Shown piece after piece: positions 1 through 64,000 of a stretch of DNA of 64,000 nt; position 1 is the stretch's first letter; every line of letters starts with the position of its first letter. Position numbers and translations under genes: made by a program. The stretch lies in the IMG/VR virus record IMGVR_UViG_3300042905_002851, one strand, 5' to 3'. The notes beneath the pieces are model-generated. The model had not been told where the DNA came from. It saw only the letters and a list, made by a program, of their open reading frames with translations, and made no database searches. This DNA comes from an uncultured virus (IMG/VR IMGVR_UViG_3300042905_002851) (taxonomy: Duplodnaviria > Heunggongvirae > Uroviricota > Caudoviricetes).

Positions 1-167
1 ACAATAAGTGAGGACACAACATCTAATGGTGGTGGAACATCAAAAATAAAGGTTGGGGGTATCGTTGTTGATCCTGTTACTACATAACAATATGTTAATG
101 TTGTATCACAAACATATACCGAATATGGTGGTGTCCCAGTTGCACCTGTTATTTCAATTGTATTCAT
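1..167 (-). CDS. Partial hypothetical Thr/Pro-rich putative virion protein (runs off the window start)
   Basis: Manual translation MNTIEITGATGTPPYSVYVCDTTLTYC...; ATATTTAT motif upstream at 186-193. Confidence 0.6.
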   Translation of the reverse strand, partial: MNTIEITGATGTPPYSVYVCDTTLTYCYVVTGSTTIPPTFIFDVPPPLDVVSSLI

Positions 168-229
168 TAAAAATTAACCTTTTTAATAAATATACCAAAA
201 GGGTCAAACTTAATTAAGTGTTTTATTTT

Positions 230-637
230 TTAATTACACCCACAAGGTCCATTACAACTGGATGTTGGAGTTGGTGTCATTGTAGGAGTTATTGTTGGCG
301 TTGGTGTTGGAGTTTTTGATGTGCAAGGATTACGTGTTGGTGTTGGCGTATTCGTTGGTGTAGGCGTAGGTGTTTGGGTTTTTGTTGGTGTTACCGTTGG
401 TGTTGGGGTAGGTGTAGGTCTAGGAACATTTAAAAAATAAGGACAATCAGTTCCAACAACCAATATTGTATATGATCCGTAAACATCTCTTTGTGGTGTA
501 AGTAAAGACGGATTAAATAAAAAAGGTAAGGTAACCTCACCTAAATTTATTACAACCTCAGAATTGTCTGGATTAAATAAAACTTCGGCCAATTCGCCTT
601 CATTATACACACTGTTTATTGTAATATTCTGAGACAT
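230..637 (-). CDS. Putative virion surface protein with Pro-Thr repeats and Cys-rich tail
   Basis: (PT)n tracts; C-terminal CNGPCGCN. Confidence 0.65.
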
Positions 638-639
638 AG

Positions 640-2826
640 TTAAGTATTAGTTATTGTATATGTAAAATCGTTAACCGCACATGTTGATATATCACAAACG
701 GGACAATCGGGATCAAACATTTTAAATAATGTTTTAACAACTTGAAAATTATGTTTAACTTCTGGGGCCGATAGTGGTTCGGTGTAAAATCTAAATTGAG
801 AAATTGCTCCATCAAAAGTTCCTGCAAAATTTTCTTCTAACAAAATGTGGGTTTTAAGTTTATTTAATGTTGTGGCACTTAATATGTTTTCAGGAAAACA
901 TTCTGGATCTTGTATATATAAACCCTCAGTTGTTGCAGTACAAGCAGACAAAGTTAAGTTTTCGTGAAGACCTTGAGTTCCACCTCCCCATGACATATTA
1001 AAAGGAACACCAACTTGTTTTTCTTTATCCGTATCTAAAGGTCTTGGAATAACTTCCTCAAAATTTTCAATCACATAAAAAATTCTACCGTTTATATAAA
1101 TTTTTAATCTACCTAACCTAAAACTTGTATCATCTAACCATCTTTGATTTAGTTTTACTAATTCTACTTTTTCAGGTGTTTCATATCCATTTGTGTATGG
1201 TGGAGCAATTAAAGTTATTGTGTTGTTTGCCAAACTTTGTAATAACTCAACTCTTGTAATATCATATAATCCACCAAACCATTTTAAATCACAATAATCT
1301 AAATAGGTATATCTTTCAAAAACAACGTCAATTAAAAACCAATGTTCAAAATTTAACCAAGCAGGATTAACACTAAGACAATATGGATAAATTGGTGGAG
1401 TGCAAATATCAACAATTGTATAACCTGTAACATAAGTTTGTCCTGTAACACAACTTCCAGTTGTTACACAAGATCCTGTTATTTTAATTGTTTTAATACC
1501 AATACCAGGATTTTTTGGATCTCCACATAATCTAAATGATATATTATTTGACAGATCATCCATTATTGGATCTTTTTCACAAGTATCTTCTATTGAGTTA
1601 AATGTTAAAGAAGGGCTTGATGGAGGACATCCACAAGTATTACAACCACAACTTGGACAAGAATCACAACATGGGGTTGTTGATGGACAAACAACTTTTG
1701 TTGGGTATGAATCACATGGAGGAGTTACACTAGGTGTTGGAGTTGGGGTTGGTGTTGGAATTGTAATTCCTGAACAAATATGAGGGAAACACATCCATCC
1801 ACAAGTATCGCAAGGTTCTAAATCACAACCACACCCACAAGTTAATCTTGTTTCTACATTTCCATTACATAGATCACAACCATAGTTAACGTGGGGATCA
1901 TAAACCCCACCTATTGGTCTTGGCGGATAAACATATATACATCTACTATTTTTAATAGAATAATCACAACAAGAACAAGTTTCTTCACAAGTTAATCCTG
2001 AAGTAACCCTATTATATGTTGGGTCGCATTTGGGATGTCCATCTGCGTAGTGGTAAAATTTATTTTCAGATCTTGCCCCTAAAAAGAAAAATGTGTTTTT
2101 ATTGTTAGGATAAATTTGATTTAAAGTTGTATAACCTAAAGGGGGAACAAATTCATCAAAAAATCTTGGTTTTAAAATCATTTCTACGGTCCATCCTTTT
2201 TTCATTCTTTCAGGTATGATTTCATAATCATAACCAAACAACTTATAAAACCCTTGATAAAAACCACCATATAACTCAACATACCTACCTATACTTGGAA
2301 GTGTTTTAGAAACCATTTGATATGTTGTAAATAATGGAACCCCCGAAAATTTATGATTGGTGGGAACATTAGTGGTTGTTTGAAAAAATTTCATTTTTCT
2401 ATCAAAATACAAACGATTAAATTTTAAAGAGTCAGAAAATAAACCATTAGTAAAAACAATGCTATCACCTTTAATTTTTTGAACTAAACCATTATCAACA
2501 CCGGTTAAACCAATATCACAAGATGTTTCGGCGCTATAACAATTTAAATTTAAGTCTTTGGGTTGATAAAATGTTTCAGAAACAATTACGTTGTCGTAAT
2601 TATAAGATCCGTAAATTAAATCTAAATTTTGTGTTGTTAATGGACTATTGAGGTTTAAATTTATTGGTAACTTTTCACCATCTTCAGAACCTATAATAAA
2701 AGGAGAAAAAACAACTTCTTGATTATAATCAACTTCATCGGACGCCAAAGACATATCTTGCCCGTCATATATAACTTGCAATTTTAATTTGGGGTAATTA
2801 TATTGATTTATATTTTGATACGCCAT
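640..2826 (-). CDS. Large putative virion protein, LamG/concanavalin-A-like fold with Cys-rich and PT-repeat insert
   Basis: C-terminal [24 protein letters not shown] is typical of LamG; many CxC/CxxC; start moved to MAYQN, downstream of the late motif at 2838-2845. Confidence 0.6.
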
Positions 2827-2879
2827 TTGTTTTACATATAAATACCACAATTCAAAGTATTTATTAAGAAAGTTTGACT

Positions 2880-3761
2880 ATGATAAAACTAAATGAAGAA
2901 TATTTTAACAGTCCTTATTATTTTTTTTGTAAAGATAAGGGAAATAAAATTGCAATATATTTTTCTGTTTCCAACACAATATCGGAATCAAGAAAAAACG
3001 ACGAGGTAATTGTTGTTGATAAAGAAATATTTAAAGACATTCAAAAAATAATATCAAATATATTAAATTCGGGAAAAAAATTATCAAAACAATATATCCA
3101 TAAACTTTTATCCTCAAAGTCAAAATCTAATAATAAATCAAATGGTGAGATTGATGAATTAGTAAATCCAGACGGGTCAATTATTGGTTCAAATATTCCA
3201 ATTTTAAATCAAAGAAATTTGGCTAAAAAAACAATGGATCAAACCGTTAAAATGGCAAGATCAAATCAATTTCCATATTTTCGTTGGTATTGGAATGAGT
3301 CAAAAGAAAATAACTCAGATAAATTATTAGATGAGGTTGATCAATCAGAAACATTTGGGTTTGAGGAAACAGAATACGTTTCAACTTATGATAAGGCAGA
3401 TGAAATTTTCAAAGATGAATTGGGTGTTGAGGATGATATAGAACGTGACGAAAGAGTTAAACGTTTAGGTTTTGATAGAAACTTAGACAAACAACTTAAA
3501 AACGAAAAGAAAAGAGGTAAGTGTAAAAATTGTTTTACAAAAAGAAGATTATCGGAATTTGTAAAACAAAACGTTGATGAGATGATCTTTTCAAAAAAAT
3601 CCAAAGAAAAAGAATTTGTTAAAAAAAATAAATTAGATGACTCTGAAAATAGTGTAATGTCAAGATTATTAATAAGAAATATTGAGGCGATTAAAAGATT
3701 GGCAGAAAAAGAAAATATAAAAATTGAAAAATTAATAAAACATTTAAAACAAGGTGAATAG
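2880..3761 (+). CDS. Hypothetical phage protein (possible head-internal protein)
   Basis: Long ORF; ATG at 2880 follows GTATTTAT; N-terminal KLNE. Confidence 0.7.
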   Translation: MIKLNEEYFNSPYYFFCKDKGNKIAIYFSVSNTISESRKNDEVIVVDKEIFKDIQKIISNILNSGKKLSKQYIHKLLSSKSKSNNKSNGEIDELVNPDGSIIGSNIPILNQRNLAKKTMDQTVKMARSNQFPYFRWYWNESKENNSDKLLDEVDQSETFGFEETEYVSTYDKADEIFKDELGVEDDIERDERVKRLGFDRNLDKQLKNEKKRGKCKNCFTKRRLSEFVKQNVDEMIFSKKSKEKEFVKKNKLDDSENSVMSRLLIRNIEAIKRLAEKENIKIEKLIKHLKQGE

Positions 3762-4224
3762 TAATTTATATAATAAAACAATAGAATTGCCAAAAGAAAT
3801 TATGGAATATCTTGAAACTTGTTTTGAGCACATTCCTAATTCGGATACTTCTATTGAGGGACATAAAAGAAATGAAGAGTTAAGGAATAGTGGTTATGTT
3901 ACTTATCAACAGTTAGGCAGAATTAAAAATTGGTTTGACAAATATGATGGTGATGGCACTGACGCTCCATATATATTAAATGGTGCTGATTATATGAAAA
4001 ATTGGGTTGAGTCAAAAATACAAGACCTTAGAAAACAAGACAGTTCTTCAAATGAAATAGAACAAGAATTTGTACCAGACAAAATAGATATTAATTCAAT
4101 TAAAGATTTAGGACCAATTGCCGATATGTTAAGACCTTCTAAAGAACACAGCACATTTGTACAGGATGTGAGAATTAGAGAAGATTTAGACAGAATAAAC
4201 CAAATAATAAAAAAAATAATTTAA
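3754..4224 (+). CDS. Hypothetical phage protein
   Basis: ORF overlapping previous stop; C-terminal IREDLDRINQII motif. Confidence 0.7.
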   Translation: MNSNLYNKTIELPKEIMEYLETCFEHIPNSDTSIEGHKRNEELRNSGYVTYQQLGRIKNWFDKYDGDGTDAPYILNGADYMKNWVESKIQDLRKQDSSSNEIEQEFVPDKIDINSIKDLGPIADMLRPSKEHSTFVQDVRIREDLDRINQIIKKII

Positions 4225-4225
4225 A

Positions 4226-4510
4226 ATGCAAACAGAAAGATTAGATTTCTCACAACCAGCAAATGATTTAACGGCCATCGCAGATTTACAAAGAAAAAGT
4301 CTGTTAGTTAAAAACGATTATAAAACTGCAAACCAATATTCATCAGTAAATAAAGATGCAAATTCTGATGGTGATGAGTTTGGTAAAGGAACTGGAGTTT
4401 TTTTAGATACAATAAATGGTGGGTCTTCAGTTGATATTGTAGAAAGAAAAAATGAAATAAAAATTAACGAATATCAACCAGACAAACCATATACCACACC
4501 TTCCGCATAA
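4226..4510 (+). CDS. Hypothetical protein
   Basis: Tightly packed in operon. Confidence 0.7.
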   Translation: MQTERLDFSQPANDLTAIADLQRKSLLVKNDYKTANQYSSVNKDANSDGDEFGKGTGVFLDTINGGSSVDIVERKNEIKINEYQPDKPYTTPSA

Positions 4511-4911
4511 TGAAACTTTACAACACTCTTAATAAACTTATATTAGAAGTAGCATCTAAAGATCAAATCATAGGTGCTATAAGCAATAGAATAGTGTGTG
4601 TTATTTACTACAATGGTGATGAACCAGGAGGTAAAGGATTAAGAGTGATAGAGCCTGTGGCTTTTGGATATAGTAAAAGGGGAAATCCTGTTTTACGAGC
4701 ATGGGATAGGGAAGGAGCGTCTCATAGAGCCTATTTAGGTAAAAAACCTCTTCCTAGTTGGAGATTTTTTAGAGTTGATAAAATAGAATTTATTAGACCA
4801 ACTCAAGAAAACTTTAATGAACCAAGGCCAAACTATAACCCAAATGGTGATAGAAGTATGGAAACAGTTTTAATAAATGCAAAATTCGATAATGAAAATA
4901 ATTTAACTTAA
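4510..4911 (+). CDS. Stand-alone WYL-domain-like protein
   Basis: IYY...RVIEPVAFG...VLRAWD...WRFFRVDKI matches the WYL pattern (R.vEP...yl.a....R.FR.DRI). Confidence 0.65.
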   Translation: MKLYNTLNKLILEVASKDQIIGAISNRIVCVIYYNGDEPGGKGLRVIEPVAFGYSKRGNPVLRAWDREGASHRAYLGKKPLPSWRFFRVDKIEFIRPTQENFNEPRPNYNPNGDRSMETVLINAKFDNENNLT

Positions 4912-4912
4912 T

Positions 4913-5518
4913 ATGAATTCAGAAGCAGATTTACTAAAAAAACTAATGGTTTCAAAAAAAATCATGGAAAAACATAATGACATTGGAAGAGGTCAATCAA
5001 GAAATTTTACATCAAATGAAACTTTGTCTTCACCAATGGTTGAAGATTACCAACCAATTCCTGCAAAATACAATCTTCCCCAAGAATTTTTAGAAGAACA
5101 AAGACCAACACAAAACATGAATGACGGATCGTCTTTAGAAGATAGGATTTCAAAATCAAAGTTACCAGATGAAATAAAAAAACTAATGATGGAACACCCC
5201 ATTCAACAACCAAATATGGGTATGAGCACAAACTCAATGTTAAGTGATGGATTGGTTGAAAGAGCATCAAGACTTATGAATATGTCACCAAAAACTGAAG
5301 AAATAAAAGAACAAACACAAAAAAAACCACAACAATCAAATATTGGTTTATCAAAAAACGACATTAGAGATATTGTTAGAGAAACAGTAGAAGATGTATT
5401 AAAAGAAAATGGTCTTTTGGTTGAGTCTGAATCAAAAAGTAGTGATTTATTTAAATTTAGAGTTGGCCAACATTTGTTTGAGGGTAAAGTTCTTAATGTT
5501 AAAAAAATGTCTAAATAA
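4913..5518 (+). CDS. Hypothetical phage protein
   Basis: Operon-packed ORF followed by a terminator. Confidence 0.7.
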   Translation: MNSEADLLKKLMVSKKIMEKHNDIGRGQSRNFTSNETLSSPMVEDYQPIPAKYNLPQEFLEEQRPTQNMNDGSSLEDRISKSKLPDEIKKLMMEHPIQQPNMGMSTNSMLSDGLVERASRLMNMSPKTEEIKEQTQKKPQQSNIGLSKNDIRDIVRETVEDVLKENGLLVESESKSSDLFKFRVGQHLFEGKVLNVKKMSK

Positions 5519-5538
5519 TATTTTTTATAATTTCTTAT

Positions 5539-5567
5539 AACCTCCATATAAAGTGGGGGTTTTTTTT
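5539..5567 (+). terminator. Rho-independent terminator
   Basis: AACCTCCA...TGGGGGTT hairpin followed by T-run. Confidence 0.6.
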
Positions 5568-5598
5568 GTGTTTATATTTTTAATCAATAAAAACAAGA

Positions 5599-5627
5599 TT
5601 GACTTAATGGTATAAAAAGGTTATAAT
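5599..5627 (+). promoter_or_regulatory. Sigma70-like promoter TTGACT-N17-TATAAT heading the glycan operon
   Basis: 11/12 consensus match, 17-nt spacer, located after a terminator and before the operon. Confidence 0.6.
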
Positions 5628-5690
5628 TTAGAAATAATATGGGAAAGTAATTTTTACGATTTTACCTATTTAAAAAAATTATAAAAAAAT

Positions 5691-6905
5691 ATGAAAGAAA
5701 AAATTAAAGTATTAGTTCTACCATCAGATAAATCAGGTGTTGGAAAGTTCAGATCTGTAGATCCACACGTTAAACTACAAAATTTATATCCAGATGATTT
5801 TCATGTTGATATTGACTATGAACCAAGAATTAACGATTTTAACTTTTGGAAAAAATACCAAATAGTTCATTTCCATAGAAGTTTTGGGAATATTGACCAT
5901 TGCCCACAACTGATTAAAACTCTTCAAAGTTTAGGGATTATTGTGGTTGCCGACATTGATGATTATTGGTTACCAACAAAGGAACATCCTATTCATCAGT
6001 TAATTGTTGAAAACAAGATGAACCAAAAAATTGTTGATAATTTAAAAGCTTCAGATTATGTAATAACAACAACTGACATATTTGCAAATGAAATAAGAAA
6101 ATTTAATAAAAACGTAATTGTTCTTCCAAACGCAATTGACCCCAAAGAACCACAATTTAATCAACCAACACCACCTTCGGACAAAATTAGAGTAGGTTGG
6201 TTGGGTGGGTCTTCACACCTACATGATTTAAAGTTATTAGATGGAATGGTTAATAAATTAACACCAATTCAAGAAAAATTACAATATTATGTTTGTGGAT
6301 TTGATATTAGAGGATCAGTAACGGAAATTAATAAAGAAACTGGCGAACAAAAACAAAGACCAATTAAACCTGATGAAACTGTTTGGGTTAGATATGAAGA
6401 AATTTTTACAAATAATTATAAAATAATCACACCAGAATACAAGTTGTTTTTAGACAAATTTGAAGAGGGGGAATATCCGGCAATTAAAAATGAAAACTAT
6501 GTTAGGGTTTGGACTCGTCCTGTTGAACAATACGCAAAAAATTATTCAAACTTCGATATTTCATTGGCACCAATTAAAAACCACATATTCAACAGAATGA
6601 AATCTCAATTGAAAGTTATTGAGGCAGGATTTTATAAAAAAGCATTAATTGCTTCAAATGTTGGTCCTTATACTATTGACTTGAAACACGCTTTAGATAA
6701 AGGTAATTTCTCAAATGGAAACGCATTGTTGGTTAACGAAACTAACAATCATAGTGATTGGGCAAAAAACATTAAAAAATTAGTTGAAAATCCAAACATG
6801 ATTACCGATCTTGGTGAGAGACTATATGAAACCGTTAAAGACAAATATGATCTTAATCAAGTGACACACGAAAGAGCTTCTTTTTATAAATCTTTAATTA
6901 AATAA
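5691..6905 (+). CDS. Glycosyltransferase, GT-B (GT4-like)
   Basis: DIDDYW, VLPNAID, VGWLGG, FN..KSQLKVIEAG...ASNVGPY motifs. Confidence 0.8.
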   Translation: MKEKIKVLVLPSDKSGVGKFRSVDPHVKLQNLYPDDFHVDIDYEPRINDFNFWKKYQIVHFHRSFGNIDHCPQLIKTLQSLGIIVVADIDDYWLPTKEHPIHQLIVENKMNQKIVDNLKASDYVITTTDIFANEIRKFNKNVIVLPNAIDPKEPQFNQPTPPSDKIRVGWLGGSSHLHDLKLLDGMVNKLTPIQEKLQYYVCGFDIRGSVTEINKETGEQKQRPIKPDETVWVRYEEIFTNNYKIITPEYKLFLDKFEEGEYPAIKNENYVRVWTRPVEQYAKNYSNFDISLAPIKNHIFNRMKSQLKVIEAGFYKKALIASNVGPYTIDLKHALDKGNFSNGNALLVNETNNHSDWAKNIKKLVENPNMITDLGERLYETVKDKYDLNQVTHERASFYKSLIK

Positions 6906-6908
6906 ATT

Positions 6909-7634
6909 ATGATTAACATACCTATAACAAAAATTTTGTTTTTAGATATTGAAACAGTTGGTGGTTGTAAAGACTATCAAACTTGTATCCAATCTAACCC
7001 AAAAGTTGCAAATCAATTTGATAAATATTTTGATTGGTTTTTAAAAAGATTTCCCGAAGATAAAGAATTAGGAGAAGATAGGACAACTGAAGAACACATG
7101 GATTTAGTTTTTAGAAAAAGATCTGCACTTGTTCCTGAATTTGCCAAGATTGTTTGTGTATCAATGGCATTTGTTTTAGATAGTGGTGAAACAAAAAAAC
7201 AAACATTTTCAGGAGACGACGAATATAAATTACTTATGGATGTTAGAACTCTTTTGGATAGATGTCATAAGTTAGATTTTTATTTGTGTGGTCACAATTT
7301 AAAAAACTTTGACATTCCGATGTTGGCAAAACGAATGATTATCAACGACATTATGCCATCAAAAATACTTCCGTCATACGATACTAAGCCATGGGAAGTA
7401 AAGGCGATAGACACTAAAGAAATTTGGCAGTATGGTGCATACACCGCAATTGGTTCTTTAGATTTGATGTGTGCATGTTTAGATATACCCACACCAAAAG
7501 ACGGAGAAATTAATGGAGGAATGGTTCATGAGGCATATTGGAACCATAATAGGTTAGAAGAAATTTCAGAATATTGTGAAAAAGATGTTGAAGTTTTGAT
7601 TGAGACAATTAAAAAATTAAAAAAATTAAAATGA
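6909..7634 (+). CDS. DnaQ-like 3'-5' exonuclease (PolB exonuclease-related)
   Basis: ExoI FLDIET, ExoII GHNLKNFDIP, ExoIII YCEKDV. Confidence 0.85.
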   Translation: MINIPITKILFLDIETVGGCKDYQTCIQSNPKVANQFDKYFDWFLKRFPEDKELGEDRTTEEHMDLVFRKRSALVPEFAKIVCVSMAFVLDSGETKKQTFSGDDEYKLLMDVRTLLDRCHKLDFYLCGHNLKNFDIPMLAKRMIINDIMPSKILPSYDTKPWEVKAIDTKEIWQYGAYTAIGSLDLMCACLDIPTPKDGEINGGMVHEAYWNHNRLEEISEYCEKDVEVLIETIKKLKKLK

Positions 7635-8233
7635 TTGAAGAAGAATTAGATGACATTGACCCTAAAGACATTGAAAATCTTTTGGGGTTTATAGATGGCA
7701 TAGATGAAAATGATGTTAATTATGATTTTATAATGGAAAGTTTAAATTTGGATCTTAAAGGTCTTGAATTAGAAATGCAAAACCATATTCCTAAAATTAC
7801 TTTAAACTTTTTAAAATCACACGATAATACAATAGACCCTAACTATGTGTATGAATCTGATTCGGGATTTGATTTACATTCTGTTGAGGATAAGTGGGTT
7901 AATCCTTTTGGTAGAGTTTTAATACCAACAGGTCTACACATTGATATTCCAGACGGATACGAAATTCAAATAAGATCAAAAAGTGGTTTGGCATTAAAAC
8001 AAGGTCTTATGGTATTAAACTCACCTGGCACAATAGATTGTGGATATTTAGGTGAAATCCAAGTAATTTTGTTTAACACAACAAATGAAAAAATAAAAAT
8101 TGAAACGGGTAAAAAAATTGCCCAAGCGGTTCTTTGTCCTGTTGTATCGGGTAAGTGGGTAGATTTAGTTGAGAAAGAAGATTTAGGAAATAAAGATAGG
8201 AACGATAATGGTTTTGGAAGCACTGGTTTATGA
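7631..8233 (+). CDS. dut: dUTPase (trimeric) with acidic N-terminal extension
   Basis: SGFDL, RSKSGLA, GTIDCGYLGEI, AQ and GFGSTG motifs. Confidence 0.92.
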   Translation: MIEEELDDIDPKDIENLLGFIDGIDENDVNYDFIMESLNLDLKGLELEMQNHIPKITLNFLKSHDNTIDPNYVYESDSGFDLHSVEDKWVNPFGRVLIPTGLHIDIPDGYEIQIRSKSGLALKQGLMVLNSPGTIDCGYLGEIQVILFNTTNEKIKIETGKKIAQAVLCPVVSGKWVDLVEKEDLGNKDRNDNGFGSTGL

Positions 8234-9732
8234 TTACAATAGTTTATTCAACACATAGGGATCAAGAATACAATAACAAATTTAAACAACATTTGTTACA
8301 AAATGTTGGAGTTAAAGATGTTCAGATTTTAGAATACGTTAATCATAACCAATATTCTTTATCTAGTGTTTATAATTCAGGAATTACAGAATCAATTTAC
8401 GATATTGTCGTTTGTTGTCATAATGATATAAAACTTGAAAAAAATTGGGGTAAAAAATTATTAAACGATTTTTCTAATTACCCCGAATTCGGTATAATTG
8501 GAAAAGCCGGATCTTGTTATTTTCCTGACACTGGAGTTTATTGGGATAGGATGCACTACACAATGGTGGGTCAAGTTTATCACCACCCTGAAGGTCAAAA
8601 AAAATGGATAAACAGATACTCACCAAAATTACCATTTTTAATTCCCGTTGTTACAATTGATGGTTTATTTATATCATTTGATAAAACCAAAATCAAACAT
8701 AATTTTGATGAAACAATTGGTAAGTTTCACTTTTATGATCACCTATTCTGTTTACCAAATTATTTGGATAACGTTAAATTAGGTATAACCTCATCTTTTG
8801 AGATAACTCACGAATCTGTGGGTAGACCAAATCAAGAGTTTTGGGAGAGTAAAGGAAAATTCCTTAAGAAGTGGGGTCACGTATTACCATTAGATCTTAA
8901 ACCATCCGAAGTTTATGTTCCACAAGTAAAATACAAACCAATAAAAAATATTGGTAAAGTTGCGGTAATCATACCAACAAAAGGTAAAGTGGAGATGTTA
9001 AAAGAATGTGTAGATTCAATTCACAAATATTGTGATTCAAACCTATACGACATTTTTATTGCGGACACCGGATCAACAGATGAGGAAAAAAAATGGATTG
9101 AAGAAAATATTAACAATGTATCATTAATACATTATGATTATTACCATTATGCCAAAATAAATAATAATGTTGTTAAGAATTTACCAAACAATAATTACGA
9201 ATTTTTATTATTCTGTAATAACGATATTGAGTTATTAAATGATGTAATTTCAGGAATGTTAAAAACATTCAAAACAAAAGATAGGGTTGGCACCGTTGGA
9301 TGTAGACTCCATTATTCAAACAATACAATACAACATGATGGTATTTCAATCATTATGAGACAAGAACATAAGGCATATACGTTAGATCATTTAAATAAGG
9401 AAACATATTATAAGTTTAATACTGGTATTGATGAGGTTGGTGGGAATACCGCAGCGTTAATGATGATTAGAAAAAAAGTTTTTGAAAATATTGGTGGTTT
9501 TAATGAAATATTTAAACATTGTTATGAGGATTCAATTTTGGGTTTACAACTTATAAAAAATGGATACTATAATTATTGTAATGGAGAATGTGTTGCCTAC
9601 CACCACGAATCTCAAACAAGAGAAATTGAGAACAATAAAATAGAAATGGTCCAAGATTTTAATGAACATGTTTACCCATTTATTAAAGAAAATTTTGAAA
9701 AATTTAAAAAATACACAATAATGGCTAATTAG
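8230..9732 (+). CDS. Two-domain glycosyltransferase (GT-A-like plus GT2)
   Basis: HNDI / FHFYD N-terminal domain; VIIPT...ADTGSTD...NNDI...ED C-terminal domain. Confidence 0.85.
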   Translation: MITIVYSTHRDQEYNNKFKQHLLQNVGVKDVQILEYVNHNQYSLSSVYNSGITESIYDIVVCCHNDIKLEKNWGKKLLNDFSNYPEFGIIGKAGSCYFPDTGVYWDRMHYTMVGQVYHHPEGQKKWINRYSPKLPFLIPVVTIDGLFISFDKTKIKHNFDETIGKFHFYDHLFCLPNYLDNVKLGITSSFEITHESVGRPNQEFWESKGKFLKKWGHVLPLDLKPSEVYVPQVKYKPIKNIGKVAVIIPTKGKVEMLKECVDSIHKYCDSNLYDIFIADTGSTDEEKKWIEENINNVSLIHYDYYHYAKINNNVVKNLPNNNYEFLLFCNNDIELLNDVISGMLKTFKTKDRVGTVGCRLHYSNNTIQHDGISIIMRQEHKAYTLDHLNKETYYKFNTGIDEVGGNTAALMMIRKKVFENIGGFNEIFKHCYEDSILGLQLIKNGYYNYCNGECVAYHHESQTREIENNKIEMVQDFNEHVYPFIKENFEKFKKYTIMAN

Positions 9733-9733
9733 T

Positions 9734-10294
9734 ATGGAACCTTTTATAACTTTTATTATACCCTCACTTAACAGATCAACAATCACAAGAACTGTAGATT
9801 CGTTATTAAATCAAACAAACCCTAATTGGAATGCAATTATCATATATGATGGTGTTGTTGGAACCGTGTTTGACGATGAAAGAATAAAAACTTTAGATAT
9901 ACCAAAAACAGGTTTGGTTGGTCCAGCAAATGGTCAATCAGGTTTAGTTAGAAATGAAGGAATAAAATTGTGTGACACAGAATGGATTGGGTTTTTAGAT
10001 GATGATGATACAATTCATCCTAATTACGTTAAAACTTTAAATGAAAAATATTTAAATAATGATTTTGTTGTGTGGAGAATGAAATATCAGAATGGTTTGA
10101 TAGTACCACCATTATTTTCAAATGATTTATTTTTTGGTGGTGTTGGTATATCTTTTTGCTACAAAAATAAATTTGATAACCTATTATTTGATAATAATAG
10201 AGATGGTGAAGACTTTGATTTTTTAATGAAACTAAAAAAAATAACGAATAATTGGGTTATTACACCTGAAATATTTTATAACGTAAGACACTAA
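9734..10294 (+). CDS. Glycosyltransferase family 2
   Basis: FIIPS, RNEG, FLDDDD, GEDFDF. Confidence 0.85.
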   Translation: MEPFITFIIPSLNRSTITRTVDSLLNQTNPNWNAIIIYDGVVGTVFDDERIKTLDIPKTGLVGPANGQSGLVRNEGIKLCDTEWIGFLDDDDTIHPNYVKTLNEKYLNNDFVVWRMKYQNGLIVPPLFSNDLFFGGVGISFCYKNKFDNLLFDNNRDGEDFDFLMKLKKITNNWVITPEIFYNVRH

Positions 10295-10953
10295 TGAAAA
10301 TACTAGTTAAGTTCCCAACTAAAGGGAGAAAAGAAAAGTTCTTTTTGGTATTAGACAAATACTATGAACTGTCAGATGACATAGACTCTATGGAATTTCA
10401 AATCACAATAGACGAAAATGACATAACAATGAACAATGATGATGTTTTAGATAAATTAGAAACATACAAAAATTTAAAAATTGATTTGGGTGAAAGTGAT
10501 AATAAAATTCACGCAATTAATAGAAATATTACAGTTTCTGATTGGGATATTCTTTTAATTGCTTCAGATGATATGATACCCAAAGTTAAAGGTTATGATA
10601 CAATTATTAGAGATAAAATGAAAGAGTTTTATTCCGATACAGATGGAATCCTTTGGTTTCATGACGGTAACCGAAAAGATCTAAACACCCTAAGTATTTT
10701 TGGTAAAAAATATTATAAAAGATTTAACTATGTTTATCATCCTGATTACAAATCTTTTTGGTGTGATAACGAGTTTACTCAAGTGGGTAATATTTTAAAA
10801 AGACAAAAATTTATTGACCAAGTTATTATTCACCACGAACACCCTGATTGGGGTTTTGGTTTGAGAGATAGTTTATATACTTCAAACGCAAAAAACGATA
10901 GTCATGATAGACAAGTTTATTTACTTAGAGCTCAAAAAAACTTTGATTTATGA
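10294..10953 (+). CDS. GT-A (GT2-like) glycosyltransferase
   Basis: PTKGR, SDDM DxD-type motif, CDNE, HEH. Confidence 0.7.
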   Translation: MKILVKFPTKGRKEKFFLVLDKYYELSDDIDSMEFQITIDENDITMNNDDVLDKLETYKNLKIDLGESDNKIHAINRNITVSDWDILLIASDDMIPKVKGYDTIIRDKMKEFYSDTDGILWFHDGNRKDLNTLSIFGKKYYKRFNYVYHPDYKSFWCDNEFTQVGNILKRQKFIDQVIIHHEHPDWGFGLRDSLYTSNAKNDSHDRQVYLLRAQKNFDL

Positions 10954-11600
10954 AAAAAATAATATCATTTAGTTTGTGGGGGGATAATCCCGTTTACACT
11001 CAAGGAGCAATTAGAAATGCGGAATTAGCAAAAGAAATATATCCTGATTGGGTGTGCAGGTATTATATTGGTAAATCAACACCAAATGATATTGTTGTAA
11101 AATTACAAAACTTTGAAAACACAGAGGTTATTGTTATGGATAGTGATGGAGATTGGACCGGAATGTTTTGGAGGTTTTATCCTGCAAGTGAAGATGACGT
11201 TGATGTGATGATATCAAGGGATTGTGATTCGAGATTAAATAACAGAGAAAGAGATGCGGTTAACGAATGGTTATCCTCAGATAAAGGATTCCACATTATG
11301 AGGGATCACCCTTGGCATAACACAGCAATCTTAGGTGGTATGTGGGGATCAAGAAAGGGTATTGTAAATGAAATGAAGACTTTAATTGATTCGTATGTTA
11401 AAGGTAATTTTTGGCAAGTAGACCAAAATTTTTTAAAAGAATTTATCTATCCAAAAGTTAAAGATCAATCCTTAGTTCATGATGAGTTTTTTGAAAAAAA
11501 ACCATTTCCTTCTAAAAGACCATTAAATATATTTGTAGGACAGGCGTTTAATGAAAAAGACGAATTTTTACATCCTGAACATATAAAATTAATAAACTAA
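10950..11600 (+). CDS. Putative glycosyltransferase-like protein
   Basis: ISFSLWG, MFWRF, SRDCDSR, MRDHPWH, GGMWG, DQ.FL motifs; cluster context. Confidence 0.6.
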   Translation: MKKIISFSLWGDNPVYTQGAIRNAELAKEIYPDWVCRYYIGKSTPNDIVVKLQNFENTEVIVMDSDGDWTGMFWRFYPASEDDVDVMISRDCDSRLNNRERDAVNEWLSSDKGFHIMRDHPWHNTAILGGMWGSRKGIVNEMKTLIDSYVKGNFWQVDQNFLKEFIYPKVKDQSLVHDEFFEKKPFPSKRPLNIFVGQAFNEKDEFLHPEHIKLIN

Positions 11601-11606
11601 AAAAAA

Positions 11607-12956
11607 ATGTTTGATAGAATAGTTACAAGTACAAATGAAGACCTAATGTATTTAGGTTTTTGGAGAATCCAAATCCTCGCACATAAAAAATTTTTCCCTA
11701 ATAAAATTTTAACGATTGCATTTTTAACAAATAGAGATGAGGATGATGATCTTATAATTGAGATGAGAAATAATGGGGTTGACGTAAAACTTTATAAACC
11801 AATTCCAAATATACCAAAAGGTAATCAAGGAAAACTATTAAGATATGTATGTGCTTCCGAATTTGAGTCGGAAGTGTCGGTTATAACTGATATGGATACA
11901 ATACCATTACAATCAGATTATTTAAATGAAATAACATCAAAAAGAGAAAAAAATAAAGTTTTATGTGTCGGATCAGAAGTATATCATAATACCCCTCATA
12001 GTGGTAAGTTTCCTGCACATCATATGACGGCAGAAGGATCACTCTTTAAGAAATTATTTAATCCTAATAATTTACCTTATGATGAATTAATAAATGAAAT
12101 ATCAAAAATTAATAATGTTTTTGATTCAAAAGAATCTCTACATAGTGATATATTTTCTGATGAATCATTAATAAGGGTTTTATTTAATAATAGATCCGTT
12201 GAACGACAGAATTATCCAAGAAATATTAATATTAAACAACAATGGATAGACAGAAGCTGGTGGGGCATTGATAATGATAGATTAGAGAATTTTGAATATA
12301 TTGAGGCGAATTTATTAAGACCTTATAGTGATCATAGAAATGATATATTACCAATAGAGGTTTTTTTGAATAAGTTACATAACACAAATAGTAAATTTGA
12401 AACATCTTTTTTAAAAAATTATTTTTCTGTCGCAGAAAAAAGTTTAGAATTATATGGTGGAAATATTATTGAGATAGGCGCTGGACATGGTGAGTCAACA
12501 AAAAAACTTTTACAAATTGCAAAAAATTATAATAGTAAAGTTATAGTTATAGATCCATTTGAAGATGGTTGGGATGAAATGCCGGAAACATACGGAAAAC
12601 CTTATCCTTATGAAATTTTCAAATCTAATGTTTCGAATTATGAAAAAAATATAGTATTATTAAAAAAATCCTCGTTAGAAGAAAATATATATGATGATAT
12701 TGTTAATCATTCGCCGATTTCGTTTTCCTTTGTTGATGGTTTACAATATAAAGAAGCCGTCTTATCTGATTTAAGATTAATGAGAAAGTTAAATTGTAAA
12801 GTTATTTGTGTTGATGATTACACAAGAAATACAAATGAATCTCAAGTGCCATTGGCAATAGATGAATTTTTAACTATATTTAATGACTATGAAATCTTAT
12901 ATTCTGAGAACATACCTGTAAGAGCTAAAATATATTTAATAAAAAAACATATATGA
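11607..12956 (+). CDS. Fusion of a glycosyltransferase-like domain and a class I SAM methyltransferase
   Basis: N-terminal TDMD DxD and SDE; C-terminal IIEIGAGHGES...IDP...VDG...DD. Confidence 0.65.
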   Translation: MFDRIVTSTNEDLMYLGFWRIQILAHKKFFPNKILTIAFLTNRDEDDDLIIEMRNNGVDVKLYKPIPNIPKGNQGKLLRYVCASEFESEVSVITDMDTIPLQSDYLNEITSKREKNKVLCVGSEVYHNTPHSGKFPAHHMTAEGSLFKKLFNPNNLPYDELINEISKINNVFDSKESLHSDIFSDESLIRVLFNNRSVERQNYPRNINIKQQWIDRSWWGIDNDRLENFEYIEANLLRPYSDHRNDILPIEVFLNKLHNTNSKFETSFLKNYFSVAEKSLELYGGNIIEIGAGHGESTKKLLQIAKNYNSKVIVIDPFEDGWDEMPETYGKPYPYEIFKSNVSNYEKNIVLLKKSSLEENIYDDIVNHSPISFSFVDGLQYKEAVLSDLRLMRKLNCKVICVDDYTRNTNESQVPLAIDEFLTIFNDYEILYSENIPVRAKIYLIKKHI

Positions 12957-13513
12957 AAATTAAAAAAATATTTAGATTTGACGATGTTTGTATAAATGCG
13001 GATATGGAATTAATAAATGAAATGACCGACTTTCTGTTTAAAAAATTTCCAAAATGCGTTGTGTTATGGGGGGTTTCACCTTTAGTACATGATATGAGTC
13101 AAGAAGTTAATGAAATAACCAAACAAAGAATATTTCCTAAAATATTAAACGCCCATTCCGATTATCGTAAATACTATGAGGTTGATATGGCTGGATTACC
13201 TGAATTAAAAAAAGAAGCAACATTAGCGGCGCATGGTTTAGTTCACGTTGATCATAGATTGTTACCAAAACCGGCACAAGAAATGAGTATTTTAATAAGT
13301 TCATCTTTAGTGAAATCAAAAATATTTATACCACCATTTAATAAATGGAATAAAGATACTGATGATATTTGTAAGGAACACGGTATTGAGTTAATTAAAT
13401 TTGAGGACGGGTGGTTAAGTATGGAACATAATAAATTTAATGACATTCACAATAAATGGTATTTACACGCAAGGGAATTTACCTTTGATAATTTTAAAAA
13501 ATGGTTTGATTAA
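12953..13513 (+). CDS. Polysaccharide deacetylase-like (NodB/DUF2334-type) protein
   Basis: FRFDDV, HGLVH, FIPPFN, terminal H. Confidence 0.6.
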   Translation: MKIKKIFRFDDVCINADMELINEMTDFLFKKFPKCVVLWGVSPLVHDMSQEVNEITKQRIFPKILNAHSDYRKYYEVDMAGLPELKKEATLAAHGLVHVDHRLLPKPAQEMSILISSSLVKSKIFIPPFNKWNKDTDDICKEHGIELIKFEDGWLSMEHNKFNDIHNKWYLHAREFTFDNFKKWFD

Positions 13514-13514
13514 T

Positions 13515-14015
13515 ATGAATAATTTAGAAAAAAATGAATTTATGGAAAACCATAAATGGGGAGGATCTGGTATTGAGAGGTTATTATTTGAGTTTATCTT
13601 AGATAAGTTTGATGTTGGTTGTAACGTAATAGAATTTGGTAGTGGTTATTGTAGTACTGAAGCCTTTTCTAAATTTTATAATTTATATTCAGTAGACGAA
13701 AATAAATTATACGTAAATATTTATAAAAATGTTAATTACCTTCACGCTGATGTTATTGACGGATGGTACGACAAAAATAAAGTTATTGATTTTTTACCAA
13801 AAAAATATGATTTAGTTTTTGTTGATGGCCCATTAGGCGAGGGTAATAGAAGTGGTATATTAAAAAACTTAGAGATCTTTAATGATGAGACTATTTTTAT
13901 ATTTCACGACACCTATAGAGATACAGAAAAAAATTTGGCAATTGATGTTGCAAAAAAATTAAATAAAAATATTGAGTTCTACACTGACGGCGATTATTGG
14001 GCAGTAATTAAATAA
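13515..14015 (+). CDS. Class I SAM-dependent methyltransferase-like protein
   Basis: IEFGSG.ST, YDLVFVDGP, HD..R; ATG at 13515 follows the previous stop. Confidence 0.7.
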   Translation: MNNLEKNEFMENHKWGGSGIERLLFEFILDKFDVGCNVIEFGSGYCSTEAFSKFYNLYSVDENKLYVNIYKNVNYLHADVIDGWYDKNKVIDFLPKKYDLVFVDGPLGEGNRSGILKNLEIFNDETIFIFHDTYRDTEKNLAIDVAKKLNKNIEFYTDGDYWAVIK

Positions 14016-14020
14016 ATTAT

Positions 14021-14590
14021 ATGATAATTACAATACACCAACCTAATTTTTTCCCATATTATCCTTTTTTTCAAAAAATGGAAGATTCAGATATATTTGT
14101 AATATTAACACATTGTCAGTTTGAAAAAAATAATTTTCAAAATAGGTTTAATTTAAATGGTAAGTGGTATACAATGTCAACAAATAAAGGGTTAGATCCA
14201 ATTAACACAAAAAAATATTTAAACTCAGAAAAGGATTGGAATATAATTAAAAATATGTTACCGGAATATAAAAATATATTAGGTTTATTTGATGAATGTG
14301 TAAGTGATAGTTTATCACAAACTAATTCCAACATAATTATTAAAATAAAAGAATTGTTAAATATAAAAACAGAAATTGTTTTTGATTACCAAACTAATTT
14401 AACATCAACGGATAGATTAGTTGATATTTGTTTAAAATATGGAGGTAAAACTTATATTTCTGGAGTGTCAGGTAAAAAATATTTAGACATAAATAAATTT
14501 CATGATAAAGGGATTAATGTCATCTTTCAACAGGAAGAAACAATGATAAAATCACCAATTTTAGAAATTTTAAAAAAATCAAATTTTTAA
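14021..14590 (+). CDS. WbqC-like protein
   Basis: HQPNFFPY, QNR, RL..IC...G...Y.SG..G..Y. Confidence 0.85.
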   Translation: MIITIHQPNFFPYYPFFQKMEDSDIFVILTHCQFEKNNFQNRFNLNGKWYTMSTNKGLDPINTKKYLNSEKDWNIIKNMLPEYKNILGLFDECVSDSLSQTNSNIIIKIKELLNIKTEIVFDYQTNLTSTDRLVDICLKYGGKTYISGVSGKKYLDINKFHDKGINVIFQQEETMIKSPILEILKKSNF

Positions 14591-14592
14591 AT

Positions 14593-15453
14593 ATGAAAAT
14601 ATTAATCATACAAGAAAACGGTAGACATGATGAAAATAGACAATTCAGAGAGTGTTTTAATCTACAAAGATCTCTTATATCTATTGGTCACGATTGTGTT
14701 GTTTGGGGTTTAGGTCATGAAAATTTTAATACACCTGTTAATGATTTAATTAATGAATGCGATGCAATTTTAATTTTAGAAAATTACGATCAAACTAATT
14801 GGGTTCCTAATTTAAAATCATCTAATAAGATTAAATTATTTTGGAGCATTGACTCACATTTAATTTTAAAACAACACCAAAATAATGTAGATAAATATGG
14901 TGTGGATATTGTATTAAATGCAATAGAATCAGACCAAAATGAATTTAAAAATGTTAAAACATATTATTTCCCTAATGCTTACCCATCTGATTTAATTTAT
15001 CCTATGTTAAACATAGAGAAAACACATTTCTTAGGGTTTTGTGGTTCCTTACTAGATAGAGGAGGGTATATTGAGAGATTAAAAAAAGATTTTGGTTTAC
15101 ACGCAGATATATGGAAGTTAGGAAAGAGTATGGTTGAATCAATTAACTCTTATAAAATACACTTTAATAAAACTTTAAAAAATGATATTAATTATAGAGT
15201 TTTTGAAACTATGGGGACTAAAACAATGTTATTGTCTAATAACACAGAAAATTTAACTACGTTTTTTACGGATATGGAAAATATTGTAATATACAATAAT
15301 GATAGGGAACTTTACGAAAAATTAGATTACCTAAAAACTAATGAATCTGAGATTTATAGAATTGCGGAAAATGGATACAATAACGTATTAAATAATCACA
15401 CGTATAACCATAGATCTAAAAGATTGGTGGAGATAATTAAAGAAAATTTATGA
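14593..15453 (+). CDS. CgeB/Glyco_trans_1_2-type glycosyltransferase
   Basis: FCGS, N.RVFE, IAENG...HTY.HR. Confidence 0.75.
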   Translation: MKILIIQENGRHDENRQFRECFNLQRSLISIGHDCVVWGLGHENFNTPVNDLINECDAILILENYDQTNWVPNLKSSNKIKLFWSIDSHLILKQHQNNVDKYGVDIVLNAIESDQNEFKNVKTYYFPNAYPSDLIYPMLNIEKTHFLGFCGSLLDRGGYIERLKKDFGLHADIWKLGKSMVESINSYKIHFNKTLKNDINYRVFETMGTKTMLLSNNTENLTTFFTDMENIVIYNNDRELYEKLDYLKTNESEIYRIAENGYNNVLNNHTYNHRSKRLVEIIKENL

Positions 15454-16427
15454 AAAAAGCGTTAATAACAGGAATAAACGGACAAGACGGATCATATCTT
15501 GCAGAACTTCTTTTAGAAAAAGGGTATGAGGTATGGGGGACCGTAAAAAGAAATTCAGTATCTGAAACTCAATCATCAAGAATTGAACATTTAAGAGATA
15601 ATAATAAACTAAATTTGGAGTATGCTGATTTAACAGATATGTCATCAATAATTAAAATTTTATCTAAATTCCAACCAGATGAGGTTTATAACTTGGCGGC
15701 ACAATCCCACGTAAGAATTAGTTTTGACCAACCTATCTATACTGCAAATGTGACTGGTGTTGGGACTTTAAATCTTTTAGAATCAATTAGAATGGTATCA
15801 CCACATTCAAAAATTTATCAGGCGTCCTCTTCAGAAATGTTTGGCAATTCAATTGATGAGGATGGTTACCAACGAGAGTCAACACCAATGAATCCTGTGT
15901 CACCATACGGATGCGCTAAAGTATTTTCATACAATATCTGTAGAAATTATAGAAACTCTTACAACATGAAAATATGGAATGGAATTTTATTTAACCACGA
16001 ATCACCAAGACGAGGAACAAACTTTGTAACTAACAAAGTTGTAAAGGCGGCAGTAAGAATTAGTTTAGGGCTACAAGAAAATTTACATTTAGGTAATCTT
16101 GATGCGACAAGAGATTGGGGTCACGCTAAAGATTATGTTGAAGCGATGTGGATGATGTTACAAACCGACAAACCTGATGATTATGTGTGTTCCACCGGTG
16201 TATCTCATTCAGTAAAAGATTTATGTGAATATACTTTCTCATCATTAGGATTAGATTTTAAAAATTATGTTGAAGTTGATAAAAAACACTTTAGACCTGA
16301 AGAATTAGAGAACTTAAAAGGTGATTCAAATAAAATAAGAAAAGATCTTTCGTGGGAACCAAAATACACATTTGAAACCATGTTAGACGAAATGATTCAA
16401 TATTGGTTAGGTTATTATGGTAAATAA
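15450..16427 (+). CDS. gmd: GDP-mannose 4,6-dehydratase
   Basis: ALITGINGQDGSYLAE, NLAAQSHV, QASSSEMFG, FNHESPRRG, RDWGHAKDY. Confidence 0.96.
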   Translation: MKKALITGINGQDGSYLAELLLEKGYEVWGTVKRNSVSETQSSRIEHLRDNNKLNLEYADLTDMSSIIKILSKFQPDEVYNLAAQSHVRISFDQPIYTANVTGVGTLNLLESIRMVSPHSKIYQASSSEMFGNSIDEDGYQRESTPMNPVSPYGCAKVFSYNICRNYRNSYNMKIWNGILFNHESPRRGTNFVTNKVVKAAVRISLGLQENLHLGNLDATRDWGHAKDYVEAMWMMLQTDKPDDYVCSTGVSHSVKDLCEYTFSSLGLDFKNYVEVDKKHFRPEELENLKGDSNKIRKDLSWEPKYTFETMLDEMIQYWLGYYGK

Positions 16428-17328
16428 TATATTAATAACAGGAGGTCATGGATTAGTTGGTTCGGAGTTTATTGGTAAACAATACTTCAAACCAACACCC
16501 AAAGAATTTGACTTACGAATTGTTGAAAATACAAACCGTCTAATGTTAAAACAATTTGATGGTGTTATTCATTGCGCTGGTAAAGTAGGAGGTGTTGGTG
16601 GAAACATGAACCATAAGGGTGAATTTTTTTACGATAACATTATGATGAACACAAATGTTATTGAGGGGGCTAGATTAACAGGAGTAAAAAACTTAGTCTC
16701 GTTTCTCTCAACGTGCGTTTTTCCTGATCAGGTTGAATATCCCCTTACTGAAAAAAAAATTCATTTGGGCCCACCACATTTTTCAAATGATGCTTATGCC
16801 TACGCAAAAAGAATGGCGGACATTCAAATTAGAGCATACAAAGAACAATATGGTTTAAATTATAAATCAGTTATCCCTTGTAATATTTACGGACCAAACG
16901 ACAATTACGACATTGTAAATGGTCATGTAATACCATCTTTAATTCACAAATGCTATTTGGCAAGAGAAAATAACACCCCACTAACAATATGGGGATCAGG
17001 AAAACCATTAAGAGAATTTATTTTTAGTAAAGACGTTGCAAAACTAACTGAATGGGTTTTATATAATTATAACGAAAATGAACCAATTATTTTATCAACT
17101 TCCGAAGAAATTTCAATTATGGATATTGTTGGTATTATCGTTGAGTTGATGAACTTTAAAGGTGATGTTATTTTTGACTCATCTAAACCTGACGGGCAAT
17201 TTAGAAAACCTAGCGATAATAGTAAGATTAAAAACTATTTACCCGATTTTAAATTCACCCCATTATACGATGGGTTAAAAGAAACTATTGAGTATTTTGA
17301 AAAAAATTATACTATTATAAGAAAATGA
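16417..17328 (+). CDS. fcl: GDP-L-fucose synthase
   Basis: TGG.GLVG, AGKVGG, STC.FP, YAYAKR, PCNIYGP.DN, WGSGKPLREF. Confidence 0.93.
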   Translation: MVNNILITGGHGLVGSEFIGKQYFKPTPKEFDLRIVENTNRLMLKQFDGVIHCAGKVGGVGGNMNHKGEFFYDNIMMNTNVIEGARLTGVKNLVSFLSTCVFPDQVEYPLTEKKIHLGPPHFSNDAYAYAKRMADIQIRAYKEQYGLNYKSVIPCNIYGPNDNYDIVNGHVIPSLIHKCYLARENNTPLTIWGSGKPLREFIFSKDVAKLTEWVLYNYNENEPIILSTSEEISIMDIVGIIVELMNFKGDVIFDSSKPDGQFRKPSDNSKIKNYLPDFKFTPLYDGLKETIEYFEKNYTIIRK

Positions 17329-17768
17329 TGAATAATAAAATTGTAGGGATAACCTGTAGCACGTTCGATTTATTACACACTGGCCACATCATTATGTTAG
17401 AAGAATGTAAAAAACATTGTGATTATTTAATATGTGCATTACAAAACGACCCAACAATAGATAGGAAAGATAAAAATAAACCAATCCAATCTCTTGTAGA
17501 AAGATACTTGCAATTGGATGCGGTTAAATATGTTGATAAGATAATCCCCTACAATGATGAAGAAGAATTAGAAGAACTTTTTAGTTCTTTAGATTTGGAT
17601 GTTCGAATAATTGGTGAGGATTATAAAGACAAAAATTACACAGCAAAAAGTATTTGCCAAAAAAGGGGGATTAGAATTATATACAATAAACGTGATCATA
17701 ATTACTCAACAACAAACCTTAGAAAAAAAATCTATGATGGGGAAAGTAAAAAAAGATTTATTAATTAA
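17325..17768 (+). CDS. Cytidylyltransferase (TagD/glycerol-3-phosphate cytidylyltransferase-like)
   Basis: FDLLHTGH (HxGH), ER, VD.II, YSTT. Confidence 0.85.
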   Translation: MMNNKIVGITCSTFDLLHTGHIIMLEECKKHCDYLICALQNDPTIDRKDKNKPIQSLVERYLQLDAVKYVDKIIPYNDEEELEELFSSLDLDVRIIGEDYKDKNYTAKSICQKRGIRIIYNKRDHNYSTTNLRKKIYDGESKKRFIN

Positions 17769-17771
17769 AAT

Positions 17772-18518
17772 ATGGCAATAAGAAAAAAACCAGATCCAAT
17801 AATTAAATTGGAGACTAAAGATTCTAAACCTTTTTCAAAAAAGGATTTAATTAACTCAATAATTAAACGAAAACAAAAAAATAAATTTTTATCTGAGCAC
17901 CAAGAAGATTATTATAACATTTTAAAAAATAATCAAATTACGGTTGCTTCAGGACCTGCGGGTGTTGGTAAAAGTTTTATTGCAATGAAGGCGGCAGTAG
18001 ATCTTTTATTGGACGCAAATAACTCATATGAGAAAATAATCATTGTTAGACCGGCGGTTGAAGCAGAAGAGAAGTTAGGTTCTTTACCTGGTAATCTTGA
18101 AGAAAAATTAGACCCATATATTTTCCCATCCTATTATTTATTAAATAAAATTATTGGTAAAGAAGCAAGAGAAGAATTAAAGAAGGCAGAAATTATTGAG
18201 GTATTCGCTTTAGCGTATATGAGAGGTATGAATATAGATAACTCAATCCTTATTTTTGAAGAGGCACAAAACTCAACCCCTAATCAAATGAAATTGTTGT
18301 TAACAAGAATTGGTTATAACAGTAAATTTTTTATATCTGGAGATCTTGAACAGACTGATAGGTATAAAGATAAAAAACAATCAGGACTATACGACGCAAT
18401 ACAAAAATTCAGTAATGTTTCAGACATTGGTGTTTATGATTTTAGGGACGCTAAAAACGTTAGAAACCCATTAATTACTAAAATATTATCAGAATATGAC
18501 AAAGAGAATAGGAATTGA
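17772..18518 (+). CDS. phoH: PhoH family ATPase
   Basis: GPAGVGKS, RPAVE...LG.LPG, YMRG, EAQN, LTRIG, GD..Q.D. Confidence 0.93.
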   Translation: MAIRKKPDPIIKLETKDSKPFSKKDLINSIIKRKQKNKFLSEHQEDYYNILKNNQITVASGPAGVGKSFIAMKAAVDLLLDANNSYEKIIIVRPAVEAEEKLGSLPGNLEEKLDPYIFPSYYLLNKIIGKEAREELKKAEIIEVFALAYMRGMNIDNSILIFEEAQNSTPNQMKLLLTRIGYNSKFFISGDLEQTDRYKDKKQSGLYDAIQKFSNVSDIGVYDFRDAKNVRNPLITKILSEYDKENRN

Positions 18519-19161
18519 CATTAATGGGGTATTAAGAGATACTATTACCAAATTTGGGCAACTTTACGAAAAACACTTAATTGAAAGTGATCCAAATGGG
18601 TATGTGGGTAAAACATATAATGTGGACATATCGGGAAACACTGAATTGGAGGTGTCCGACATAATTCCTTTTGAATATAAAAAACTAACTGACGTTGACT
18701 CTTTAGATTTGACCAAACATTTTGCGTTTCGTAATAGTGAGGAATTATTTTCATTTATGTATGAAGAATATTCAATGGAATTATTTGGTCACGCCCCATC
18801 AACGGAGATGACAACATTTAATATGTTAAACGATTTATATCTTGAGTTAAGAGATGAGAATGAGTTAATGATTGTTTCAAGTGAGATTGGTAAATCAAAA
18901 CCATCCTCATTATTCTTCCTATCTAAATTTGGATGTTTATTAGAAAAGATATTTTTTTTTAGTGAAATCACAAAAGAATCTATGTGGGATCAAGTAGATA
19001 TTTTACTTACTGCGGATCCTATATTATTGTTAGATAAACACAAAGGAAAAGTGGTTGTTAAATACGTCACTGATTACAATAAACATATTAAATCTGAATA
19101 TGAAATTTTTTCACTTTCAGAATTTAATGACACAATAAAAACAATAAAACAAAATGTTTAA
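18496..19161 (+). CDS. HAD-like 5'(3')-deoxyribonucleotidase-related protein (motif I variant DING)
   Basis: RIGIDINGVLRD N-terminus; YN near C-terminus. Confidence 0.55.
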   Translation: MTKRIGIDINGVLRDTITKFGQLYEKHLIESDPNGYVGKTYNVDISGNTELEVSDIIPFEYKKLTDVDSLDLTKHFAFRNSEELFSFMYEEYSMELFGHAPSTEMTTFNMLNDLYLELRDENELMIVSSEIGKSKPSSLFFLSKFGCLLEKIFFFSEITKESMWDQVDILLTADPILLLDKHKGKVVVKYVTDYNKHIKSEYEIFSLSEFNDTIKTIKQNV

Positions 19162-19408
19162 ATTATTTGGCGAAAATTACTACTTTGATATTGATAAGAT
19201 TGAAAAAGAAGTTGAGTTACATATAACGACCGGAGAATCTCAAATTCATTTAGTTAAATATGAGATGATAAAAAATATGATAGAAACAGTATTAACGGAA
19301 GACGGAGAAATTGATGAAAACATGGGAATGAAAAGTAATGAAGTCTCAATCCCATTCAAATTATCTTTCAATTCATTATTAATGAAAAACATAATAAACA
19401 AACTATAA
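19154..19408 (+). CDS. Hypothetical protein
   Basis: Operon-packed ORF. Confidence 0.65.
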   Translation: MFKLFGENYYFDIDKIEKEVELHITTGESQIHLVKYEMIKNMIETVLTEDGEIDENMGMKSNEVSIPFKLSFNSLLMKNIINKL

Positions 19409-19414
19409 AAAATT

Positions 19415-20473
19415 ATGAGCACTGAAAATTACGAAAAGTTGGAGAAGTCTATAAATAATATGAAAGAAAAACTTTCAAGAATTTATTTTATGGTACAGGA
19501 CACAAAAGGAAATGCGAAGGCGTCTGTTAGGTATATATATCAAATGGCAACCGCATTAAAAAAAGAAGGATATAATTCTATTATATTACACGAAAAACCA
19601 GATTACTTTGGGGTATCATCTTGGTTAGGAGAAGAGTATATGTCAGATCTTGAACATAGGTCAATTGATGGGACAAGTTTAGAAATTTCTCCTGACGACC
19701 TTATTATCATACCTGAAATATATGGATTTGTAATGGATCAAATTACAAAACTTCCTTGTGGTAAAATTGTTTTGTCTCAATCGTTTGATAATATTTTTGA
19801 AACATTGCAACCAGGACAATCTTGGACTCAATTAGGGTTTTACAAATGTATTACAACGTCTAACAAACAAAAGGAACTAATTGAATCGGTTATGAGAAAT
19901 ATCTCTGTTGATGTGGTAGAACCATCGATTTCGGATAACTTTAAAAAAAATAAATTCCCACCAAAAACAATAATCAATATTCACACAAGGGATCAAAGAG
20001 ACACGGCAAATTTGATTAAAGCATTTTATGTTAAATTTCCTCAATATAGGTGGATAAGTTTTAGAGACCTTCGTAATTTTTCAGAAACCGAATTTGCTGA
20101 AGCAATGAAAGATAGTTTTATCTCAATATGGATTGACCAAACAAGTTCTTACGGAACATTTCCACTTGAGTCTATGAAAATGGGTATTCCTGTTTTAGGT
20201 TTAGTTCCTGACATCGTGCCTTCTTGGATGAACGAAGATAACGGATTATGGGTTAATAACAAAACATTAATTGTTGACGTATTATCTGACTTTATTCAAA
20301 ATTGGTTAGAGGATAACCTTAACCCTGAACTCTTTTCCAAAATGGAACTTACACTATCTTCCATATCAACAACAGAGAAATTTGAAAAAGACACAATTTC
20401 TTTATTTAACGAATTATTCAAAAAACGCATAGAGTCTTTTGAAGATCAACTTTCTAAATTTGAAACAGTATAA
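19415..20473 (+). CDS. GT-B glycosyltransferase-like protein
   Basis: IIIPE; YGTFPLESMKMGIPV resembles the GT4 E-x7-E region. Confidence 0.65.
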   Translation: MSTENYEKLEKSINNMKEKLSRIYFMVQDTKGNAKASVRYIYQMATALKKEGYNSIILHEKPDYFGVSSWLGEEYMSDLEHRSIDGTSLEISPDDLIIIPEIYGFVMDQITKLPCGKIVLSQSFDNIFETLQPGQSWTQLGFYKCITTSNKQKELIESVMRNISVDVVEPSISDNFKKNKFPPKTIINIHTRDQRDTANLIKAFYVKFPQYRWISFRDLRNFSETEFAEAMKDSFISIWIDQTSSYGTFPLESMKMGIPVLGLVPDIVPSWMNEDNGLWVNNKTLIVDVLSDFIQNWLEDNLNPELFSKMELTLSSISTTEKFEKDTISLFNELFKKRIESFEDQLSKFETV

Positions 20474-20475
20474 TT

Positions 20476-21282
20476 ATGAGCACAAATAATAAAATATCAG
20501 TTATTCTACCTATAAAAACGGGTAAGGCGTTGGGGTTTCCTGACTTTTTTGATAAATGCATACAGTCTGTAAAATATCAAAATGAAAATATAAATGAATT
20601 AATAATCGTACACGGATCTGAAGATCTTTTAACAAATTATTTAAAAGATTATGACTTTAGTGGTATAACGGTTACTTTAGAATTATGGGACAAAACACCT
20701 AATTTCGCTAAACAAGTAAATCACGGAGTTTCTATATCAAAATCAAATTGGTGTTCTATATTAGAATTTGATGACGAATACTCAAATATTTGGTTTAAAA
20801 ATGTTTCCAAATATATGGATATTTATAAAGACGTAGACGCCTTTCTTCCTATTGTCGTTGATATTGATGAAAAATTTATTTTTGCTGGTTTCACAAACGA
20901 AGCAACATTTGCAGCAAATGTTTCTTCTGAAATGGGCATTTTAACAAATGAAACTTTACAAAGTTTTCAGAATTTTCAAATTTCTGGAATGGTTTTTAAT
21001 AAAGAAAAGTATCAACAAGTTGGTGGATTAAAGTCTAATATAAAATTAACATTTGGTTATGAGTTATTTTTAAGATTAACATATAATTCAGCAAAAATTA
21101 TGACGATTCCAAAAATAGGTTATAAACACATGAATCTAAGAGAGGGATCTATTTTTTGGAATTATAAAAATGGTGAGGATAGAATAAGTCAGGATGAGGC
21201 AAAGTTTTGGATTGATTCCGCAAAAAAAGAGTGTTCATACACTAACGAACGAGAAATAAAATACGAACCCCAAGAAATTTAA
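20476..21282 (+). CDS. Glycosyltransferase family 2
   Basis: ISVILP, N.G, EFDD. Confidence 0.7.
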   Translation: MSTNNKISVILPIKTGKALGFPDFFDKCIQSVKYQNENINELIIVHGSEDLLTNYLKDYDFSGITVTLELWDKTPNFAKQVNHGVSISKSNWCSILEFDDEYSNIWFKNVSKYMDIYKDVDAFLPIVVDIDEKFIFAGFTNEATFAANVSSEMGILTNETLQSFQNFQISGMVFNKEKYQQVGGLKSNIKLTFGYELFLRLTYNSAKIMTIPKIGYKHMNLREGSIFWNYKNGEDRISQDEAKFWIDSAKKECSYTNEREIKYEPQEI

Positions 21283-22025
21283 TGTCTATAGACGAAACAA
21301 ACATAATTTTAGAAAAAAAAAAGAAAGGTAGAAAACCAACAGTAAATAATTATTTTGATGAAAGAGAAGAGAGCGCAGTTAGACTTTTTTTAATTACAGA
21401 ATCTCAAGAAGAAAGAAATAAAATATATAATGAGTTTTTAAGACATCCTTTAGATAAAATGATATCTTCAATAATAAGAAGGTATAAGTTATATAGAAAA
21501 AATATGACTTTTGAAGAAATACATACAGATACACATTCTTTTTTAATGACAAAAATTGAAAAATTTAAACCATCAAAAGAAAAAAAAGCATATTCTTACT
21601 TTGGAACAATTTGTAAAAATTATCTAATGGGTCAAATTATGAAGGATCAAAAAGAAATGAATCGAAAAATATCATATGAAGATATATCATCTGATTTGTG
21701 TAATCGGCCAGAAATGTCTTATTTGATAGATAATGATGATTTAAAATCTGAACATGTAATTAAAAAATTTTTACAAATACTCAAAGATGATTTAGATAAG
21801 ATAACATCTGACGAACAAGAAAAAAAAATAGGGTCTGCAATTTACGATCTTTTTGAAAATTATGATACGTTTTTTCCGGAAACAAACAATAATAAATTTA
21901 ATAAAAATATTATTTTATTTGAGTTAAGAGAAATGACAAATTTATCAACAAAAGAAATACGAAACTCAATAAAAAAATACAAAAAAATGTATTTTGAGTT
22001 AGTTCAAGAATTACTTAAACATTAA
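21282..22025 (+). CDS. T4 gp55-like late-transcription sigma factor
   Basis: NYF...; KFKPSKEKKAYSYFGTICKNYL resembles the gp55 region-2 motif F.P.K..N.FAYFT.I..N.F. Confidence 0.65.
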   Translation: MSIDETNIILEKKKKGRKPTVNNYFDEREESAVRLFLITESQEERNKIYNEFLRHPLDKMISSIIRRYKLYRKNMTFEEIHTDTHSFLMTKIEKFKPSKEKKAYSYFGTICKNYLMGQIMKDQKEMNRKISYEDISSDLCNRPEMSYLIDNDDLKSEHVIKKFLQILKDDLDKITSDEQEKKIGSAIYDLFENYDTFFPETNNNKFNKNIILFELREMTNLSTKEIRNSIKKYKKMYFELVQELLKH

Positions 22026-22029
22026 TGAT

Positions 22030-22404
22030 ATGGCTAGACCACAAAAAAAAGAAATTAATTTAACTAAGGAATCAATGTTATCTTTGATGCAAGAGATCTA
22101 TAATGAACTTGTGGAACAAAGAAACACTGCAATTAGAATACAAAACAAGATGTTAACAATGATGAAAGAACCAGAAGATATGACTCTTATTGGTCCTGTT
22201 ATTGAAAAACAACAAAAGATTATTAATGATTGTGTTGAGAAAAAACTATCGTTATCAAAACTACAAGCTCAGATTTGGCAAAAATCTCAGGATAAACAAG
22301 AAGATAATTTTACTTTGTCGGATTTGGATCTTGAAGATGAAACTTTTAAAAATTTATTAAAAAAAGATATTGAAAAAGATAATACTTATAAAATGAATAA
22401 ATAA
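22030..22404 (+). CDS. Hypothetical coiled-coil protein
   Basis: Operon-packed ORF. Confidence 0.7.
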   Translation: MARPQKKEINLTKESMLSLMQEIYNELVEQRNTAIRIQNKMLTMMKEPEDMTLIGPVIEKQQKIINDCVEKKLSLSKLQAQIWQKSQDKQEDNFTLSDLDLEDETFKNLLKKDIEKDNTYKMNK

Positions 22405-22411
22405 TTAAAAA

Positions 22412-24340
22412 ATGGCTGTTGATATAAATGCTGAATTAAAAAAATCTACTGAAAAAACAAATGTTTTTAAGATTTATAAGGAATATAAAAAAGATTATGA
22501 CGAATTAAAAAAAAAATCTGGTGACTCACAGGAGTTGGCTAATAAAAAACTAAAAAAACCTCTTGACGATTTTGTTAAATGGAGAAAAAAACATACTTCA
22601 AACGCAAAAACTTTAACAGATGAACTTATAAAACAATTAAAACAAGTTAAAGGTAGTGGGTTAGAAACGGACAAATTAATTAAAAGAGTTTTTTTAAATT
22701 CTTTAAAAAAAATTAAACCAGAAATTAAAATCATACTAATTGAAGAGTTAAAAAAAGTTTTAGCTTGTAGTAATTTACAATCATATCAGTTTAATTTAAC
22801 TTATCATATTCCTGTAAAATCTGTTGATTTGTTTGGTATTTTTGAATCCTCACCCGATGATAGAATTGGTAAATTATTTTATGAACCAAAAAATATATCG
22901 TTTAATACATTTCCATATTCAATGAATAGACAAATGTATGATAGAACTCAAAATTTAAATCAACCTTATACCGCTGTTGCTGGTAGTGATTATTTGGGAA
23001 CGTCACAACAAAATCTTTTTGATATAACATATGTGGAAAGTTATTTAGATATTCCAACGAACCAAACAATACAAGGTAGTTTTTTTAAAGTTGATTTAAA
23101 ACCAAGACAAACATTTCCAACTATTGATGAATTTTTAAATGACTATTACAGTACAATTGATATTTTAGATTATAAAACTTTTTTTGCAAACTTGGTTGAT
23201 TATGTAACTGGAGCTATTTCATTTGGTAGAGGTGACGGTAAACTAAAATTATCATCAATTCAAAAAACTTTAATAATTATGCAAAGAATGTTAGGATTGT
23301 GTTCGGACAATACTAAAGAGATTGAGGTTGGTGGAACATCTAAACTTTCCGAGATTGATAATGTTGATGAATCGTTTTATGAATTTAATGACGTTGATTT
23401 AAGAATTATAGATCAAATAACCTCAGACATAAAATTAGGTGTTATAGAGTTTGAGGAATGTGATAATCTTAAAGTTCCTTTAAATGTTGATGCGGTATTA
23501 AGCGCATTAGACAATCTAAACTTTTTTGAAGATACTTCAGACGTAAATGAAATAAATGACGCTCTTGGTATTATATATCCTGTGGTAGACGAAGATCCTG
23601 CCTTTAAGTTATCATTAGACGATGGGTTTTTTGAGCAATTTATAAAAGCAGTTATGAGCACGGTTTTGTCTCCAAAAGCAATACTTCCAGTAATGATTGG
23701 AGCTGGTATGGTAAACCAACCAATTTGGAAAAGTATAAGTAACATTGAGGATTTTCAAAAATTATTTAAAAATTTTTTTAAAGAGGTTTTAACAAGGATT
23801 TCTGCCATTTTTACCAAAGCAATTTTTAACGAGTTAAAAAAAGAAATTAAAATATTAGTTTCAATAATTTTAGAGGATATTGTAACTGAAAAACAAAAGA
23901 AAAAATATATTATGATACTTTCTATAATTTCAATTTTACCAATTTTAATTAAAATTACTAAAGATTTTAGAGAATGTAAAAGTGTTATAGATGAACTTTT
24001 ACAACTTTTAAATGTTGGTATAACTAAAAAAATAAATTCTATTGCAAACGCCGGAGGTGAAATTCCATTACCTTTATTATTAGCCGCAAAATCTTTAGAC
24101 GGATTCTCTGCAACTAGGTCATTTTTAAACACCGTACAAAACTTACAAGAAATTGGCGTACCAACAGGACCAATGCCTGACGGAAGCCCTAATAAATTCC
24201 TAGCATCAATAAAATCAATGATTGACGGTAACTCTAAAGAAATTGCCGAAAATGGTAAAGTTTCAATTGGTATTGGAGTTTTAACAGTAACTCCGTCAGG
24301 AGTAACAATTCCCAAAGACGCATATGGAAAATTCTTTTAA
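22412..24340 (+). CDS. Large hypothetical protein (probably structural, baseplate region)
   Basis: 642-aa ORF near the gp5-like gene. Confidence 0.6.
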   Translation: MAVDINAELKKSTEKTNVFKIYKEYKKDYDELKKKSGDSQELANKKLKKPLDDFVKWRKKHTSNAKTLTDELIKQLKQVKGSGLETDKLIKRVFLNSLKKIKPEIKIILIEELKKVLACSNLQSYQFNLTYHIPVKSVDLFGIFESSPDDRIGKLFYEPKNISFNTFPYSMNRQMYDRTQNLNQPYTAVAGSDYLGTSQQNLFDITYVESYLDIPTNQTIQGSFFKVDLKPRQTFPTIDEFLNDYYSTIDILDYKTFFANLVDYVTGAISFGRGDGKLKLSSIQKTLIIMQRMLGLCSDNTKEIEVGGTSKLSEIDNVDESFYEFNDVDLRIIDQITSDIKLGVIEFEECDNLKVPLNVDAVLSALDNLNFFEDTSDVNEINDALGIIYPVVDEDPAFKLSLDDGFFEQFIKAVMSTVLSPKAILPVMIGAGMVNQPIWKSISNIEDFQKLFKNFFKEVLTRISAIFTKAIFNELKKEIKILVSIILEDIVTEKQKKKYIMILSIISILPILIKITKDFRECKSVIDELLQLLNVGITKKINSIANAGGEIPLPLLLAAKSLDGFSATRSFLNTVQNLQEIGVPTGPMPDGSPNKFLASIKSMIDGNSKEIAENGKVSIGIGVLTVTPSGVTIPKDAYGKFF

Positions 24341-24560
24341 TCTAAACGAAAAAAAAATAAAATCAGGTGAGATTTTATTAATTATTAAAGAACATAAGGA
24401 AAGATCAAACAAAGATCTTCAAATGGCAATGGATTTTATCCAAGAAGATTTTAATTATACAAAAGAAAACGTAATTAAACTAACACAACATTTAGATAAA
24501 TTAGAAAATACCTATAATTTATTACATAAAGAATACACTGATAGGAACGGTAAAAAATGA
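24324..24560 (+). CDS. Hypothetical protein
   Basis: Overlapping start/stop coupling. Confidence 0.65.
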   Translation: MENSFNLNEKKIKSGEILLIIKEHKERSNKDLQMAMDFIQEDFNYTKENVIKLTQHLDKLENTYNLLHKEYTDRNGKK

Positions 24561-26104
24561 ATTTAGATAAAGTAATATTTCAGGGATACGTATTAAATAA
24601 TCAAGATCCATTGATGTTGGGAAGAATTAGAGGATTGGCGGCAGACGCCGTAGAGTCTCAGTTATTACCCGAAGATTGGACCCCTAGTAAAGAGTGGACT
24701 TCTGAAGATCCATTAATTTATTTACCGTTACTTCCTTATTATATTAGTCAAGTTCCAAAAGTTGATGAATATATACATATATTCTATTACAACAAAAAAC
24801 AACAAGTAGACAATTCAAAATTTTATATTCAAGGGCCAATAACACGACCTCAAAATAATAATTTTGAAGATTGGCATAGTTCAGAGGCCATGTTAGCCAG
24901 TGGTGAATTTTTAAAACAAGCAAACGACATAAAGGACAAAGTAACTTTTGAAAATAAAGGTCAATCATATGGTATATATCCTGAACCAGGAGATAACTCA
25001 CTTTTAGGTAGAGGAACTGCGGATGTAATTGTTAAACAAGATGAGGTCTTAGTTAGGGCGGGAAAAAACATTACAACCCAAACATCAAATTTTAATTTAC
25101 CAACCCCAAGACAAAATAGGTCGTTTCTTCAAATTTCTATGTTTGATTTAGAAAAAAAATATAATGACCCAATTAAAAAAAGAATTTTTGAAAATTTACC
25201 ACAATTGGTTAAAAAATTGGTTGAGTGGGAAATTACCGATCAAATAATTATAACAGGTAATACCGCAGGTGGTGGTGTTACAGGATCTACGTTTTATAAT
25301 GGTAATGTAATGTTATATTCTTTATTACCCAAAGATAAAACAAAAAGCACTGAAATTAATATGACCACCACATTAGATGATTTTAAGAGTAGTCCTGAAT
25401 ATACTTTAGAGTTTACAGGAAAAACATTGGATGAAGGCGTAAAAATAATTAATCAATTTATTTACGGAATTAATAAAGGAAAAATAAATGTTGATGGGTA
25501 TGAACAATACCCGTTTGATTCAAGTTCTAAATTAACTAAACAATTTCCATTTTATTTTAGACCAAACAAAAATAACGTAGATAAATTGGCGTCTTCAGGA
25601 TCGTCAGATTTTAATATGGTTAATAGTTTCTTCAAAAGAATTAAATTATTACCATCTGATAAACAATTTGGTAGTGTTTTAGTTTGGCAAGAAAATGTTG
25701 TTGGAGAACAGTTAACTTTTAAATCCGTATTGTTGGAACAACCAGTCTATACGCCTAAACCTATTTCTTACAGCACATTGGCGGCGGATTTTGTTTACAT
25801 GTTATCTCATAATTCAGACATACCATCTAAATCAAAAATTAACCTACAACCAAAAGAAACTTTATATGGTATTAGTCAGCCATATTTTACAGATGTTATG
25901 TTACCTAACACCGACCCAATGGTTAGAGGGAATGAGTTAATGAAACTATTAACACTAATTGTTAAGTTTTTATCCTCACATGTTCATAATATAAATGAAG
26001 CTCCAATTCCAATAGGGATTGATGGTACGGAGTTGGATCAGATAAACAAAATCCTACAAGATGCCGATAATTCAATTTTAAATCAAAATATTAGAATTAA
26101 TTGA
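24557..26104 (+). CDS. Baseplate hub/spike protein, gp5/VgrG OB-fold-like
   Basis: G.V.NNQDPLMLGRIR...PLLP...PKVDE N-terminus; C-terminal VRGNEL...HVH apex-like motif. Confidence 0.7.
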   Translation: MNLDKVIFQGYVLNNQDPLMLGRIRGLAADAVESQLLPEDWTPSKEWTSEDPLIYLPLLPYYISQVPKVDEYIHIFYYNKKQQVDNSKFYIQGPITRPQNNNFEDWHSSEAMLASGEFLKQANDIKDKVTFENKGQSYGIYPEPGDNSLLGRGTADVIVKQDEVLVRAGKNITTQTSNFNLPTPRQNRSFLQISMFDLEKKYNDPIKKRIFENLPQLVKKLVEWEITDQIIITGNTAGGGVTGSTFYNGNVMLYSLLPKDKTKSTEINMTTTLDDFKSSPEYTLEFTGKTLDEGVKIINQFIYGINKGKINVDGYEQYPFDSSSKLTKQFPFYFRPNKNNVDKLASSGSSDFNMVNSFFKRIKLLPSDKQFGSVLVWQENVVGEQLTFKSVLLEQPVYTPKPISYSTLAADFVYMLSHNSDIPSKSKINLQPKETLYGISQPYFTDVMLPNTDPMVRGNELMKLLTLIVKFLSSHVHNINEAPIPIGIDGTELDQINKILQDADNSILNQNIRIN

Positions 26105-26124
26105 TATTTATAAATAAAAAGTAA

Positions 26125-27591
26125 ATGTCAATCAATAACTCTTATTTTAGTAGAAACAATACTATCGTATTAAATAGTTATGTTAATACTGGTAGAAATC
26201 CTGTTACACAACTTTATTATGGTGATGGTGGTCTCTCAAGTCCAATAGGTTATTCTCGTTTTATTTTTGATTTAGATTTAACACTTCTAAAAGAAAAATC
26301 GGCAACTGGAGTAATATCAACAGGATGCACAAACCAAACCACACACGTATTAAAGATGACAAACACCTCATCGTTTAATGAAGAATTATTAAATACATCT
26401 ATGCCTGACGGTAGTCTTAGGGCAACATCGTTTGATTTAATACTTTTTAGAATACCACCAATAGATTTTGATGATAATCAACCTCAATATTGGGATGAAG
26501 GTGTTGGGTATGATTTTTATGATTATGGGGAACCTTTAGGTCCAAACAGAGATTATTCAGAAAGACCATCAAATTGGTTTCAAAGAACAACAATAAATAA
26601 TTGGCAACAACAAGGAATATATAATAATTTAAATTTAGGTTCGGTTCCTTTTTCATCTATCACAATTTTAGATATACAACATTTTGAGTTTGGTAATGAA
26701 AATATTGAGTTTGACATGACAGATGAAATTAATATGATTCTTAATGGGACAATTACTGGATCCACAGGATGGGGAATCGCATACTTACCTGATGTAGAGA
26801 ATTTAAGGGGAACAACGGGTAGTTATTCGGTTGGGTTTTTTACAAGACACACACAAACATTCTATGAACCATATCTACTCACAACCTACGATGATATAAT
26901 CAATGATGACAGAAATAATTTTAGTTTAGGGAAAGTAAACAAACTTTATTTATATATCTATGAAGATGGTGATTTTAAAAATTTAGACGAAACACCATTA
27001 GTTTCTATTTCTGATTCGGGAGGTATACCAATACAAGGATTGCAGAATTTAACAACTTGTTTAAAAACTAAAGGAGTTTATGAGGTAACAATTCCACCAT
27101 TAACAGGATATAAAACTCCTTGTATGTTTACTGATATTTGGTCAAATTTAAAACTAAATGGTTTTAGTTTACAAAATCAAATAAACGAATTTACTGTTTA
27201 TCCATTTAGAAAATCAATACAAATTGGAACATCAACAAACGATCCATCACAATACGGGTTTTCTTATTATGGAATAAAACAAAATGAAAAGATTTTAAAT
27301 ACCGACATTAGAAAAGTGGGTGTTATAATTAAACAAGCTTATACAACTAATAAACAACTTCCAAATGTCGATGGACAATATAGAGTTTATGTAAAAGAAG
27401 GAACAACAGAAGTAACAGTTCAAGATTGGACGGAGTTAAATAGAACCCCAAATGAATACTACTTTATCTTTGATACGAGAGATAAAATACCTAACCAGTA
27501 TTTTATAGATATTAAAGTGACGACCTCAGGTCAAGTTAATGTTTACAAACAACAAATAAATTTTCAAATCGTAAATGAAAAAGTAGAATAA
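26125..27591 (+). CDS. Putative structural protein
   Basis: NTG.NP, YSRFIFD, WDEG.GYD, SNW, FFTRHT.TFYEPYL motifs; late motif upstream. Confidence 0.55.
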   Translation: MSINNSYFSRNNTIVLNSYVNTGRNPVTQLYYGDGGLSSPIGYSRFIFDLDLTLLKEKSATGVISTGCTNQTTHVLKMTNTSSFNEELLNTSMPDGSLRATSFDLILFRIPPIDFDDNQPQYWDEGVGYDFYDYGEPLGPNRDYSERPSNWFQRTTINNWQQQGIYNNLNLGSVPFSSITILDIQHFEFGNENIEFDMTDEINMILNGTITGSTGWGIAYLPDVENLRGTTGSYSVGFFTRHTQTFYEPYLLTTYDDIINDDRNNFSLGKVNKLYLYIYEDGDFKNLDETPLVSISDSGGIPIQGLQNLTTCLKTKGVYEVTIPPLTGYKTPCMFTDIWSNLKLNGFSLQNQINEFTVYPFRKSIQIGTSTNDPSQYGFSYYGIKQNEKILNTDIRKVGVIIKQAYTTNKQLPNVDGQYRVYVKEGTTEVTVQDWTELNRTPNEYYFIFDTRDKIPNQYFIDIKVTTSGQVNVYKQQINFQIVNEKVE

Positions 27592-27614
27592 ACAGATATT
27601 TATAATAAAAAATT

Positions 27615-28031
27615 ATGGCAACATTATATTATGTGGCTCCTTGTCAAGGAGGTGACCAAATTGAGGTTGATGAGGGATCACTTACCCTAAATCCGGGTGA
27701 GGTAATCTCATTTAGTTCACCAACAAGCGGTGTAATATGTGGGACTGTTGGGTCGTCGGTAAGAGATCCCGCACCTACAAGTTATACCGCGATCGCAGTT
27801 TTTACTGGTTGTGAAGATTGTAATAATAACAATAATATTTTTGATTTTGAATCTCCAAGAAGTGCTTACACAGAACAAATAATATGTGTTCAAGTTTGTG
27901 ATGATATGAGCGGATCAACCGTTGTGGTAGCTGTTAATCCCCCTCATCCAGTTTGGACGGATAATTATGGAACTGAAGTGATTCAATTAAATGCGGTTAC
28001 TTTAGGTGGTGTAAATGGGTTAAATAATTAG
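27615..28031 (+). CDS. Small Cys-containing putative virion protein
   Basis: Six Cys; late motif upstream. Confidence 0.6.
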   Translation: MATLYYVAPCQGGDQIEVDEGSLTLNPGEVISFSSPTSGVICGTVGSSVRDPAPTSYTAIAVFTGCEDCNNNNNIFDFESPRSAYTEQIICVQVCDDMSGSTVVVAVNPPHPVWTDNYGTEVIQLNAVTLGGVNGLNN

Positions 28032-28033
28032 AC

Positions 28034-28495
28034 ATGAGAAATTTAAATCAAATTATTAGAAAAGTTATTAGAGAAACACACGAAGAAAAATCTCAAAGAT
28101 ATATGTTCTTTTCAAATTTAGAACAAATGAAAAGACAATGTGAAATATTATTAGATATGGACCAAGACATGGTTGAATCTATTTTAGATAATGGTCACGA
28201 TTGGGCACAAGATCATATTTCAGAAGCAAAAAACAATATGGATCAAGTATTTGATTTTTTAATGAATGAGACGGAAAGAGACGGTATGGAGATGAACATG
28301 GATGATGAAGACATGGTCATGATGGAAGGTCGTAAAAAAACAGGAACACCTCTTTGCGCAAGAGGTAAGGCATCAGCAAAGTCAAAATATGACGTGTATC
28401 CAAGTGCTTATGCAAATGGTCACGCTGTTCAAGTATGTAAAGGAAAAATCAAAGGTCTTGACGGTAAAAAACATTGTTCAGGATCTTATTGTTAA
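28034..28495 (+). CDS. Hypothetical phage protein with YPSAYAN motif
   Basis: N-terminal IIRKVIRE leader; basic Cys-containing C-terminal domain. Confidence 0.7.
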   Translation: MRNLNQIIRKVIRETHEEKSQRYMFFSNLEQMKRQCEILLDMDQDMVESILDNGHDWAQDHISEAKNNMDQVFDFLMNETERDGMEMNMDDEDMVMMEGRKKTGTPLCARGKASAKSKYDVYPSAYANGHAVQVCKGKIKGLDGKKHCSGSYC

Positions 28496-28564
28496 TTTTT
28501 TTTTAAAAATATTTTTTTATTCAAATAATATCTATATATTTGTAGATACAAACAATATATTTAT

Positions 28565-28993
28565 ATGGAAAACAAAATAAAAAGATTTTTTAGTAGATTA
28601 AAACTTAAATTTTATATTTGGTCAAAAAAATCTTCAACTATTATACCAACCTATCAAAATGAAATCATATCGTATGAAAAGACGTGTTTTAAAATATGTC
28701 TTAAAATAATTCAACATAAAAATACGGAATTTATGATAGCCCCAATGTCTGATAAACGTTATCTTAAAAATGACGATATGAAAATTTTCATAACAATGAC
28801 AGACCATAGAGTTGAGATCACTAATCACGTTTATAATTATAATGTTAAACTACATGATAGGGATTGGGAAAGATTAACATATATTTTTGATCTTGAGGCA
28901 GATAAGAGAAGACTTAATTATGAGGTTGACGTTAATTCACAAATCACTAACTCTTTACATAATATCTTAGAACGAGTTTCTAATTTCGATTAA
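28565..28993 (+). CDS. Hypothetical protein
   Basis: ORF preceded by TATATTTG at 28535-28542. Confidence 0.65.
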   Translation: MENKIKRFFSRLKLKFYIWSKKSSTIIPTYQNEIISYEKTCFKICLKIIQHKNTEFMIAPMSDKRYLKNDDMKIFITMTDHRVEITNHVYNYNVKLHDRDWERLTYIFDLEADKRRLNYEVDVNSQITNSLHNILERVSNFD

Positions 28994-29021
28994 AATTTTA
29001 CCAACCAAAAAAATCTATTGA

Positions 29022-29840
29022 TTATTTATTACTAACCATAATAGGTTTTTGTCCTTTACCGGATTGTGTATCATTTTTTTCGGCAGACCTTTTACGTTGA
29101 CAAGCAGATCTTTTTGCTGAATCGCTCATTTTACCAGCAACACCAGCGGCTCTACATTTAGGGTATGAACCTTTAGAGGTATCTTGTCGTCCACAGGGAG
29201 GATGTTTACCGTCAACTTTACTACAAATGTTAACCCAAGGCCCTTTTGGTTGAGAAGATCCCTTAGGTTTATTCTTTTTACCAAACCAAACTGCCAAATC
29301 TTCATTTATAGTTCCTTTGTCAGAAATCTCAATCCATTCATTAAATGGAACTTTTTCTAAAAATTCAACCCTATTTTGATTTAATGGTGGGTAATTTAAA
29401 TCATAATCGTTAATTGATTCTTTAATTTTTTTTGTTATTTGTCTAACAACCCCATCTAAACTTACCGTTGTTTTTTTTGGGTCATAATTTTTTATAGGTT
29501 TGGCATCTGTATTATGAAATGGTAATGAATTAATAATTCCCGCATCCTCAGACCAAGCAAATTTGTCAGGATTATTTTTCATAAATTTAGAAATTTTTTC
29601 AGCCCTTTTTTCTTTTCTTCGTATGGTTTTAGGATCTGTGGACATTTTACCATCTAAACTATCATGATCTAAAGATGCATCATCCCATTGATTTACAAAT
29701 TCAGTAAATGGAGCCATTTGATTTTTATCAAATTCTCTATATCCAGGTAACAATGGTGAAACATATGAACCTCTAGATCCACGACTATCACTAGTCGTCT
29801 CCATTATTACTTTTTTTATAATTTTACTAAGTCTATCCAT
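29022..29840 (-). CDS. Hypothetical phage protein with basic Cys-containing C-terminal domain
   Basis: Start moved to MDRLSKIIKKVIME, after late motif 29854-29861; EDL..WF...GPWV...PCGR...YPKC. Confidence 0.7.
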   Translation of the reverse strand: MDRLSKIIKKVIMETTSDSRGSRGSYVSPLLPGYREFDKNQMAPFTEFVNQWDDASLDHDSLDGKMSTDPKTIRRKEKRAEKISKFMKNNPDKFAWSEDAGIINSLPFHNTDAKPIKNYDPKKTTVSLDGVVRQITKKIKESINDYDLNYPPLNQNRVEFLEKVPFNEWIEISDKGTINEDLAVWFGKKNKPKGSSQPKGPWVNICSKVDGKHPPCGRQDTSKGSYPKCRAAGVAGKMSDSAKRSACQRKRSAEKNDTQSGKGQKPIMVSNK

Positions 29841-29875
29841 TTGATTATATATTATAAATATCTTATATTTTAAAT

Positions 29876-30085
29876 ATGGAAAAAGAAAATACAAATTATG
29901 GTAATTTATTTGGAACCATTGATTTATTAAGTGAAGAACATCTTGAAATAATACTATCAACGATGAATAATGACCACGCTTTATATTACCTTATTGAGGC
30001 GATTAAATCCGCACATTCTAAAGGAGTGTTCACTATTGGTGAATCTGAAGTGATATCAAAATCTATTAGGACTTTAATTAAGTAA
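29876..30085 (+). CDS. Hypothetical protein
   Basis: ORF with TTGATT-N17-TATATT promoter upstream. Confidence 0.65.
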   Translation: MEKENTNYGNLFGTIDLLSEEHLEIILSTMNNDHALYYLIEAIKSAHSKGVFTIGESEVISKSIRTLIK

Positions 30086-30097
30086 TTTATTATACAT

Positions 30098-30125
30098 AAA
30101 AAAAGGGACAATTTCTTGTCCCTTT
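30098..30125. terminator. Terminator between convergent genes (after MCP)
   Basis: AAAGGGACAA-tttc-TTGTCCCTTT hairpin with flanking A-run. Confidence 0.75.
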
Positions 30126-30148
30126 AGTGTTATTTTTTAAGATTTTGA

Positions 30149-32071
30149 TTATCTCAATTCTCTTAAATCGAATGTTCTAACACCATCAACGGTAATTCTT
30201 CCGTAAAAACGGTTGTTAACCATCTTTTTTGCATATCTCGTCATTATTCCTTTGATCGGAGTAAAGTTGAACGGGTTATACATTGTAGGTGTTAATTGTA
30301 GAGGTACGTACGGTGCGTAGATGTAACCTGTGTCTAACAATGACGTTCCTTTGTGTCCTACTAACACTTGGTTAGCTGGGAAGTAAGGGTCACGGTAAAC
30401 TTGGTAACGACCTGATAATGTACCAACTCTTTCAATACCCATGTTATACTGATCTTGATCAGGAGCCGCATTAGATACGTGGAAGTATTCTAAATCGTCA
30501 AAGATAGCTGAAACTTCAGAAGATACAACAATCCAGTTAGCTCCACCTCTTAATGTAGATTTGTGGATTTGTGCTGACAATTGGTTAATTGCTGTAATCA
30601 AAGTTTGGTTCCAGTCTTTTTGAGTATAAGAAGCTTGGTTAGCAATTCTTCTCCATCCGTTGTAATCCCAACGTAGGTTCCAAGCTGCACCTTTACGTAA
30701 GTCACGTAAAATTTCACGGTCAATCTCAGCAGCCACTTGTTCTGACAATAATGCTGTTAATTCAGCTTCAGCGTCAATGTTATGGAATGCTGCAACGTCT
30801 TGTGCCAATTCAGGAGACCATTGTGCTCTTAGTTTTCTTTCTGTAACAGAAACTGTAACTGACTCAAGGTCAAAAGAAACTTCACCAATTTCATCTTCAA
30901 ACTCAAGGTTTGCATATCTTCTATAGAAAGCTATGAAAGAACCGCCTGAAGTACCTGAGTAGATTGTACTACCTGTGTATCCGTCAAGTGATGTTGAATC
31001 ACAATCAGCACATATAGGACAAGAAAGATCTACTTCTAAGTATATACAACCATTTTGAGAACAGATGTCATTATAACTTCCACCATTTCCTGTTGGAGGA
31101 GTTGATGCGTTATTGTAGTTGTTACCATTGTTTCCAAATGCGGTTTGTGTGTTAGTACTTGTTGGAGTAACAATACCTTGACCGTAAATTTGAGTTACTA
31201 CTCTAAATAATAGAGGAACATACTGACCAGCAGCATTTTGTAATACGTTACATGGTGTTGAAGATCCCGAAATAACTGAAGTTCCATAAATTCTTAAATC
31301 AGAAAGAAAAGACTCTGTATCAATTTCACTACCGTCAGGACCAATTAATTTTCCAGTTCCAGCATTTGCAAAACCACAAAGTTTCATAATAACTTTTCTT
31401 GTGTTTCCTGAATAAGCGTCTAATGATGAATCAACTAAGCTACTACCAGCCCATACTTGTACAGCTGTGGTAGCAGTAACTGCGGTCCATTTACCTTTAG
31501 AGTAATCGAACAATCCTGGAGGATCTAAACCAGCTTCATTACCTTCGTAAAATGAATCATAAAGATTTTTTTTGAAAGGGAAGTTAGTTGCACTTGCATC
31601 TCCGTAACCACTGTTTGGTGTTTGAGTACTAGGTGAGTTAGGTGCTCCATAAGGTGCGTAATGCTCACCTCCAGAGTCTTGTACTCCAGTTTGTAAGTTT
31701 CCATTAGCGTCGTATGAAGATCCGTTAGCGTATCCTTGAATTTTAGGCACAAAATAGAATAATTTACCGATAGGTAAGTTCATAGCTTGTACAGATACGA
31801 TGTCGTTAGCCAATAATTTAGAGAATACTCTTCTTACGATTGGAAAAACAACTGTTTCAAAAGCTCCGTTAGATGCTCCGTCTGATGTTGCTTCGTTAAT
31901 TAAGTGAGACGCTTGGTTCTCATATAATTGTGCAACGTTTTCTTTTAGGTGGCCTCTAAGACCTTCAAGGAATCCTAAACGATCCCATTTGTTAATTGTA
32001 TCTTCTTTGATAACTTTAAGGTGTTTTAACCCGATGTTACCAACAAGACCTGATTCTAATAATGCTCCCAT
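30149..32071 (-). CDS. Major capsid protein, T4 gp23-like, with large insertion
   Basis: VRRVF...VSVQAMNLP.G; RKLRAQWSPELAQD...AEAEL...EIDREI; YAPYVPL...F.P..G.MTRYA. Confidence 0.96.
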   Translation of the reverse strand: MGALLESGLVGNIGLKHLKVIKEDTINKWDRLGFLEGLRGHLKENVAQLYENQASHLINEATSDGASNGAFETVVFPIVRRVFSKLLANDIVSVQAMNLPIGKLFYFVPKIQGYANGSSYDANGNLQTGVQDSGGEHYAPYGAPNSPSTQTPNSGYGDASATNFPFKKNLYDSFYEGNEAGLDPPGLFDYSKGKWTAVTATTAVQVWAGSSLVDSSLDAYSGNTRKVIMKLCGFANAGTGKLIGPDGSEIDTESFLSDLRIYGTSVISGSSTPCNVLQNAAGQYVPLLFRVVTQIYGQGIVTPTSTNTQTAFGNNGNNYNNASTPPTGNGGSYNDICSQNGCIYLEVDLSCPICADCDSTSLDGYTGSTIYSGTSGGSFIAFYRRYANLEFEDEIGEVSFDLESVTVSVTERKLRAQWSPELAQDVAAFHNIDAEAELTALLSEQVAAEIDREILRDLRKGAAWNLRWDYNGWRRIANQASYTQKDWNQTLITAINQLSAQIHKSTLRGGANWIVVSSEVSAIFDDLEYFHVSNAAPDQDQYNMGIERVGTLSGRYQVYRDPYFPANQVLVGHKGTSLLDTGYIYAPYVPLQLTPTMYNPFNFTPIKGIMTRYAKKMVNNRFYGRITVDGVRTFDLRELR

Positions 32072-32097
32072 TTTTTTTGGTTTTTTATTTTTTTAGT

Positions 32098-33780
32098 TTA
32101 TTTTATTTTTGTCATTAAATCCTTCATTCTTAAAAATTGTGGATTCTCATACGTTTTTGATTCAATCAAATTAACTGAAGATCCTGTATCAGCAGTTTTA
32201 TTAACAGTTCTTTGAATTGACTCGTTTATTTTTTGTTCACCTGTTGAACCATTAGATGATAATTCACCTTTAATTGTTCTATATAGGTTTTTTGATTCTT
32301 TTAAAGATTCAAGATTATCAAATCTTCTTAAAATATTTATTTTTTCTTGTTTTGTTGTTGAATGTTCGGTAAAAAGTCTTGTAGCGTAAGCCAAGTTAGA
32401 ATTAAATACCGCAACTTCATTTAATTTTGTTCTAAAAACATCAAGAGCCGCTTTGTATTCTTCATTTTTTTCTTTTAATAAATAAACTTCATTATTTGAA
32501 TAGTTTTCCGAAATTTTAAATGGACTGTATTCATAATTTCTGTTGTTTGTTTTCGCTTTTCTTAAACCACGGCTACCATCTTTAGATCCATTACCATAAG
32601 TTCTTGCCGCTTCTTTGGTCTCAACTTTTTTAGCCATAGATCCTTTTTCCATGTTCATACCTTCCTTATATTCAAATTTTGGTTTTCCTGTTCCAGTGGC
32701 TTTAATACCTTTACCAAACGCTTCTTTTCGTTTTTCGTTAAATCCGCCACCCATATTAGGTTTTTTGTCATATGAAAATTTAGGACCTCTACGGTTTTCA
32801 GTTCCTTTTGATTTTAAAGATTTTAAAGATTTTTTAACCGCTTCCATTACATCTTCAACAGAATTCATGTCCATATCTTCATTATAATCCATACCTTCAG
32901 TATATTCATCCATTCCCATACCTAAATCATCCATTCCCATACCATCATCATCCATACCTTCCATAGATTCCATTCTTCCCATACCTTCAGTATCATCTCC
33001 ATCTATTTCCAACTCATATGATGTTTCTTCATCATCATCATCTCCATCTATTTCCAACTCATATGATGTTTCTTCATCATCATCATCATCATCCATTTCT
33101 GAAAATCTATTTCCACGAGATCTGATCGCATCTCTCACAGGAGTTTCGAACCTGCCTTTATGTGATCTGATTGCGTCTCTCACAGGAGTTTCAAATCCCA
33201 TTTCATCTTCATCTTCGTATGAGAAATCATCTTCGTCTGAGAAATCATCTTCGTCTGAGAAATCATTATCCTCATCACCCATTCCGTCCATTTCTATTTC
33301 ATATATTAGTTGATTACGATTATTACCGTAAGATTCTCCTAATTGAATCATATATTCATTATCACCGTCTTTAAGGTTTATATTACCACCTTCTTTTTTT
33401 ATTACGATTCCATCATCATCCCCCATTGCTTTAAAAACTCTAAGAACTTCCGCATCAGATGCGTCTGTCATATCAATAGTTTCATCATCCATTTCAGGGT
33501 CCATTTCCATTTCAGGGTCCATTTCCATGTCTTCATCATCCATTTCCATGTCCTCATCGTCCATTTCCATGTCCTCATCGTCCATTTCCATGTCCTCATC
33601 CTCCATGTCGTCAACGGGTTCTTCAATCTCATCTTGTTCTCTAAGAGATTCTTTTACTAATTGTTTGATTTCTTCACTCATTGTAGATTGAAGTATTCCT
33701 TTTGCGTTCTCTTGAAGAGTCTCTTCCAAATTTCGTATTTGAAATAGAGCGTCTTCTACTACATTTTTGTTATAATTCAT
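32098..33780 (-). CDS. Prohead core/scaffolding protein (gp22-like position) with acidic repeats
   Basis: Lies between protease and MCP; D/E/M-rich; coiled-coil C-terminus; many LxE sites. Confidence 0.75.
   Translation of the reverse strand: MNYNKNVVEDALFQIRNLEETLQENAKGILQSTMSEEIKQLVKESLREQDEIEEPVDDMEDEDMEMDDEDMEMDDEDMEMDDEDMEMDPEMEMDPEMDDETIDMTDASDAEVLRVFKAMGDDDGIVIKKEGGNINLKDGDNEYMIQLGESYGNNRNQLIYEIEMDGMGDEDNDFSDEDDFSDEDDFSYEDEDEMGFETPVRDAIRSHKGRFETPVRDAIRSRGNRFSEMDDDDDDEETSYELEIDGDDDDEETSYELEIDGDDTEGMGRMESMEGMDDDGMGMDDLGMGMDEYTEGMDYNEDMDMNSVEDVMEAVKKSLKSLKSKGTENRRGPKFSYDKKPNMGGGFNEKRKEAFGKGIKATGTGKPKFEYKEGMNMEKGSMAKKVETKEAARTYGNGSKDGSRGLRKAKTNNRNYEYSPFKISENYSNNEVYLLKEKNEEYKAALDVFRTKLNEVAVFNSNLAYATRLFTEHSTTKQEKINILRRFDNLESLKESKNLYRTIKGELSSNGSTGEQKINESIQRTVNKTADTGSSVNLIESKTYENPQFLRMKDLMTKIK
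32990..33605 (-). repeat. Coding tandem repeats in scaffold (EDMEMDD x3, EDDFS, FETPVRDAIRS x2, DDEETSYELEIDG x2)
   Basis: Direct repeats visible in both DNA and protein. Confidence 0.85.
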
Positions 33781-33853
33781 ATTTTTTTATAATAGTTCAT
33801 CAATAAATATCATTAACTTTTAAAAAAACAATAATTTTTTATTTTTTAGGCAT

Positions 33854-33890
33854 AAAAAAAGGAAAAAGATTATTTTCTTTTTCCTTTTTT
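33854..33890 (-). terminator. Terminator hairpin
   Basis: AAAAAAGGAAAAGA...TCTTTTTCCTTTTTT inverted repeat. Confidence 0.55.
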
Positions 33891-33907
33891 ATATTATTAA
33901 AAATATT

Positions 33908-34120
33908 TTAATTTTCAATAACCTCATTAATTTTTGATTCAACAATTGCTGTTATTCTCCAATCCATTGAATAATTTTCAAAAATTTTAGTAACTTTAGC
34001 CTCAACATCTGTTGGGCTATATCCTTTTACTAATTTTTCTTCTTTCATTTTTTTTACTTTTCCTGTTTCATTATCAACCACATCGGTTGTAATTCTTGAT
34101 ATAAAATACTTTTCGTCCAT
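33908..34120 (-). CDS. Small protein, DUF4494-like
   Basis: YF..I......GK.KK.KE..LV...S.TDVEA pattern. Confidence 0.5.
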   Translation of the reverse strand: MDEKYFISRITTDVVDNETGKVKKMKEEKLVKGYSPTDVEAKVTKIFENYSMDWRITAIVESKINEVIEN

Positions 34121-34131
34121 AATAATTTTTT

Positions 34132-34860
34132 TTATTTATCTAAATAATGAGTTAATCTTTTCATTAAGTCAAGCGATTTATTACCAGACTCCCCAACATT
34201 TCTTTCTACGGACATTCTTTTTTCTTCATCTAAATTTTCTTCGTATTTCATTCTATCGTTTCTATCTGTGAATAAGTATGCACCAGGGGTAGACGGTGAA
34301 GATACAAGATCAAAACATATTAATTCAAAATCATCCTGAACTTCATTTTGTTCCCCAACTTTTTTTAATGATCCAACACCACGAGAAGATATTCCTAATG
34401 TAACACCTTGACGTAAATAATTGGCCGCTAAATCACCTTTTGTTGATACAATACCTCTTTCGTGAAAACCTGGACTTGTTAGTAATTTTAATTTACCCAA
34501 TAAAACAGGACCATCCCACCATATTTCTGTGATCATGTGAGAAACCCTATCTAAATCGATTAGAGAAGATTCAGGATGGTTTAACTCAGAAAGAGATGTT
34601 CCTTTATTAATAATTTTTTTATAATTATCAGCTTCTCTTTTTAATATTTTTTCAGGATAAATTCTTCCGTTTCTATTTGGGGTATTGTATTTTTGTAAAA
34701 CAGCGTAAAACTCAAATGGTTTTGAGTGATCCAACATATCTCGATTTTCTCTTATCATAGATAAGTTTCTTCGTTCATTTGGGTCTATATAACCAGCGTC
34801 ATACTCAACAAGAATCCCACGTCCGGAATCTTTTGGTCCCAATATTTTTAAGTTTTCCAT
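34132..34860 (-). CDS. Prohead protease, T4 gp21-like
   Basis: NRNGRIYP, ELNHP, VSH, GISSRGVGS, DLVSSPSTPGA. Confidence 0.93.
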   Translation of the reverse strand: MENLKILGPKDSGRGILVEYDAGYIDPNERRNLSMIRENRDMLDHSKPFEFYAVLQKYNTPNRNGRIYPEKILKREADNYKKIINKGTSLSELNHPESSLIDLDRVSHMITEIWWDGPVLLGKLKLLTSPGFHERGIVSTKGDLAANYLRQGVTLGISSRGVGSLKKVGEQNEVQDDFELICFDLVSSPSTPGAYLFTDRNDRMKYEENLDEEKRMSVERNVGESGNKSLDLMKRLTHYLDK

Positions 34861-34882
34861 CTATCTATTTTATATATAAATA

Positions 34883-35350
34883 CTAAATAGTTTCAGTTTC
34901 TTTCTTTATGATTTTTGTATTTCCATTTTTAGTAAGATAAAATTTAAAATATTTGTTTTTATTCATTATTTCCCCATATATTAATTTAATTAAACTTTTT
35001 ACAATTCTTTTTAATTTTGGAGATTTAAAATCCATTTTTTCTAACAGAAACAAATTAATCTCTAAATTCATAAATGATTTTTTTTTAAGATGTAATCCAC
35101 TAGTTCTTAAATCAAGATCAACAATAAATTTAGTATCAATAATATCTTTATTTATGTTATTTAAAAGTGTGTGTTTAACGGATCTTGACATGTTTAATAC
35201 GACCCTATTCCAATCCTCCGCCTCATATTTTGGTTCTACCCAACTTTGTATGTTTATAAAAATTGATTTTAAATTTTGGGAATCAATTGTCCCATATTGT
35301 GATTTAAATGATCTATACCCGTTTAGTTTGGCAGTTTTTCCTTTCTTCAT
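34883..35350 (-). CDS. Conserved hypothetical phage protein
   Basis: ORF with TTGATA-N17-TATAAT promoter at 35388-35416. Confidence 0.7.
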   Translation of the reverse strand: MKKGKTAKLNGYRSFKSQYGTIDSQNLKSIFINIQSWVEPKYEAEDWNRVVLNMSRSVKHTLLNNINKDIIDTKFIVDLDLRTSGLHLKKKSFMNLEINLFLLEKMDFKSPKLKRIVKSLIKLIYGEIMNKNKYFKFYLTKNGNTKIIKKETETI

Positions 35351-35437
35351 AAATTTTCTTCATATACTTAATGTTTATTTTGATATAATTATAATTAATT
35401 ATTATTGTTATATCAACAAACCTAATAAAATGAAAAT

Positions 35438-35626
35438 ATGTTAATCGTGACAGTAAAAAAGGGGGGTATTGAGAAATCCTTAAAACTTTTAAAGAGAAAA
35501 TTAATTAATACAAATCAAAATGAAATCTTATTAAACAAAAAAGAGTATATTAAACCATCTATACTTAATAGAGAAAAAAACAAAAAGGCGATTTATATTC
35601 AAAAATTAAAATTAAATAAAGATTAA
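35438..35626 (+). CDS. rpsU: Phage-encoded ribosomal protein bS21
   Basis: MLIV.VK.G.IEKSLK..KRK...KEYIKPS..NRE...KAIY resembles Bacteroidota bS21; located in head module. Confidence 0.8.
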   Translation: MLIVTVKKGGIEKSLKLLKRKLINTNQNEILLNKKEYIKPSILNREKNKKAIYIQKLKLNKD

Positions 35627-36336
35627 AGACTTTCTTTAAGTTGTTTTAAATGATAATAGTTTAATTCTGAAAAAGATTCTTTTTGAATTTTTAATAAAAC
35701 TTGATCTATTGTGTTAATTGTGTCAGAATCGTTTTCATTATTTTTTTTTTCATTTAACTTTTCTAAAACCAAATCCTTAGCGTCATTGTAATTTTCAATT
35801 AACTGTGTTTTTGGTGTTGATAGAATTTTTTTAAGTTCTTTTTGTTCTGATTCTTTTAATGAGGAAATAAATTTCCCAACAGTTTTATTTGCAACATTTA
35901 ACATTGACTTTAATGGAACCTTAATGATTTCTTTTTTTTCTTGTTCTTTAGTTTTTAAAATTTCGCAAATAATTTTTTTACTCTTAATTTTACTTTCTAA
36001 AGTTAAAACGTCTGTTGAAAACAGATTATCTATTTCTTTATATTTGTTTTCACATTTTATGTGACCAACCCACATTTTAATTTCTTTTAAACTATAAGGA
36101 TTTACCTTATTAGTTAAATTTTCATATGCGGTGATTGATTCATTTATAAATTCATTTACAATACTTTCTTGAAGACCTTTTTTAGTTGACAATTCATCAT
36201 ACAAAAAAAATATTCTAGATATGTTTTTGTTTTTTAACACTAACTCCTCAAATATAAATAAGTTATCTTTTAAAGTTCCCTTTTTATACGACTCACTTAA
36301 GTAAATTTCTATTTTTGATTTTAATTCTCCAAACAT
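35623..36336 (-). CDS. Conserved head-module hypothetical protein
   Basis: ORF between portal and protease; late motif upstream. Confidence 0.7.
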   Translation of the reverse strand: MFGELKSKIEIYLSESYKKGTLKDNLFIFEELVLKNKNISRIFFLYDELSTKKGLQESIVNEFINESITAYENLTNKVNPYSLKEIKMWVGHIKCENKYKEIDNLFSTDVLTLESKIKSKKIICEILKTKEQEKKEIIKVPLKSMLNVANKTVGKFISSLKESEQKELKKILSTPKTQLIENYNDAKDLVLEKLNEKKNNENDSDTINTIDQVLLKIQKESFSELNYYHLKQLKESL

Positions 36337-36357
36337 TTGTATTTTTTTAAATAAATA

Positions 36358-36816
36358 TCAAGATATTTTGTTTATTTCATCAATATCGGTGTCAGTTGTT
36401 TCTTCATCATATTCATCTCTGTCAATCATCTCACCATCCCACCAATCTGAATTATCAAACCAACCCACAAAATCTTGAACATCGTCCTCATCTTCTAAGT
36501 AACTATCTACCGTGTTTTTCCACATTTCTTTAACACTAATTGTTGCATATCTTCTTGTGATAATTTCGTAAGTATGTAATTCAGGAATTTTAATTGGCTC
36601 AGTTTCATAATTAGGGTTCATTCGGTATAACGAATAAATAAATGAAAAATCTTCGGTTTCAATCGCCATTCCAATATCGTCTAAAATGTCTTTAACTATT
36701 TTTTCATTAACCCCCGAAACTAATTCTCTTGGTTGACCATATTTACCAATATCATTATTCATCTTTTTTAAAATGAACCTCATGTTTTTTTCAGTAAGAT
36801 TTTTGAATTTACTCAT
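36358..36816 (-). CDS. Hypothetical protein
   Basis: ORF with late motif upstream. Confidence 0.65.
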   Translation of the reverse strand: MSKFKNLTEKNMRFILKKMNNDIGKYGQPRELVSGVNEKIVKDILDDIGMAIETEDFSFIYSLYRMNPNYETEPIKIPELHTYEIITRRYATISVKEMWKNTVDSYLEDEDDVQDFVGWFDNSDWWDGEMIDRDEYDEETTDTDIDEINKIS

Positions 36817-36827
36817 ATTAATAAATA

Positions 36828-38630
36828 CTAATCACCAAGAAGTTTTGATAATTGATCTTCTAAATCACCTAAAGAATTATTTATTTTTTTAAAATCTAAA
36901 AACTCATCTTCATTAAAATCATCCTCATTTGATTCTAATATTAATTTATTTTTATCTTTTCTTATTGATTCAGGTATTGGTGGTGGTGGTGGTGGTGCCC
37001 CTCCTGCGTCAGGTGGTGGTGGAGCTCCTCCTGCACCCGCAGCTGGTGCTCCTCCCGCTGGTAATGTTGTTCCTGTTACAGGTTTGTAAAGTCTATCTAC
37101 GGTGTCAAAAATTCCTGTTCTAGTTACTATTGTTGCCGTATTATCTAATTCTGCAGAAACCGCTCTTTCCATTCTAATTTGTAATAGTTCGTTTTTAATT
37201 TCATCATCAGAAAACCCAAAAATGTGTTTTTTAGCCCAAGTAGCGGAAACTGGTTGGATTGATTTAGGAATTTCACTAACCATGTCTTTATATAATGTAA
37301 TTTTTGTCGCCCAAACGTCGATCATTAATAAATCGGCTTGTTTTGATGGATTTGTAAGTTGTAATGTAAAATTTGATAATTCATCCTCAAACCCCATTAA
37401 AAATAAATGAATGATTGCTATTTTATTCATTTCTGCAATTGCGGATTTTTGAATCCTGTTAATTGTTCTTGCGAAACGAATATCTAATAAAGATAAATTC
37501 TTACCATCACCAACTGGTTCTTCAAACCCTAAATAAGCCTTTGGAACACGAAGAGCGGTAACTAATTTCTTTTGGATGTATTCAATATCTGCAATTTCAG
37601 ACAAATTGGTTCCACCAGGTAATGTTTCAATTGGCATAGTTGCTGCAGCATCCCTAACAGGAATAAAGTAATCTTGATCCACGGCCATTTGATTAAATCT
37701 TAAATCTACATTTCCCGTTTTTCTATCAACAACCTGATCTCTTTTAAATTTATTTGCAACTCTTTGAACGTATGGTTCTACATCTTTGTCGTCCATATTA
37801 CCAACAAATACTTTAAAAACTCTTCTTTCGGGAGCTCTTGACGTTCTATAAATTAACATCGCGTCTTCTGCCAATACCAATTGTTTCCAAATACGACGAG
37901 CCTTTTCTAACATTGATGTCCCATAAGGTAGTTTTCTATCATCACCTAATAACCTAAAATGGCCAATCTCCCAAGTATTAAATTCAGTGCTTTTAACTTT
38001 CCAAATAAACTTAAGATCTTTTCTATTAACATTAACCGTTGCAGTGCTAGTTTTAGATTCAATACCCCTCTCCAATCTTTCAATTTCAATATTTGGTAAT
38101 TGCATACAACCTGTTACCCCTTTTTCTGAATCTAATTTTAGATAAACAAAATTATCACCATACTTACACATGTTTCTAATCCACATTGGTAAATTGGTAT
38201 TAATGTCTAAAACATTAACAAACAAATCAACTAAAATACTTTTTATTCTTTTTGACTCTGAATACACCTGAAGAACATATCCATCCTGGTTTGGTGTTGT
38301 AGATTCTTCAGAATATATATCTAAAGCTGTTGAAATTTCGGGGGTATACTCCATTGATTCGTAATCATAAAACGCGGCCAATCTTGTGGGTTCATAATAA
38401 ACAGCTTGAGTATAAAGATTATTTTCAACTTTAGTCCAGTTAGCCCCCAAATAAAGGGATTGTTGTTTTTGTAGTTTTTCTCTTTCGTATTCTGCCTTGT
38501 CTTTAGTTTTTAAAATTTCTGATTTATCTAACCTATAGTCAGGTTCCCCTTGACCTAATGTCCCATCAGGTCCAAATGTTTTAGATAGTTTTTGCCAAAC
38601 TGTTAGATTTTGATTATTATTATTTTCCAT
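36828..38630 (-). CDS. Portal protein, T4 gp20-like
   Basis: LAEDAMLIYRTSRAPERRVF.V.VGN, DYFIP.R, IETLPGG.NL..I.DIEY...L..AL.VP. Confidence 0.94.
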   Translation of the reverse strand: MENNNNQNLTVWQKLSKTFGPDGTLGQGEPDYRLDKSEILKTKDKAEYEREKLQKQQSLYLGANWTKVENNLYTQAVYYEPTRLAAFYDYESMEYTPEISTALDIYSEESTTPNQDGYVLQVYSESKRIKSILVDLFVNVLDINTNLPMWIRNMCKYGDNFVYLKLDSEKGVTGCMQLPNIEIERLERGIESKTSTATVNVNRKDLKFIWKVKSTEFNTWEIGHFRLLGDDRKLPYGTSMLEKARRIWKQLVLAEDAMLIYRTSRAPERRVFKVFVGNMDDKDVEPYVQRVANKFKRDQVVDRKTGNVDLRFNQMAVDQDYFIPVRDAAATMPIETLPGGTNLSEIADIEYIQKKLVTALRVPKAYLGFEEPVGDGKNLSLLDIRFARTINRIQKSAIAEMNKIAIIHLFLMGFEDELSNFTLQLTNPSKQADLLMIDVWATKITLYKDMVSEIPKSIQPVSATWAKKHIFGFSDDEIKNELLQIRMERAVSAELDNTATIVTRTGIFDTVDRLYKPVTGTTLPAGGAPAAGAGGAPPPPDAGGAPPPPPPIPESIRKDKNKLILESNEDDFNEDEFLDFKKINNSLGDLEDQLSKLLGD

Positions 38631-38692
38631 ATTAAAAATTTAACTATATATATAAATATTTCAATAGTTAGTTAGAATTTGTAAACTTACAA

Positions 38693-39046
38693 TCAAAACA
38701 TTAAATATTCTTCGTTACCAACAACAATATATTCTCCGTTTTCTGTTATTATTGGATTAATCAATTGTTCTGGTGTAGGTGTTGGTGTAACGCTAGGTGT
38801 AGGAGTTGGTGTAGATGTTGGTGTAAAGCTAGGGGTAGGTGTAGGCGTTAATGTTGGTGTAACGCTAGGAGTTGGGGTATTTGTTGGTGTTACAATTGGT
38901 AAAGATTCTAATTTAGGATTTGGTGGTGCGCTTTTTTGACTAAAAGTGTTAGGAAAAACTTTTTGTCCGGTAGTAATTTGTCCGGGAACAATCAATCGTG
39001 ATCCATTAGCAAGTTTTCCTGATCTTTTTCTAAACTCTAATCCCAT
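38693..39046 (-). CDS. Small Pro-Thr repeat protein
   Basis: (TP)n tract; C-terminal IITENGEYI motif. Confidence 0.7.
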   Translation of the reverse strand: MGLEFRKRSGKLANGSRLIVPGQITTGQKVFPNTFSQKSAPPNPKLESLPIVTPTNTPTPSVTPTLTPTPTPSFTPTSTPTPTPSVTPTPTPEQLINPIITENGEYIVVGNEEYLMF

Positions 39047-39050
39047 TATA

Positions 39051-40829
39051 TTATTTTATTAAACCACCAAATAACCAACTATATTTTTGATAGTCTTCTT
39101 TTGATGCGCCATTATTATTTAACCCATATCTTTCATTTATAACATTTTGATTGGGTATTGAAGGATCAAAATGGGCCTCTTTAGACACCGATTCATTATT
39201 TACTACAGCCCATGACTCAAGCATTGATTTTGCCTGTTCTGTGGCTTTTTCTAATTTTGAAAATGATGATTCAGCAATGTAGATTGCCATTGAAATTCCC
39301 ATTATTAAATCATCATGTTGGCCTTTTTGGTGATCTGGTCTTCCATTAATATAAATAAAGGTATTCATCTCATTGTATAATCGAACACTTTTAATTTTAA
39401 ATTTATGTCTTACCCACTCCTCAAACGCGGCTATTATTTGAACTCGTTTATTGTTAAAATTTATTCCAGGAATTTTTTCAACAGACGTTTTATTGTTTGC
39501 CCAAATATTAAACGGATCGATTCCCTCAACGTAAAGACTTCTATATCCAAGTTCTTGCATTTTTCTAACTGTTGTAATTCCCATTCCTCCTGTTATATCG
39601 ACAACAACAAATGCGTTATACATCATTCCCCACTTATATGCTATTTCAGCTAAAGTATCTGGAGGAATTTTTCCAACATATTCAAAAACCTGTTCTCTAT
39701 TATCAAAATCAACAATTTGAATTGATGAAAAATCCTCACTATCACCTCTAGAAACGTCAACCCCCATAATGTATTTATGACCCTCAACAGGATCGCTCCA
39801 AATCCAAATAGAATTACCCATAAGTTTTGACTTGGGTTCTTCAAGTGAGTTGTTTTTTATTTCCTCAAGTTGATTATTGTCAAACACGTTATCACCAGAC
39901 CCTAAAAACTCACAATTTAATTCCTGATTTATTTTTCTTTTGTCATATTTAAGTTTTTTAACCATTTTTTCATACCAAGGGGAACATGGTTTGTATCCTT
40001 GTTTAAAAAAATGATAAAGTTCTTCATAATCTCTATTGTATGGGTCACTATTTGAAAATGATATATTTTTTGATAGGTCGTGATCATCGCGATTTAACAA
40101 ATAATGAACAATATCGTTTGTTGGAACTAAATATAATTCTTTTGTATATCTTGGATCTTTATACCAATACATTTCGGAAATTTTAAACTGATTCATTCCT
40201 TTTAATGCTTGGTCGTAAATTTCATAATAAATTGGGTCATACCCATTGGGGGTGGATATTACTATTACTTTACCACCGGTGGATAAGGACGCCATACAAG
40301 CCGCCCAAAAATCATTATCTGCCTCAATAAAGGCCGCCTCATCAAAAACAAGAATAGTTGGTGTAAAACCACGAAGTGCATCTTTTGATGTTGCAACTGC
40401 CTTAACCTCAGATCCATTTGTTAATTTATAATGTCTTTGTGAATTTTTTTCAACAGCAAAACCAGCTCCAACCCATGATGGCCATTGAGACACAAAAGCC
40501 CTGATTTTATTTGCCATTTCTTGAGATGTGTCAAGTTTGTTTGCAATTATTAATATTTTTTCTGGTTGAGTTTTTTTTGCAAATACTAATTTTTTTGAAA
40601 CCCAAGCTGCCGTAACCGTTGATACACCAGCTTGTCTATATTTTAAAGCAATATTTTCTTCATATTCTTCATAATCTTTAAGTAGTAATATTTGATCGGG
40701 AAATAATTCTAATGGAACATACATTGAAACTGTGTTATCGTATGTTTGGAGATATGTTCTAAGGGCGTACGGAGTATCGTTCATACACTTAACATATTCA
40801 ATCATTACTTGCTCTTTAGATAATCCCAT
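39051..40829 (-). CDS. terL: Terminase large subunit, T4 gp17-like
   Basis: KYRQAGVST Walker A, FDEAAF Walker B, ISTPNG, GVDVSRG..DFS and HDDL nuclease motifs. Confidence 0.95.
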   Translation of the reverse strand: MGLSKEQVMIEYVKCMNDTPYALRTYLQTYDNTVSMYVPLELFPDQILLLKDYEEYEENIALKYRQAGVSTVTAAWVSKKLVFAKKTQPEKILIIANKLDTSQEMANKIRAFVSQWPSWVGAGFAVEKNSQRHYKLTNGSEVKAVATSKDALRGFTPTILVFDEAAFIEADNDFWAACMASLSTGGKVIVISTPNGYDPIYYEIYDQALKGMNQFKISEMYWYKDPRYTKELYLVPTNDIVHYLLNRDDHDLSKNISFSNSDPYNRDYEELYHFFKQGYKPCSPWYEKMVKKLKYDKRKINQELNCEFLGSGDNVFDNNQLEEIKNNSLEEPKSKLMGNSIWIWSDPVEGHKYIMGVDVSRGDSEDFSSIQIVDFDNREQVFEYVGKIPPDTLAEIAYKWGMMYNAFVVVDITGGMGITTVRKMQELGYRSLYVEGIDPFNIWANNKTSVEKIPGINFNNKRVQIIAAFEEWVRHKFKIKSVRLYNEMNTFIYINGRPDHQKGQHDDLIMGISMAIYIAESSFSKLEKATEQAKSMLESWAVVNNESVSKEAHFDPSIPNQNVINERYGLNNNGASKEDYQKYSWLFGGLIK

Positions 40830-40867
40830 ATTTAATAAATATCAATCTGAGAGGTTTGTTGTAAAGA

Positions 40868-41662
40868 TTACTTTTTTCCTATTGAAAACATTTTTGCTAT
40901 TGGTAATTCCATAGGAGCTTCATTAGAAAACATTGTCATTTTTTTTGGTTTACGAAGAATCATAGATTCAGATTCTTTTTTTGGTGTTTTTTTTCTTCTT
41001 TTTTTTTCCTCTTCTATCATTTCCAAAATTTTATTTTCCCAATATTTTTGTGAACCCTCATTGGTTTTTTCGGGACTTTTTTTTTCTGGCATTTTTTTGT
41101 AATCTTTCTTAGATGTTGAATCTGAGAATTCTTTAGCCATTTTACACCATTTACATTTTTTGTCTGAACATTTATTACAACGATCCCAAAATAAACCTTG
41201 TTGAGATTTAGATTGAAATTTTTCATTAATTTCTGATTCCGCCATACCCATCATAGATCGATTTTCTCCTGAGTCATCACCCATACCATCATCTGCCATG
41301 TCATTAGCGTCATGAGGTGATTCCTGTCCTGTATATGATTGTAGAGCATCTTTACCTAAAGCATTTGATGATGTTACATCATCCGTTTCATCTTCTTTGA
41401 TTTCATTTTCCATTGGGGTTGCGGTTACGCTACCATCTGTATTTGTTTTAACATCATAACCTTTGGTATTTGGGGGTAATTTACCTGGCCCCGCAATTTT
41501 ATATGAGGTTTTTGCTGGTTCAGTGACTTGTGTAACCTGTTCTTTATTTTCCTTTTTAAATTTCTCAACCAAAACTTTAACTTGGCTATCAGTCATTTTT
41601 GACACAGTATTGATAGATAAACCATTTTCTATTAAAAAAACTATATTTTTTTTAGTTCTCAT
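40868..41662 (-). CDS. Hypothetical phage protein
   Basis: ATG at 41662; INEKFQSKSQQ...C motif. Confidence 0.65.
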   Translation of the reverse strand: MRTKKNIVFLIENGLSINTVSKMTDSQVKVLVEKFKKENKEQVTQVTEPAKTSYKIAGPGKLPPNTKGYDVKTNTDGSVTATPMENEIKEDETDDVTSSNALGKDALQSYTGQESPHDANDMADDGMGDDSGENRSMMGMAESEINEKFQSKSQQGLFWDRCNKCSDKKCKWCKMAKEFSDSTSKKDYKKMPEKKSPEKTNEGSQKYWENKILEMIEEEKKRRKKTPKKESESMILRKPKKMTMFSNEAPMELPIAKMFSIGKK

Positions 41663-42053
41663 AAATAACTTCTTTTTCAAATTGTAATACTATATCTCTT
41701 TCATATAGTTTGTTTTTAACAGATTCTTCATTTTCACCAAAATGGAAAACCATTCTTTTAATTGAAGAGAAGTCTTTATCTTCATTTTCCCACCCTAAAG
41801 AAATAACTCCATCCATAGAATCAATAACCGAAAAAACATCTGAGTTTTGTATTAAATCAAACACAATGTCCTCATTCAATAAAGATCCAACTTTTTTTAT
41901 ATATTCAATATCTGGAGGTAATGGATATCCATTTGCTGGTTTTGAATCCCAATACTCACCAAAAACATCTAAAGTATCTGAAAATATAAATTCATAAATG
42001 TTGTCTCCTTTATAATTGGGACCTAAACCATTTATGTAAATTAAATAATTCAT
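41652..42053 (-). CDS. Conserved hypothetical phage protein
   Basis: Operon-packed; YEFIFS motif. Confidence 0.7.
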   Translation of the reverse strand: MNYLIYINGLGPNYKGDNIYEFIFSDTLDVFGEYWDSKPANGYPLPPDIEYIKKVGSLLNEDIVFDLIQNSDVFSVIDSMDGVISLGWENEDKDFSSIKRMVFHFGENEESVKNKLYERDIVLQFEKEVIYEN

Positions 42054-43540
42054 ATTAATTTCCCGAACTTAGTAACTTTAACTTCATTAATGCCTTCTTT
42101 AAATATTAAATTACCCTTTGTTGATAAACCAATAAGTTTTACTCTAGGGTTTTCTTTTATATACTCTAACGCTGAATCCAATTGGTGTGTAGATTCAGAT
42201 AATCTTATAATATTTTGTTTATTGTTTTGATAAACTTTATTTGATTTTCTTTCCCTATCAAGTTCGTATTGATTTTTTTCGTCTTCACTTATAATAAAAT
42301 ATTTTGATAAAACTTTATCAGCTGAAGACTCCGCAAATGTTCCATGTGTAAATCTTTCAGGAGTTGGGTTATATATTCTTCTATTTCTTCTTTTTAAATG
42401 ATAATCTTCGGGGTCATAATCTTCAAGTTGTTCAGATGCGGAAGATGTGTATGCTCCTCCCATAAAATCTTTGTATGCATCTCCAATATTATCATAACCT
42501 TCCGCCATTTCAGGTTCTTGTGGTGGTTCTGGCATAACTTCAGGTGGTGTTTCCGTGTCTTCATCACCAAATGAATCATCTTCTTCTTCTTCTCCTTCAT
42601 CATCAACCCCCTCTAGTTTACCAATAATTTGTTCAATATCGTCTTCATCTAAAACATCTACATCTATAGCAGAAAGAATTGAGTTGATTATATATTTTAC
42701 TTCTTTATTAGAAAGATCGCTTTCTTCTTCATAAGATCTTATTTTTTGAGCTAGTTTACCAACTAAAATTTGTATCCTTTTTATTTCCGAAACTTTTTTC
42801 TCTTTTGGTTTTTCGTCGTCAAGTTCCTCTCCTTCCATATCAGGTGGTGGAGTGCCCATGTCACCGCCCATGTCACCGCCCATATCAGGTGGTGGAGCGC
42901 CCATGTCACCGCCCATATCAGGTGGCGGAGCACCCATGTCTCCTCCCATATCAGGTGGTGGAGAGCCCATGTCACCGCCCATATCAGGTGGCGGAGCACC
43001 CATGTCACCGCCCATGTCAGGTGGTGGGGCACCCATGTCAAGTGGTGGTGGAGTCCCTAAATCTGCAGGTGGAGGTGGAGTTCCTAAATCTGCAGGTGGA
43101 GGTGGAACCCCTAAATCAGGTGGTGGTGGAGTCCCTAAATCTGTTGGTTGAGATTTTTTTTTAGTCTTTAGTATGAACTTTTTTTTTTGCTCACCAATTA
43201 GTGAGATACCTTCTTCATTTTCGTGAAGGACATTTATTTCCCTCACCATTAAGTTAAGTCTTTTCAAAGCCTGTGAATAGGAAGAATAATATTTTCTACC
43301 TTTCATTGGGTCAATATAATCAGAATCGGACTCATTTATTGCCATTTTGATGATATACCCTTGTCTTTCTTTTTCAATTTTGTATAAGTTTCCATCTGCT
43401 AAAGAAATACTATATTCAGTAGATTTTGTTTCATTTACACTTTGTGGAAAATTTTCATTATAACGAGAAATTTCAATCATTCGTCTAATCTTATCAATTC
43501 CTTGAAGTTTTTCGCTTCCAATAGGTTTAATTCCTCCCAT
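42050..43540 (-). CDS. Hypothetical protein with Pro/Gly/Asp/Met repeats (possible head core protein)
   Basis: 496-aa ORF; late motif at 43575-43582. Confidence 0.7.
   Translation of the reverse strand: MGGIKPIGSEKLQGIDKIRRMIEISRYNENFPQSVNETKSTEYSISLADGNLYKIEKERQGYIIKMAINESDSDYIDPMKGRKYYSSYSQALKRLNLMVREINVLHENEEGISLIGEQKKKFILKTKKKSQPTDLGTPPPPDLGVPPPPADLGTPPPPADLGTPPPLDMGAPPPDMGGDMGAPPPDMGGDMGSPPPDMGGDMGAPPPDMGGDMGAPPPDMGGDMGGDMGTPPPDMEGEELDDEKPKEKKVSEIKRIQILVGKLAQKIRSYEEESDLSNKEVKYIINSILSAIDVDVLDEDDIEQIIGKLEGVDDEGEEEEDDSFGDEDTETPPEVMPEPPQEPEMAEGYDNIGDAYKDFMGGAYTSSASEQLEDYDPEDYHLKRRNRRIYNPTPERFTHGTFAESSADKVLSKYFIISEDEKNQYELDRERKSNKVYQNNKQNIIRLSESTHQLDSALEYIKENPRVKLIGLSTKGNLIFKEGINEVKVTKFGKLI
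42836..43141 (-). repeat. Coding repeats DLGTPPPP / PPPDMGGDMGA (33-nt units)
   Basis: Direct tandem repeats. Confidence 0.9.
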
Positions 43541-43616
43541 GTGTTTTTTATTTAGTTGTAAATTATTTTTATTAATAAATATATCAATAAATATAATTAT
43601 TTAATTTTTATTGTTT

Positions 43617-44354
43617 TTATTGTTTCATTGATAGTTTTTTATCAATAATTTCAGTGGGAACATTGTATAATTTTTCAATATATCCAGACCTTCTAAGGAG
43701 TTTAAATACCAAATTTTCAAATGACATTTCCCCATTTTTTTCTAAACCACAATTTCTAAATTTTTTTAATTTTTCTTTGTATTTTTTTACAATATTTTTT
43801 ATCTCATCAGGATTTTCATCATCTATATTATCAACAACACCATCTATTATTCTCATCCATTGGTTTGCCTTTTCTTTTAAAAGTTCAAAATCAATAGATT
43901 TTAAATTAGTTTCTTTTGGTTTATTTGCCCACATATCATAAAGAATTGAATATACACCACTACTAAAAGCCTCAGTTTTTTCATCTTGGACAAAACATTC
44001 AACATCATAACCATATAAACTAATATTATGTTTTTGATTAAACACTATTTTTTTTAAATCAAAGAATTCAACATAAAGATCTTCTGAGTTTTGATTAAAT
44101 TGATTATAATTAACAACTATGTGTAAATCTATGTCTGAATATTTTGACCAATTATAATTAGCAATAGATCCAATCATAATAATATCGGTAACAATTACGT
44201 CAACATCTAAAAAATCAATAAAAATATTTGCAGTTTCTAAAAGTTTTTCTCTAACCTCAGAATTTAACACATAAGAATTGCCCTCCTTAACCCAAATTTT
44301 TGGATTTAATTCTTTTTTTGGTTTAAAACTTTTTATTATTTCAGAAGTATCCAT
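43617..44354 (-). CDS. Nucleotidyltransferase (DNA polymerase beta superfamily)
   Basis: GSIANYNWSKYSDIDLH (GS...DxD) plus VE. Confidence 0.8.
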   Translation of the reverse strand: MDTSEIIKSFKPKKELNPKIWVKEGNSYVLNSEVREKLLETANIFIDFLDVDVIVTDIIMIGSIANYNWSKYSDIDLHIVVNYNQFNQNSEDLYVEFFDLKKIVFNQKHNISLYGYDVECFVQDEKTEAFSSGVYSILYDMWANKPKETNLKSIDFELLKEKANQWMRIIDGVVDNIDDENPDEIKNIVKKYKEKLKKFRNCGLEKNGEMSFENLVFKLLRRSGYIEKLYNVPTEIIDKKLSMKQ

Positions 44355-44373
44355 ATTAATAAATACCTACAGA

Positions 44374-44616
44374 TTATAGTTTTGTGTATTTGTGTGTTTT
44401 TGAAATGTTTATATTAAAAAAATTTCCTTGTGATTTAGCGGTTCTAAACTCGGTGTATTTTTGGTGGGAAATATCATCGTATTCATATTTTACACCGTTT
44501 TTAAATTCGGCAATCATTTTTTTGCTTACAGTATCATACTGCGTTCTTACAATATTTGACGATTGGATTTCATTTAAAATTTTAGTTCCGCTAATTGTTT
44601 CGCTTGTTATTGCCAT
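44374..44616 (-). CDS. KTSC domain protein
   Basis: SSNI....YD......EFKNG..Y.Y...AKSQG.FFN..I. Confidence 0.85.
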   Translation of the reverse strand: MAITSETISGTKILNEIQSSNIVRTQYDTVSKKMIAEFKNGVKYEYDDISHQKYTEFRTAKSQGNFFNINISKTHKYTKL

Positions 44617-44622
44617 AATATT

Positions 44623-44913
44623 TTAATTTAAAGGGGTTATTTCGTCAATATAACGAAGTTTATCCATAATATAATAATGAACTTCGGTTCCGTCAACATT
44701 AAAACCATAATCTCTAATTGTTTGATCTATTTCCCGAACCAATGGTTGCATTCTTGAGTGTAATAACATTAAACCATTTGGATAATATGGGGGTTTCTCA
44801 ATATCTTTTTGTGTCCACCCTTCTTTTTGGAATATTTCTCTAATTTTAAAATAAGTTTTTTCTAACTCGTTTGTTAGTTCCAAAGTATTTGCAAATTTTT
44901 TCCATCCTTCCAT
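44623..44913 (-). CDS. Hypothetical protein
   Basis: ORF with late motif at 44918-44925. Confidence 0.6.
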   Translation of the reverse strand: MEGWKKFANTLELTNELEKTYFKIREIFQKEGWTQKDIEKPPYYPNGLMLLHSRMQPLVREIDQTIRDYGFNVDGTEVHYYIMDKLRYIDEITPLN

Positions 44914-44926
44914 GACTATAAATATA

Positions 44927-44956
44927 CAAAAAAAAAATCCACACTAAGGTGGATTT
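44927..44956 (-). terminator. Terminator after dnaK
   Basis: AAATCCAC-actaag-GTGGATTT with A-run on the left (T-run on minus strand). Confidence 0.7.
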
Positions 44957-44973
44957 AATTTAATATTAATAGA

Positions 44974-46830
44974 TTATTTTACTTCCTCAAACTCTACATT
45001 TGAAAAGTCTTCAGTTGTTGCTTCTTCGTTATTTGTTTGTTCATATAATTTTTGACTTATATTTTGAAATTTTGAACTAACCTCCTCAATTAAAACTTTT
45101 ACTTCAGAAACTTCTTTATTTTTGTGAGCTTCTTTTAATTTGTCTAATGATGATATAATTTCAGTTTTTTCTGTTTCTGTAATTTTATCAACAACATCCC
45201 CCATAGATTTCTCTACTTGAAAAATTAATGAATCTGCAGAATTTAAAGTATCAACATCTTCTTTTAATTTATTATCTGAATCTGCATTCATTTCTGCCTC
45301 TCGTTTCATTTGTTCAACTTCTTCTTTTGATAAACCTGAAGATGACTCAATTCTAATAGATTGAACTTTGTTTGTTGCGTTATCTACCGCAGAAACATTA
45401 ATAATACCATTGGCATCAATATCAAAAGTTACCTCAATTTGTGGAGTTCCTCTTCTTGCAGGTGGAAGACCATCTAAATGAAATCTACCAATAGTTCTGT
45501 TATCTTTTGCCATTGTTCGTTCTCCTTGAAGCACATGTATCTCAACAGATGGTTGGTTATCAGACGCTGTTGAAAATTTTTCAGATTTTTTAGTTGGTAT
45601 GGTTGTATTTGCGTCAATTAATTTTGTAAAAACACCTCCCATTGTTTCAATACCTAAAGAAAGTGGTGTAACGTCCAATAATAATACATCAGTCACATCA
45701 CCAGCCAAAACTCCACCTTGAATAGCGGCACCCAAAGCAACAACCTCGTCAGGGTTTACCCCTTTTGATGGGTCTTTACCAAAGAATTTTTTAACTGCGT
45801 CTTGGATTGCGGGAATACGAGTAGATCCGCCAACTAAGATAATTTCGTCAATTTCACCAACAGTAAGATTTGCGTTAGACATTGCTCTTTTACAAGGTTC
45901 AATTGTTCTATCTACCAAAGATTGTGTTAATTGTTCAAATTTAGATTTTGTAATTGTCATTACAAGATGTTTTGGACCTGTAGAATCTGCGGTCACATAT
46001 GGAAGATTAATTTCAGTTTGGGGTGAAGAAGATAATTCAATTTTAGCTTTTTCAGCCGCTTCACGAAGTCTCTGAAGAGCCATGGGATCTTTAGAAATAT
46101 CCATTCCATTATCTTTTTTAAACTCGGAAACCAAATAGTCAATTATAGTTTGGTCAAAATCGTCACCACCTAAGTGTGTATCTCCATCAGTTGACAATAC
46201 TTCAAATACACCATCACCAAGTTCTAATACAGACACATCGTGAGTTCCACCACCACAGTCAAATACTACGATTTTCATGTCTTTAGACATTTTATCAAGT
46301 CCGTAAGCTAATGCTGCAGCAGTTGGTTCGTTTATAATTCTTTTTACTGTAAGACCTGCAATTTCACCAGCTTCTTTTGTTGCTTGTCGTTGTGAGTCAT
46401 TAAAGTAGGCAGGAACGGTTATAACGGCCTCGGTAACTGATTCCCCTAAATAGTCTTCTGCAGTTTGTTTCATTTTTTGAAGGATTGCCGCAGAAATCTC
46501 TTGTGGAGAATAGGTTCTATCATCAATCCGAACTTTTGGTGAATTTTTTTCTTTTACGACTTTATATGCCACTTTTTTTGTTTCTTCTTTAACTTCATCA
46601 AAAGAAGATCCCATAAATCTTTTAATAGAGTAGATAGTTTTTTCAGGATTTGTAACCGCCTGTCTTTTAGCTGGATCGCCAATCTTTCTTTCTCCATCTT
46701 TTACGAATCCCACAATTGATGGTGTTGTTCGTTTACCCTCACTGTTTGCAATGATAATAGGTTCTTTACCCTCCATTACAGCTACGCATGAATTAGTTGT
46801 TCCTAAGTCAATTCCAATAATTTTTCCCAT
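44974..46830 (-). CDS. dnaK: Chaperone DnaK (Hsp70)
   Basis: [50 protein letters not shown]. Confidence 0.98.
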
Positions 46831-46860
46831 AATTTTTTTTAATTTTTTTTTATTTTATTT

Positions 46861-46943
46861 TGTCAATTTTACCCTAAATTTGTGCCATTACAAAAATACT
46901 GACATTTTGTCATATAGTCAAGTAATAAATTGTCAAATTGTCA
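46861..46943. promoter_or_regulatory. dnaK/clpC divergent control region: TGACA-N3-TGTCA palindrome, extra TGTCA half-sites, TGGCAC (-24-like) box on minus strand
   Basis: Palindrome 46900-46912; TGTCA at 46861, 46931, 46939; GTGCCA at 46882-46887. Confidence 0.45.
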
Positions 46944-46991
46944 AAAATGGACTTTTTATTTTTTTATGTTTAATTTTTATAAAAAAAACAT

Positions 46992-49049
46992 ATGTTAGAA
47001 TTTATGAGCGAAGAAAACGATAAAGTAAATAAAAAAACCGATGGAGGGACTCCAGTATTAGATAACTTTAGTAAAGATTTAAATAAATTAGCACAAGATG
47101 GTAAATTAGATCCTGTGATTGGTAGAAAAAAAGAAATTTTAAGGATTGCTCAGATTCTATCTAGAAGAAAGAAAAATAATCCAATTATTATTGGTGAACC
47201 TGGCGCAGGTAAAACGGCCATTGTTGAGGGTTTGGCAATGATGATTAATGATGGTGAATGTCCTAAAAATTTAATGGATAAAAGAATTGTTTCTTTAGAT
47301 ATGAACTCAATTGTTGCGGGTACCAAGTATCGTGGTCAGTTTGAGGAAAGAATGAAAGTTATTATTGAAGAACTACAATCAACTCCAAATATTATTTTGT
47401 TTATTGATGAGATTCACACGATAGTTGGTGCGGGGAATAGTTCAGGATCGTTAGACGCTTCAAATATATTTAAACCGGCACTTTCTAGAGGTGAAATTCA
47501 ATGTATTGGGGCAACAACACTTGATGAATACCGAACCAATTTTGAGAAAGATGGGGCATTAGAAAGAAGATTTCAAAAAGTTATTATAGATCCATCAACA
47601 AAAGAAGAAACACTTGAAATATTAAAATTAAGTAAATCAAAATATGAGGATCATCACAAGGTTACTTATGACGATAATACTTTAAAAATATTTGTTGAGT
47701 TAGCGGATCGTTACATTACAGATCGCGAATTTCCTGACAAAGCATTTGATATTTTAGATGAGGTGGGAGCAAGAATGCAAATTGATATTAAACTTCCTCA
47801 AGAAATTGAAATTTTAAAAGAAGAATCAAATAAAATAAAACAAGAAAAAATTAATGTAATTAAAAAACAAGATTACGAACAAGCAGCAGAACTTCGTGAT
47901 CGAGAAAGAGGCGTTTTATCAAAACTTGAGGATGAAAAGAAAAAATTTGAAACTTATCTAATTAGTAGTAAAAGAACTATACCAGAAGATCTTATTTACG
48001 AAGTTGTTTCAAACATGACTAAAATTCCAATTTCTAATATAAATTTAGATGAAAAAAACTCACTTATTAATTTAGATAAAAACCTTAACTCAATCGTTAT
48101 TGGTCAAGAAGAGGCAGTTTTGAAAATCACAAAAGCAATTCGTAGAAATAGAATTGGGATTAAAGATCCAAATAAACCGATTGGTTCATTTATCTTTTTA
48201 GGTTCAACAGGTGTTGGTAAAACATTCTTAGCAAAACAATTAGCAAAAGAAATTTTTGGTAGTCCCGATAATCTCATTCGTATTGATATGTCTGAATATC
48301 AAGAAAAACACACAATTTCTCGTTTGATTGGGTCACCTCCAGGATATGTTGGTCATGAAGATGGTGGACAACTTACAGAACAAGTTAAAAACAAACCATA
48401 TTCGGTTATTTTGTTTGATGAAATTGAGAAAGCACATAAAGACATATTCTCAACATTATTACAACTTTTGGATGATGGACATATAACAGATTCGTTAGGT
48501 AGAAAAATTAACTTTAAGAATTGTTTAATTATTATGACCTCCAATATTGGAGTAAAAAAACTACACGACTTTGGTACAGGTGTTGGATTTAAAACCAATA
48601 ATTCAAGTCATGTTATACAAGAAGAACAAAAAAGAGACATTCTTAAAAAAGAACTTAGTAAGTTCTTCGCACCTGAGTTCTTAAATCGTATTGACGATGT
48701 TATTGTATTCAACTCACTTGAGAAAAAACATATTGATGTTATTACCAAGTTGGAGATTGATAGATTATTAAAACGTGTTGAGGGTAAAAAATACAATTTT
48801 ACTTACGATGAATCATTAGTTGATTATATATCTAAAGTTGGATTTGACGAAACATTTGGGGCAAGACCGATCAAAAGAGCAATCCAAGATAAGATTGAGG
48901 ATTTAATTTCTGAGAAGATTTTAATGTCCGAAATTAAAGAGGGTGAGAACTACAATTTAACGATTGTTGATGAGAATGTTATTATTAGTGATAAAATTGA
49001 TGAAATTATTGAGGAAAAACCAAAAAGAGTTAGAAAAAAGAAGGAATAG
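46992..49049 (+). CDS. clpC: ClpC-like AAA+ unfoldase lacking the N-terminal Clp repeat domain
   Basis: Two AAA modules (GEPGAGKT, GSTGVGKT), short UVR-type middle domain (DYEQAAELRD), VGF ClpP-docking-type loop. Confidence 0.85.
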   Translation: MLEFMSEENDKVNKKTDGGTPVLDNFSKDLNKLAQDGKLDPVIGRKKEILRIAQILSRRKKNNPIIIGEPGAGKTAIVEGLAMMINDGECPKNLMDKRIVSLDMNSIVAGTKYRGQFEERMKVIIEELQSTPNIILFIDEIHTIVGAGNSSGSLDASNIFKPALSRGEIQCIGATTLDEYRTNFEKDGALERRFQKVIIDPSTKEETLEILKLSKSKYEDHHKVTYDDNTLKIFVELADRYITDREFPDKAFDILDEVGARMQIDIKLPQEIEILKEESNKIKQEKINVIKKQDYEQAAELRDRERGVLSKLEDEKKKFETYLISSKRTIPEDLIYEVVSNMTKIPISNINLDEKNSLINLDKNLNSIVIGQEEAVLKITKAIRRNRIGIKDPNKPIGSFIFLGSTGVGKTFLAKQLAKEIFGSPDNLIRIDMSEYQEKHTISRLIGSPPGYVGHEDGGQLTEQVKNKPYSVILFDEIEKAHKDIFSTLLQLLDDGHITDSLGRKINFKNCLIIMTSNIGVKKLHDFGTGVGFKTNNSSHVIQEEQKRDILKKELSKFFAPEFLNRIDDVIVFNSLEKKHIDVITKLEIDRLLKRVEGKKYNFTYDESLVDYISKVGFDETFGARPIKRAIQDKIEDLISEKILMSEIKEGENYNLTIVDENVIISDKIDEIIEEKPKRVRKKKE

Positions 49050-49100
49050 TTTTGTAAATAAAGTTTATATATAATATATTTGTAGAAACAAACAGAAACT

Positions 49101-49616
49101 ATGAAAACTTTTTTATTATTTATTTTTATTTTTATTTCTTTTTTCTTTTTTAGCCAAACGGTCGATCAATTAATAATTAAAAAAGTCAACGAATATCGTA
49201 AAGAAAACCAATTACCTCCATTATGTTATTCTGAAAAAGCAAAAATAGCAAATAAACAGATGTTAAATTATATGGTTGAAACATCAACAATCCCTTTAGA
49301 CCATTCTCAAAAAATACAAACATCTAACCCTAAGACGTTCGATAATTTTATAGATAGGATAAACTATGTTTACAATTTTGACTACATATGTGTTGGGGAA
49401 AATTTATGTACATTTATAAAACTTTCAACAGACGAGGAATGCGCAACAATGGCCTTAAACGTTTGGAAAAATTCGCCTCCACACAATAAATTATTGTTAA
49501 GTAGTCGATATGATGGCATATGTGTTGGTAGTAAAATATCCGATAAAATCACACAAGGTGAGATAACCTACATTAATGGTGAAATTTTTTATTGTGTTTT
49601 AACTATGTTTAAATAA
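49101..49616 (+). CDS. CAP/SCP domain secreted protein
   Basis: Signal peptide; VNEYR, H, GENL, WKNSPPH..LL. Confidence 0.85.
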   Translation: MKTFLLFIFIFISFFFFSQTVDQLIIKKVNEYRKENQLPPLCYSEKAKIANKQMLNYMVETSTIPLDHSQKIQTSNPKTFDNFIDRINYVYNFDYICVGENLCTFIKLSTDEECATMALNVWKNSPPHNKLLLSSRYDGICVGSKISDKITQGEITYINGEIFYCVLTMFK

Positions 49617-49666
49617 TTATAGACCACTAACACCAGCTACAGGTTGTTTTAAATTTTAAAATATTA

Positions 49667-50389
49667 CTATTTTGGCACATAAAACAGAACGGTTTTGGTA
49701 ACATCTGTACCAGTTGGCATATTGATAGTTCCCGCGAAATTTTTTGTTCCTATATCGAATAATTTTCCGGTTGAAAAATATCTTATTTTACCATCAACCT
49801 CTTTCCATGTTAAGTTGCCAGCTTTTATTGCTTCAGCGGCCATCGGTGGAATTGGTTGTGGCGATTCGTCTGGATTTGAAGAGGTATCTGCGGCGGCAGC
49901 AATTGGTTGTGCCGCTTCCGGACAATTCCAAGCGTAATTAGGTTTTGTTTTATTTTTAAGATTAGCACAAAATGTTTTTCTCCATTTTGCTAAGTCATCG
50001 TAAACAGGTTGACACGCAACACTAAGTTTATTCACATATCCTGGTATTAGCCCTAACTGTGCGGCTGTAAAAATCTTTCCGTTTGAGTCAGTTATTGTGC
50101 CGACCTTTTCCTCAGGAATTTGTCCCTCTAATGGCTTATCTCTGTTAGACACACAAACGTAAAAATATTGTGTTTGACCCTCCATACCATCACTATAAAC
50201 TGTAAACACAGCGTCCCTCATATATCCTCCTCCTGTACCATCAATATACTCTTGTGGTCTAGCGTAGGCGTGTATCTCCCCATCTTTTTTGTCTACTTCA
50301 AGTAACATTCTTTTCTCCGACATCATTCTTCCCTCCAACATCAGATTGGCCTGTAGTATGTGTCTTATTTTACTATAACTTCTATTCAT
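49667..50389 (-). CDS. Hypothetical protein (leader plus variable domain)
   Basis: MNRSYSKIRHI...NLMLE.R...LLE N-terminus. Confidence 0.7.
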   Translation of the reverse strand: MNRSYSKIRHILQANLMLEGRMMSEKRMLLEVDKKDGEIHAYARPQEYIDGTGGGYMRDAVFTVYSDGMEGQTQYFYVCVSNRDKPLEGQIPEEKVGTITDSNGKIFTAAQLGLIPGYVNKLSVACQPVYDDLAKWRKTFCANLKNKTKPNYAWNCPEAAQPIAAAADTSSNPDESPQPIPPMAAEAIKAGNLTWKEVDGKIRYFSTGKLFDIGTKNFAGTINMPTGTDVTKTVLFYVPK

Positions 50390-50412
50390 AATATATATTT
50401 TTTATTTTAATT

Positions 50413-50682
50413 TTAATGCCAATTATTTCCGCTGTATTTTTGTTTTGGTCCTTTATATTTTGTTTTGGTCCTACAACCTTTTTTCTTAACCTTGTATTTT
50501 CCATTGTGATTAAGTCCCACCTTTAACGCTTCCTCAGAACTAATCTCGTCAAAACATTTATCGTCTTCCGCAGAAATAGTTAATGCGTTAACTACAACTT
50601 CATCATCTTCCTCTTCACTAATCAGTGGTTTTGAATTTCCCATCGTTGATTCTAATAATTGTTTAAACCTATTTAGTTCCAT
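50413..50682 (-). CDS. Hypothetical protein, RF..L.EST.G..KPL..E leader family
   Basis: Leader shared with 59156 and 59813. Confidence 0.7.
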   Translation of the reverse strand: MELNRFKQLLESTMGNSKPLISEEEDDEVVVNALTISAEDDKCFDEISSEEALKVGLNHNGKYKVKKKGCRTKTKYKGPKQKYSGNNWH

Positions 50683-50752
50683 AATATATGTTTATTTTAA
50701 TAAATACTTGGTGTTGTCAAAAAAATGATTATCTTTGTAGAAATAACATATA

Positions 50753-51784
50753 ATGAATATAGATAAATTTAAAGAATTACTTTCAGTCCCAACCAAAACT
50801 TACAAAGAGACTAAGATGGTTGAGTATATAATGTCATCAATTGGTGATATGGATGGTATTACCCTTACTTGTGATGAACACAACAATATTTACGCAACAA
50901 AAGGAACGTTAGATGAAGGTGAATTCTATCCTATGTTTATTTCCCACACAGATACGGTACACGAACTTGTTAATGAAATTATCGTTAAAGAAGAAATGTT
51001 ATCAAGACCAATCACATTTGGAAAAACTTTTGATAAAGAACTTGTTCCATGTTTAAAGGCATATGATGAAAACGGAAACCCAACAGGTATTGGTGGTGAT
51101 GATAAATGTGGTATTTTTATCTGTTTGGAATTACTTAAACAATTAGATAAAGTAAAAGTGGCTTTCTTTGTATCAGAAGAAACCGGTTGTCACGGATCAA
51201 GAAACTGCAATGTTGATTTCCTTAAAGATGTTGGTTATTGCACCCAATACGATGCGCCTGGTGACCACTTGATATCGTTATCTTGTTCAGGAACACAGTT
51301 ATTTGATGTTGAAGGAGAGTTCTTTAAATTGGCTCTACCATCAGTTATAAAGTCATTTAAAAATGAAATGATGGTTCAGTCTCACCCTTATACGGATATC
51401 ATGCAAATCAAACAAAAGTCCGATTTTTCTTGTATTAACATTTCTTGCGGATACTATAACATGCATACATCAAATGAGTTTGTTTGTGTTGACGATGTTG
51501 TAAGATCAATTGAGTCCGGCAAAAACTTGGTTAAAGATCTGGGGTTTAAAAAATATGAGTATAAAAACGAACAACCAACAAAATCTCAAACATTCTTTGA
51601 TTTTGATAACACGGATGATAGTCCATTTTATGATGACGTTCACCAACTTAAATCAATTGATATTATCGAAGAAGAGGAAGGATTTATAATTGTTGATATT
51701 TACGAAGAAAATCAATTTTTTATAGATGATGAAGATGGGTATAAACTATATAAGATATTAAAAGATCGTTATCGTTTTAATTGA
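50753..51784 (+). CDS. Zn metallopeptidase, M20/M28 family
   Basis: SHTDTVH, GGDDKCG, SEETG, D, H...E; TATCTTTG promoter at 50730-50737. Confidence 0.85.
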   Translation: MNIDKFKELLSVPTKTYKETKMVEYIMSSIGDMDGITLTCDEHNNIYATKGTLDEGEFYPMFISHTDTVHELVNEIIVKEEMLSRPITFGKTFDKELVPCLKAYDENGNPTGIGGDDKCGIFICLELLKQLDKVKVAFFVSEETGCHGSRNCNVDFLKDVGYCTQYDAPGDHLISLSCSGTQLFDVEGEFFKLALPSVIKSFKNEMMVQSHPYTDIMQIKQKSDFSCINISCGYYNMHTSNEFVCVDDVVRSIESGKNLVKDLGFKKYEYKNEQPTKSQTFFDFDNTDDSPFYDDVHQLKSIDIIEEEEGFIIVDIYEENQFFIDDEDGYKLYKILKDRYRFN

Positions 51785-52908
51785 CCAGGTAGAATTCTAA
51801 AGTCAGCTGGATTGAATAAGCTTGGTTGAGTTGCCATTGCAATTACTGAATCAACAGTAGATAATCCGTATTTTCTATCCCCAAAATAACTATTTGATCC
51901 CACAATGTATTTTACTTCCAAAGTTTCGGGATCAACTTGCTCAACTTTAATTCTTAATCCTTTTTGTCCTGGTATTTCTTTACCAGCATTAGAAAAAAGA
52001 CCTAACTTAGTAAGTTTATCCATCACTATAAGATACTCAGGATTAAAGTCTTCTTGGGCTTTTTCTATATATTCATCAATTAGATCTTCTAATTTTTGAC
52101 AAGATTCAGATTCAAATATTTCGATATCCATTACATAATGTTCCATCTCGTAAATTTCAGGAAGACTATGTCTAAATTTTTTATTTATTTTATCTATTAT
52201 TACATCAAGAGCATTCTTATCAAATTCACCATCTTCAACAAATAATTGAACCAAATTACCCCAACTTATAAAGTATAACCCAAAACACCACTTACCCCAT
52301 TTCTCAATTCCAAATTCACTAAGTGTATCGCAATATGCCCGTTTTATTTCTTGTTTAGCCCCCTCTTCTGTTGCGTTTGATTTTGCTGAACAGATAATAT
52401 CATCCATTTCATCTCCAATATTTTTGAAGTATTTATCTAATATACTAGTTATTTCACCTTCGTCATCAATTCTTTTTCCATCTTCAGGAATATTATCTAC
52501 AAGGTTAGGCGCAATTATTTTAAGTAACTCTCTTAGTTTAACGCCTGCAACACTACAAAGATAACCTAAAGTATAACCTTCACGCCAATCATCGTATGCT
52601 CGGTTACTACAGTCATCATAAAAATCATACGAACCATGATACATTCGATCATAGGATACGGCATCCCACTCACCATCAGTCCCCTCTTCAAAGGACTCAT
52701 AATGAAAAAATTTTAAAAATGCTTCTAAATCATCAAAGTCAAATAATAAACCATCATGTTTTACTTGGACATGGTCTAATTTAAGATCATTTTTATCACT
52801 TTTGAATTCAACATCATCAGGAGACAACTTTCGTTTATTTAAAAGAAGTATCTTTTGAAAATCGTCTAACTCTGAAATATCGTTTTCTATAAGTAATCTT
52901 TTTCTCAT
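51769..52908 (-). CDS. Hypothetical acidic protein
   Basis: Start moved to MRKRLLIE (upstream extension overlaps the tmRNA); late motif at 52915-52922. Confidence 0.7.
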   Translation of the reverse strand: MRKRLLIENDISELDDFQKILLLNKRKLSPDDVEFKSDKNDLKLDHVQVKHDGLLFDFDDLEAFLKFFHYESFEEGTDGEWDAVSYDRMYHGSYDFYDDCSNRAYDDWREGYTLGYLCSVAGVKLRELLKIIAPNLVDNIPEDGKRIDDEGEITSILDKYFKNIGDEMDDIICSAKSNATEEGAKQEIKRAYCDTLSEFGIEKWGKWCFGLYFISWGNLVQLFVEDGEFDKNALDVIIDKINKKFRHSLPEIYEMEHYVMDIEIFESESCQKLEDLIDEYIEKAQEDFNPEYLIVMDKLTKLGLFSNAGKEIPGQKGLRIKVEQVDPETLEVKYIVGSNSYFGDRKYGLSTVDSVIAMATQPSLFNPADFRILPGQLKR

Positions 52909-52923
52909 ATATTTATAAATATA

Positions 52924-52980
52924 TTGAATAATACAAATCTTTGTATTATATTTGTATTTATAATATAACAAGTTATTTGA
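52924..52980 (+). promoter_or_regulatory. Bacteroidota sigmaA-type promoter (TTG-N20-TATATTTG) plus boxA-like AAGTTATTTGA for tmRNA
   Basis: TTG 52924-52926, TATATTTG 52947-52954, boxA-like 52970-52980. Confidence 0.7.
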
Positions 52981-52985
52981 CATAT

Positions 52986-53395
52986 GGGGGTGTTTTTGGA
53001 TTTGACAGGTATTGGCTGAAGACAAAGGGCACGTGGAGACTGAATTAATCTCCTTAAAAACTGATTCACAAAAACAATCGGCGACGTTTTATCGAAAATG
53101 GAAACTCTTGGTTTACTGAGAGGTTCTGAAGTTACTGTAGCCTAAGAGGTTTACGGAAACGTGGGGTCGGTGGACACATAACCTAGCAACAGAAGTCTTT
53201 ATGGTGGAATACGACTGAACCATAAATCGAGTCGTCCATTGGTTGTTGATTTACGATGGTGAAGAACAAATCAACTTTGTTTTTGGTCAAATTAAAACCA
53301 AATATTTTGGGGTATTAAAAAATACCAACCTAAACGTGTAGTCCTTCTCTGACAGGATATTATGGACCGGAGTTCGAGCCTCCGCACCTCCACCA
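52986..53395 (+). ncRNA. ssrA: tmRNA
   Basis: GGGGGTG/CACCTCC acceptor stem with G3-U70, GGATTTGAC D-loop, T-arm CGGAG-TTCGAGC-CTCCG, encoded ACCA; tag frame 53080-53145 GDVLSKMETLGLLRGSEVTVA*. Confidence 0.95.
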
Positions 53396-53400
53396 AATGT

Positions 53401-53428
53401 AAACCTCATCTTCGGATGGGGTTTTTTT
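53401..53428 (+). terminator. tmRNA terminator
   Basis: AAACCTCATC-TTCG-GATGGGGTTT followed by T-run. Confidence 0.85.
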
Positions 53429-53525
53429 ATGCACTATAATTATATTTTAGTGTTGTGCGAATATTATATTTTAGAGCACAAAAAAACCCACCAAAAGGTA
53501 GGTTTAGTTTTAAAATAATATAAAA

Positions 53526-53711
53526 TTATTTTTTTGTTGTGTCAGAAACAACTTCAGTTGTTGTTAAAGTAGAATCCGATACGTTTGTTACATCTTGACT
53601 TGAAACTTCAGTTGTGGTTTCAGTTGTTGCTCCATTTCCGTTTTCACCACAAGCCGTCATAAGAGTGATTGTCGTAAAAATAGCAATAGATAAGAGAATT
53701 AATTTTTGCAT
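53526..53711 (-). CDS. Small lipoprotein with Thr/Ser-rich tail
   Basis: Signal peptide with LMTA-C lipobox; D-S-T/D-T-T motifs. Confidence 0.7.
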   Translation of the reverse strand: MQKLILLSIAIFTTITLMTACGENGNGATTETTTEVSSQDVTNVSDSTLTTTEVVSDTTKK

Positions 53712-53749
53712 GCTTTCAATTAAATTTAAAGTTTATGTTAAAAATAAAA

Positions 53750-54620
53750 ACCTGAGATTACAGTTTTTGTAAGTGTCTTTCGAGTCATTATTGGTTCTAC
53801 TCTTATCCACAGGATTTTGTCCCGTAACACTCATTACCGATTGGTTAGACCAATCACCCCTTGACGATACAACTACTCTCTTACTACTCCTGTCTCCCCA
53901 AGATTGCGTCCTGGTTCGGTCTTCGACGACCTAGAGATTTTTCATAAAAATACGGTCAAACTTGCGGTTATCACGTTCCACTGACAGCCAGTGAATAGGT
54001 GGGTAACTTCCGTTATATCGTGACGAACACTTTTGCTTTTTAGTTATAAGTTTTACCTTTTCTATAAAAGTTTTTGTGTTGTGGATTGATCAAAGTTGTG
54101 GTCCGTCTTAAGCTTCATTATCTTTTGAATAACAAAATACCAAACAACTCCGTGAAATGTCCCCATTTCAATATTTCAAGACTACTTCGAAACTAACCCC
54201 TTGGTAGAAGTCGGTTAAGGTTAATAACGGCACCACCCGTACGTTAACATACCTTTCGGTTTTAAGTATCCTATGATACTGGAACCCGCAATAACAACAT
54301 TGGAAATATTGATTCTTGCAACGTCCCTACGAGTTATTCCTATTGGAGTTCCCTCCTCAACAAGATGACCCACATCACCTCGTCATAAAATCACTTTCCC
54401 TACACCGTTGGCCTCGGTACTAAAGATCTTATGGTATCTCGCCTGTGTACTCGACCTCAATATTCCGAAGACTATTGAGACGCAAACCCGTTACACTTGG
54501 GGGTTCACTTTATCCTACTTTCGTAGTTTATTTTATGGACTATACACGGCCCAATATCTTTATCAGTTTCACTCTTAAACCCGAAGGTTCTTAACCTAAT
54601 CCTGAACGGATAATATCTAA
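53750..54620 (-). ncRNA. Giant structured non-coding RNA (~870 nt), GOLLD-like candidate
   Basis: No ORF >=60 aa, visibly higher GC than flanks, many minus-strand hairpins with UUCG/GNRA loops, tandem promoters and boxA-like element upstream, T-rich run after ...GTAATCTCAGG. Confidence 0.75.
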
Positions 54621-54624
54621 AATT

Positions 54625-54791
54625 TCAAAGAACTTTATCGGACGTTTCCGATTTGTTTTACAAAGATAAGAATACTTTTTGAATTTTCCAAATTTTTTCT
54701 AAACTTTTTTGTTTTTTTTTGAGATTTGTGTCTGAACTGTTATCTACCTCATTTGTCTTACAAAGATAATAACTTTATTTTGTTATATCAA
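54625..54791 (-). promoter_or_regulatory. Two tandem Bacteroidota sigmaA-type promoters plus boxA-like AAGTTCTTTGA
   Basis: TATCTTTG at 54661-54668 and 54761-54768, each with TTG 20 nt upstream; boxA-like 54625-54635. Confidence 0.7.
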
Positions 54792-54808
54792 GTAATTTGT
54801 AATATTTT

Positions 54809-54946
54809 TTAATATTTTTCTATATAAACATCATATGTTCCATAGTATTGTGCTCTTAGTTGTGCAAATACTAAATTAGATGTCCACATTTTTTTTCCGT
54901 TGGCAATATAAACATACATTTCAACAATTTTAATTTCCTCTACCAT
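54809..54946 (-). CDS. Small hypothetical protein (45 aa, not in ORF track)
   Basis: MVEEIKIVEMYVYIANGKKMWTSNL...; TTGACT-N17-TATATT at 54970-54998. Confidence 0.55.
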   Translation of the reverse strand: MVEEIKIVEMYVYIANGKKMWTSNLVFAQLRAQYYGTYDVYIEKY

Positions 54947-55003
54947 AATTTTTTTATTTTATATTTAAAAATATATAATATATATAAACATTAGTCAAAT
55001 TTA

Positions 55004-56413
55004 TTAAAGATTTTTTTTCATTAAATCTTTCATTCGATTAACCTCTTCATTAATTTTATGTGTTTTTTTGTTTTCACTTATGTTACTTGTTGAATTTGAA
55101 GATCCGCCAATATAGTATAAATGCCAAGGTTCTGGAATTCTTAATTTTCCTGTGTTAACATATGTTACCTCAAACCCATATTTGCTCGCATTTTTTGATA
55201 CCCATTCCTTAACATCTTTATTTGCGTCCCACCACGAATTTTCCACACTAAAAATATCAAAAGCTTTTCCTGTGTGATGTTGACTAAATCCAGGTAAAGA
55301 ATTTGATTTTTGCGTATCATCAACCCCTCTTGTTTTAGCCTTTGTTCCAAAATTTAAAACTTGGTCGTCATAACTTCTATAACCTGATACGATATCAGAC
55401 GGATATTTTACATTAGGGTAATCAAGTTTACAATCTTTTATTAATTCTTTAACTTTTTTCTCGGCCTCTTTATTAACTCCACCATTATCAGGACTTGGAT
55501 TTCCTTCCATCTTAAACTCTTTATCTATATTATCTTGTGTAATATTTAAATTATACGGCGATTTTTTTAACTTTTCTATTGAAGACAAAACACCTGATGG
55601 TAGTTTGGTGTCTTTTATGTTTTGACTATTTTTAATTGTTAGTTTTTCGTTTCCAGATTTTTTACCAGGAGAAAACATATCCAACCAACCCATTAATTCT
55701 TTACCCCCAAATAAACTAAACAAAGAGTTATTATTTTTGGTATCACCACTTACATCATTAGTTGTTGTATCATTAGTTGTTGTATCATTAGTTGTTGTAT
55801 CGGTATTTGTTGTGGTTGGTATACCAGAATTATCTTTAAAATCATCCACAGATGGTGGTGATGAAGAGTTTTGGAGTCTATTTGAAATGTGTAAGTGGTT
55901 GTAGTGATTTCCTCCAATGTTTGTGTGCCACAAAACTGCCTTGTCTTTACCACTCTCGGTATTCCATGTATATCCCATTGACACTAACGCATCTTTTAAT
56001 TTAAACCCTAATTCTCTAAATTTTGCCAACCCATTTGTTGCGTTAGACGCTCCTCCTGAACCAACACCGTCTAATATTGCAACATCAACACCAGTACCGT
56101 TCATATGCCTACTTACATTTTTAGATCCTTTTACATTTCTATTATGTCCTGTTTTAGCGGTGGTTATTGTTGCAACAATTCCTACAGATTTTGCGGCAGC
56201 ATTTATATCATCTAATAACGGTTTATTAACAGAATCGTTTTGGGTTCCATCACTATCAAATTTTAAATTTGGATAATTAGTGCTATTAAGTTTAACTAAA
56301 TTAAGATCTTCATTAATTATATTTTTGTTATTTAATATGTCATCATATTTAGAAATGATCTCTATTATTATATCATTTTCTTTTATGTGATTTCTATGAA
56401 AATTATTACTCAT
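55004..56413 (-). CDS. Peptidoglycan peptidase with two M15-type domains (C-terminal VanY-like)
   Basis: N-domain SRH..G.GVD...HYNHLH; C-domain SGYRSY..Q...PGFSQHHTGKAFD...EPWH..Y; DTTTN linker repeats. Confidence 0.8.
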   Translation of the reverse strand: MSNNFHRNHIKENDIIIEIISKYDDILNNKNIINEDLNLVKLNSTNYPNLKFDSDGTQNDSVNKPLLDDINAAAKSVGIVATITTAKTGHNRNVKGSKNVSRHMNGTGVDVAILDGVGSGGASNATNGLAKFRELGFKLKDALVSMGYTWNTESGKDKAVLWHTNIGGNHYNHLHISNRLQNSSSPPSVDDFKDNSGIPTTTNTDTTTNDTTTNDTTTNDVSGDTKNNNSLFSLFGGKELMGWLDMFSPGKKSGNEKLTIKNSQNIKDTKLPSGVLSSIEKLKKSPYNLNITQDNIDKEFKMEGNPSPDNGGVNKEAEKKVKELIKDCKLDYPNVKYPSDIVSGYRSYDDQVLNFGTKAKTRGVDDTQKSNSLPGFSQHHTGKAFDIFSVENSWWDANKDVKEWVSKNASKYGFEVTYVNTGKLRIPEPWHLYYIGGSSNSTSNISENKKTHKINEEVNRMKDLMKKNL

Positions 56414-56428
56414 GCTAATAAATACACC

Positions 56429-56902
56429 TTAAATTAAAAACCATTCAGGAATGTCTCTATTTTTCCATTTTGCAAAATCTTTTTTTGCCCCTATATAGTA
56501 GTTTCTATAAGATTGTATGACGTTATTAACTTTATATTCATCTGGCATAGCTTTTGGTGGTTCTGTGAACTCTGTGTCGGAAATGTTTGGTTTGTTTGTT
56601 AAACACCACTCTATTACCTCCTGAGACTTATGTCTTCTACCATAACGATATGTGTATTCTTTACATAACTCCAAACCAAAATCACATAAATAAAGATAGT
56701 TGGATAAAGATTCTCGAGACCAAATTGCGCATGGGTGATTTTTGTGAGATAACTTATATGGGATTTGATCGGTTACTTGATTTGTTACATGATGAACACC
56801 ACATAAAAGTTGTGCTGTTTCCAAAATCATTTTTACTACGTGTTTGTCACAATGATATTGTGCGCATTTTTTTGTGTCAAAATCTAAAAAGAAAATATTC
56901 AT
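56429..56902 (-). CDS. Pyrimidine-dimer DNA glycosylase/endonuclease V-family protein
   Basis: MNIF.LD...CA..HCDKHVVKMILE.AQLL; H.NHPC..W; EY..RYG..H. Confidence 0.7.
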   Translation of the reverse strand: MNIFFLDFDTKKCAQYHCDKHVVKMILETAQLLCGVHHVTNQVTDQIPYKLSHKNHPCAIWSRESLSNYLYLCDFGLELCKEYTYRYGRRHKSQEVIEWCLTNKPNISDTEFTEPPKAMPDEYKVNNVIQSYRNYYIGAKKDFAKWKNRDIPEWFLI

Positions 56903-56938
56903 ACAGTAAAGGTATGAATTAAATTGTAATTTACAAAA

Positions 56939-57541
56939 TTATTGTTCTAAATGTGTCATTAACACTCCACCAAGAGATGTAGCATAAACCTGAAGATGTT
57001 TTATTGAATCTTCATCAAGTTTAGTTTTTCTTTTTGTGTAATCAAGACCTAAACACCCAATAAACTTATCATCAATTGTTTTAATTGCAAATAAATACCC
57101 CGATTTACATCCTGTGTCTTCGGCAATATACTTTAATCCAAAAGTTGCAATGGTTTCGTCTTTATAGTCTGAAATTTCAATCACATCATTACTTAATAAT
57201 TGATTAATTGATTTTGAAAATAAATTAACGGGGATATTATGAAAATTACTTTGTACTGATGATATACCAGGATTTACCGTTTCATACATTATTGAAAACT
57301 TTGCCATTGATTTACCTGTTGGATAAAAATTTCCACCATTGTGAAATTGTGTGATCCAAACTCTATCAGGTTTAAATTCATCTTTTATATCTTCAATTTT
57401 ATGGGTAACAAGTTCACTAACTCTAAGAGTTTCTCTAACCATATCCGGTTTAACTTTTTTCTTTTCTAATTTATTTTTAATGTAAACTAAAAGTATAGGT
57501 CCTAAAACACCTGTTATAAACGCAATAATAATTCCTGTCAT
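56939..57541 (-). CDS. Single-TM protein with GAF-like domain (T4 T-holin-like architecture)
   Basis: N-terminal hydrophobic helix; DRVWITQFHNGG...FS..YE...IG.LGLDY; near endolysin-like gene. Confidence 0.5.
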   Translation of the reverse strand: MTGIIIAFITGVLGPILLVYIKNKLEKKKVKPDMVRETLRVSELVTHKIEDIKDEFKPDRVWITQFHNGGNFYPTGKSMAKFSIMYETVNPGISSVQSNFHNIPVNLFSKSINQLLSNDVIEISDYKDETIATFGLKYIAEDTGCKSGYLFAIKTIDDKFIGCLGLDYTKRKTKLDEDSIKHLQVYATSLGGVLMTHLEQ

Positions 57542-57579
57542 ATTTTCAAACTTATAAATGATAAATATAATGATTAATA

Positions 57580-57605
57580 AAAAAACCCACCAAAAGTGGG
57601 TTTTT
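57580..57605 (-). terminator. Terminator
   Basis: AAAAACCCAC-caaaa-GTGGGTTTTT. Confidence 0.75.
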
Positions 57606-57625
57606 AATTTTAAAAATAATAAAAG

Positions 57626-57799
57626 TTAATTTTTGTTTTTAACAACAATTGACCAAATGGCTCCTGCCAATGTAGTGGCTCCTCCTAAGATTTCTTGCAC
57701 CATTGAATCCTCAACGATTCCTTTCATGACAAGAATACCGCCAATAAATGTAATGGTATGCCTAACGATGCCCAATAATTTTTCTTTTGTTAATTTCAT
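57626..57799 (-). CDS. Putative small holin-like two-TM protein (57 aa, not in ORF track)
   Basis: MKLTKEKLLGIVRHTITFIGGILVMKGIVEDSMVQEILGGATTLAGAIWSIVVKNKN; late motif at 57827-57834. Confidence 0.65.
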   Translation of the reverse strand: MKLTKEKLLGIVRHTITFIGGILVMKGIVEDSMVQEILGGATTLAGAIWSIVVKNKN

Positions 57800-57850
57800 A
57801 ATAAAATATTTAATGTTTATTTTACTATAAATATAAACAAATTGGTTAAA

Positions 57851-57943
57851 TTACAATTTATGTTTATTTACCATATACATACAGGTTAGAATTCCAACCA
57901 AACAAACCGGTATTCCTATTGCGATATAAATTTCTATTTCCAT
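57851..57943 (-). CDS. Tiny single-TM peptide (30 aa)
   Basis: MEIEIYIAIGIPVCLVGILTCMYMVNKHKL. Confidence 0.4.
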   Translation of the reverse strand: MEIEIYIAIGIPVCLVGILTCMYMVNKHKL

Positions 57944-58021
57944 GATATATATTTGTTATAAATACGTATAAAATTTTGATTTAAATTAAAAAAAAGACTA
58001 ATGATTATCAAATAACACTAA

Positions 58022-58231
58022 CTAATTACTATTTGACTCTAAATCTTTTTTTTCAAATAAACGTTCAAAGTAGTTAGTCCAATGTTCAAATATTGGGTAA
58101 ATTATTATGACCCCAAACAACCCTAATATTATCGAAATAATTGATATTTTATGTTGAACATATATTGAACAAAATACAATTCCAATAAATGAAATTAAAC
58201 AACCAACAACTTTTGCTAAAATTTTTCTCAT
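58022..58231 (-). CDS. Small two-TM membrane protein
   Basis: Two hydrophobic segments; ATG at 58231. Confidence 0.6.
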   Translation of the reverse strand: MRKILAKVVGCLISFIGIVFCSIYVQHKISIISIILGLFGVIIIYPIFEHWTNYFERLFEKKDLESNSN

Positions 58232-58241
58232 ATTTTTATAA

Positions 58242-58484
58242 TTAAGATTTAGCAATGTGTTTTTTCATTAGTTCTGATGCCTTATTAACCGCCAATTCTT
58301 TGGTTTTAAAACCTGACTCAACAATTTTTTTAGCATGATACACAACATACTCTGTGTTTTTAACCTCACCTTTTAACCATTTTAATTTTGAGGCTTTAGC
58401 TGGTTTAAGACTGTCTTTTGCGTAGATGTCTAAATGTCCTACTTTTTGGATGTAGCGTCCTTTGTTTCCCGATTTTAACGACAT
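58242..58484 (-). CDS. Basic hypothetical protein
   Basis: ORF with A-rich leader. Confidence 0.65.
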   Translation of the reverse strand: MSLKSGNKGRYIQKVGHLDIYAKDSLKPAKASKLKWLKGEVKNTEYVVYHAKKIVESGFKTKELAVNKASELMKKHIAKS

Positions 58485-58527
58485 AGTTTATTTTTTTTAT
58501 TTTAAGTTAAACAATTATACATTTTTT

Positions 58528-58806
58528 TTAAATCAAAGCATCCCATTCAGATACTATGAATTCAAGTTTTAAAAATCCCTCTACAGGAATATAGGTCACT
58601 TGAAAACCTCCAGATCCGACACTTGTTTCTCGTTCAATCGAATCCGTTAATAACTCTCTTGCCTTTTCTCGAATCTCACCCATACAAGGTATTCCTTCTT
58701 CAGCACCATCCCACTGCCATCGTAAAGATCTCATGGTTTTATGAACTTTTTCAAAGTCAAACCAATCCATAACATTATCTAAAGCTTTTCTTTGTTCGTC
58801 AGTCAT
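58528..58806 (-). CDS. Hypothetical phage protein
   Basis: FDFEKVHK.M..L.W.W...GGF motif; TATATTTG at 58811-58818. Confidence 0.7.
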   Translation of the reverse strand: MTDEQRKALDNVMDWFDFEKVHKTMRSLRWQWDGAEEGIPCMGEIREKARELLTDSIERETSVGSGGFQVTYIPVEGFLKLEFIVSEWDALI

Positions 58807-58829
58807 ATTACAAATATAAACAATTTTTT

Positions 58830-59099
58830 TTATAAAGACTGCACATTCTCCATAATTTCTGTAACATCTTTTGGATTTAAATAACCAATCACATCATCCG
58901 TTACCGAAGTATCGTAGGTTATATCACCATCTTTACCCAAAACGGCAACTTCAAACAAACCATCTTTACCACCATATGAATGTGTGTGAGAAACAACAGA
59001 TACACCGTATCCATTTTCAAACATCATTCGACACTTCACACCAATTTGGAAAGGTGCGTCTTCAATTTTTTCAAACTCTAAATCTTCAAATTTTTTCAT
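58830..59099 (-). CDS. Hypothetical phage protein
   Basis: FENGYGVSVV...SYGG..GLFEVAVL...DDVIGYL motif; TATATTTG at 59104-59111. Confidence 0.75.
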   Translation of the reverse strand: MKKFEDLEFEKIEDAPFQIGVKCRMMFENGYGVSVVSHTHSYGGKDGLFEVAVLGKDGDITYDTSVTDDVIGYLNPKDVTEIMENVQSL

Positions 59100-59155
59100 A
59101 ATACAAATATAAGTATTTTATTTTAATTATTAGCATATTTATAATAAAATAAATT

Positions 59156-59797
59156 ATGAAAAATATTAACGATCATAAAAAAAGATTTTACAACTTAATG
59201 GAATCCACAATTGGTGATGTTAGACCATTACTTATGGAAGTTTATACTCCACCTGGAGCAATAAAAGGAAGAAGTAGGGATTTTAAAGACAAAGCATCTT
59301 TCGAGGCGTTTAAAACCGTTCCTAAAGTTTCATTGTCCAACGGTCCATGGGTAAGAGATTTAACTTTGTTTCCTTCATTAGTTGAAAAGACTAATGACAG
59401 TAATAGACCTGCTCAGTGGAATTCGTGGGTAAGAAAGCTGAATCCTAATATTAATATAGCGGTAACTACAATGAATGGTGAACTTTCAATGATGGCCGCT
59501 CAGATATTTTTAGTAAGTGCTTTAGTGGGATTAAGAAATTTAATTACAGATGTTGATAGATTTTTTTCAGTTATATACAATACTCCAGGTCTTCAGGCAG
59601 CATTTAAAGCCGCTGGTGGTGATCATACTGATACTTCAAGAATAGGGATTTATAGTGGACAAGTACGTGATCGGTATGTAAATAAAACAACCTTTAAAAA
59701 TTACATAGATATTATTAACCCAATTTATACAGAACGACTCACCTCATACGCAATGCCCGAGGCACCTACAAAACCCCAATCATCTACAAAACCTTAA
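59156..59797 (+). CDS. Hypothetical protein, conserved leader plus variable domain (paralog 1)
   Basis: Leader MKNINDHKKRFYNLMESTIGDVRPLLME. Confidence 0.75.
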   Translation: MKNINDHKKRFYNLMESTIGDVRPLLMEVYTPPGAIKGRSRDFKDKASFEAFKTVPKVSLSNGPWVRDLTLFPSLVEKTNDSNRPAQWNSWVRKLNPNINIAVTTMNGELSMMAAQIFLVSALVGLRNLITDVDRFFSVIYNTPGLQAAFKAAGGDHTDTSRIGIYSGQVRDRYVNKTTFKNYIDIINPIYTERLTSYAMPEAPTKPQSSTKP

Positions 59798-59812
59798 TAA
59801 AACCCAACAATT

Positions 59813-60316
59813 ATGAAAAAAATTAACGATTATAAAAAAAGATTTTACAACTTAATGGAATCCACCATGGGAGATTCTAAACCATTAATTAATGAAGTGT
59901 TTGATTCACTCACTGTAAATACAAATATAACAACCGCACTACAAGGGGTTGCAACATTCTATAATAACTCATTAAATCAATATTACACAGACAACCCTAA
60001 TAAACCTAAGAATTATTTTTCAGTTAAAAGAACAACGGGAATGAGAGACTCTAGTGGTGAAGAAGAGATTGTGTGGAAGCCATACTTTGGGAATACAGAA
60101 CTTAATGTTGATGGGGTAAGACTTAGGGCTATTTATGACTATCAATTTAAAGCTGTCCCCACCATGAAAACATTTATAAATACTGGATTAATAGATCCTA
60201 TTATGAATAAGATGACTAAAATTGATGGGGTTTCAAGGGTTAATACAACACCGTCTAACACAGCAGTTACTGCCATAACTAACATTCTTAAACAAGTTAA
60301 TCCGACAAGGCCCTAA
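59813..60316 (+). CDS. Hypothetical protein, conserved leader plus variable domain (paralog 2)
   Basis: Leader MKKINDYKKRFYNLMESTMGDSKPLINE. Confidence 0.75.
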   Translation: MKKINDYKKRFYNLMESTMGDSKPLINEVFDSLTVNTNITTALQGVATFYNNSLNQYYTDNPNKPKNYFSVKRTTGMRDSSGEEEIVWKPYFGNTELNVDGVRLRAIYDYQFKAVPTMKTFINTGLIDPIMNKMTKIDGVSRVNTTPSNTAVTAITNILKQVNPTRP

Positions 60317-60349
60317 TAAAAAACCCCAACAATTATGATGGGACGTTTA

Positions 60350-60790
60350 TTAAGAACTTTTTAATATTTGAAAGTTAATAAATATACAAATTTCAATATA
60401 AGTCTGTAAAATATCGGAATCTAAAACAAATTGTTCGGATATTGAAAACCATGCGACTTGTTCATTATTTAAATTTACAACCAATCCGGTAGTGTATCCA
60501 TCAACTAAGAAATTAATTATGTAAATTCCGTCTTTAACATCAAAGGATATATCACCCTCAACTTCAACACCATTACTTTTTATAATAAAAAATCTATTAT
60601 TGGTTAAATCAATATCATAAAAACTATTAACTTTTCTATGTTCGTAGATAAGACTATCATTATTTATAACATTTAAAACACTGGTGTCTTGTCCGTAAGA
60701 GTCCATAACTTCAGATACCTTAATTTTAATAACTTGTGAATTAAAAAAATTAACAAAAAATAACGACAGAGTTAAAAAAAGTGTTTTCAT
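60350..60790 (-). CDS. Putative secreted protein
   Basis: Likely start MKTLFLTLSLFF (signal peptide); the longer ORF overlaps tRNA-Asp. Confidence 0.65.
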   Translation of the reverse strand: MKTLFLTLSLFFVNFFNSQVIKIKVSEVMDSYGQDTSVLNVINNDSLIYEHRKVNSFYDIDLTNNRFFIIKSNGVEVEGDISFDVKDGIYIINFLVDGYTTGLVVNLNNEQVAWFSISEQFVLDSDILQTYIEICIFINFQILKSS

Positions 60791-60814
60791 AATAGTTATT
60801 TTTTTAAAGTTTAG

Positions 60815-60887
60815 CGGTCCCGACGGGATTCGAACCCGTATCTCGCACCGTGACAGGGTGGAATTGTAACCATTCAACCACGGGACC
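60815..60887 (-). tRNA. tRNA-Asp(GUC)
   Basis: GGTCCCG/CGGGACC acceptor, CT-GTC-AC loop, TTCGAAT T-loop; no encoded CCA. Confidence 0.92.
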
Positions 60888-60893
60888 AAGTTT

Positions 60894-60964
60894 ATCAGTC
60901 TTTCCTGATCGTCACCCCTAACCCACAGGTATGAACCCGTATCGTAGTAAAGCTTGGTTAGCTA
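60894..60964 (-). ncRNA. Small structured spacer RNA (stem, UGAC, G-GAAAGA-C hairpin), copy 1
   Basis: CTAACC/GGTTAG stem enclosing T-arm-like ACGGG-TTCATA-CCTGT; then TGAC and ATCAG-GAAAGA-CTGAT. Confidence 0.5.
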
Positions 60965-60967
60965 TAG

Positions 60968-61039
60968 TAGTCCCACCGGGAATCGAACCCGACTTTCCAG
61001 GATGAAAACCTGACGACCTAACCGATAGTCGATGGGACC
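60968..61039 (-). tRNA. tRNA-Glu(UUC)
   Basis: GGTCCCA/TGGGACT acceptor, TT-TTC-AT loop, TTCGATT. Confidence 0.92.
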
Positions 61040-61112
61040 AAAAATAAGGGTAGACACGGGCCTAGCTAGCCATCTTTCAGGAAAGGCCCTTACGAATATT
61101 CTACCCTTTTAG

Positions 61113-61185
61113 TTGCGGGAACAGGGCTCGAACCTGTAATCTCGGCTTATGAGACCGAGCGGATGACCAATTTCCACATCCCGCG
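61113..61185 (-). tRNA. tRNA-Met(CAU), initiator-like
   Basis: C1xA72 mismatch (CGCGGGA/TCCCGCA), CT-CAT-AA loop. Confidence 0.9.
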
Positions 61186-61190
61186 ATATG

Positions 61191-61264
61191 TAGTTAATAC
61201 TGGACTCGAACCAATGACCTATTCCGTATCAGGGAATCGCTCTAACCAACTGAGCTAATTAACT
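61191..61264 (-). tRNA. tRNA-Ile(GAU)
   Basis: AGTTAAT/ATTAACT acceptor, GCTC/GAGC D-stem, CT-GAT-AC loop. Confidence 0.92.
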
Positions 61265-61268
61265 ATAT

Positions 61269-61339
61269 TCTCGTCTTTCCGAGATGTCAATAGGGATATT
61301 TTGTGTACAATTCAGGACTCTCATATACTTCCTTAGTTG
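61269..61339 (-). ncRNA. Small structured spacer RNA (stem, UGAC, G-GAAAGA-C hairpin), copy 2
   Basis: TGAC followed by TCTCG-GAAAGA-CGAGA just upstream of tRNA-Ile. Confidence 0.5.
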
Positions 61340-61493
61340 TAGTCAGGACAGGATTCTAACCTGCATGAACACTTTGAATTTTACCTACGCACAGTGAGGT
61401 AGTGTTCTTCATCATTCGCATTGCCTTTTCAAAGTGCACTTATTCAAGGTTGCCGTGCGTGTCACTATGTGTCTAACATTCCACCACCTGACT
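61340..61493 (-). ncRNA. tRNA-like RNA (154 nt) with a ~100-nt structured insert replacing the anticodon/variable arms
   Basis: Perfect AGTCAGG/CCTGACT acceptor, Leu-type D arm GTGGAATGTTAGACAC, T arm GCAGG-TTAGAAT-CCTGT. Confidence 0.7.
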
Positions 61494-61605
61494 ATTTTAA
61501 TTTTGTAGTTAAGTAGCTGACACACACTCTCGTTTCACCATCTTATGTCAACAGGTTAATGCACTTTACGAGTTTCCCGTTTCTTACCACCACAATATTT
61601 TAATT

Positions 61606-61709
61606 TCAATGAACTTCTTATTTCTTCACGGGAGTAGGACACCAACCTCTCACTTCCTACCCCCGTTGTTTCTCTTACAAATATATGGCGTTTGTTTTAA
61701 ACTGCCAAA
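61606..61709 (-). promoter_or_regulatory. Bacteroidota sigmaA-type promoter, leader hairpin and boxA-like element of the tRNA cluster
   Basis: TTTG 61706-61709, N20, TATATTTG 61678-61685; hairpin ~61628-61666; AAGTTCATTGA 61606-61616. Confidence 0.7.
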
Positions 61710-61731
61710 CATTTTATGAAAATTTTTTAAT

Positions 61732-62229
61732 TTATTTTATCTCAAATGCACATCTCATGATTTTTTTAGTCTTGGTGGCATCTTCAGGGTTTCCAATAAC
61801 AACACCATCTTTGATTGTAAACGCATGTCGGTTAACAAGAACAAAGAATGTGCCTTTTGGGTTTTGTTTAACAAATGTGCCCACAGTCATGTTTCTTTTC
61901 TTTGTTTCACCTTTGATTGTCACATCATACATTAATGATCTTAACATTTGGTCATTATGTCTTATCCCAACAGGACGAATTTTTTTGCCGTTAACCTTAA
62001 ACAAACTGTCACCCATTTTGACAAGTTTAGATACCGTTCCGTATGTACCATTTCTTGGTTTTCTTCCAAATTCATCGGCAACATACCTGTGAGCATAATC
62101 ATAAGATACTTCAAATGAAGACGCAAATGCTCTAACAACACAATCATTTCTTTCGCCTTTGGCGGTTGATGACTCAGTATATCCTTTAATTGCGTTTCCT
62201 GTGGCTTCGTATGGTAGTTTGTTTTTCAT
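61732..62229 (-). CDS. Hypothetical protein, possible papain-like Cys peptidase fold
   Basis: NDCVVRAFA...HAFTIKDG (Cys/His). Confidence 0.55.
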   Translation of the reverse strand: MKNKLPYEATGNAIKGYTESSTAKGERNDCVVRAFASSFEVSYDYAHRYVADEFGRKPRNGTYGTVSKLVKMGDSLFKVNGKKIRPVGIRHNDQMLRSLMYDVTIKGETKKRNMTVGTFVKQNPKGTFFVLVNRHAFTIKDGVVIGNPEDATKTKKIMRCAFEIK

Positions 62230-62367
62230 ACTGTAAAGATACAAATTTTTTTTTAAATCAAGCCATATTGGTTTAATTCGTATAAATATTTTTCATAGTT
62301 TTCTGAGTTAATAAACTCTTCGTGAATTTGTTGGTGTATATCTTCCATTGTTTTTTTAATTAAATTG

Positions 62368-62439
62368 TAGTCCCGCCTGGATTCGAACCAGGAATAGAAG
62401 ATTAGAAATCTACTGTGATATCCCTTTCACTACGGAACC
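62368..62439 (-). tRNA. tRNA-Arg(UCU)
   Basis: GGTTCCG/CGGGACT acceptor, TT-TCT-AA loop, TTCGAAT. Confidence 0.9.
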
Positions 62440-62445
62440 ATGGTA

Positions 62446-62631
62446 TCAAATCTTCTTAATTTCGTATTTATGGCCCGAATCGGTGTTGGTATTTAATATG
62501 TTTACCATCTCTTGGACTTTGTCTTTATCATCAAATTCCCACACCTCTCCTTGTTCGTTTAACATTATCACAGGCAGTATTCGGTTATTTGGAAGACTAA
62601 CGTTTTTAATAATTACAAATATATTATTCAT
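62446..62631 (-). CDS. Small hypothetical protein
   Basis: Likely start MNNIFVIIK overlapping the previous stop. Confidence 0.6.
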   Translation of the reverse strand: MNNIFVIIKNVSLPNNRILPVIMLNEQGEVWEFDDKDKVQEMVNILNTNTDSGHKYEIKKI

Positions 62632-63319
62632 TGTATAACATTTCAATAAGTTCAACATCAATTGGTGCGTATTCTGTTGTTGTTGTCCAACCTTGATAAT
62701 AAATACTTTCAGGGTATTTGTAAGAGTCATTAAACAACCCTAAAGATTGTGTTAACTCTTCACGAAGTAAGTGTTTTTGTTCTACTTCATTTGCTCTATT
62801 GATATCAACATACATATAACCTTTTACCGATCCAACACTAAAAAGACCCCAATTATTTGTTAATAAAGAACGATCTAAATTTGGGCAATAATTGGCAAAA
62901 CCATCACTTGACCCAAGATAAATAAACATATTGGCATCTTTAGGGTTTTTAACAATTTCTATTTCAATAGTGTTAATAATATTATTAAGTTCTGAAACAA
63001 TATCATTTAATTCTACCATCAAATAATCAATTTTTTCGCCCTCAACATATATTTTCATGTTTTTATTCCATTTGAAGGCACTTTCCCTTTTTCCTTTAAA
63101 TTCGGTATTAAAAACAATTTCATTAAAATAGTCTATTGTTTCTTGAGATCTTTGTATTTTTTTTGGGGTGTATCCACCGCCATCAGATACCGTCTGTTCG
63201 TTTTGCGAATAGAGGTTTTTATTTGTATCATTGGTTTTTTGAGGCTTTACATTTAAAAGGCAAAAAACAAAGAAACCTATAATTAATAGGGAAGACAGAG
63301 GGCTTATTGTGTTTTTCAT
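62624..63319 (-). CDS. DUF2927-like membrane-anchored protein
   Basis: N-terminal TM; KW...; HLLREELTQSLGLFND....SI.Y....D..L...LY. Confidence 0.7.
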   Translation of the reverse strand: MKNTISPLSSLLIIGFFVFCLLNVKPQKTNDTNKNLYSQNEQTVSDGGGYTPKKIQRSQETIDYFNEIVFNTEFKGKRESAFKWNKNMKIYVEGEKIDYLMVELNDIVSELNNIINTIEIEIVKNPKDANMFIYLGSSDGFANYCPNLDRSLLTNNWGLFSVGSVKGYMYVDINRANEVEQKHLLREELTQSLGLFNDSYKYPESIYYQGWTTTTEYAPIDVELIEMLYNE

Positions 63320-63373
63320 AGTAGATTAATTTCTACAAAGATATATAAAAAAATTAGATAAACAAAAAAAAAA

Positions 63374-64000
63374 TTAAATTAAAGCTTCTCCCATATCATC
63401 TATATTTTGAACTATTGGACAAACCATATTTTCTGCTAAAATTTCTAATCTTTTAAATACTGTTGTTTGTGCCGCGGTTTCTGTTACCGTATTTTTAAGC
63501 GCCGAATAAACAAACCCTTCCATAGACCCCTTCCCGCTCCCAATTTTTTTCATGGCCAGATCCAACCAAGCTTCTAGCGCGGATTTTACAATTATTTTTG
63601 TAAATTTAGAACAATTAGTAAAAAATTCTTTGTAGTCAGCAACATCTAAATTTGCAAAAACATTTATAATAAGTAATGTGATAAAATCATCCGCCTTAAA
63701 CCCAAGTTTTTTGACAATGTAAGTAACGATGGTTTCTTTTGCACCCCCCATTAGTTTGTCTCCTAAGTTAAACCCAAGACCACCAAAGATATCGCCAGCA
63801 AGACCTTCATTTAATCTGTTTAATTTTTTCATAGATTTTTGAAGATCAAAATAGGCACTTAAAACTAACTGAGATGAAAAATCCTCAACCAACTCTTTAT
63901 TAAAATTATATTGATGTTTTTTAACATTATTAAACGAAAATTTTCTATGTTCTTCATTTAAAATATTATTGATCTTAAACTCTAAAGTTGATTCTGCTGT
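63374..64000 (-). CDS. Partial hypothetical protein (frame open to window end)
   Basis: Frame stays open from 64000; contains ILNEE and LNE sites. Confidence 0.65.
   Translation of the reverse strand, partial: TAESTLEFKINNILNEEHRKFSFNNVKKHQYNFNKELVEDFSSQLVLSAYFDLQKSMKKLNRLNEGLAGDIFGGLGFNLGDKLMGGAKETIVTYIVKKLGFKADDFITLLIINVFANLDVADYKEFFTNCSKFTKIIVKSALEAWLDLAMKKIGSGKGSMEGFVYSALKNTVTETAAQTTVFKRLEILAENMVCPIVQNIDDMGEALI

Follow-up and report, generated by a model that had tools for sequence, protein, structure and literature searches.

The closest described relative of the RNA considered here is GOLLD env-38, an 833-nt RNA reported to assemble into a 14-mer cage of D7 symmetry (PDB 9MEE), whose caps come from the 5′ region and whose ring comes from the 3′ region (Kretsch et al., 2025, PMC12286853). 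The same report describes GOLLD as rising during lysis. GOLLD genes are carried by phages and prophages, as a rule next to tRNA genes. The GOLLD RNA of Streptococcus agalactiae is given in a review as 700 nt long, devoid of P9, P11a-c, and P21b, and dodecameric (PDB 9L0R; PMC12990946). ROOL RNAs (RF03087) are likewise large and phage-associated, form RNA-only cages and often lie near tRNA genes; in sequence and fold, they are unrelated to the RNA described below. The cage structure of GOLLD has been solved since 2025, and a tractable biological setting for this RNA is still wanting.

The leaders of rRNA operons provide a second point of comparison. The E. coli boxA consensus is reported as UGCUCUUUAACA, and the rrn leaders of B. 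subtilis carry a small 5′ hairpin followed immediately by the boxA-like AUGAUCUUUGAAA, which is bound by NusB (PMC13753749). Eight nucleotides of boxA are described as recognized, G2, C5, and U6 being those that matter (PMC3177189). A literature search found no paper joining GOLLD RNA with boxA. As for large phages, Al-Shayeb et al. (2020; PMC7162821) reported that huge phages carry tmRNAs and that the largest of their genomes have Bacteroidetes hosts; a literature search did not find the word GOLLD in that article, and none of the papers listed by a search on GOLLD together with jumbo or huge phages and tmRNA names GOLLD.

The window analyzed here, i.e., the whole 64,000-nt stretch of DNA, has genes for a major head protein, a portal, and a large terminase. 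We consider it very probable that it carries a complete GOLLD RNA gene of env-38 architecture, in a phage from lake water, probably one of jumbo size with a host among the Bacteroidota. Two aspects are of added value: the env-38-type 5′ domain with all its bridging elements, and a leader for which a reading as a putative mimic of those of rRNA operons is well supported.

Identification of a GOLLD RNA gene

Minus-strand positions 54655-53749 hold no ORF of at least 60 aa and have a raised GC content (0.38-0.43 over 53700-54600, against 0.20-0.33 in either flank). Both properties had been pointed out for about 870 nt of this region in an earlier reading of the letters alone (the sequence-only reading), and both are borne out, the longest ORF inside 53750-54620 reaching 56 aa (54408-54578, plus strand). 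That reading had hesitated between a GOLLD member and an unclassified giant RNA, and had proposed a search of Rfam for GOLLD, ROOL, OLE, introns, and RNase P. GOLLD is the sole family recovered: RF02032 matches positions 53749-54152 on the minus strand with 287 bits (gathering score 150; E 5.8e-81) and over the whole model (positions 1-416 of 416), and no other Rfam family was found at E ≤ 1 on either strand of 53650-54850 under permissive thresholds. Since the RF02032 model is limited to the 3′ half (P14-P27), which all GOLLD RNAs conserve, the 5′ half required a separate test.

Compared by eye with the env-38 construct (Supplementary Table 4 of PMC12286853), the window agrees with it motif by motif, starting with the helix at 54552: the same GAAA hairpin comes first, then GGAUAAAGUG, and the agreement continues over the remainder of the 5′ half. 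This homology identifies the 5′ domain of the window RNA as being of the env-38 type. The GOLLD part of the earlier alternative is thus upheld, by the 287-bit RF02032 match and the env-38-like 5′ half, and its other part is refuted: the window RNA belongs to a known family, of which it is a complete and ordinary representative, and not to a new class. From its predicted start, the RNA measures about 906 nt, of which GOLLD proper accounts for about 805 nt (54553-53749), against 833 nt in env-38. This core has a length expected of GOLLD, for which about 700-830 nt or more is usual, together with a linker of variable sequence in the 3′ region; the linker indeed aligns poorly, conservation being 0.44 at 54070-54051 and alignment columns 810-850 being rich in gaps. 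At its 3′ end, the RNA has GUAAUCUCAGGUU and, after it, a T-run at 53749, just as described in the sequence-only reading. The coordinates of all features are collected in Table 1.

Like env-38, the window RNA is made of two domains, its 3′ domain being full-length by the Rfam model; it shares family and 3′ domain with the S. agalactiae RNA, but belongs to the longer env-38 type. Residues listed as intermolecular bridges in env-38 (Supplementary Table 2 of PMC12286853) were mapped onto the window by eye, without an alignment tool, and followed through an alignment of 56 sequences, namely the window and 55 unique homologs (identity in the 5′ half, 68-98%). The window has the bridge donors B1 (GAAA loop), B3 (GGAA loop), B4 (GGGA/UCC loops), and B6 (CAAAA loop), none of which varies among homologs, and the U-G pair acting as B1 receptor is kept in 55 of the 56 sequences (columns 903:919). 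The J13/15-L20 pair equivalent to B7 (columns 862:933) shows perfect covariation in 55 of the 56, being G:C in 32 sequences and C:G in 23, the window included, and is T:C in one, and the neighboring columns 861:934 are G:C in 56/56. Loop L21a reads GUCGAA (CG) in the window and CGCAA (GC) in most homologs; such a GC/CG switch in L21a was reported as support for bridge B8 (PMC12286853). Loop L21b is CGCA, with GC retained. These two loops were equated, again by eye, with env-38 residues 656-657 and 675-676 (bridges B8 and B9). Palindromic L21a and L21b loops and a complementary J13/15-L20 are common to both RNAs.

Because the loops that bridge subunits in env-38 are present, a homo-oligomeric cage is a likely product of the window RNA. 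There is good reason to expect that the core of about 805 nt (54553-53749) would self-assemble into it through kissing loops and A-minor contacts. Fourteen subunits appear more likely by analogy with env-38; their number is not predictable from sequence, as the shorter S. agalactiae RNA, a 12-mer, illustrates.

The main difference from env-38 lies at the 5′ end. The env-38 construct starts at the equivalent of about 54553, downstream of the first 100 nt or so of the window RNA, and still makes a cage. This additional leader of the window comprises a promoter-proximal hairpin, a boxA-like motif, and a variable UUCG hairpin. The settings differ too: the window GOLLD, next to a tmRNA, is preceded by a promoter of its own, and the position described for env-38 is downstream of a tRNA-Met (PMC12286853).

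Table 1. Features of the GOLLD locus and its surroundings, with window coordinates.
Feature	Position	Strand	Basis or remark
469-aa VanY/peptidase M15 protein	55004-56413	-	domain E 7e-24; two genes upstream of GOLLD
45-aa ORF	54809-54946	-	directly upstream of GOLLD promoter
Distal promoter box TATCTTTGTAAGACAAAT	54751-54768	-	exact repeat of proximal box; possible upstream tandem promoter
Proximal promoter	54661-54692	-	TTTG (54692-54689), 20-nt spacer, TATCTTTG (54668-54661)
Small 5′ leader hairpin AUCGGAAACGUCCGAU	54637-54652	-	6 bp, leader fold
BoxA-like element GUUCUUUGAAA	54623-54633	-	unpaired in leader fold
Variable 5′ extension	54555-54612	-	UCAG/CUGA stem around variable-length hairpin, here with UUCG loop (54590-54577)
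GOLLD 5′ domain (cap domain), env-38 type	54153-54553	-	homology to env-38 construct, 5′ profile, pairing
GAAA hairpin	54526-54515	-	in consensus fold
C-UUCG-G hairpin	54470-54465, on stem 54481-54476/54459-54454	-	in consensus fold
10-bp stem	54383-54374/54369-54360	-	in consensus fold
ACC-GAAA-GGU hairpin	54260-54251	-	in consensus fold
GOLLD 3′ domain	53749-54152	-	RF02032 287 bits; paired cells 97.5%
Variable A-rich linker inside 3′ domain	~54090-54030	-
CGCA loop	stem 53915-53909/53904-53898	-	in consensus fold
GAUUGGU/ACCAAUC	around 53855-53839	-	in consensus fold
Terminal GUAAUCUCA hairpin	within 53749-54152	-	part of GOLLD 3′ domain
T-rich run past last hairpin	53737-53748	-	likely 3′ end or weak terminator
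tmRNA	52986-53395	+	Rfam 104.6 bits

A leader resembling those of rRNA operons

TAnnTTTG with an upstream TTTG is the promoter consensus of Bacteroidota. Tandem host-type promoters had been recognized upstream of the RNA, and two copies of an 18-nt box, TATCTTTGTAAnACAAAT, are indeed found 100 nt apart (54651-54668 and 54751-54768). The proximal promoter is the best-conserved upstream block (0.81). The distal box is poorly conserved (0.31-0.34), and only the close relatives L020, L046, and L061 have a second copy. The same type of promoter box precedes the 16S leaders of two Bacteroidota genomes, in support of this consensus. Transcription is predicted to start at about 54655, just upstream of the leader hairpin.

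The upstream boxA-like element of the sequence-only reading corresponds to GTTCTTTGAAA at 54633-54623. Its GTTCTTT is conserved in 55 of the 56 aligned sequences, and of the 66 unique viral loci whose flanks are complete, 56 carry GTTCTTT[GA]A at the same distance from GOLLD. In 50 of these 56 motif-bearing loci, a TAnnTTTG lies at most 80 nt upstream, the space between its end and the motif being mostly 26-28 nt (27 nt from the end of the -7 box in the window), and in 47 a hairpin of at least 4 bp is predicted to end at most 8 nt before it, with stem sequences that differ between loci. The motif is still present in L045, L049, and L001, where a tRNA directly upstream replaces the promoter. 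Neither TAnnTTTG alone (128 occurrences against 117 expected) nor GTTCTTTGAA with one mismatch (13 against 13.6 expected) is enriched in the window, and the significance of both therefore comes from their position and conservation only. Between the motif and GOLLD proper, the 5′ extension varies strongly among homologs in length and sequence (alignment columns 200-290), with compensatory variants in its outer stem, seen by eye only.

How does this motif compare with known boxA elements, the core of which resembles (U/G)GCUC(U/C)UU? The word GUUCUUUG shares G2, U4, C5, U6, U7, and U8 with the E. coli sequence given in PMC13753749, and the single departure noted from E. coli UGCUCUUU is position 3, where the motif has U instead of C. 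A Bacteroidales genome carries GTTCTTTGAAA 115 nt upstream of 16S, on the same strand, after a hairpin and below two TAnnTTTG boxes; in an Ekhidna genome, a hairpin and then the near-identical AAGTTCTTTGAAC occupy the equivalent site of the 16S leader, after three TAnnTTTG boxes. More generally, of 151 Bacteroidota genomes sampled, 26 have GTTCTTTGA at 95-125 nt ahead of the 16S 5′ site. This 5′ site is present in 102 of the 151, some of them having it at contig ends, and the reversed pattern was found in none of the same 151 genomes. The corresponding counts are 2/151 in the phylum of a Lachnospiraceae genome and 1/151 in the phylum of a Pseudomonadales genome, a contrast that is indicative only, the gap of 95-125 nt having been tuned on Bacteroidota leaders. 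As the motif also precedes 16S in these few cases outside the Bacteroidota, its presence alone is not enough to assign the host.

The window thus has the successive elements of an rrn operon leader, namely tandem promoters, a small hairpin at the 5′ end, a single-stranded boxA-like GUUCUUUGAAA, and a long untranslated structured RNA; unlike rrn leaders, these are phage-borne and stand ahead of GOLLD instead of rRNA. Judging from this resemblance, GUUCUUUGAAA probably serves as the boxA of a Nus-factor antitermination system. Host RNA polymerase would initiate at the TTTG-N20-TAnnTTTG promoter, at about 54655, and the nascent leader would fold into the small hairpin, exposing GUUCUUUGAAA, which as a boxA site would load NusB-S10 of the host together with the antitermination complex of rRNA type. 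We give an even chance to the next step, in which the untranslated, structured RNA of about 900 nt would thereby be transcribed fast and escape Rho termination. Expression in the manner of a stable RNA, which the sequence-only reading had inferred, is in keeping with this scheme. More tentatively, lake Bacteroidota phages may make GOLLD as their hosts make rRNA, in bulk and as a stable RNA, its co-transcriptional folding and its assembly depending on a Nus/chaperone complex recruited by the tandem promoters, the 5′ hairpin, and a genuine boxA; the leader, possibly retained in the cage, might also draw NusB-S10 away from rRNA operons. The rRNA-style leader in any case offers a concrete hypothesis for the expression of GOLLD.

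Could GUUCUUUGAAA be a structural part of GOLLD instead? Its UCUUU (54631-54627) would then pair with AAAGA (53780-53776) in a long-range helix closing the molecule. RNAalifold on the 56 sequences predicts exactly this 5-bp helix, and both strands are nearly invariant, as a tertiary contact would be. However, four of the five pairs are invariant and the fifth is found only as U-G, U-A, or a mismatch, so that there is no covariation. In addition, the env-38 construct begins downstream of the UCUUU element and yet forms an ordered 14-mer, and the contact reported for about this region of the 3′ domain is one between loop L27 and linker J24/26 (PMC12286853). Finally, the same motif follows a hairpin in the 16S leaders of Bacteroidota, where GOLLD is absent. 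Taken as a whole, a structural role of GUUCUUUGAAA is unlikely.

Less probable again, and to be regarded as a long shot, is a role of the leader as a decoy, in which boxA on abundant GOLLD RNA would titrate host NusB-S10 off the rRNA operons and so help to stop ribosome synthesis. The resemblance to rrn leaders, the reported rise of GOLLD during lysis (PMC12286853), and the similar leader borne by the tRNA array of this phage would all suit a decoy, but a boxA acting in cis, in GOLLD's own transcription, explains the same facts more simply.

Relatives and conserved fold

Homologs in viral contigs were collected with an exact 24-nt pattern from the 3′ domain, which gave at least 120 loci, 80 of them with full flanks. 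Among the matches listed, a profile of the window-type 3′ half matches 121 of 123 entries, and a profile of the 5′ half matches 72 of 123, i.e., the window, the near-identical L002, L001, and 69 loci of the scan; the window-type 5′ half thus recurs in at least 69 other viral contigs. Conservation along the window begins at about 54710, is maximal at the proximal promoter, spans the whole RNA, and falls after 53749. Eleven of the 80 full-flank loci have no match to the 5′ profile: ten of them have a different 5′ region and are mostly flanked by tRNA-Gln and tRNA-Arg, and L073 is truncated on its upstream side. Several loci (L007, L008, L014, L025, L028, L056, and others) combine the same 3′ domain with neither a window-type 5′ domain nor a boxA-like motif, and their GOLLD sits between tRNA-Gln and tRNA-Arg; in two loci flanked in this way, a tRNA lies close to the domain junction. 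In other viral loci, a tRNA-Met is found 13-20 nt past the GOLLD 3′ end.

In a collection of annotated phages, a single and distant relative was found, LR745206.1 (an uncultured phage record of 634,780 bp), whose GOLLD scores 287.3 bits and lies downstream of two tRNAs. The 24-nt GOLLD pattern was also searched in bacteria, in one genome per species, and gave 33 loci, with about 17 expected by chance (an estimate). The 5′ profile matched none of these 33 loci, and the 3′ profile gave short and weak matches in five. Rfam was run on 20 of the 33 loci, among them all 10 from Bacteroidota, and identified GOLLD in the Mycobacterium contig L129 only. No copy of the window GOLLD subtype was thus found in bacteria by this pattern scan of one genome per species, so that no host is tied to the RNA directly. 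The GOLLD of L129 (Mycobacterium sp.; 197 bits) has tRNAs on both sides and one tRNA match inside its span, in agreement with the reported tRNA embedded in mycobacterial GOLLD; a tRNA directly precedes this GOLLD, upstream of which no boxA-like motif was seen by eye.

The fold of the RNA is conserved in these relatives. As a single sequence, the RNA folds with a z of -2.49, and none of 20 shuffles folds as well. RNAalifold on the 56 sequences predicts 194 pairs, 129 of which show compensatory changes. In the 5′ half (104 pairs in 18 helices), 97.0% of cells are paired, compared with 32.6-44.1% when partners are slid by 1-3 columns; changes on both sides affect 73 of the 104 pairs (19-27 in the slid controls), the covariation score is 0.461 (0.057-0.111 in these controls), and none of 500 shuffles attains the observed values. 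The 3′ half, which served as positive control, has 87 pairs, 97.5% of cells paired, 58 pairs with compensatory change, and a covariation score of 0.588 against 0.072-0.122. The collection of homologs and the covariation analysis that the sequence-only reading had called for therefore support a structured RNA, with compensatory changes in 73 of the 104 pairs of the 5′ half. All the hairpins which that reading had listed exist in the minus-strand sequence, and all but one fall within helices of the consensus fold; the exception, the UUCG hairpin at 54590-54577, belongs to the variable leader extension and is predicted in the single-sequence fold only.

These data bear on what else the RNA could be. 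With Rfam alone, its 5′ 500 nt had no assignment, which would suit a new, unclassified class merely resembling GOLLD; in fact, this half matches the 5′ domain of env-38 and, among the matches listed, accompanies the 3′ domain in 72 of 123 entries. Together, the RF02032 match, the 5′-profile matches, and the homology to env-38 refute a new class, to which we give a negligible probability. The same negligible weight goes to a decayed protein gene, a group I/II intron, an RNase P, a ROOL, or an OLE RNA, several of which the length and the missing ORFs would suit, these being ruled out by homolog substitutions that keep base pairs and not a reading frame, and by the finding of no other Rfam family at E ≤ 1, with no ROOL match at the locus.

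Phage, host, and neighboring genes

The nearest record found measures 52 kb, with an estimated completeness of 14%, and extrapolation from this estimate suggests a phage genome of a few hundred kb; the same type of GOLLD is found in at least 10 contigs of 217-483 kb. Fourteen lake-water DNA runs contain 0.90-0.96 of the sampled words of the stretch. The contigs of six metatranscriptome runs, from six studies, contain 0.54-0.61 of these words, and may include DNA; these matches fit with expression of the stretch. For the host, promoter and boxA type are in favor of the Bacteroidota named in the sequence-only reading. The solved env-38 type of GOLLD is thereby placed in large phages of fresh water that, on these same grounds, probably infect Bacteroidota.

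The neighborhood of the RNA is itself conserved, and consists of the 45-aa gene, GOLLD, and a convergent tmRNA. The tmRNA of the window, which is missed by ARAGORN and detected by Rfam, converges on GOLLD from 354 nt downstream; five tRNAs lie about 6 kb away. A tmRNA-like sequence, convergent and downstream of GOLLD, is present in 27 of 120 viral loci among the matches listed, and in homologs a tmRNA, a tRNA-Met, or a tRNA-Arg adjoins GOLLD. This fixed place beside tmRNA and tRNA genes points to a translation-related role of the cage late in infection, an idea that we hold to be doubtful at present. The 45-aa ORF has same-strand counterparts in 45 of the 120 viral loci among the matches listed (40-77% identity). 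Its product had no PHROGs or Pfam match and nothing usable in a protein atlas, and is a possible partner of GOLLD. The 469-aa protein encoded further upstream is probably a cell-wall hydrolase.

A few other observations concern these neighbors. The tmRNA has a TATATTTG box 32 nt upstream, and one candidate tag frame (GGC...GCC TAA, at about 53080-53145) would encode GDVLSKMETLGLLRGSEVTVA. Between GOLLD and the tmRNA, a 61-aa ORF (53526-53711, minus strand) shows a lipoprotein-like signal (…LMTAC); it is conserved in only seven loci among the matches listed, and has a weak, sub-threshold match to Pfam DUF4969.

Words similar to the boxA-like motif occur at two further places. In the window, the tRNA array (61265-61700, minus strand) has a leader of the same design, with a TATATTTGTAAGAGAAAC box, a long hairpin, and then GTTCATTGAAA, one mismatch away from the boxA-like motif. 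The stretch 61265-61700 gave no Rfam family at E ≤ 1 except a chance-level match; after the motif, it continues for about 340 nt that are non-coding and have no annotation, and whose last part resembles the acceptor and T-arm of a tRNA (about 61495-61340). In supplementary file 4 of Kretsch et al. (2025), four near-identical human-gut sequences of about 570 nt, in an alignment that we judge to be that of ROOL from this length, start with UGUUCUUUGAU, which is the same boxA-like word at the extreme 5′ edge.
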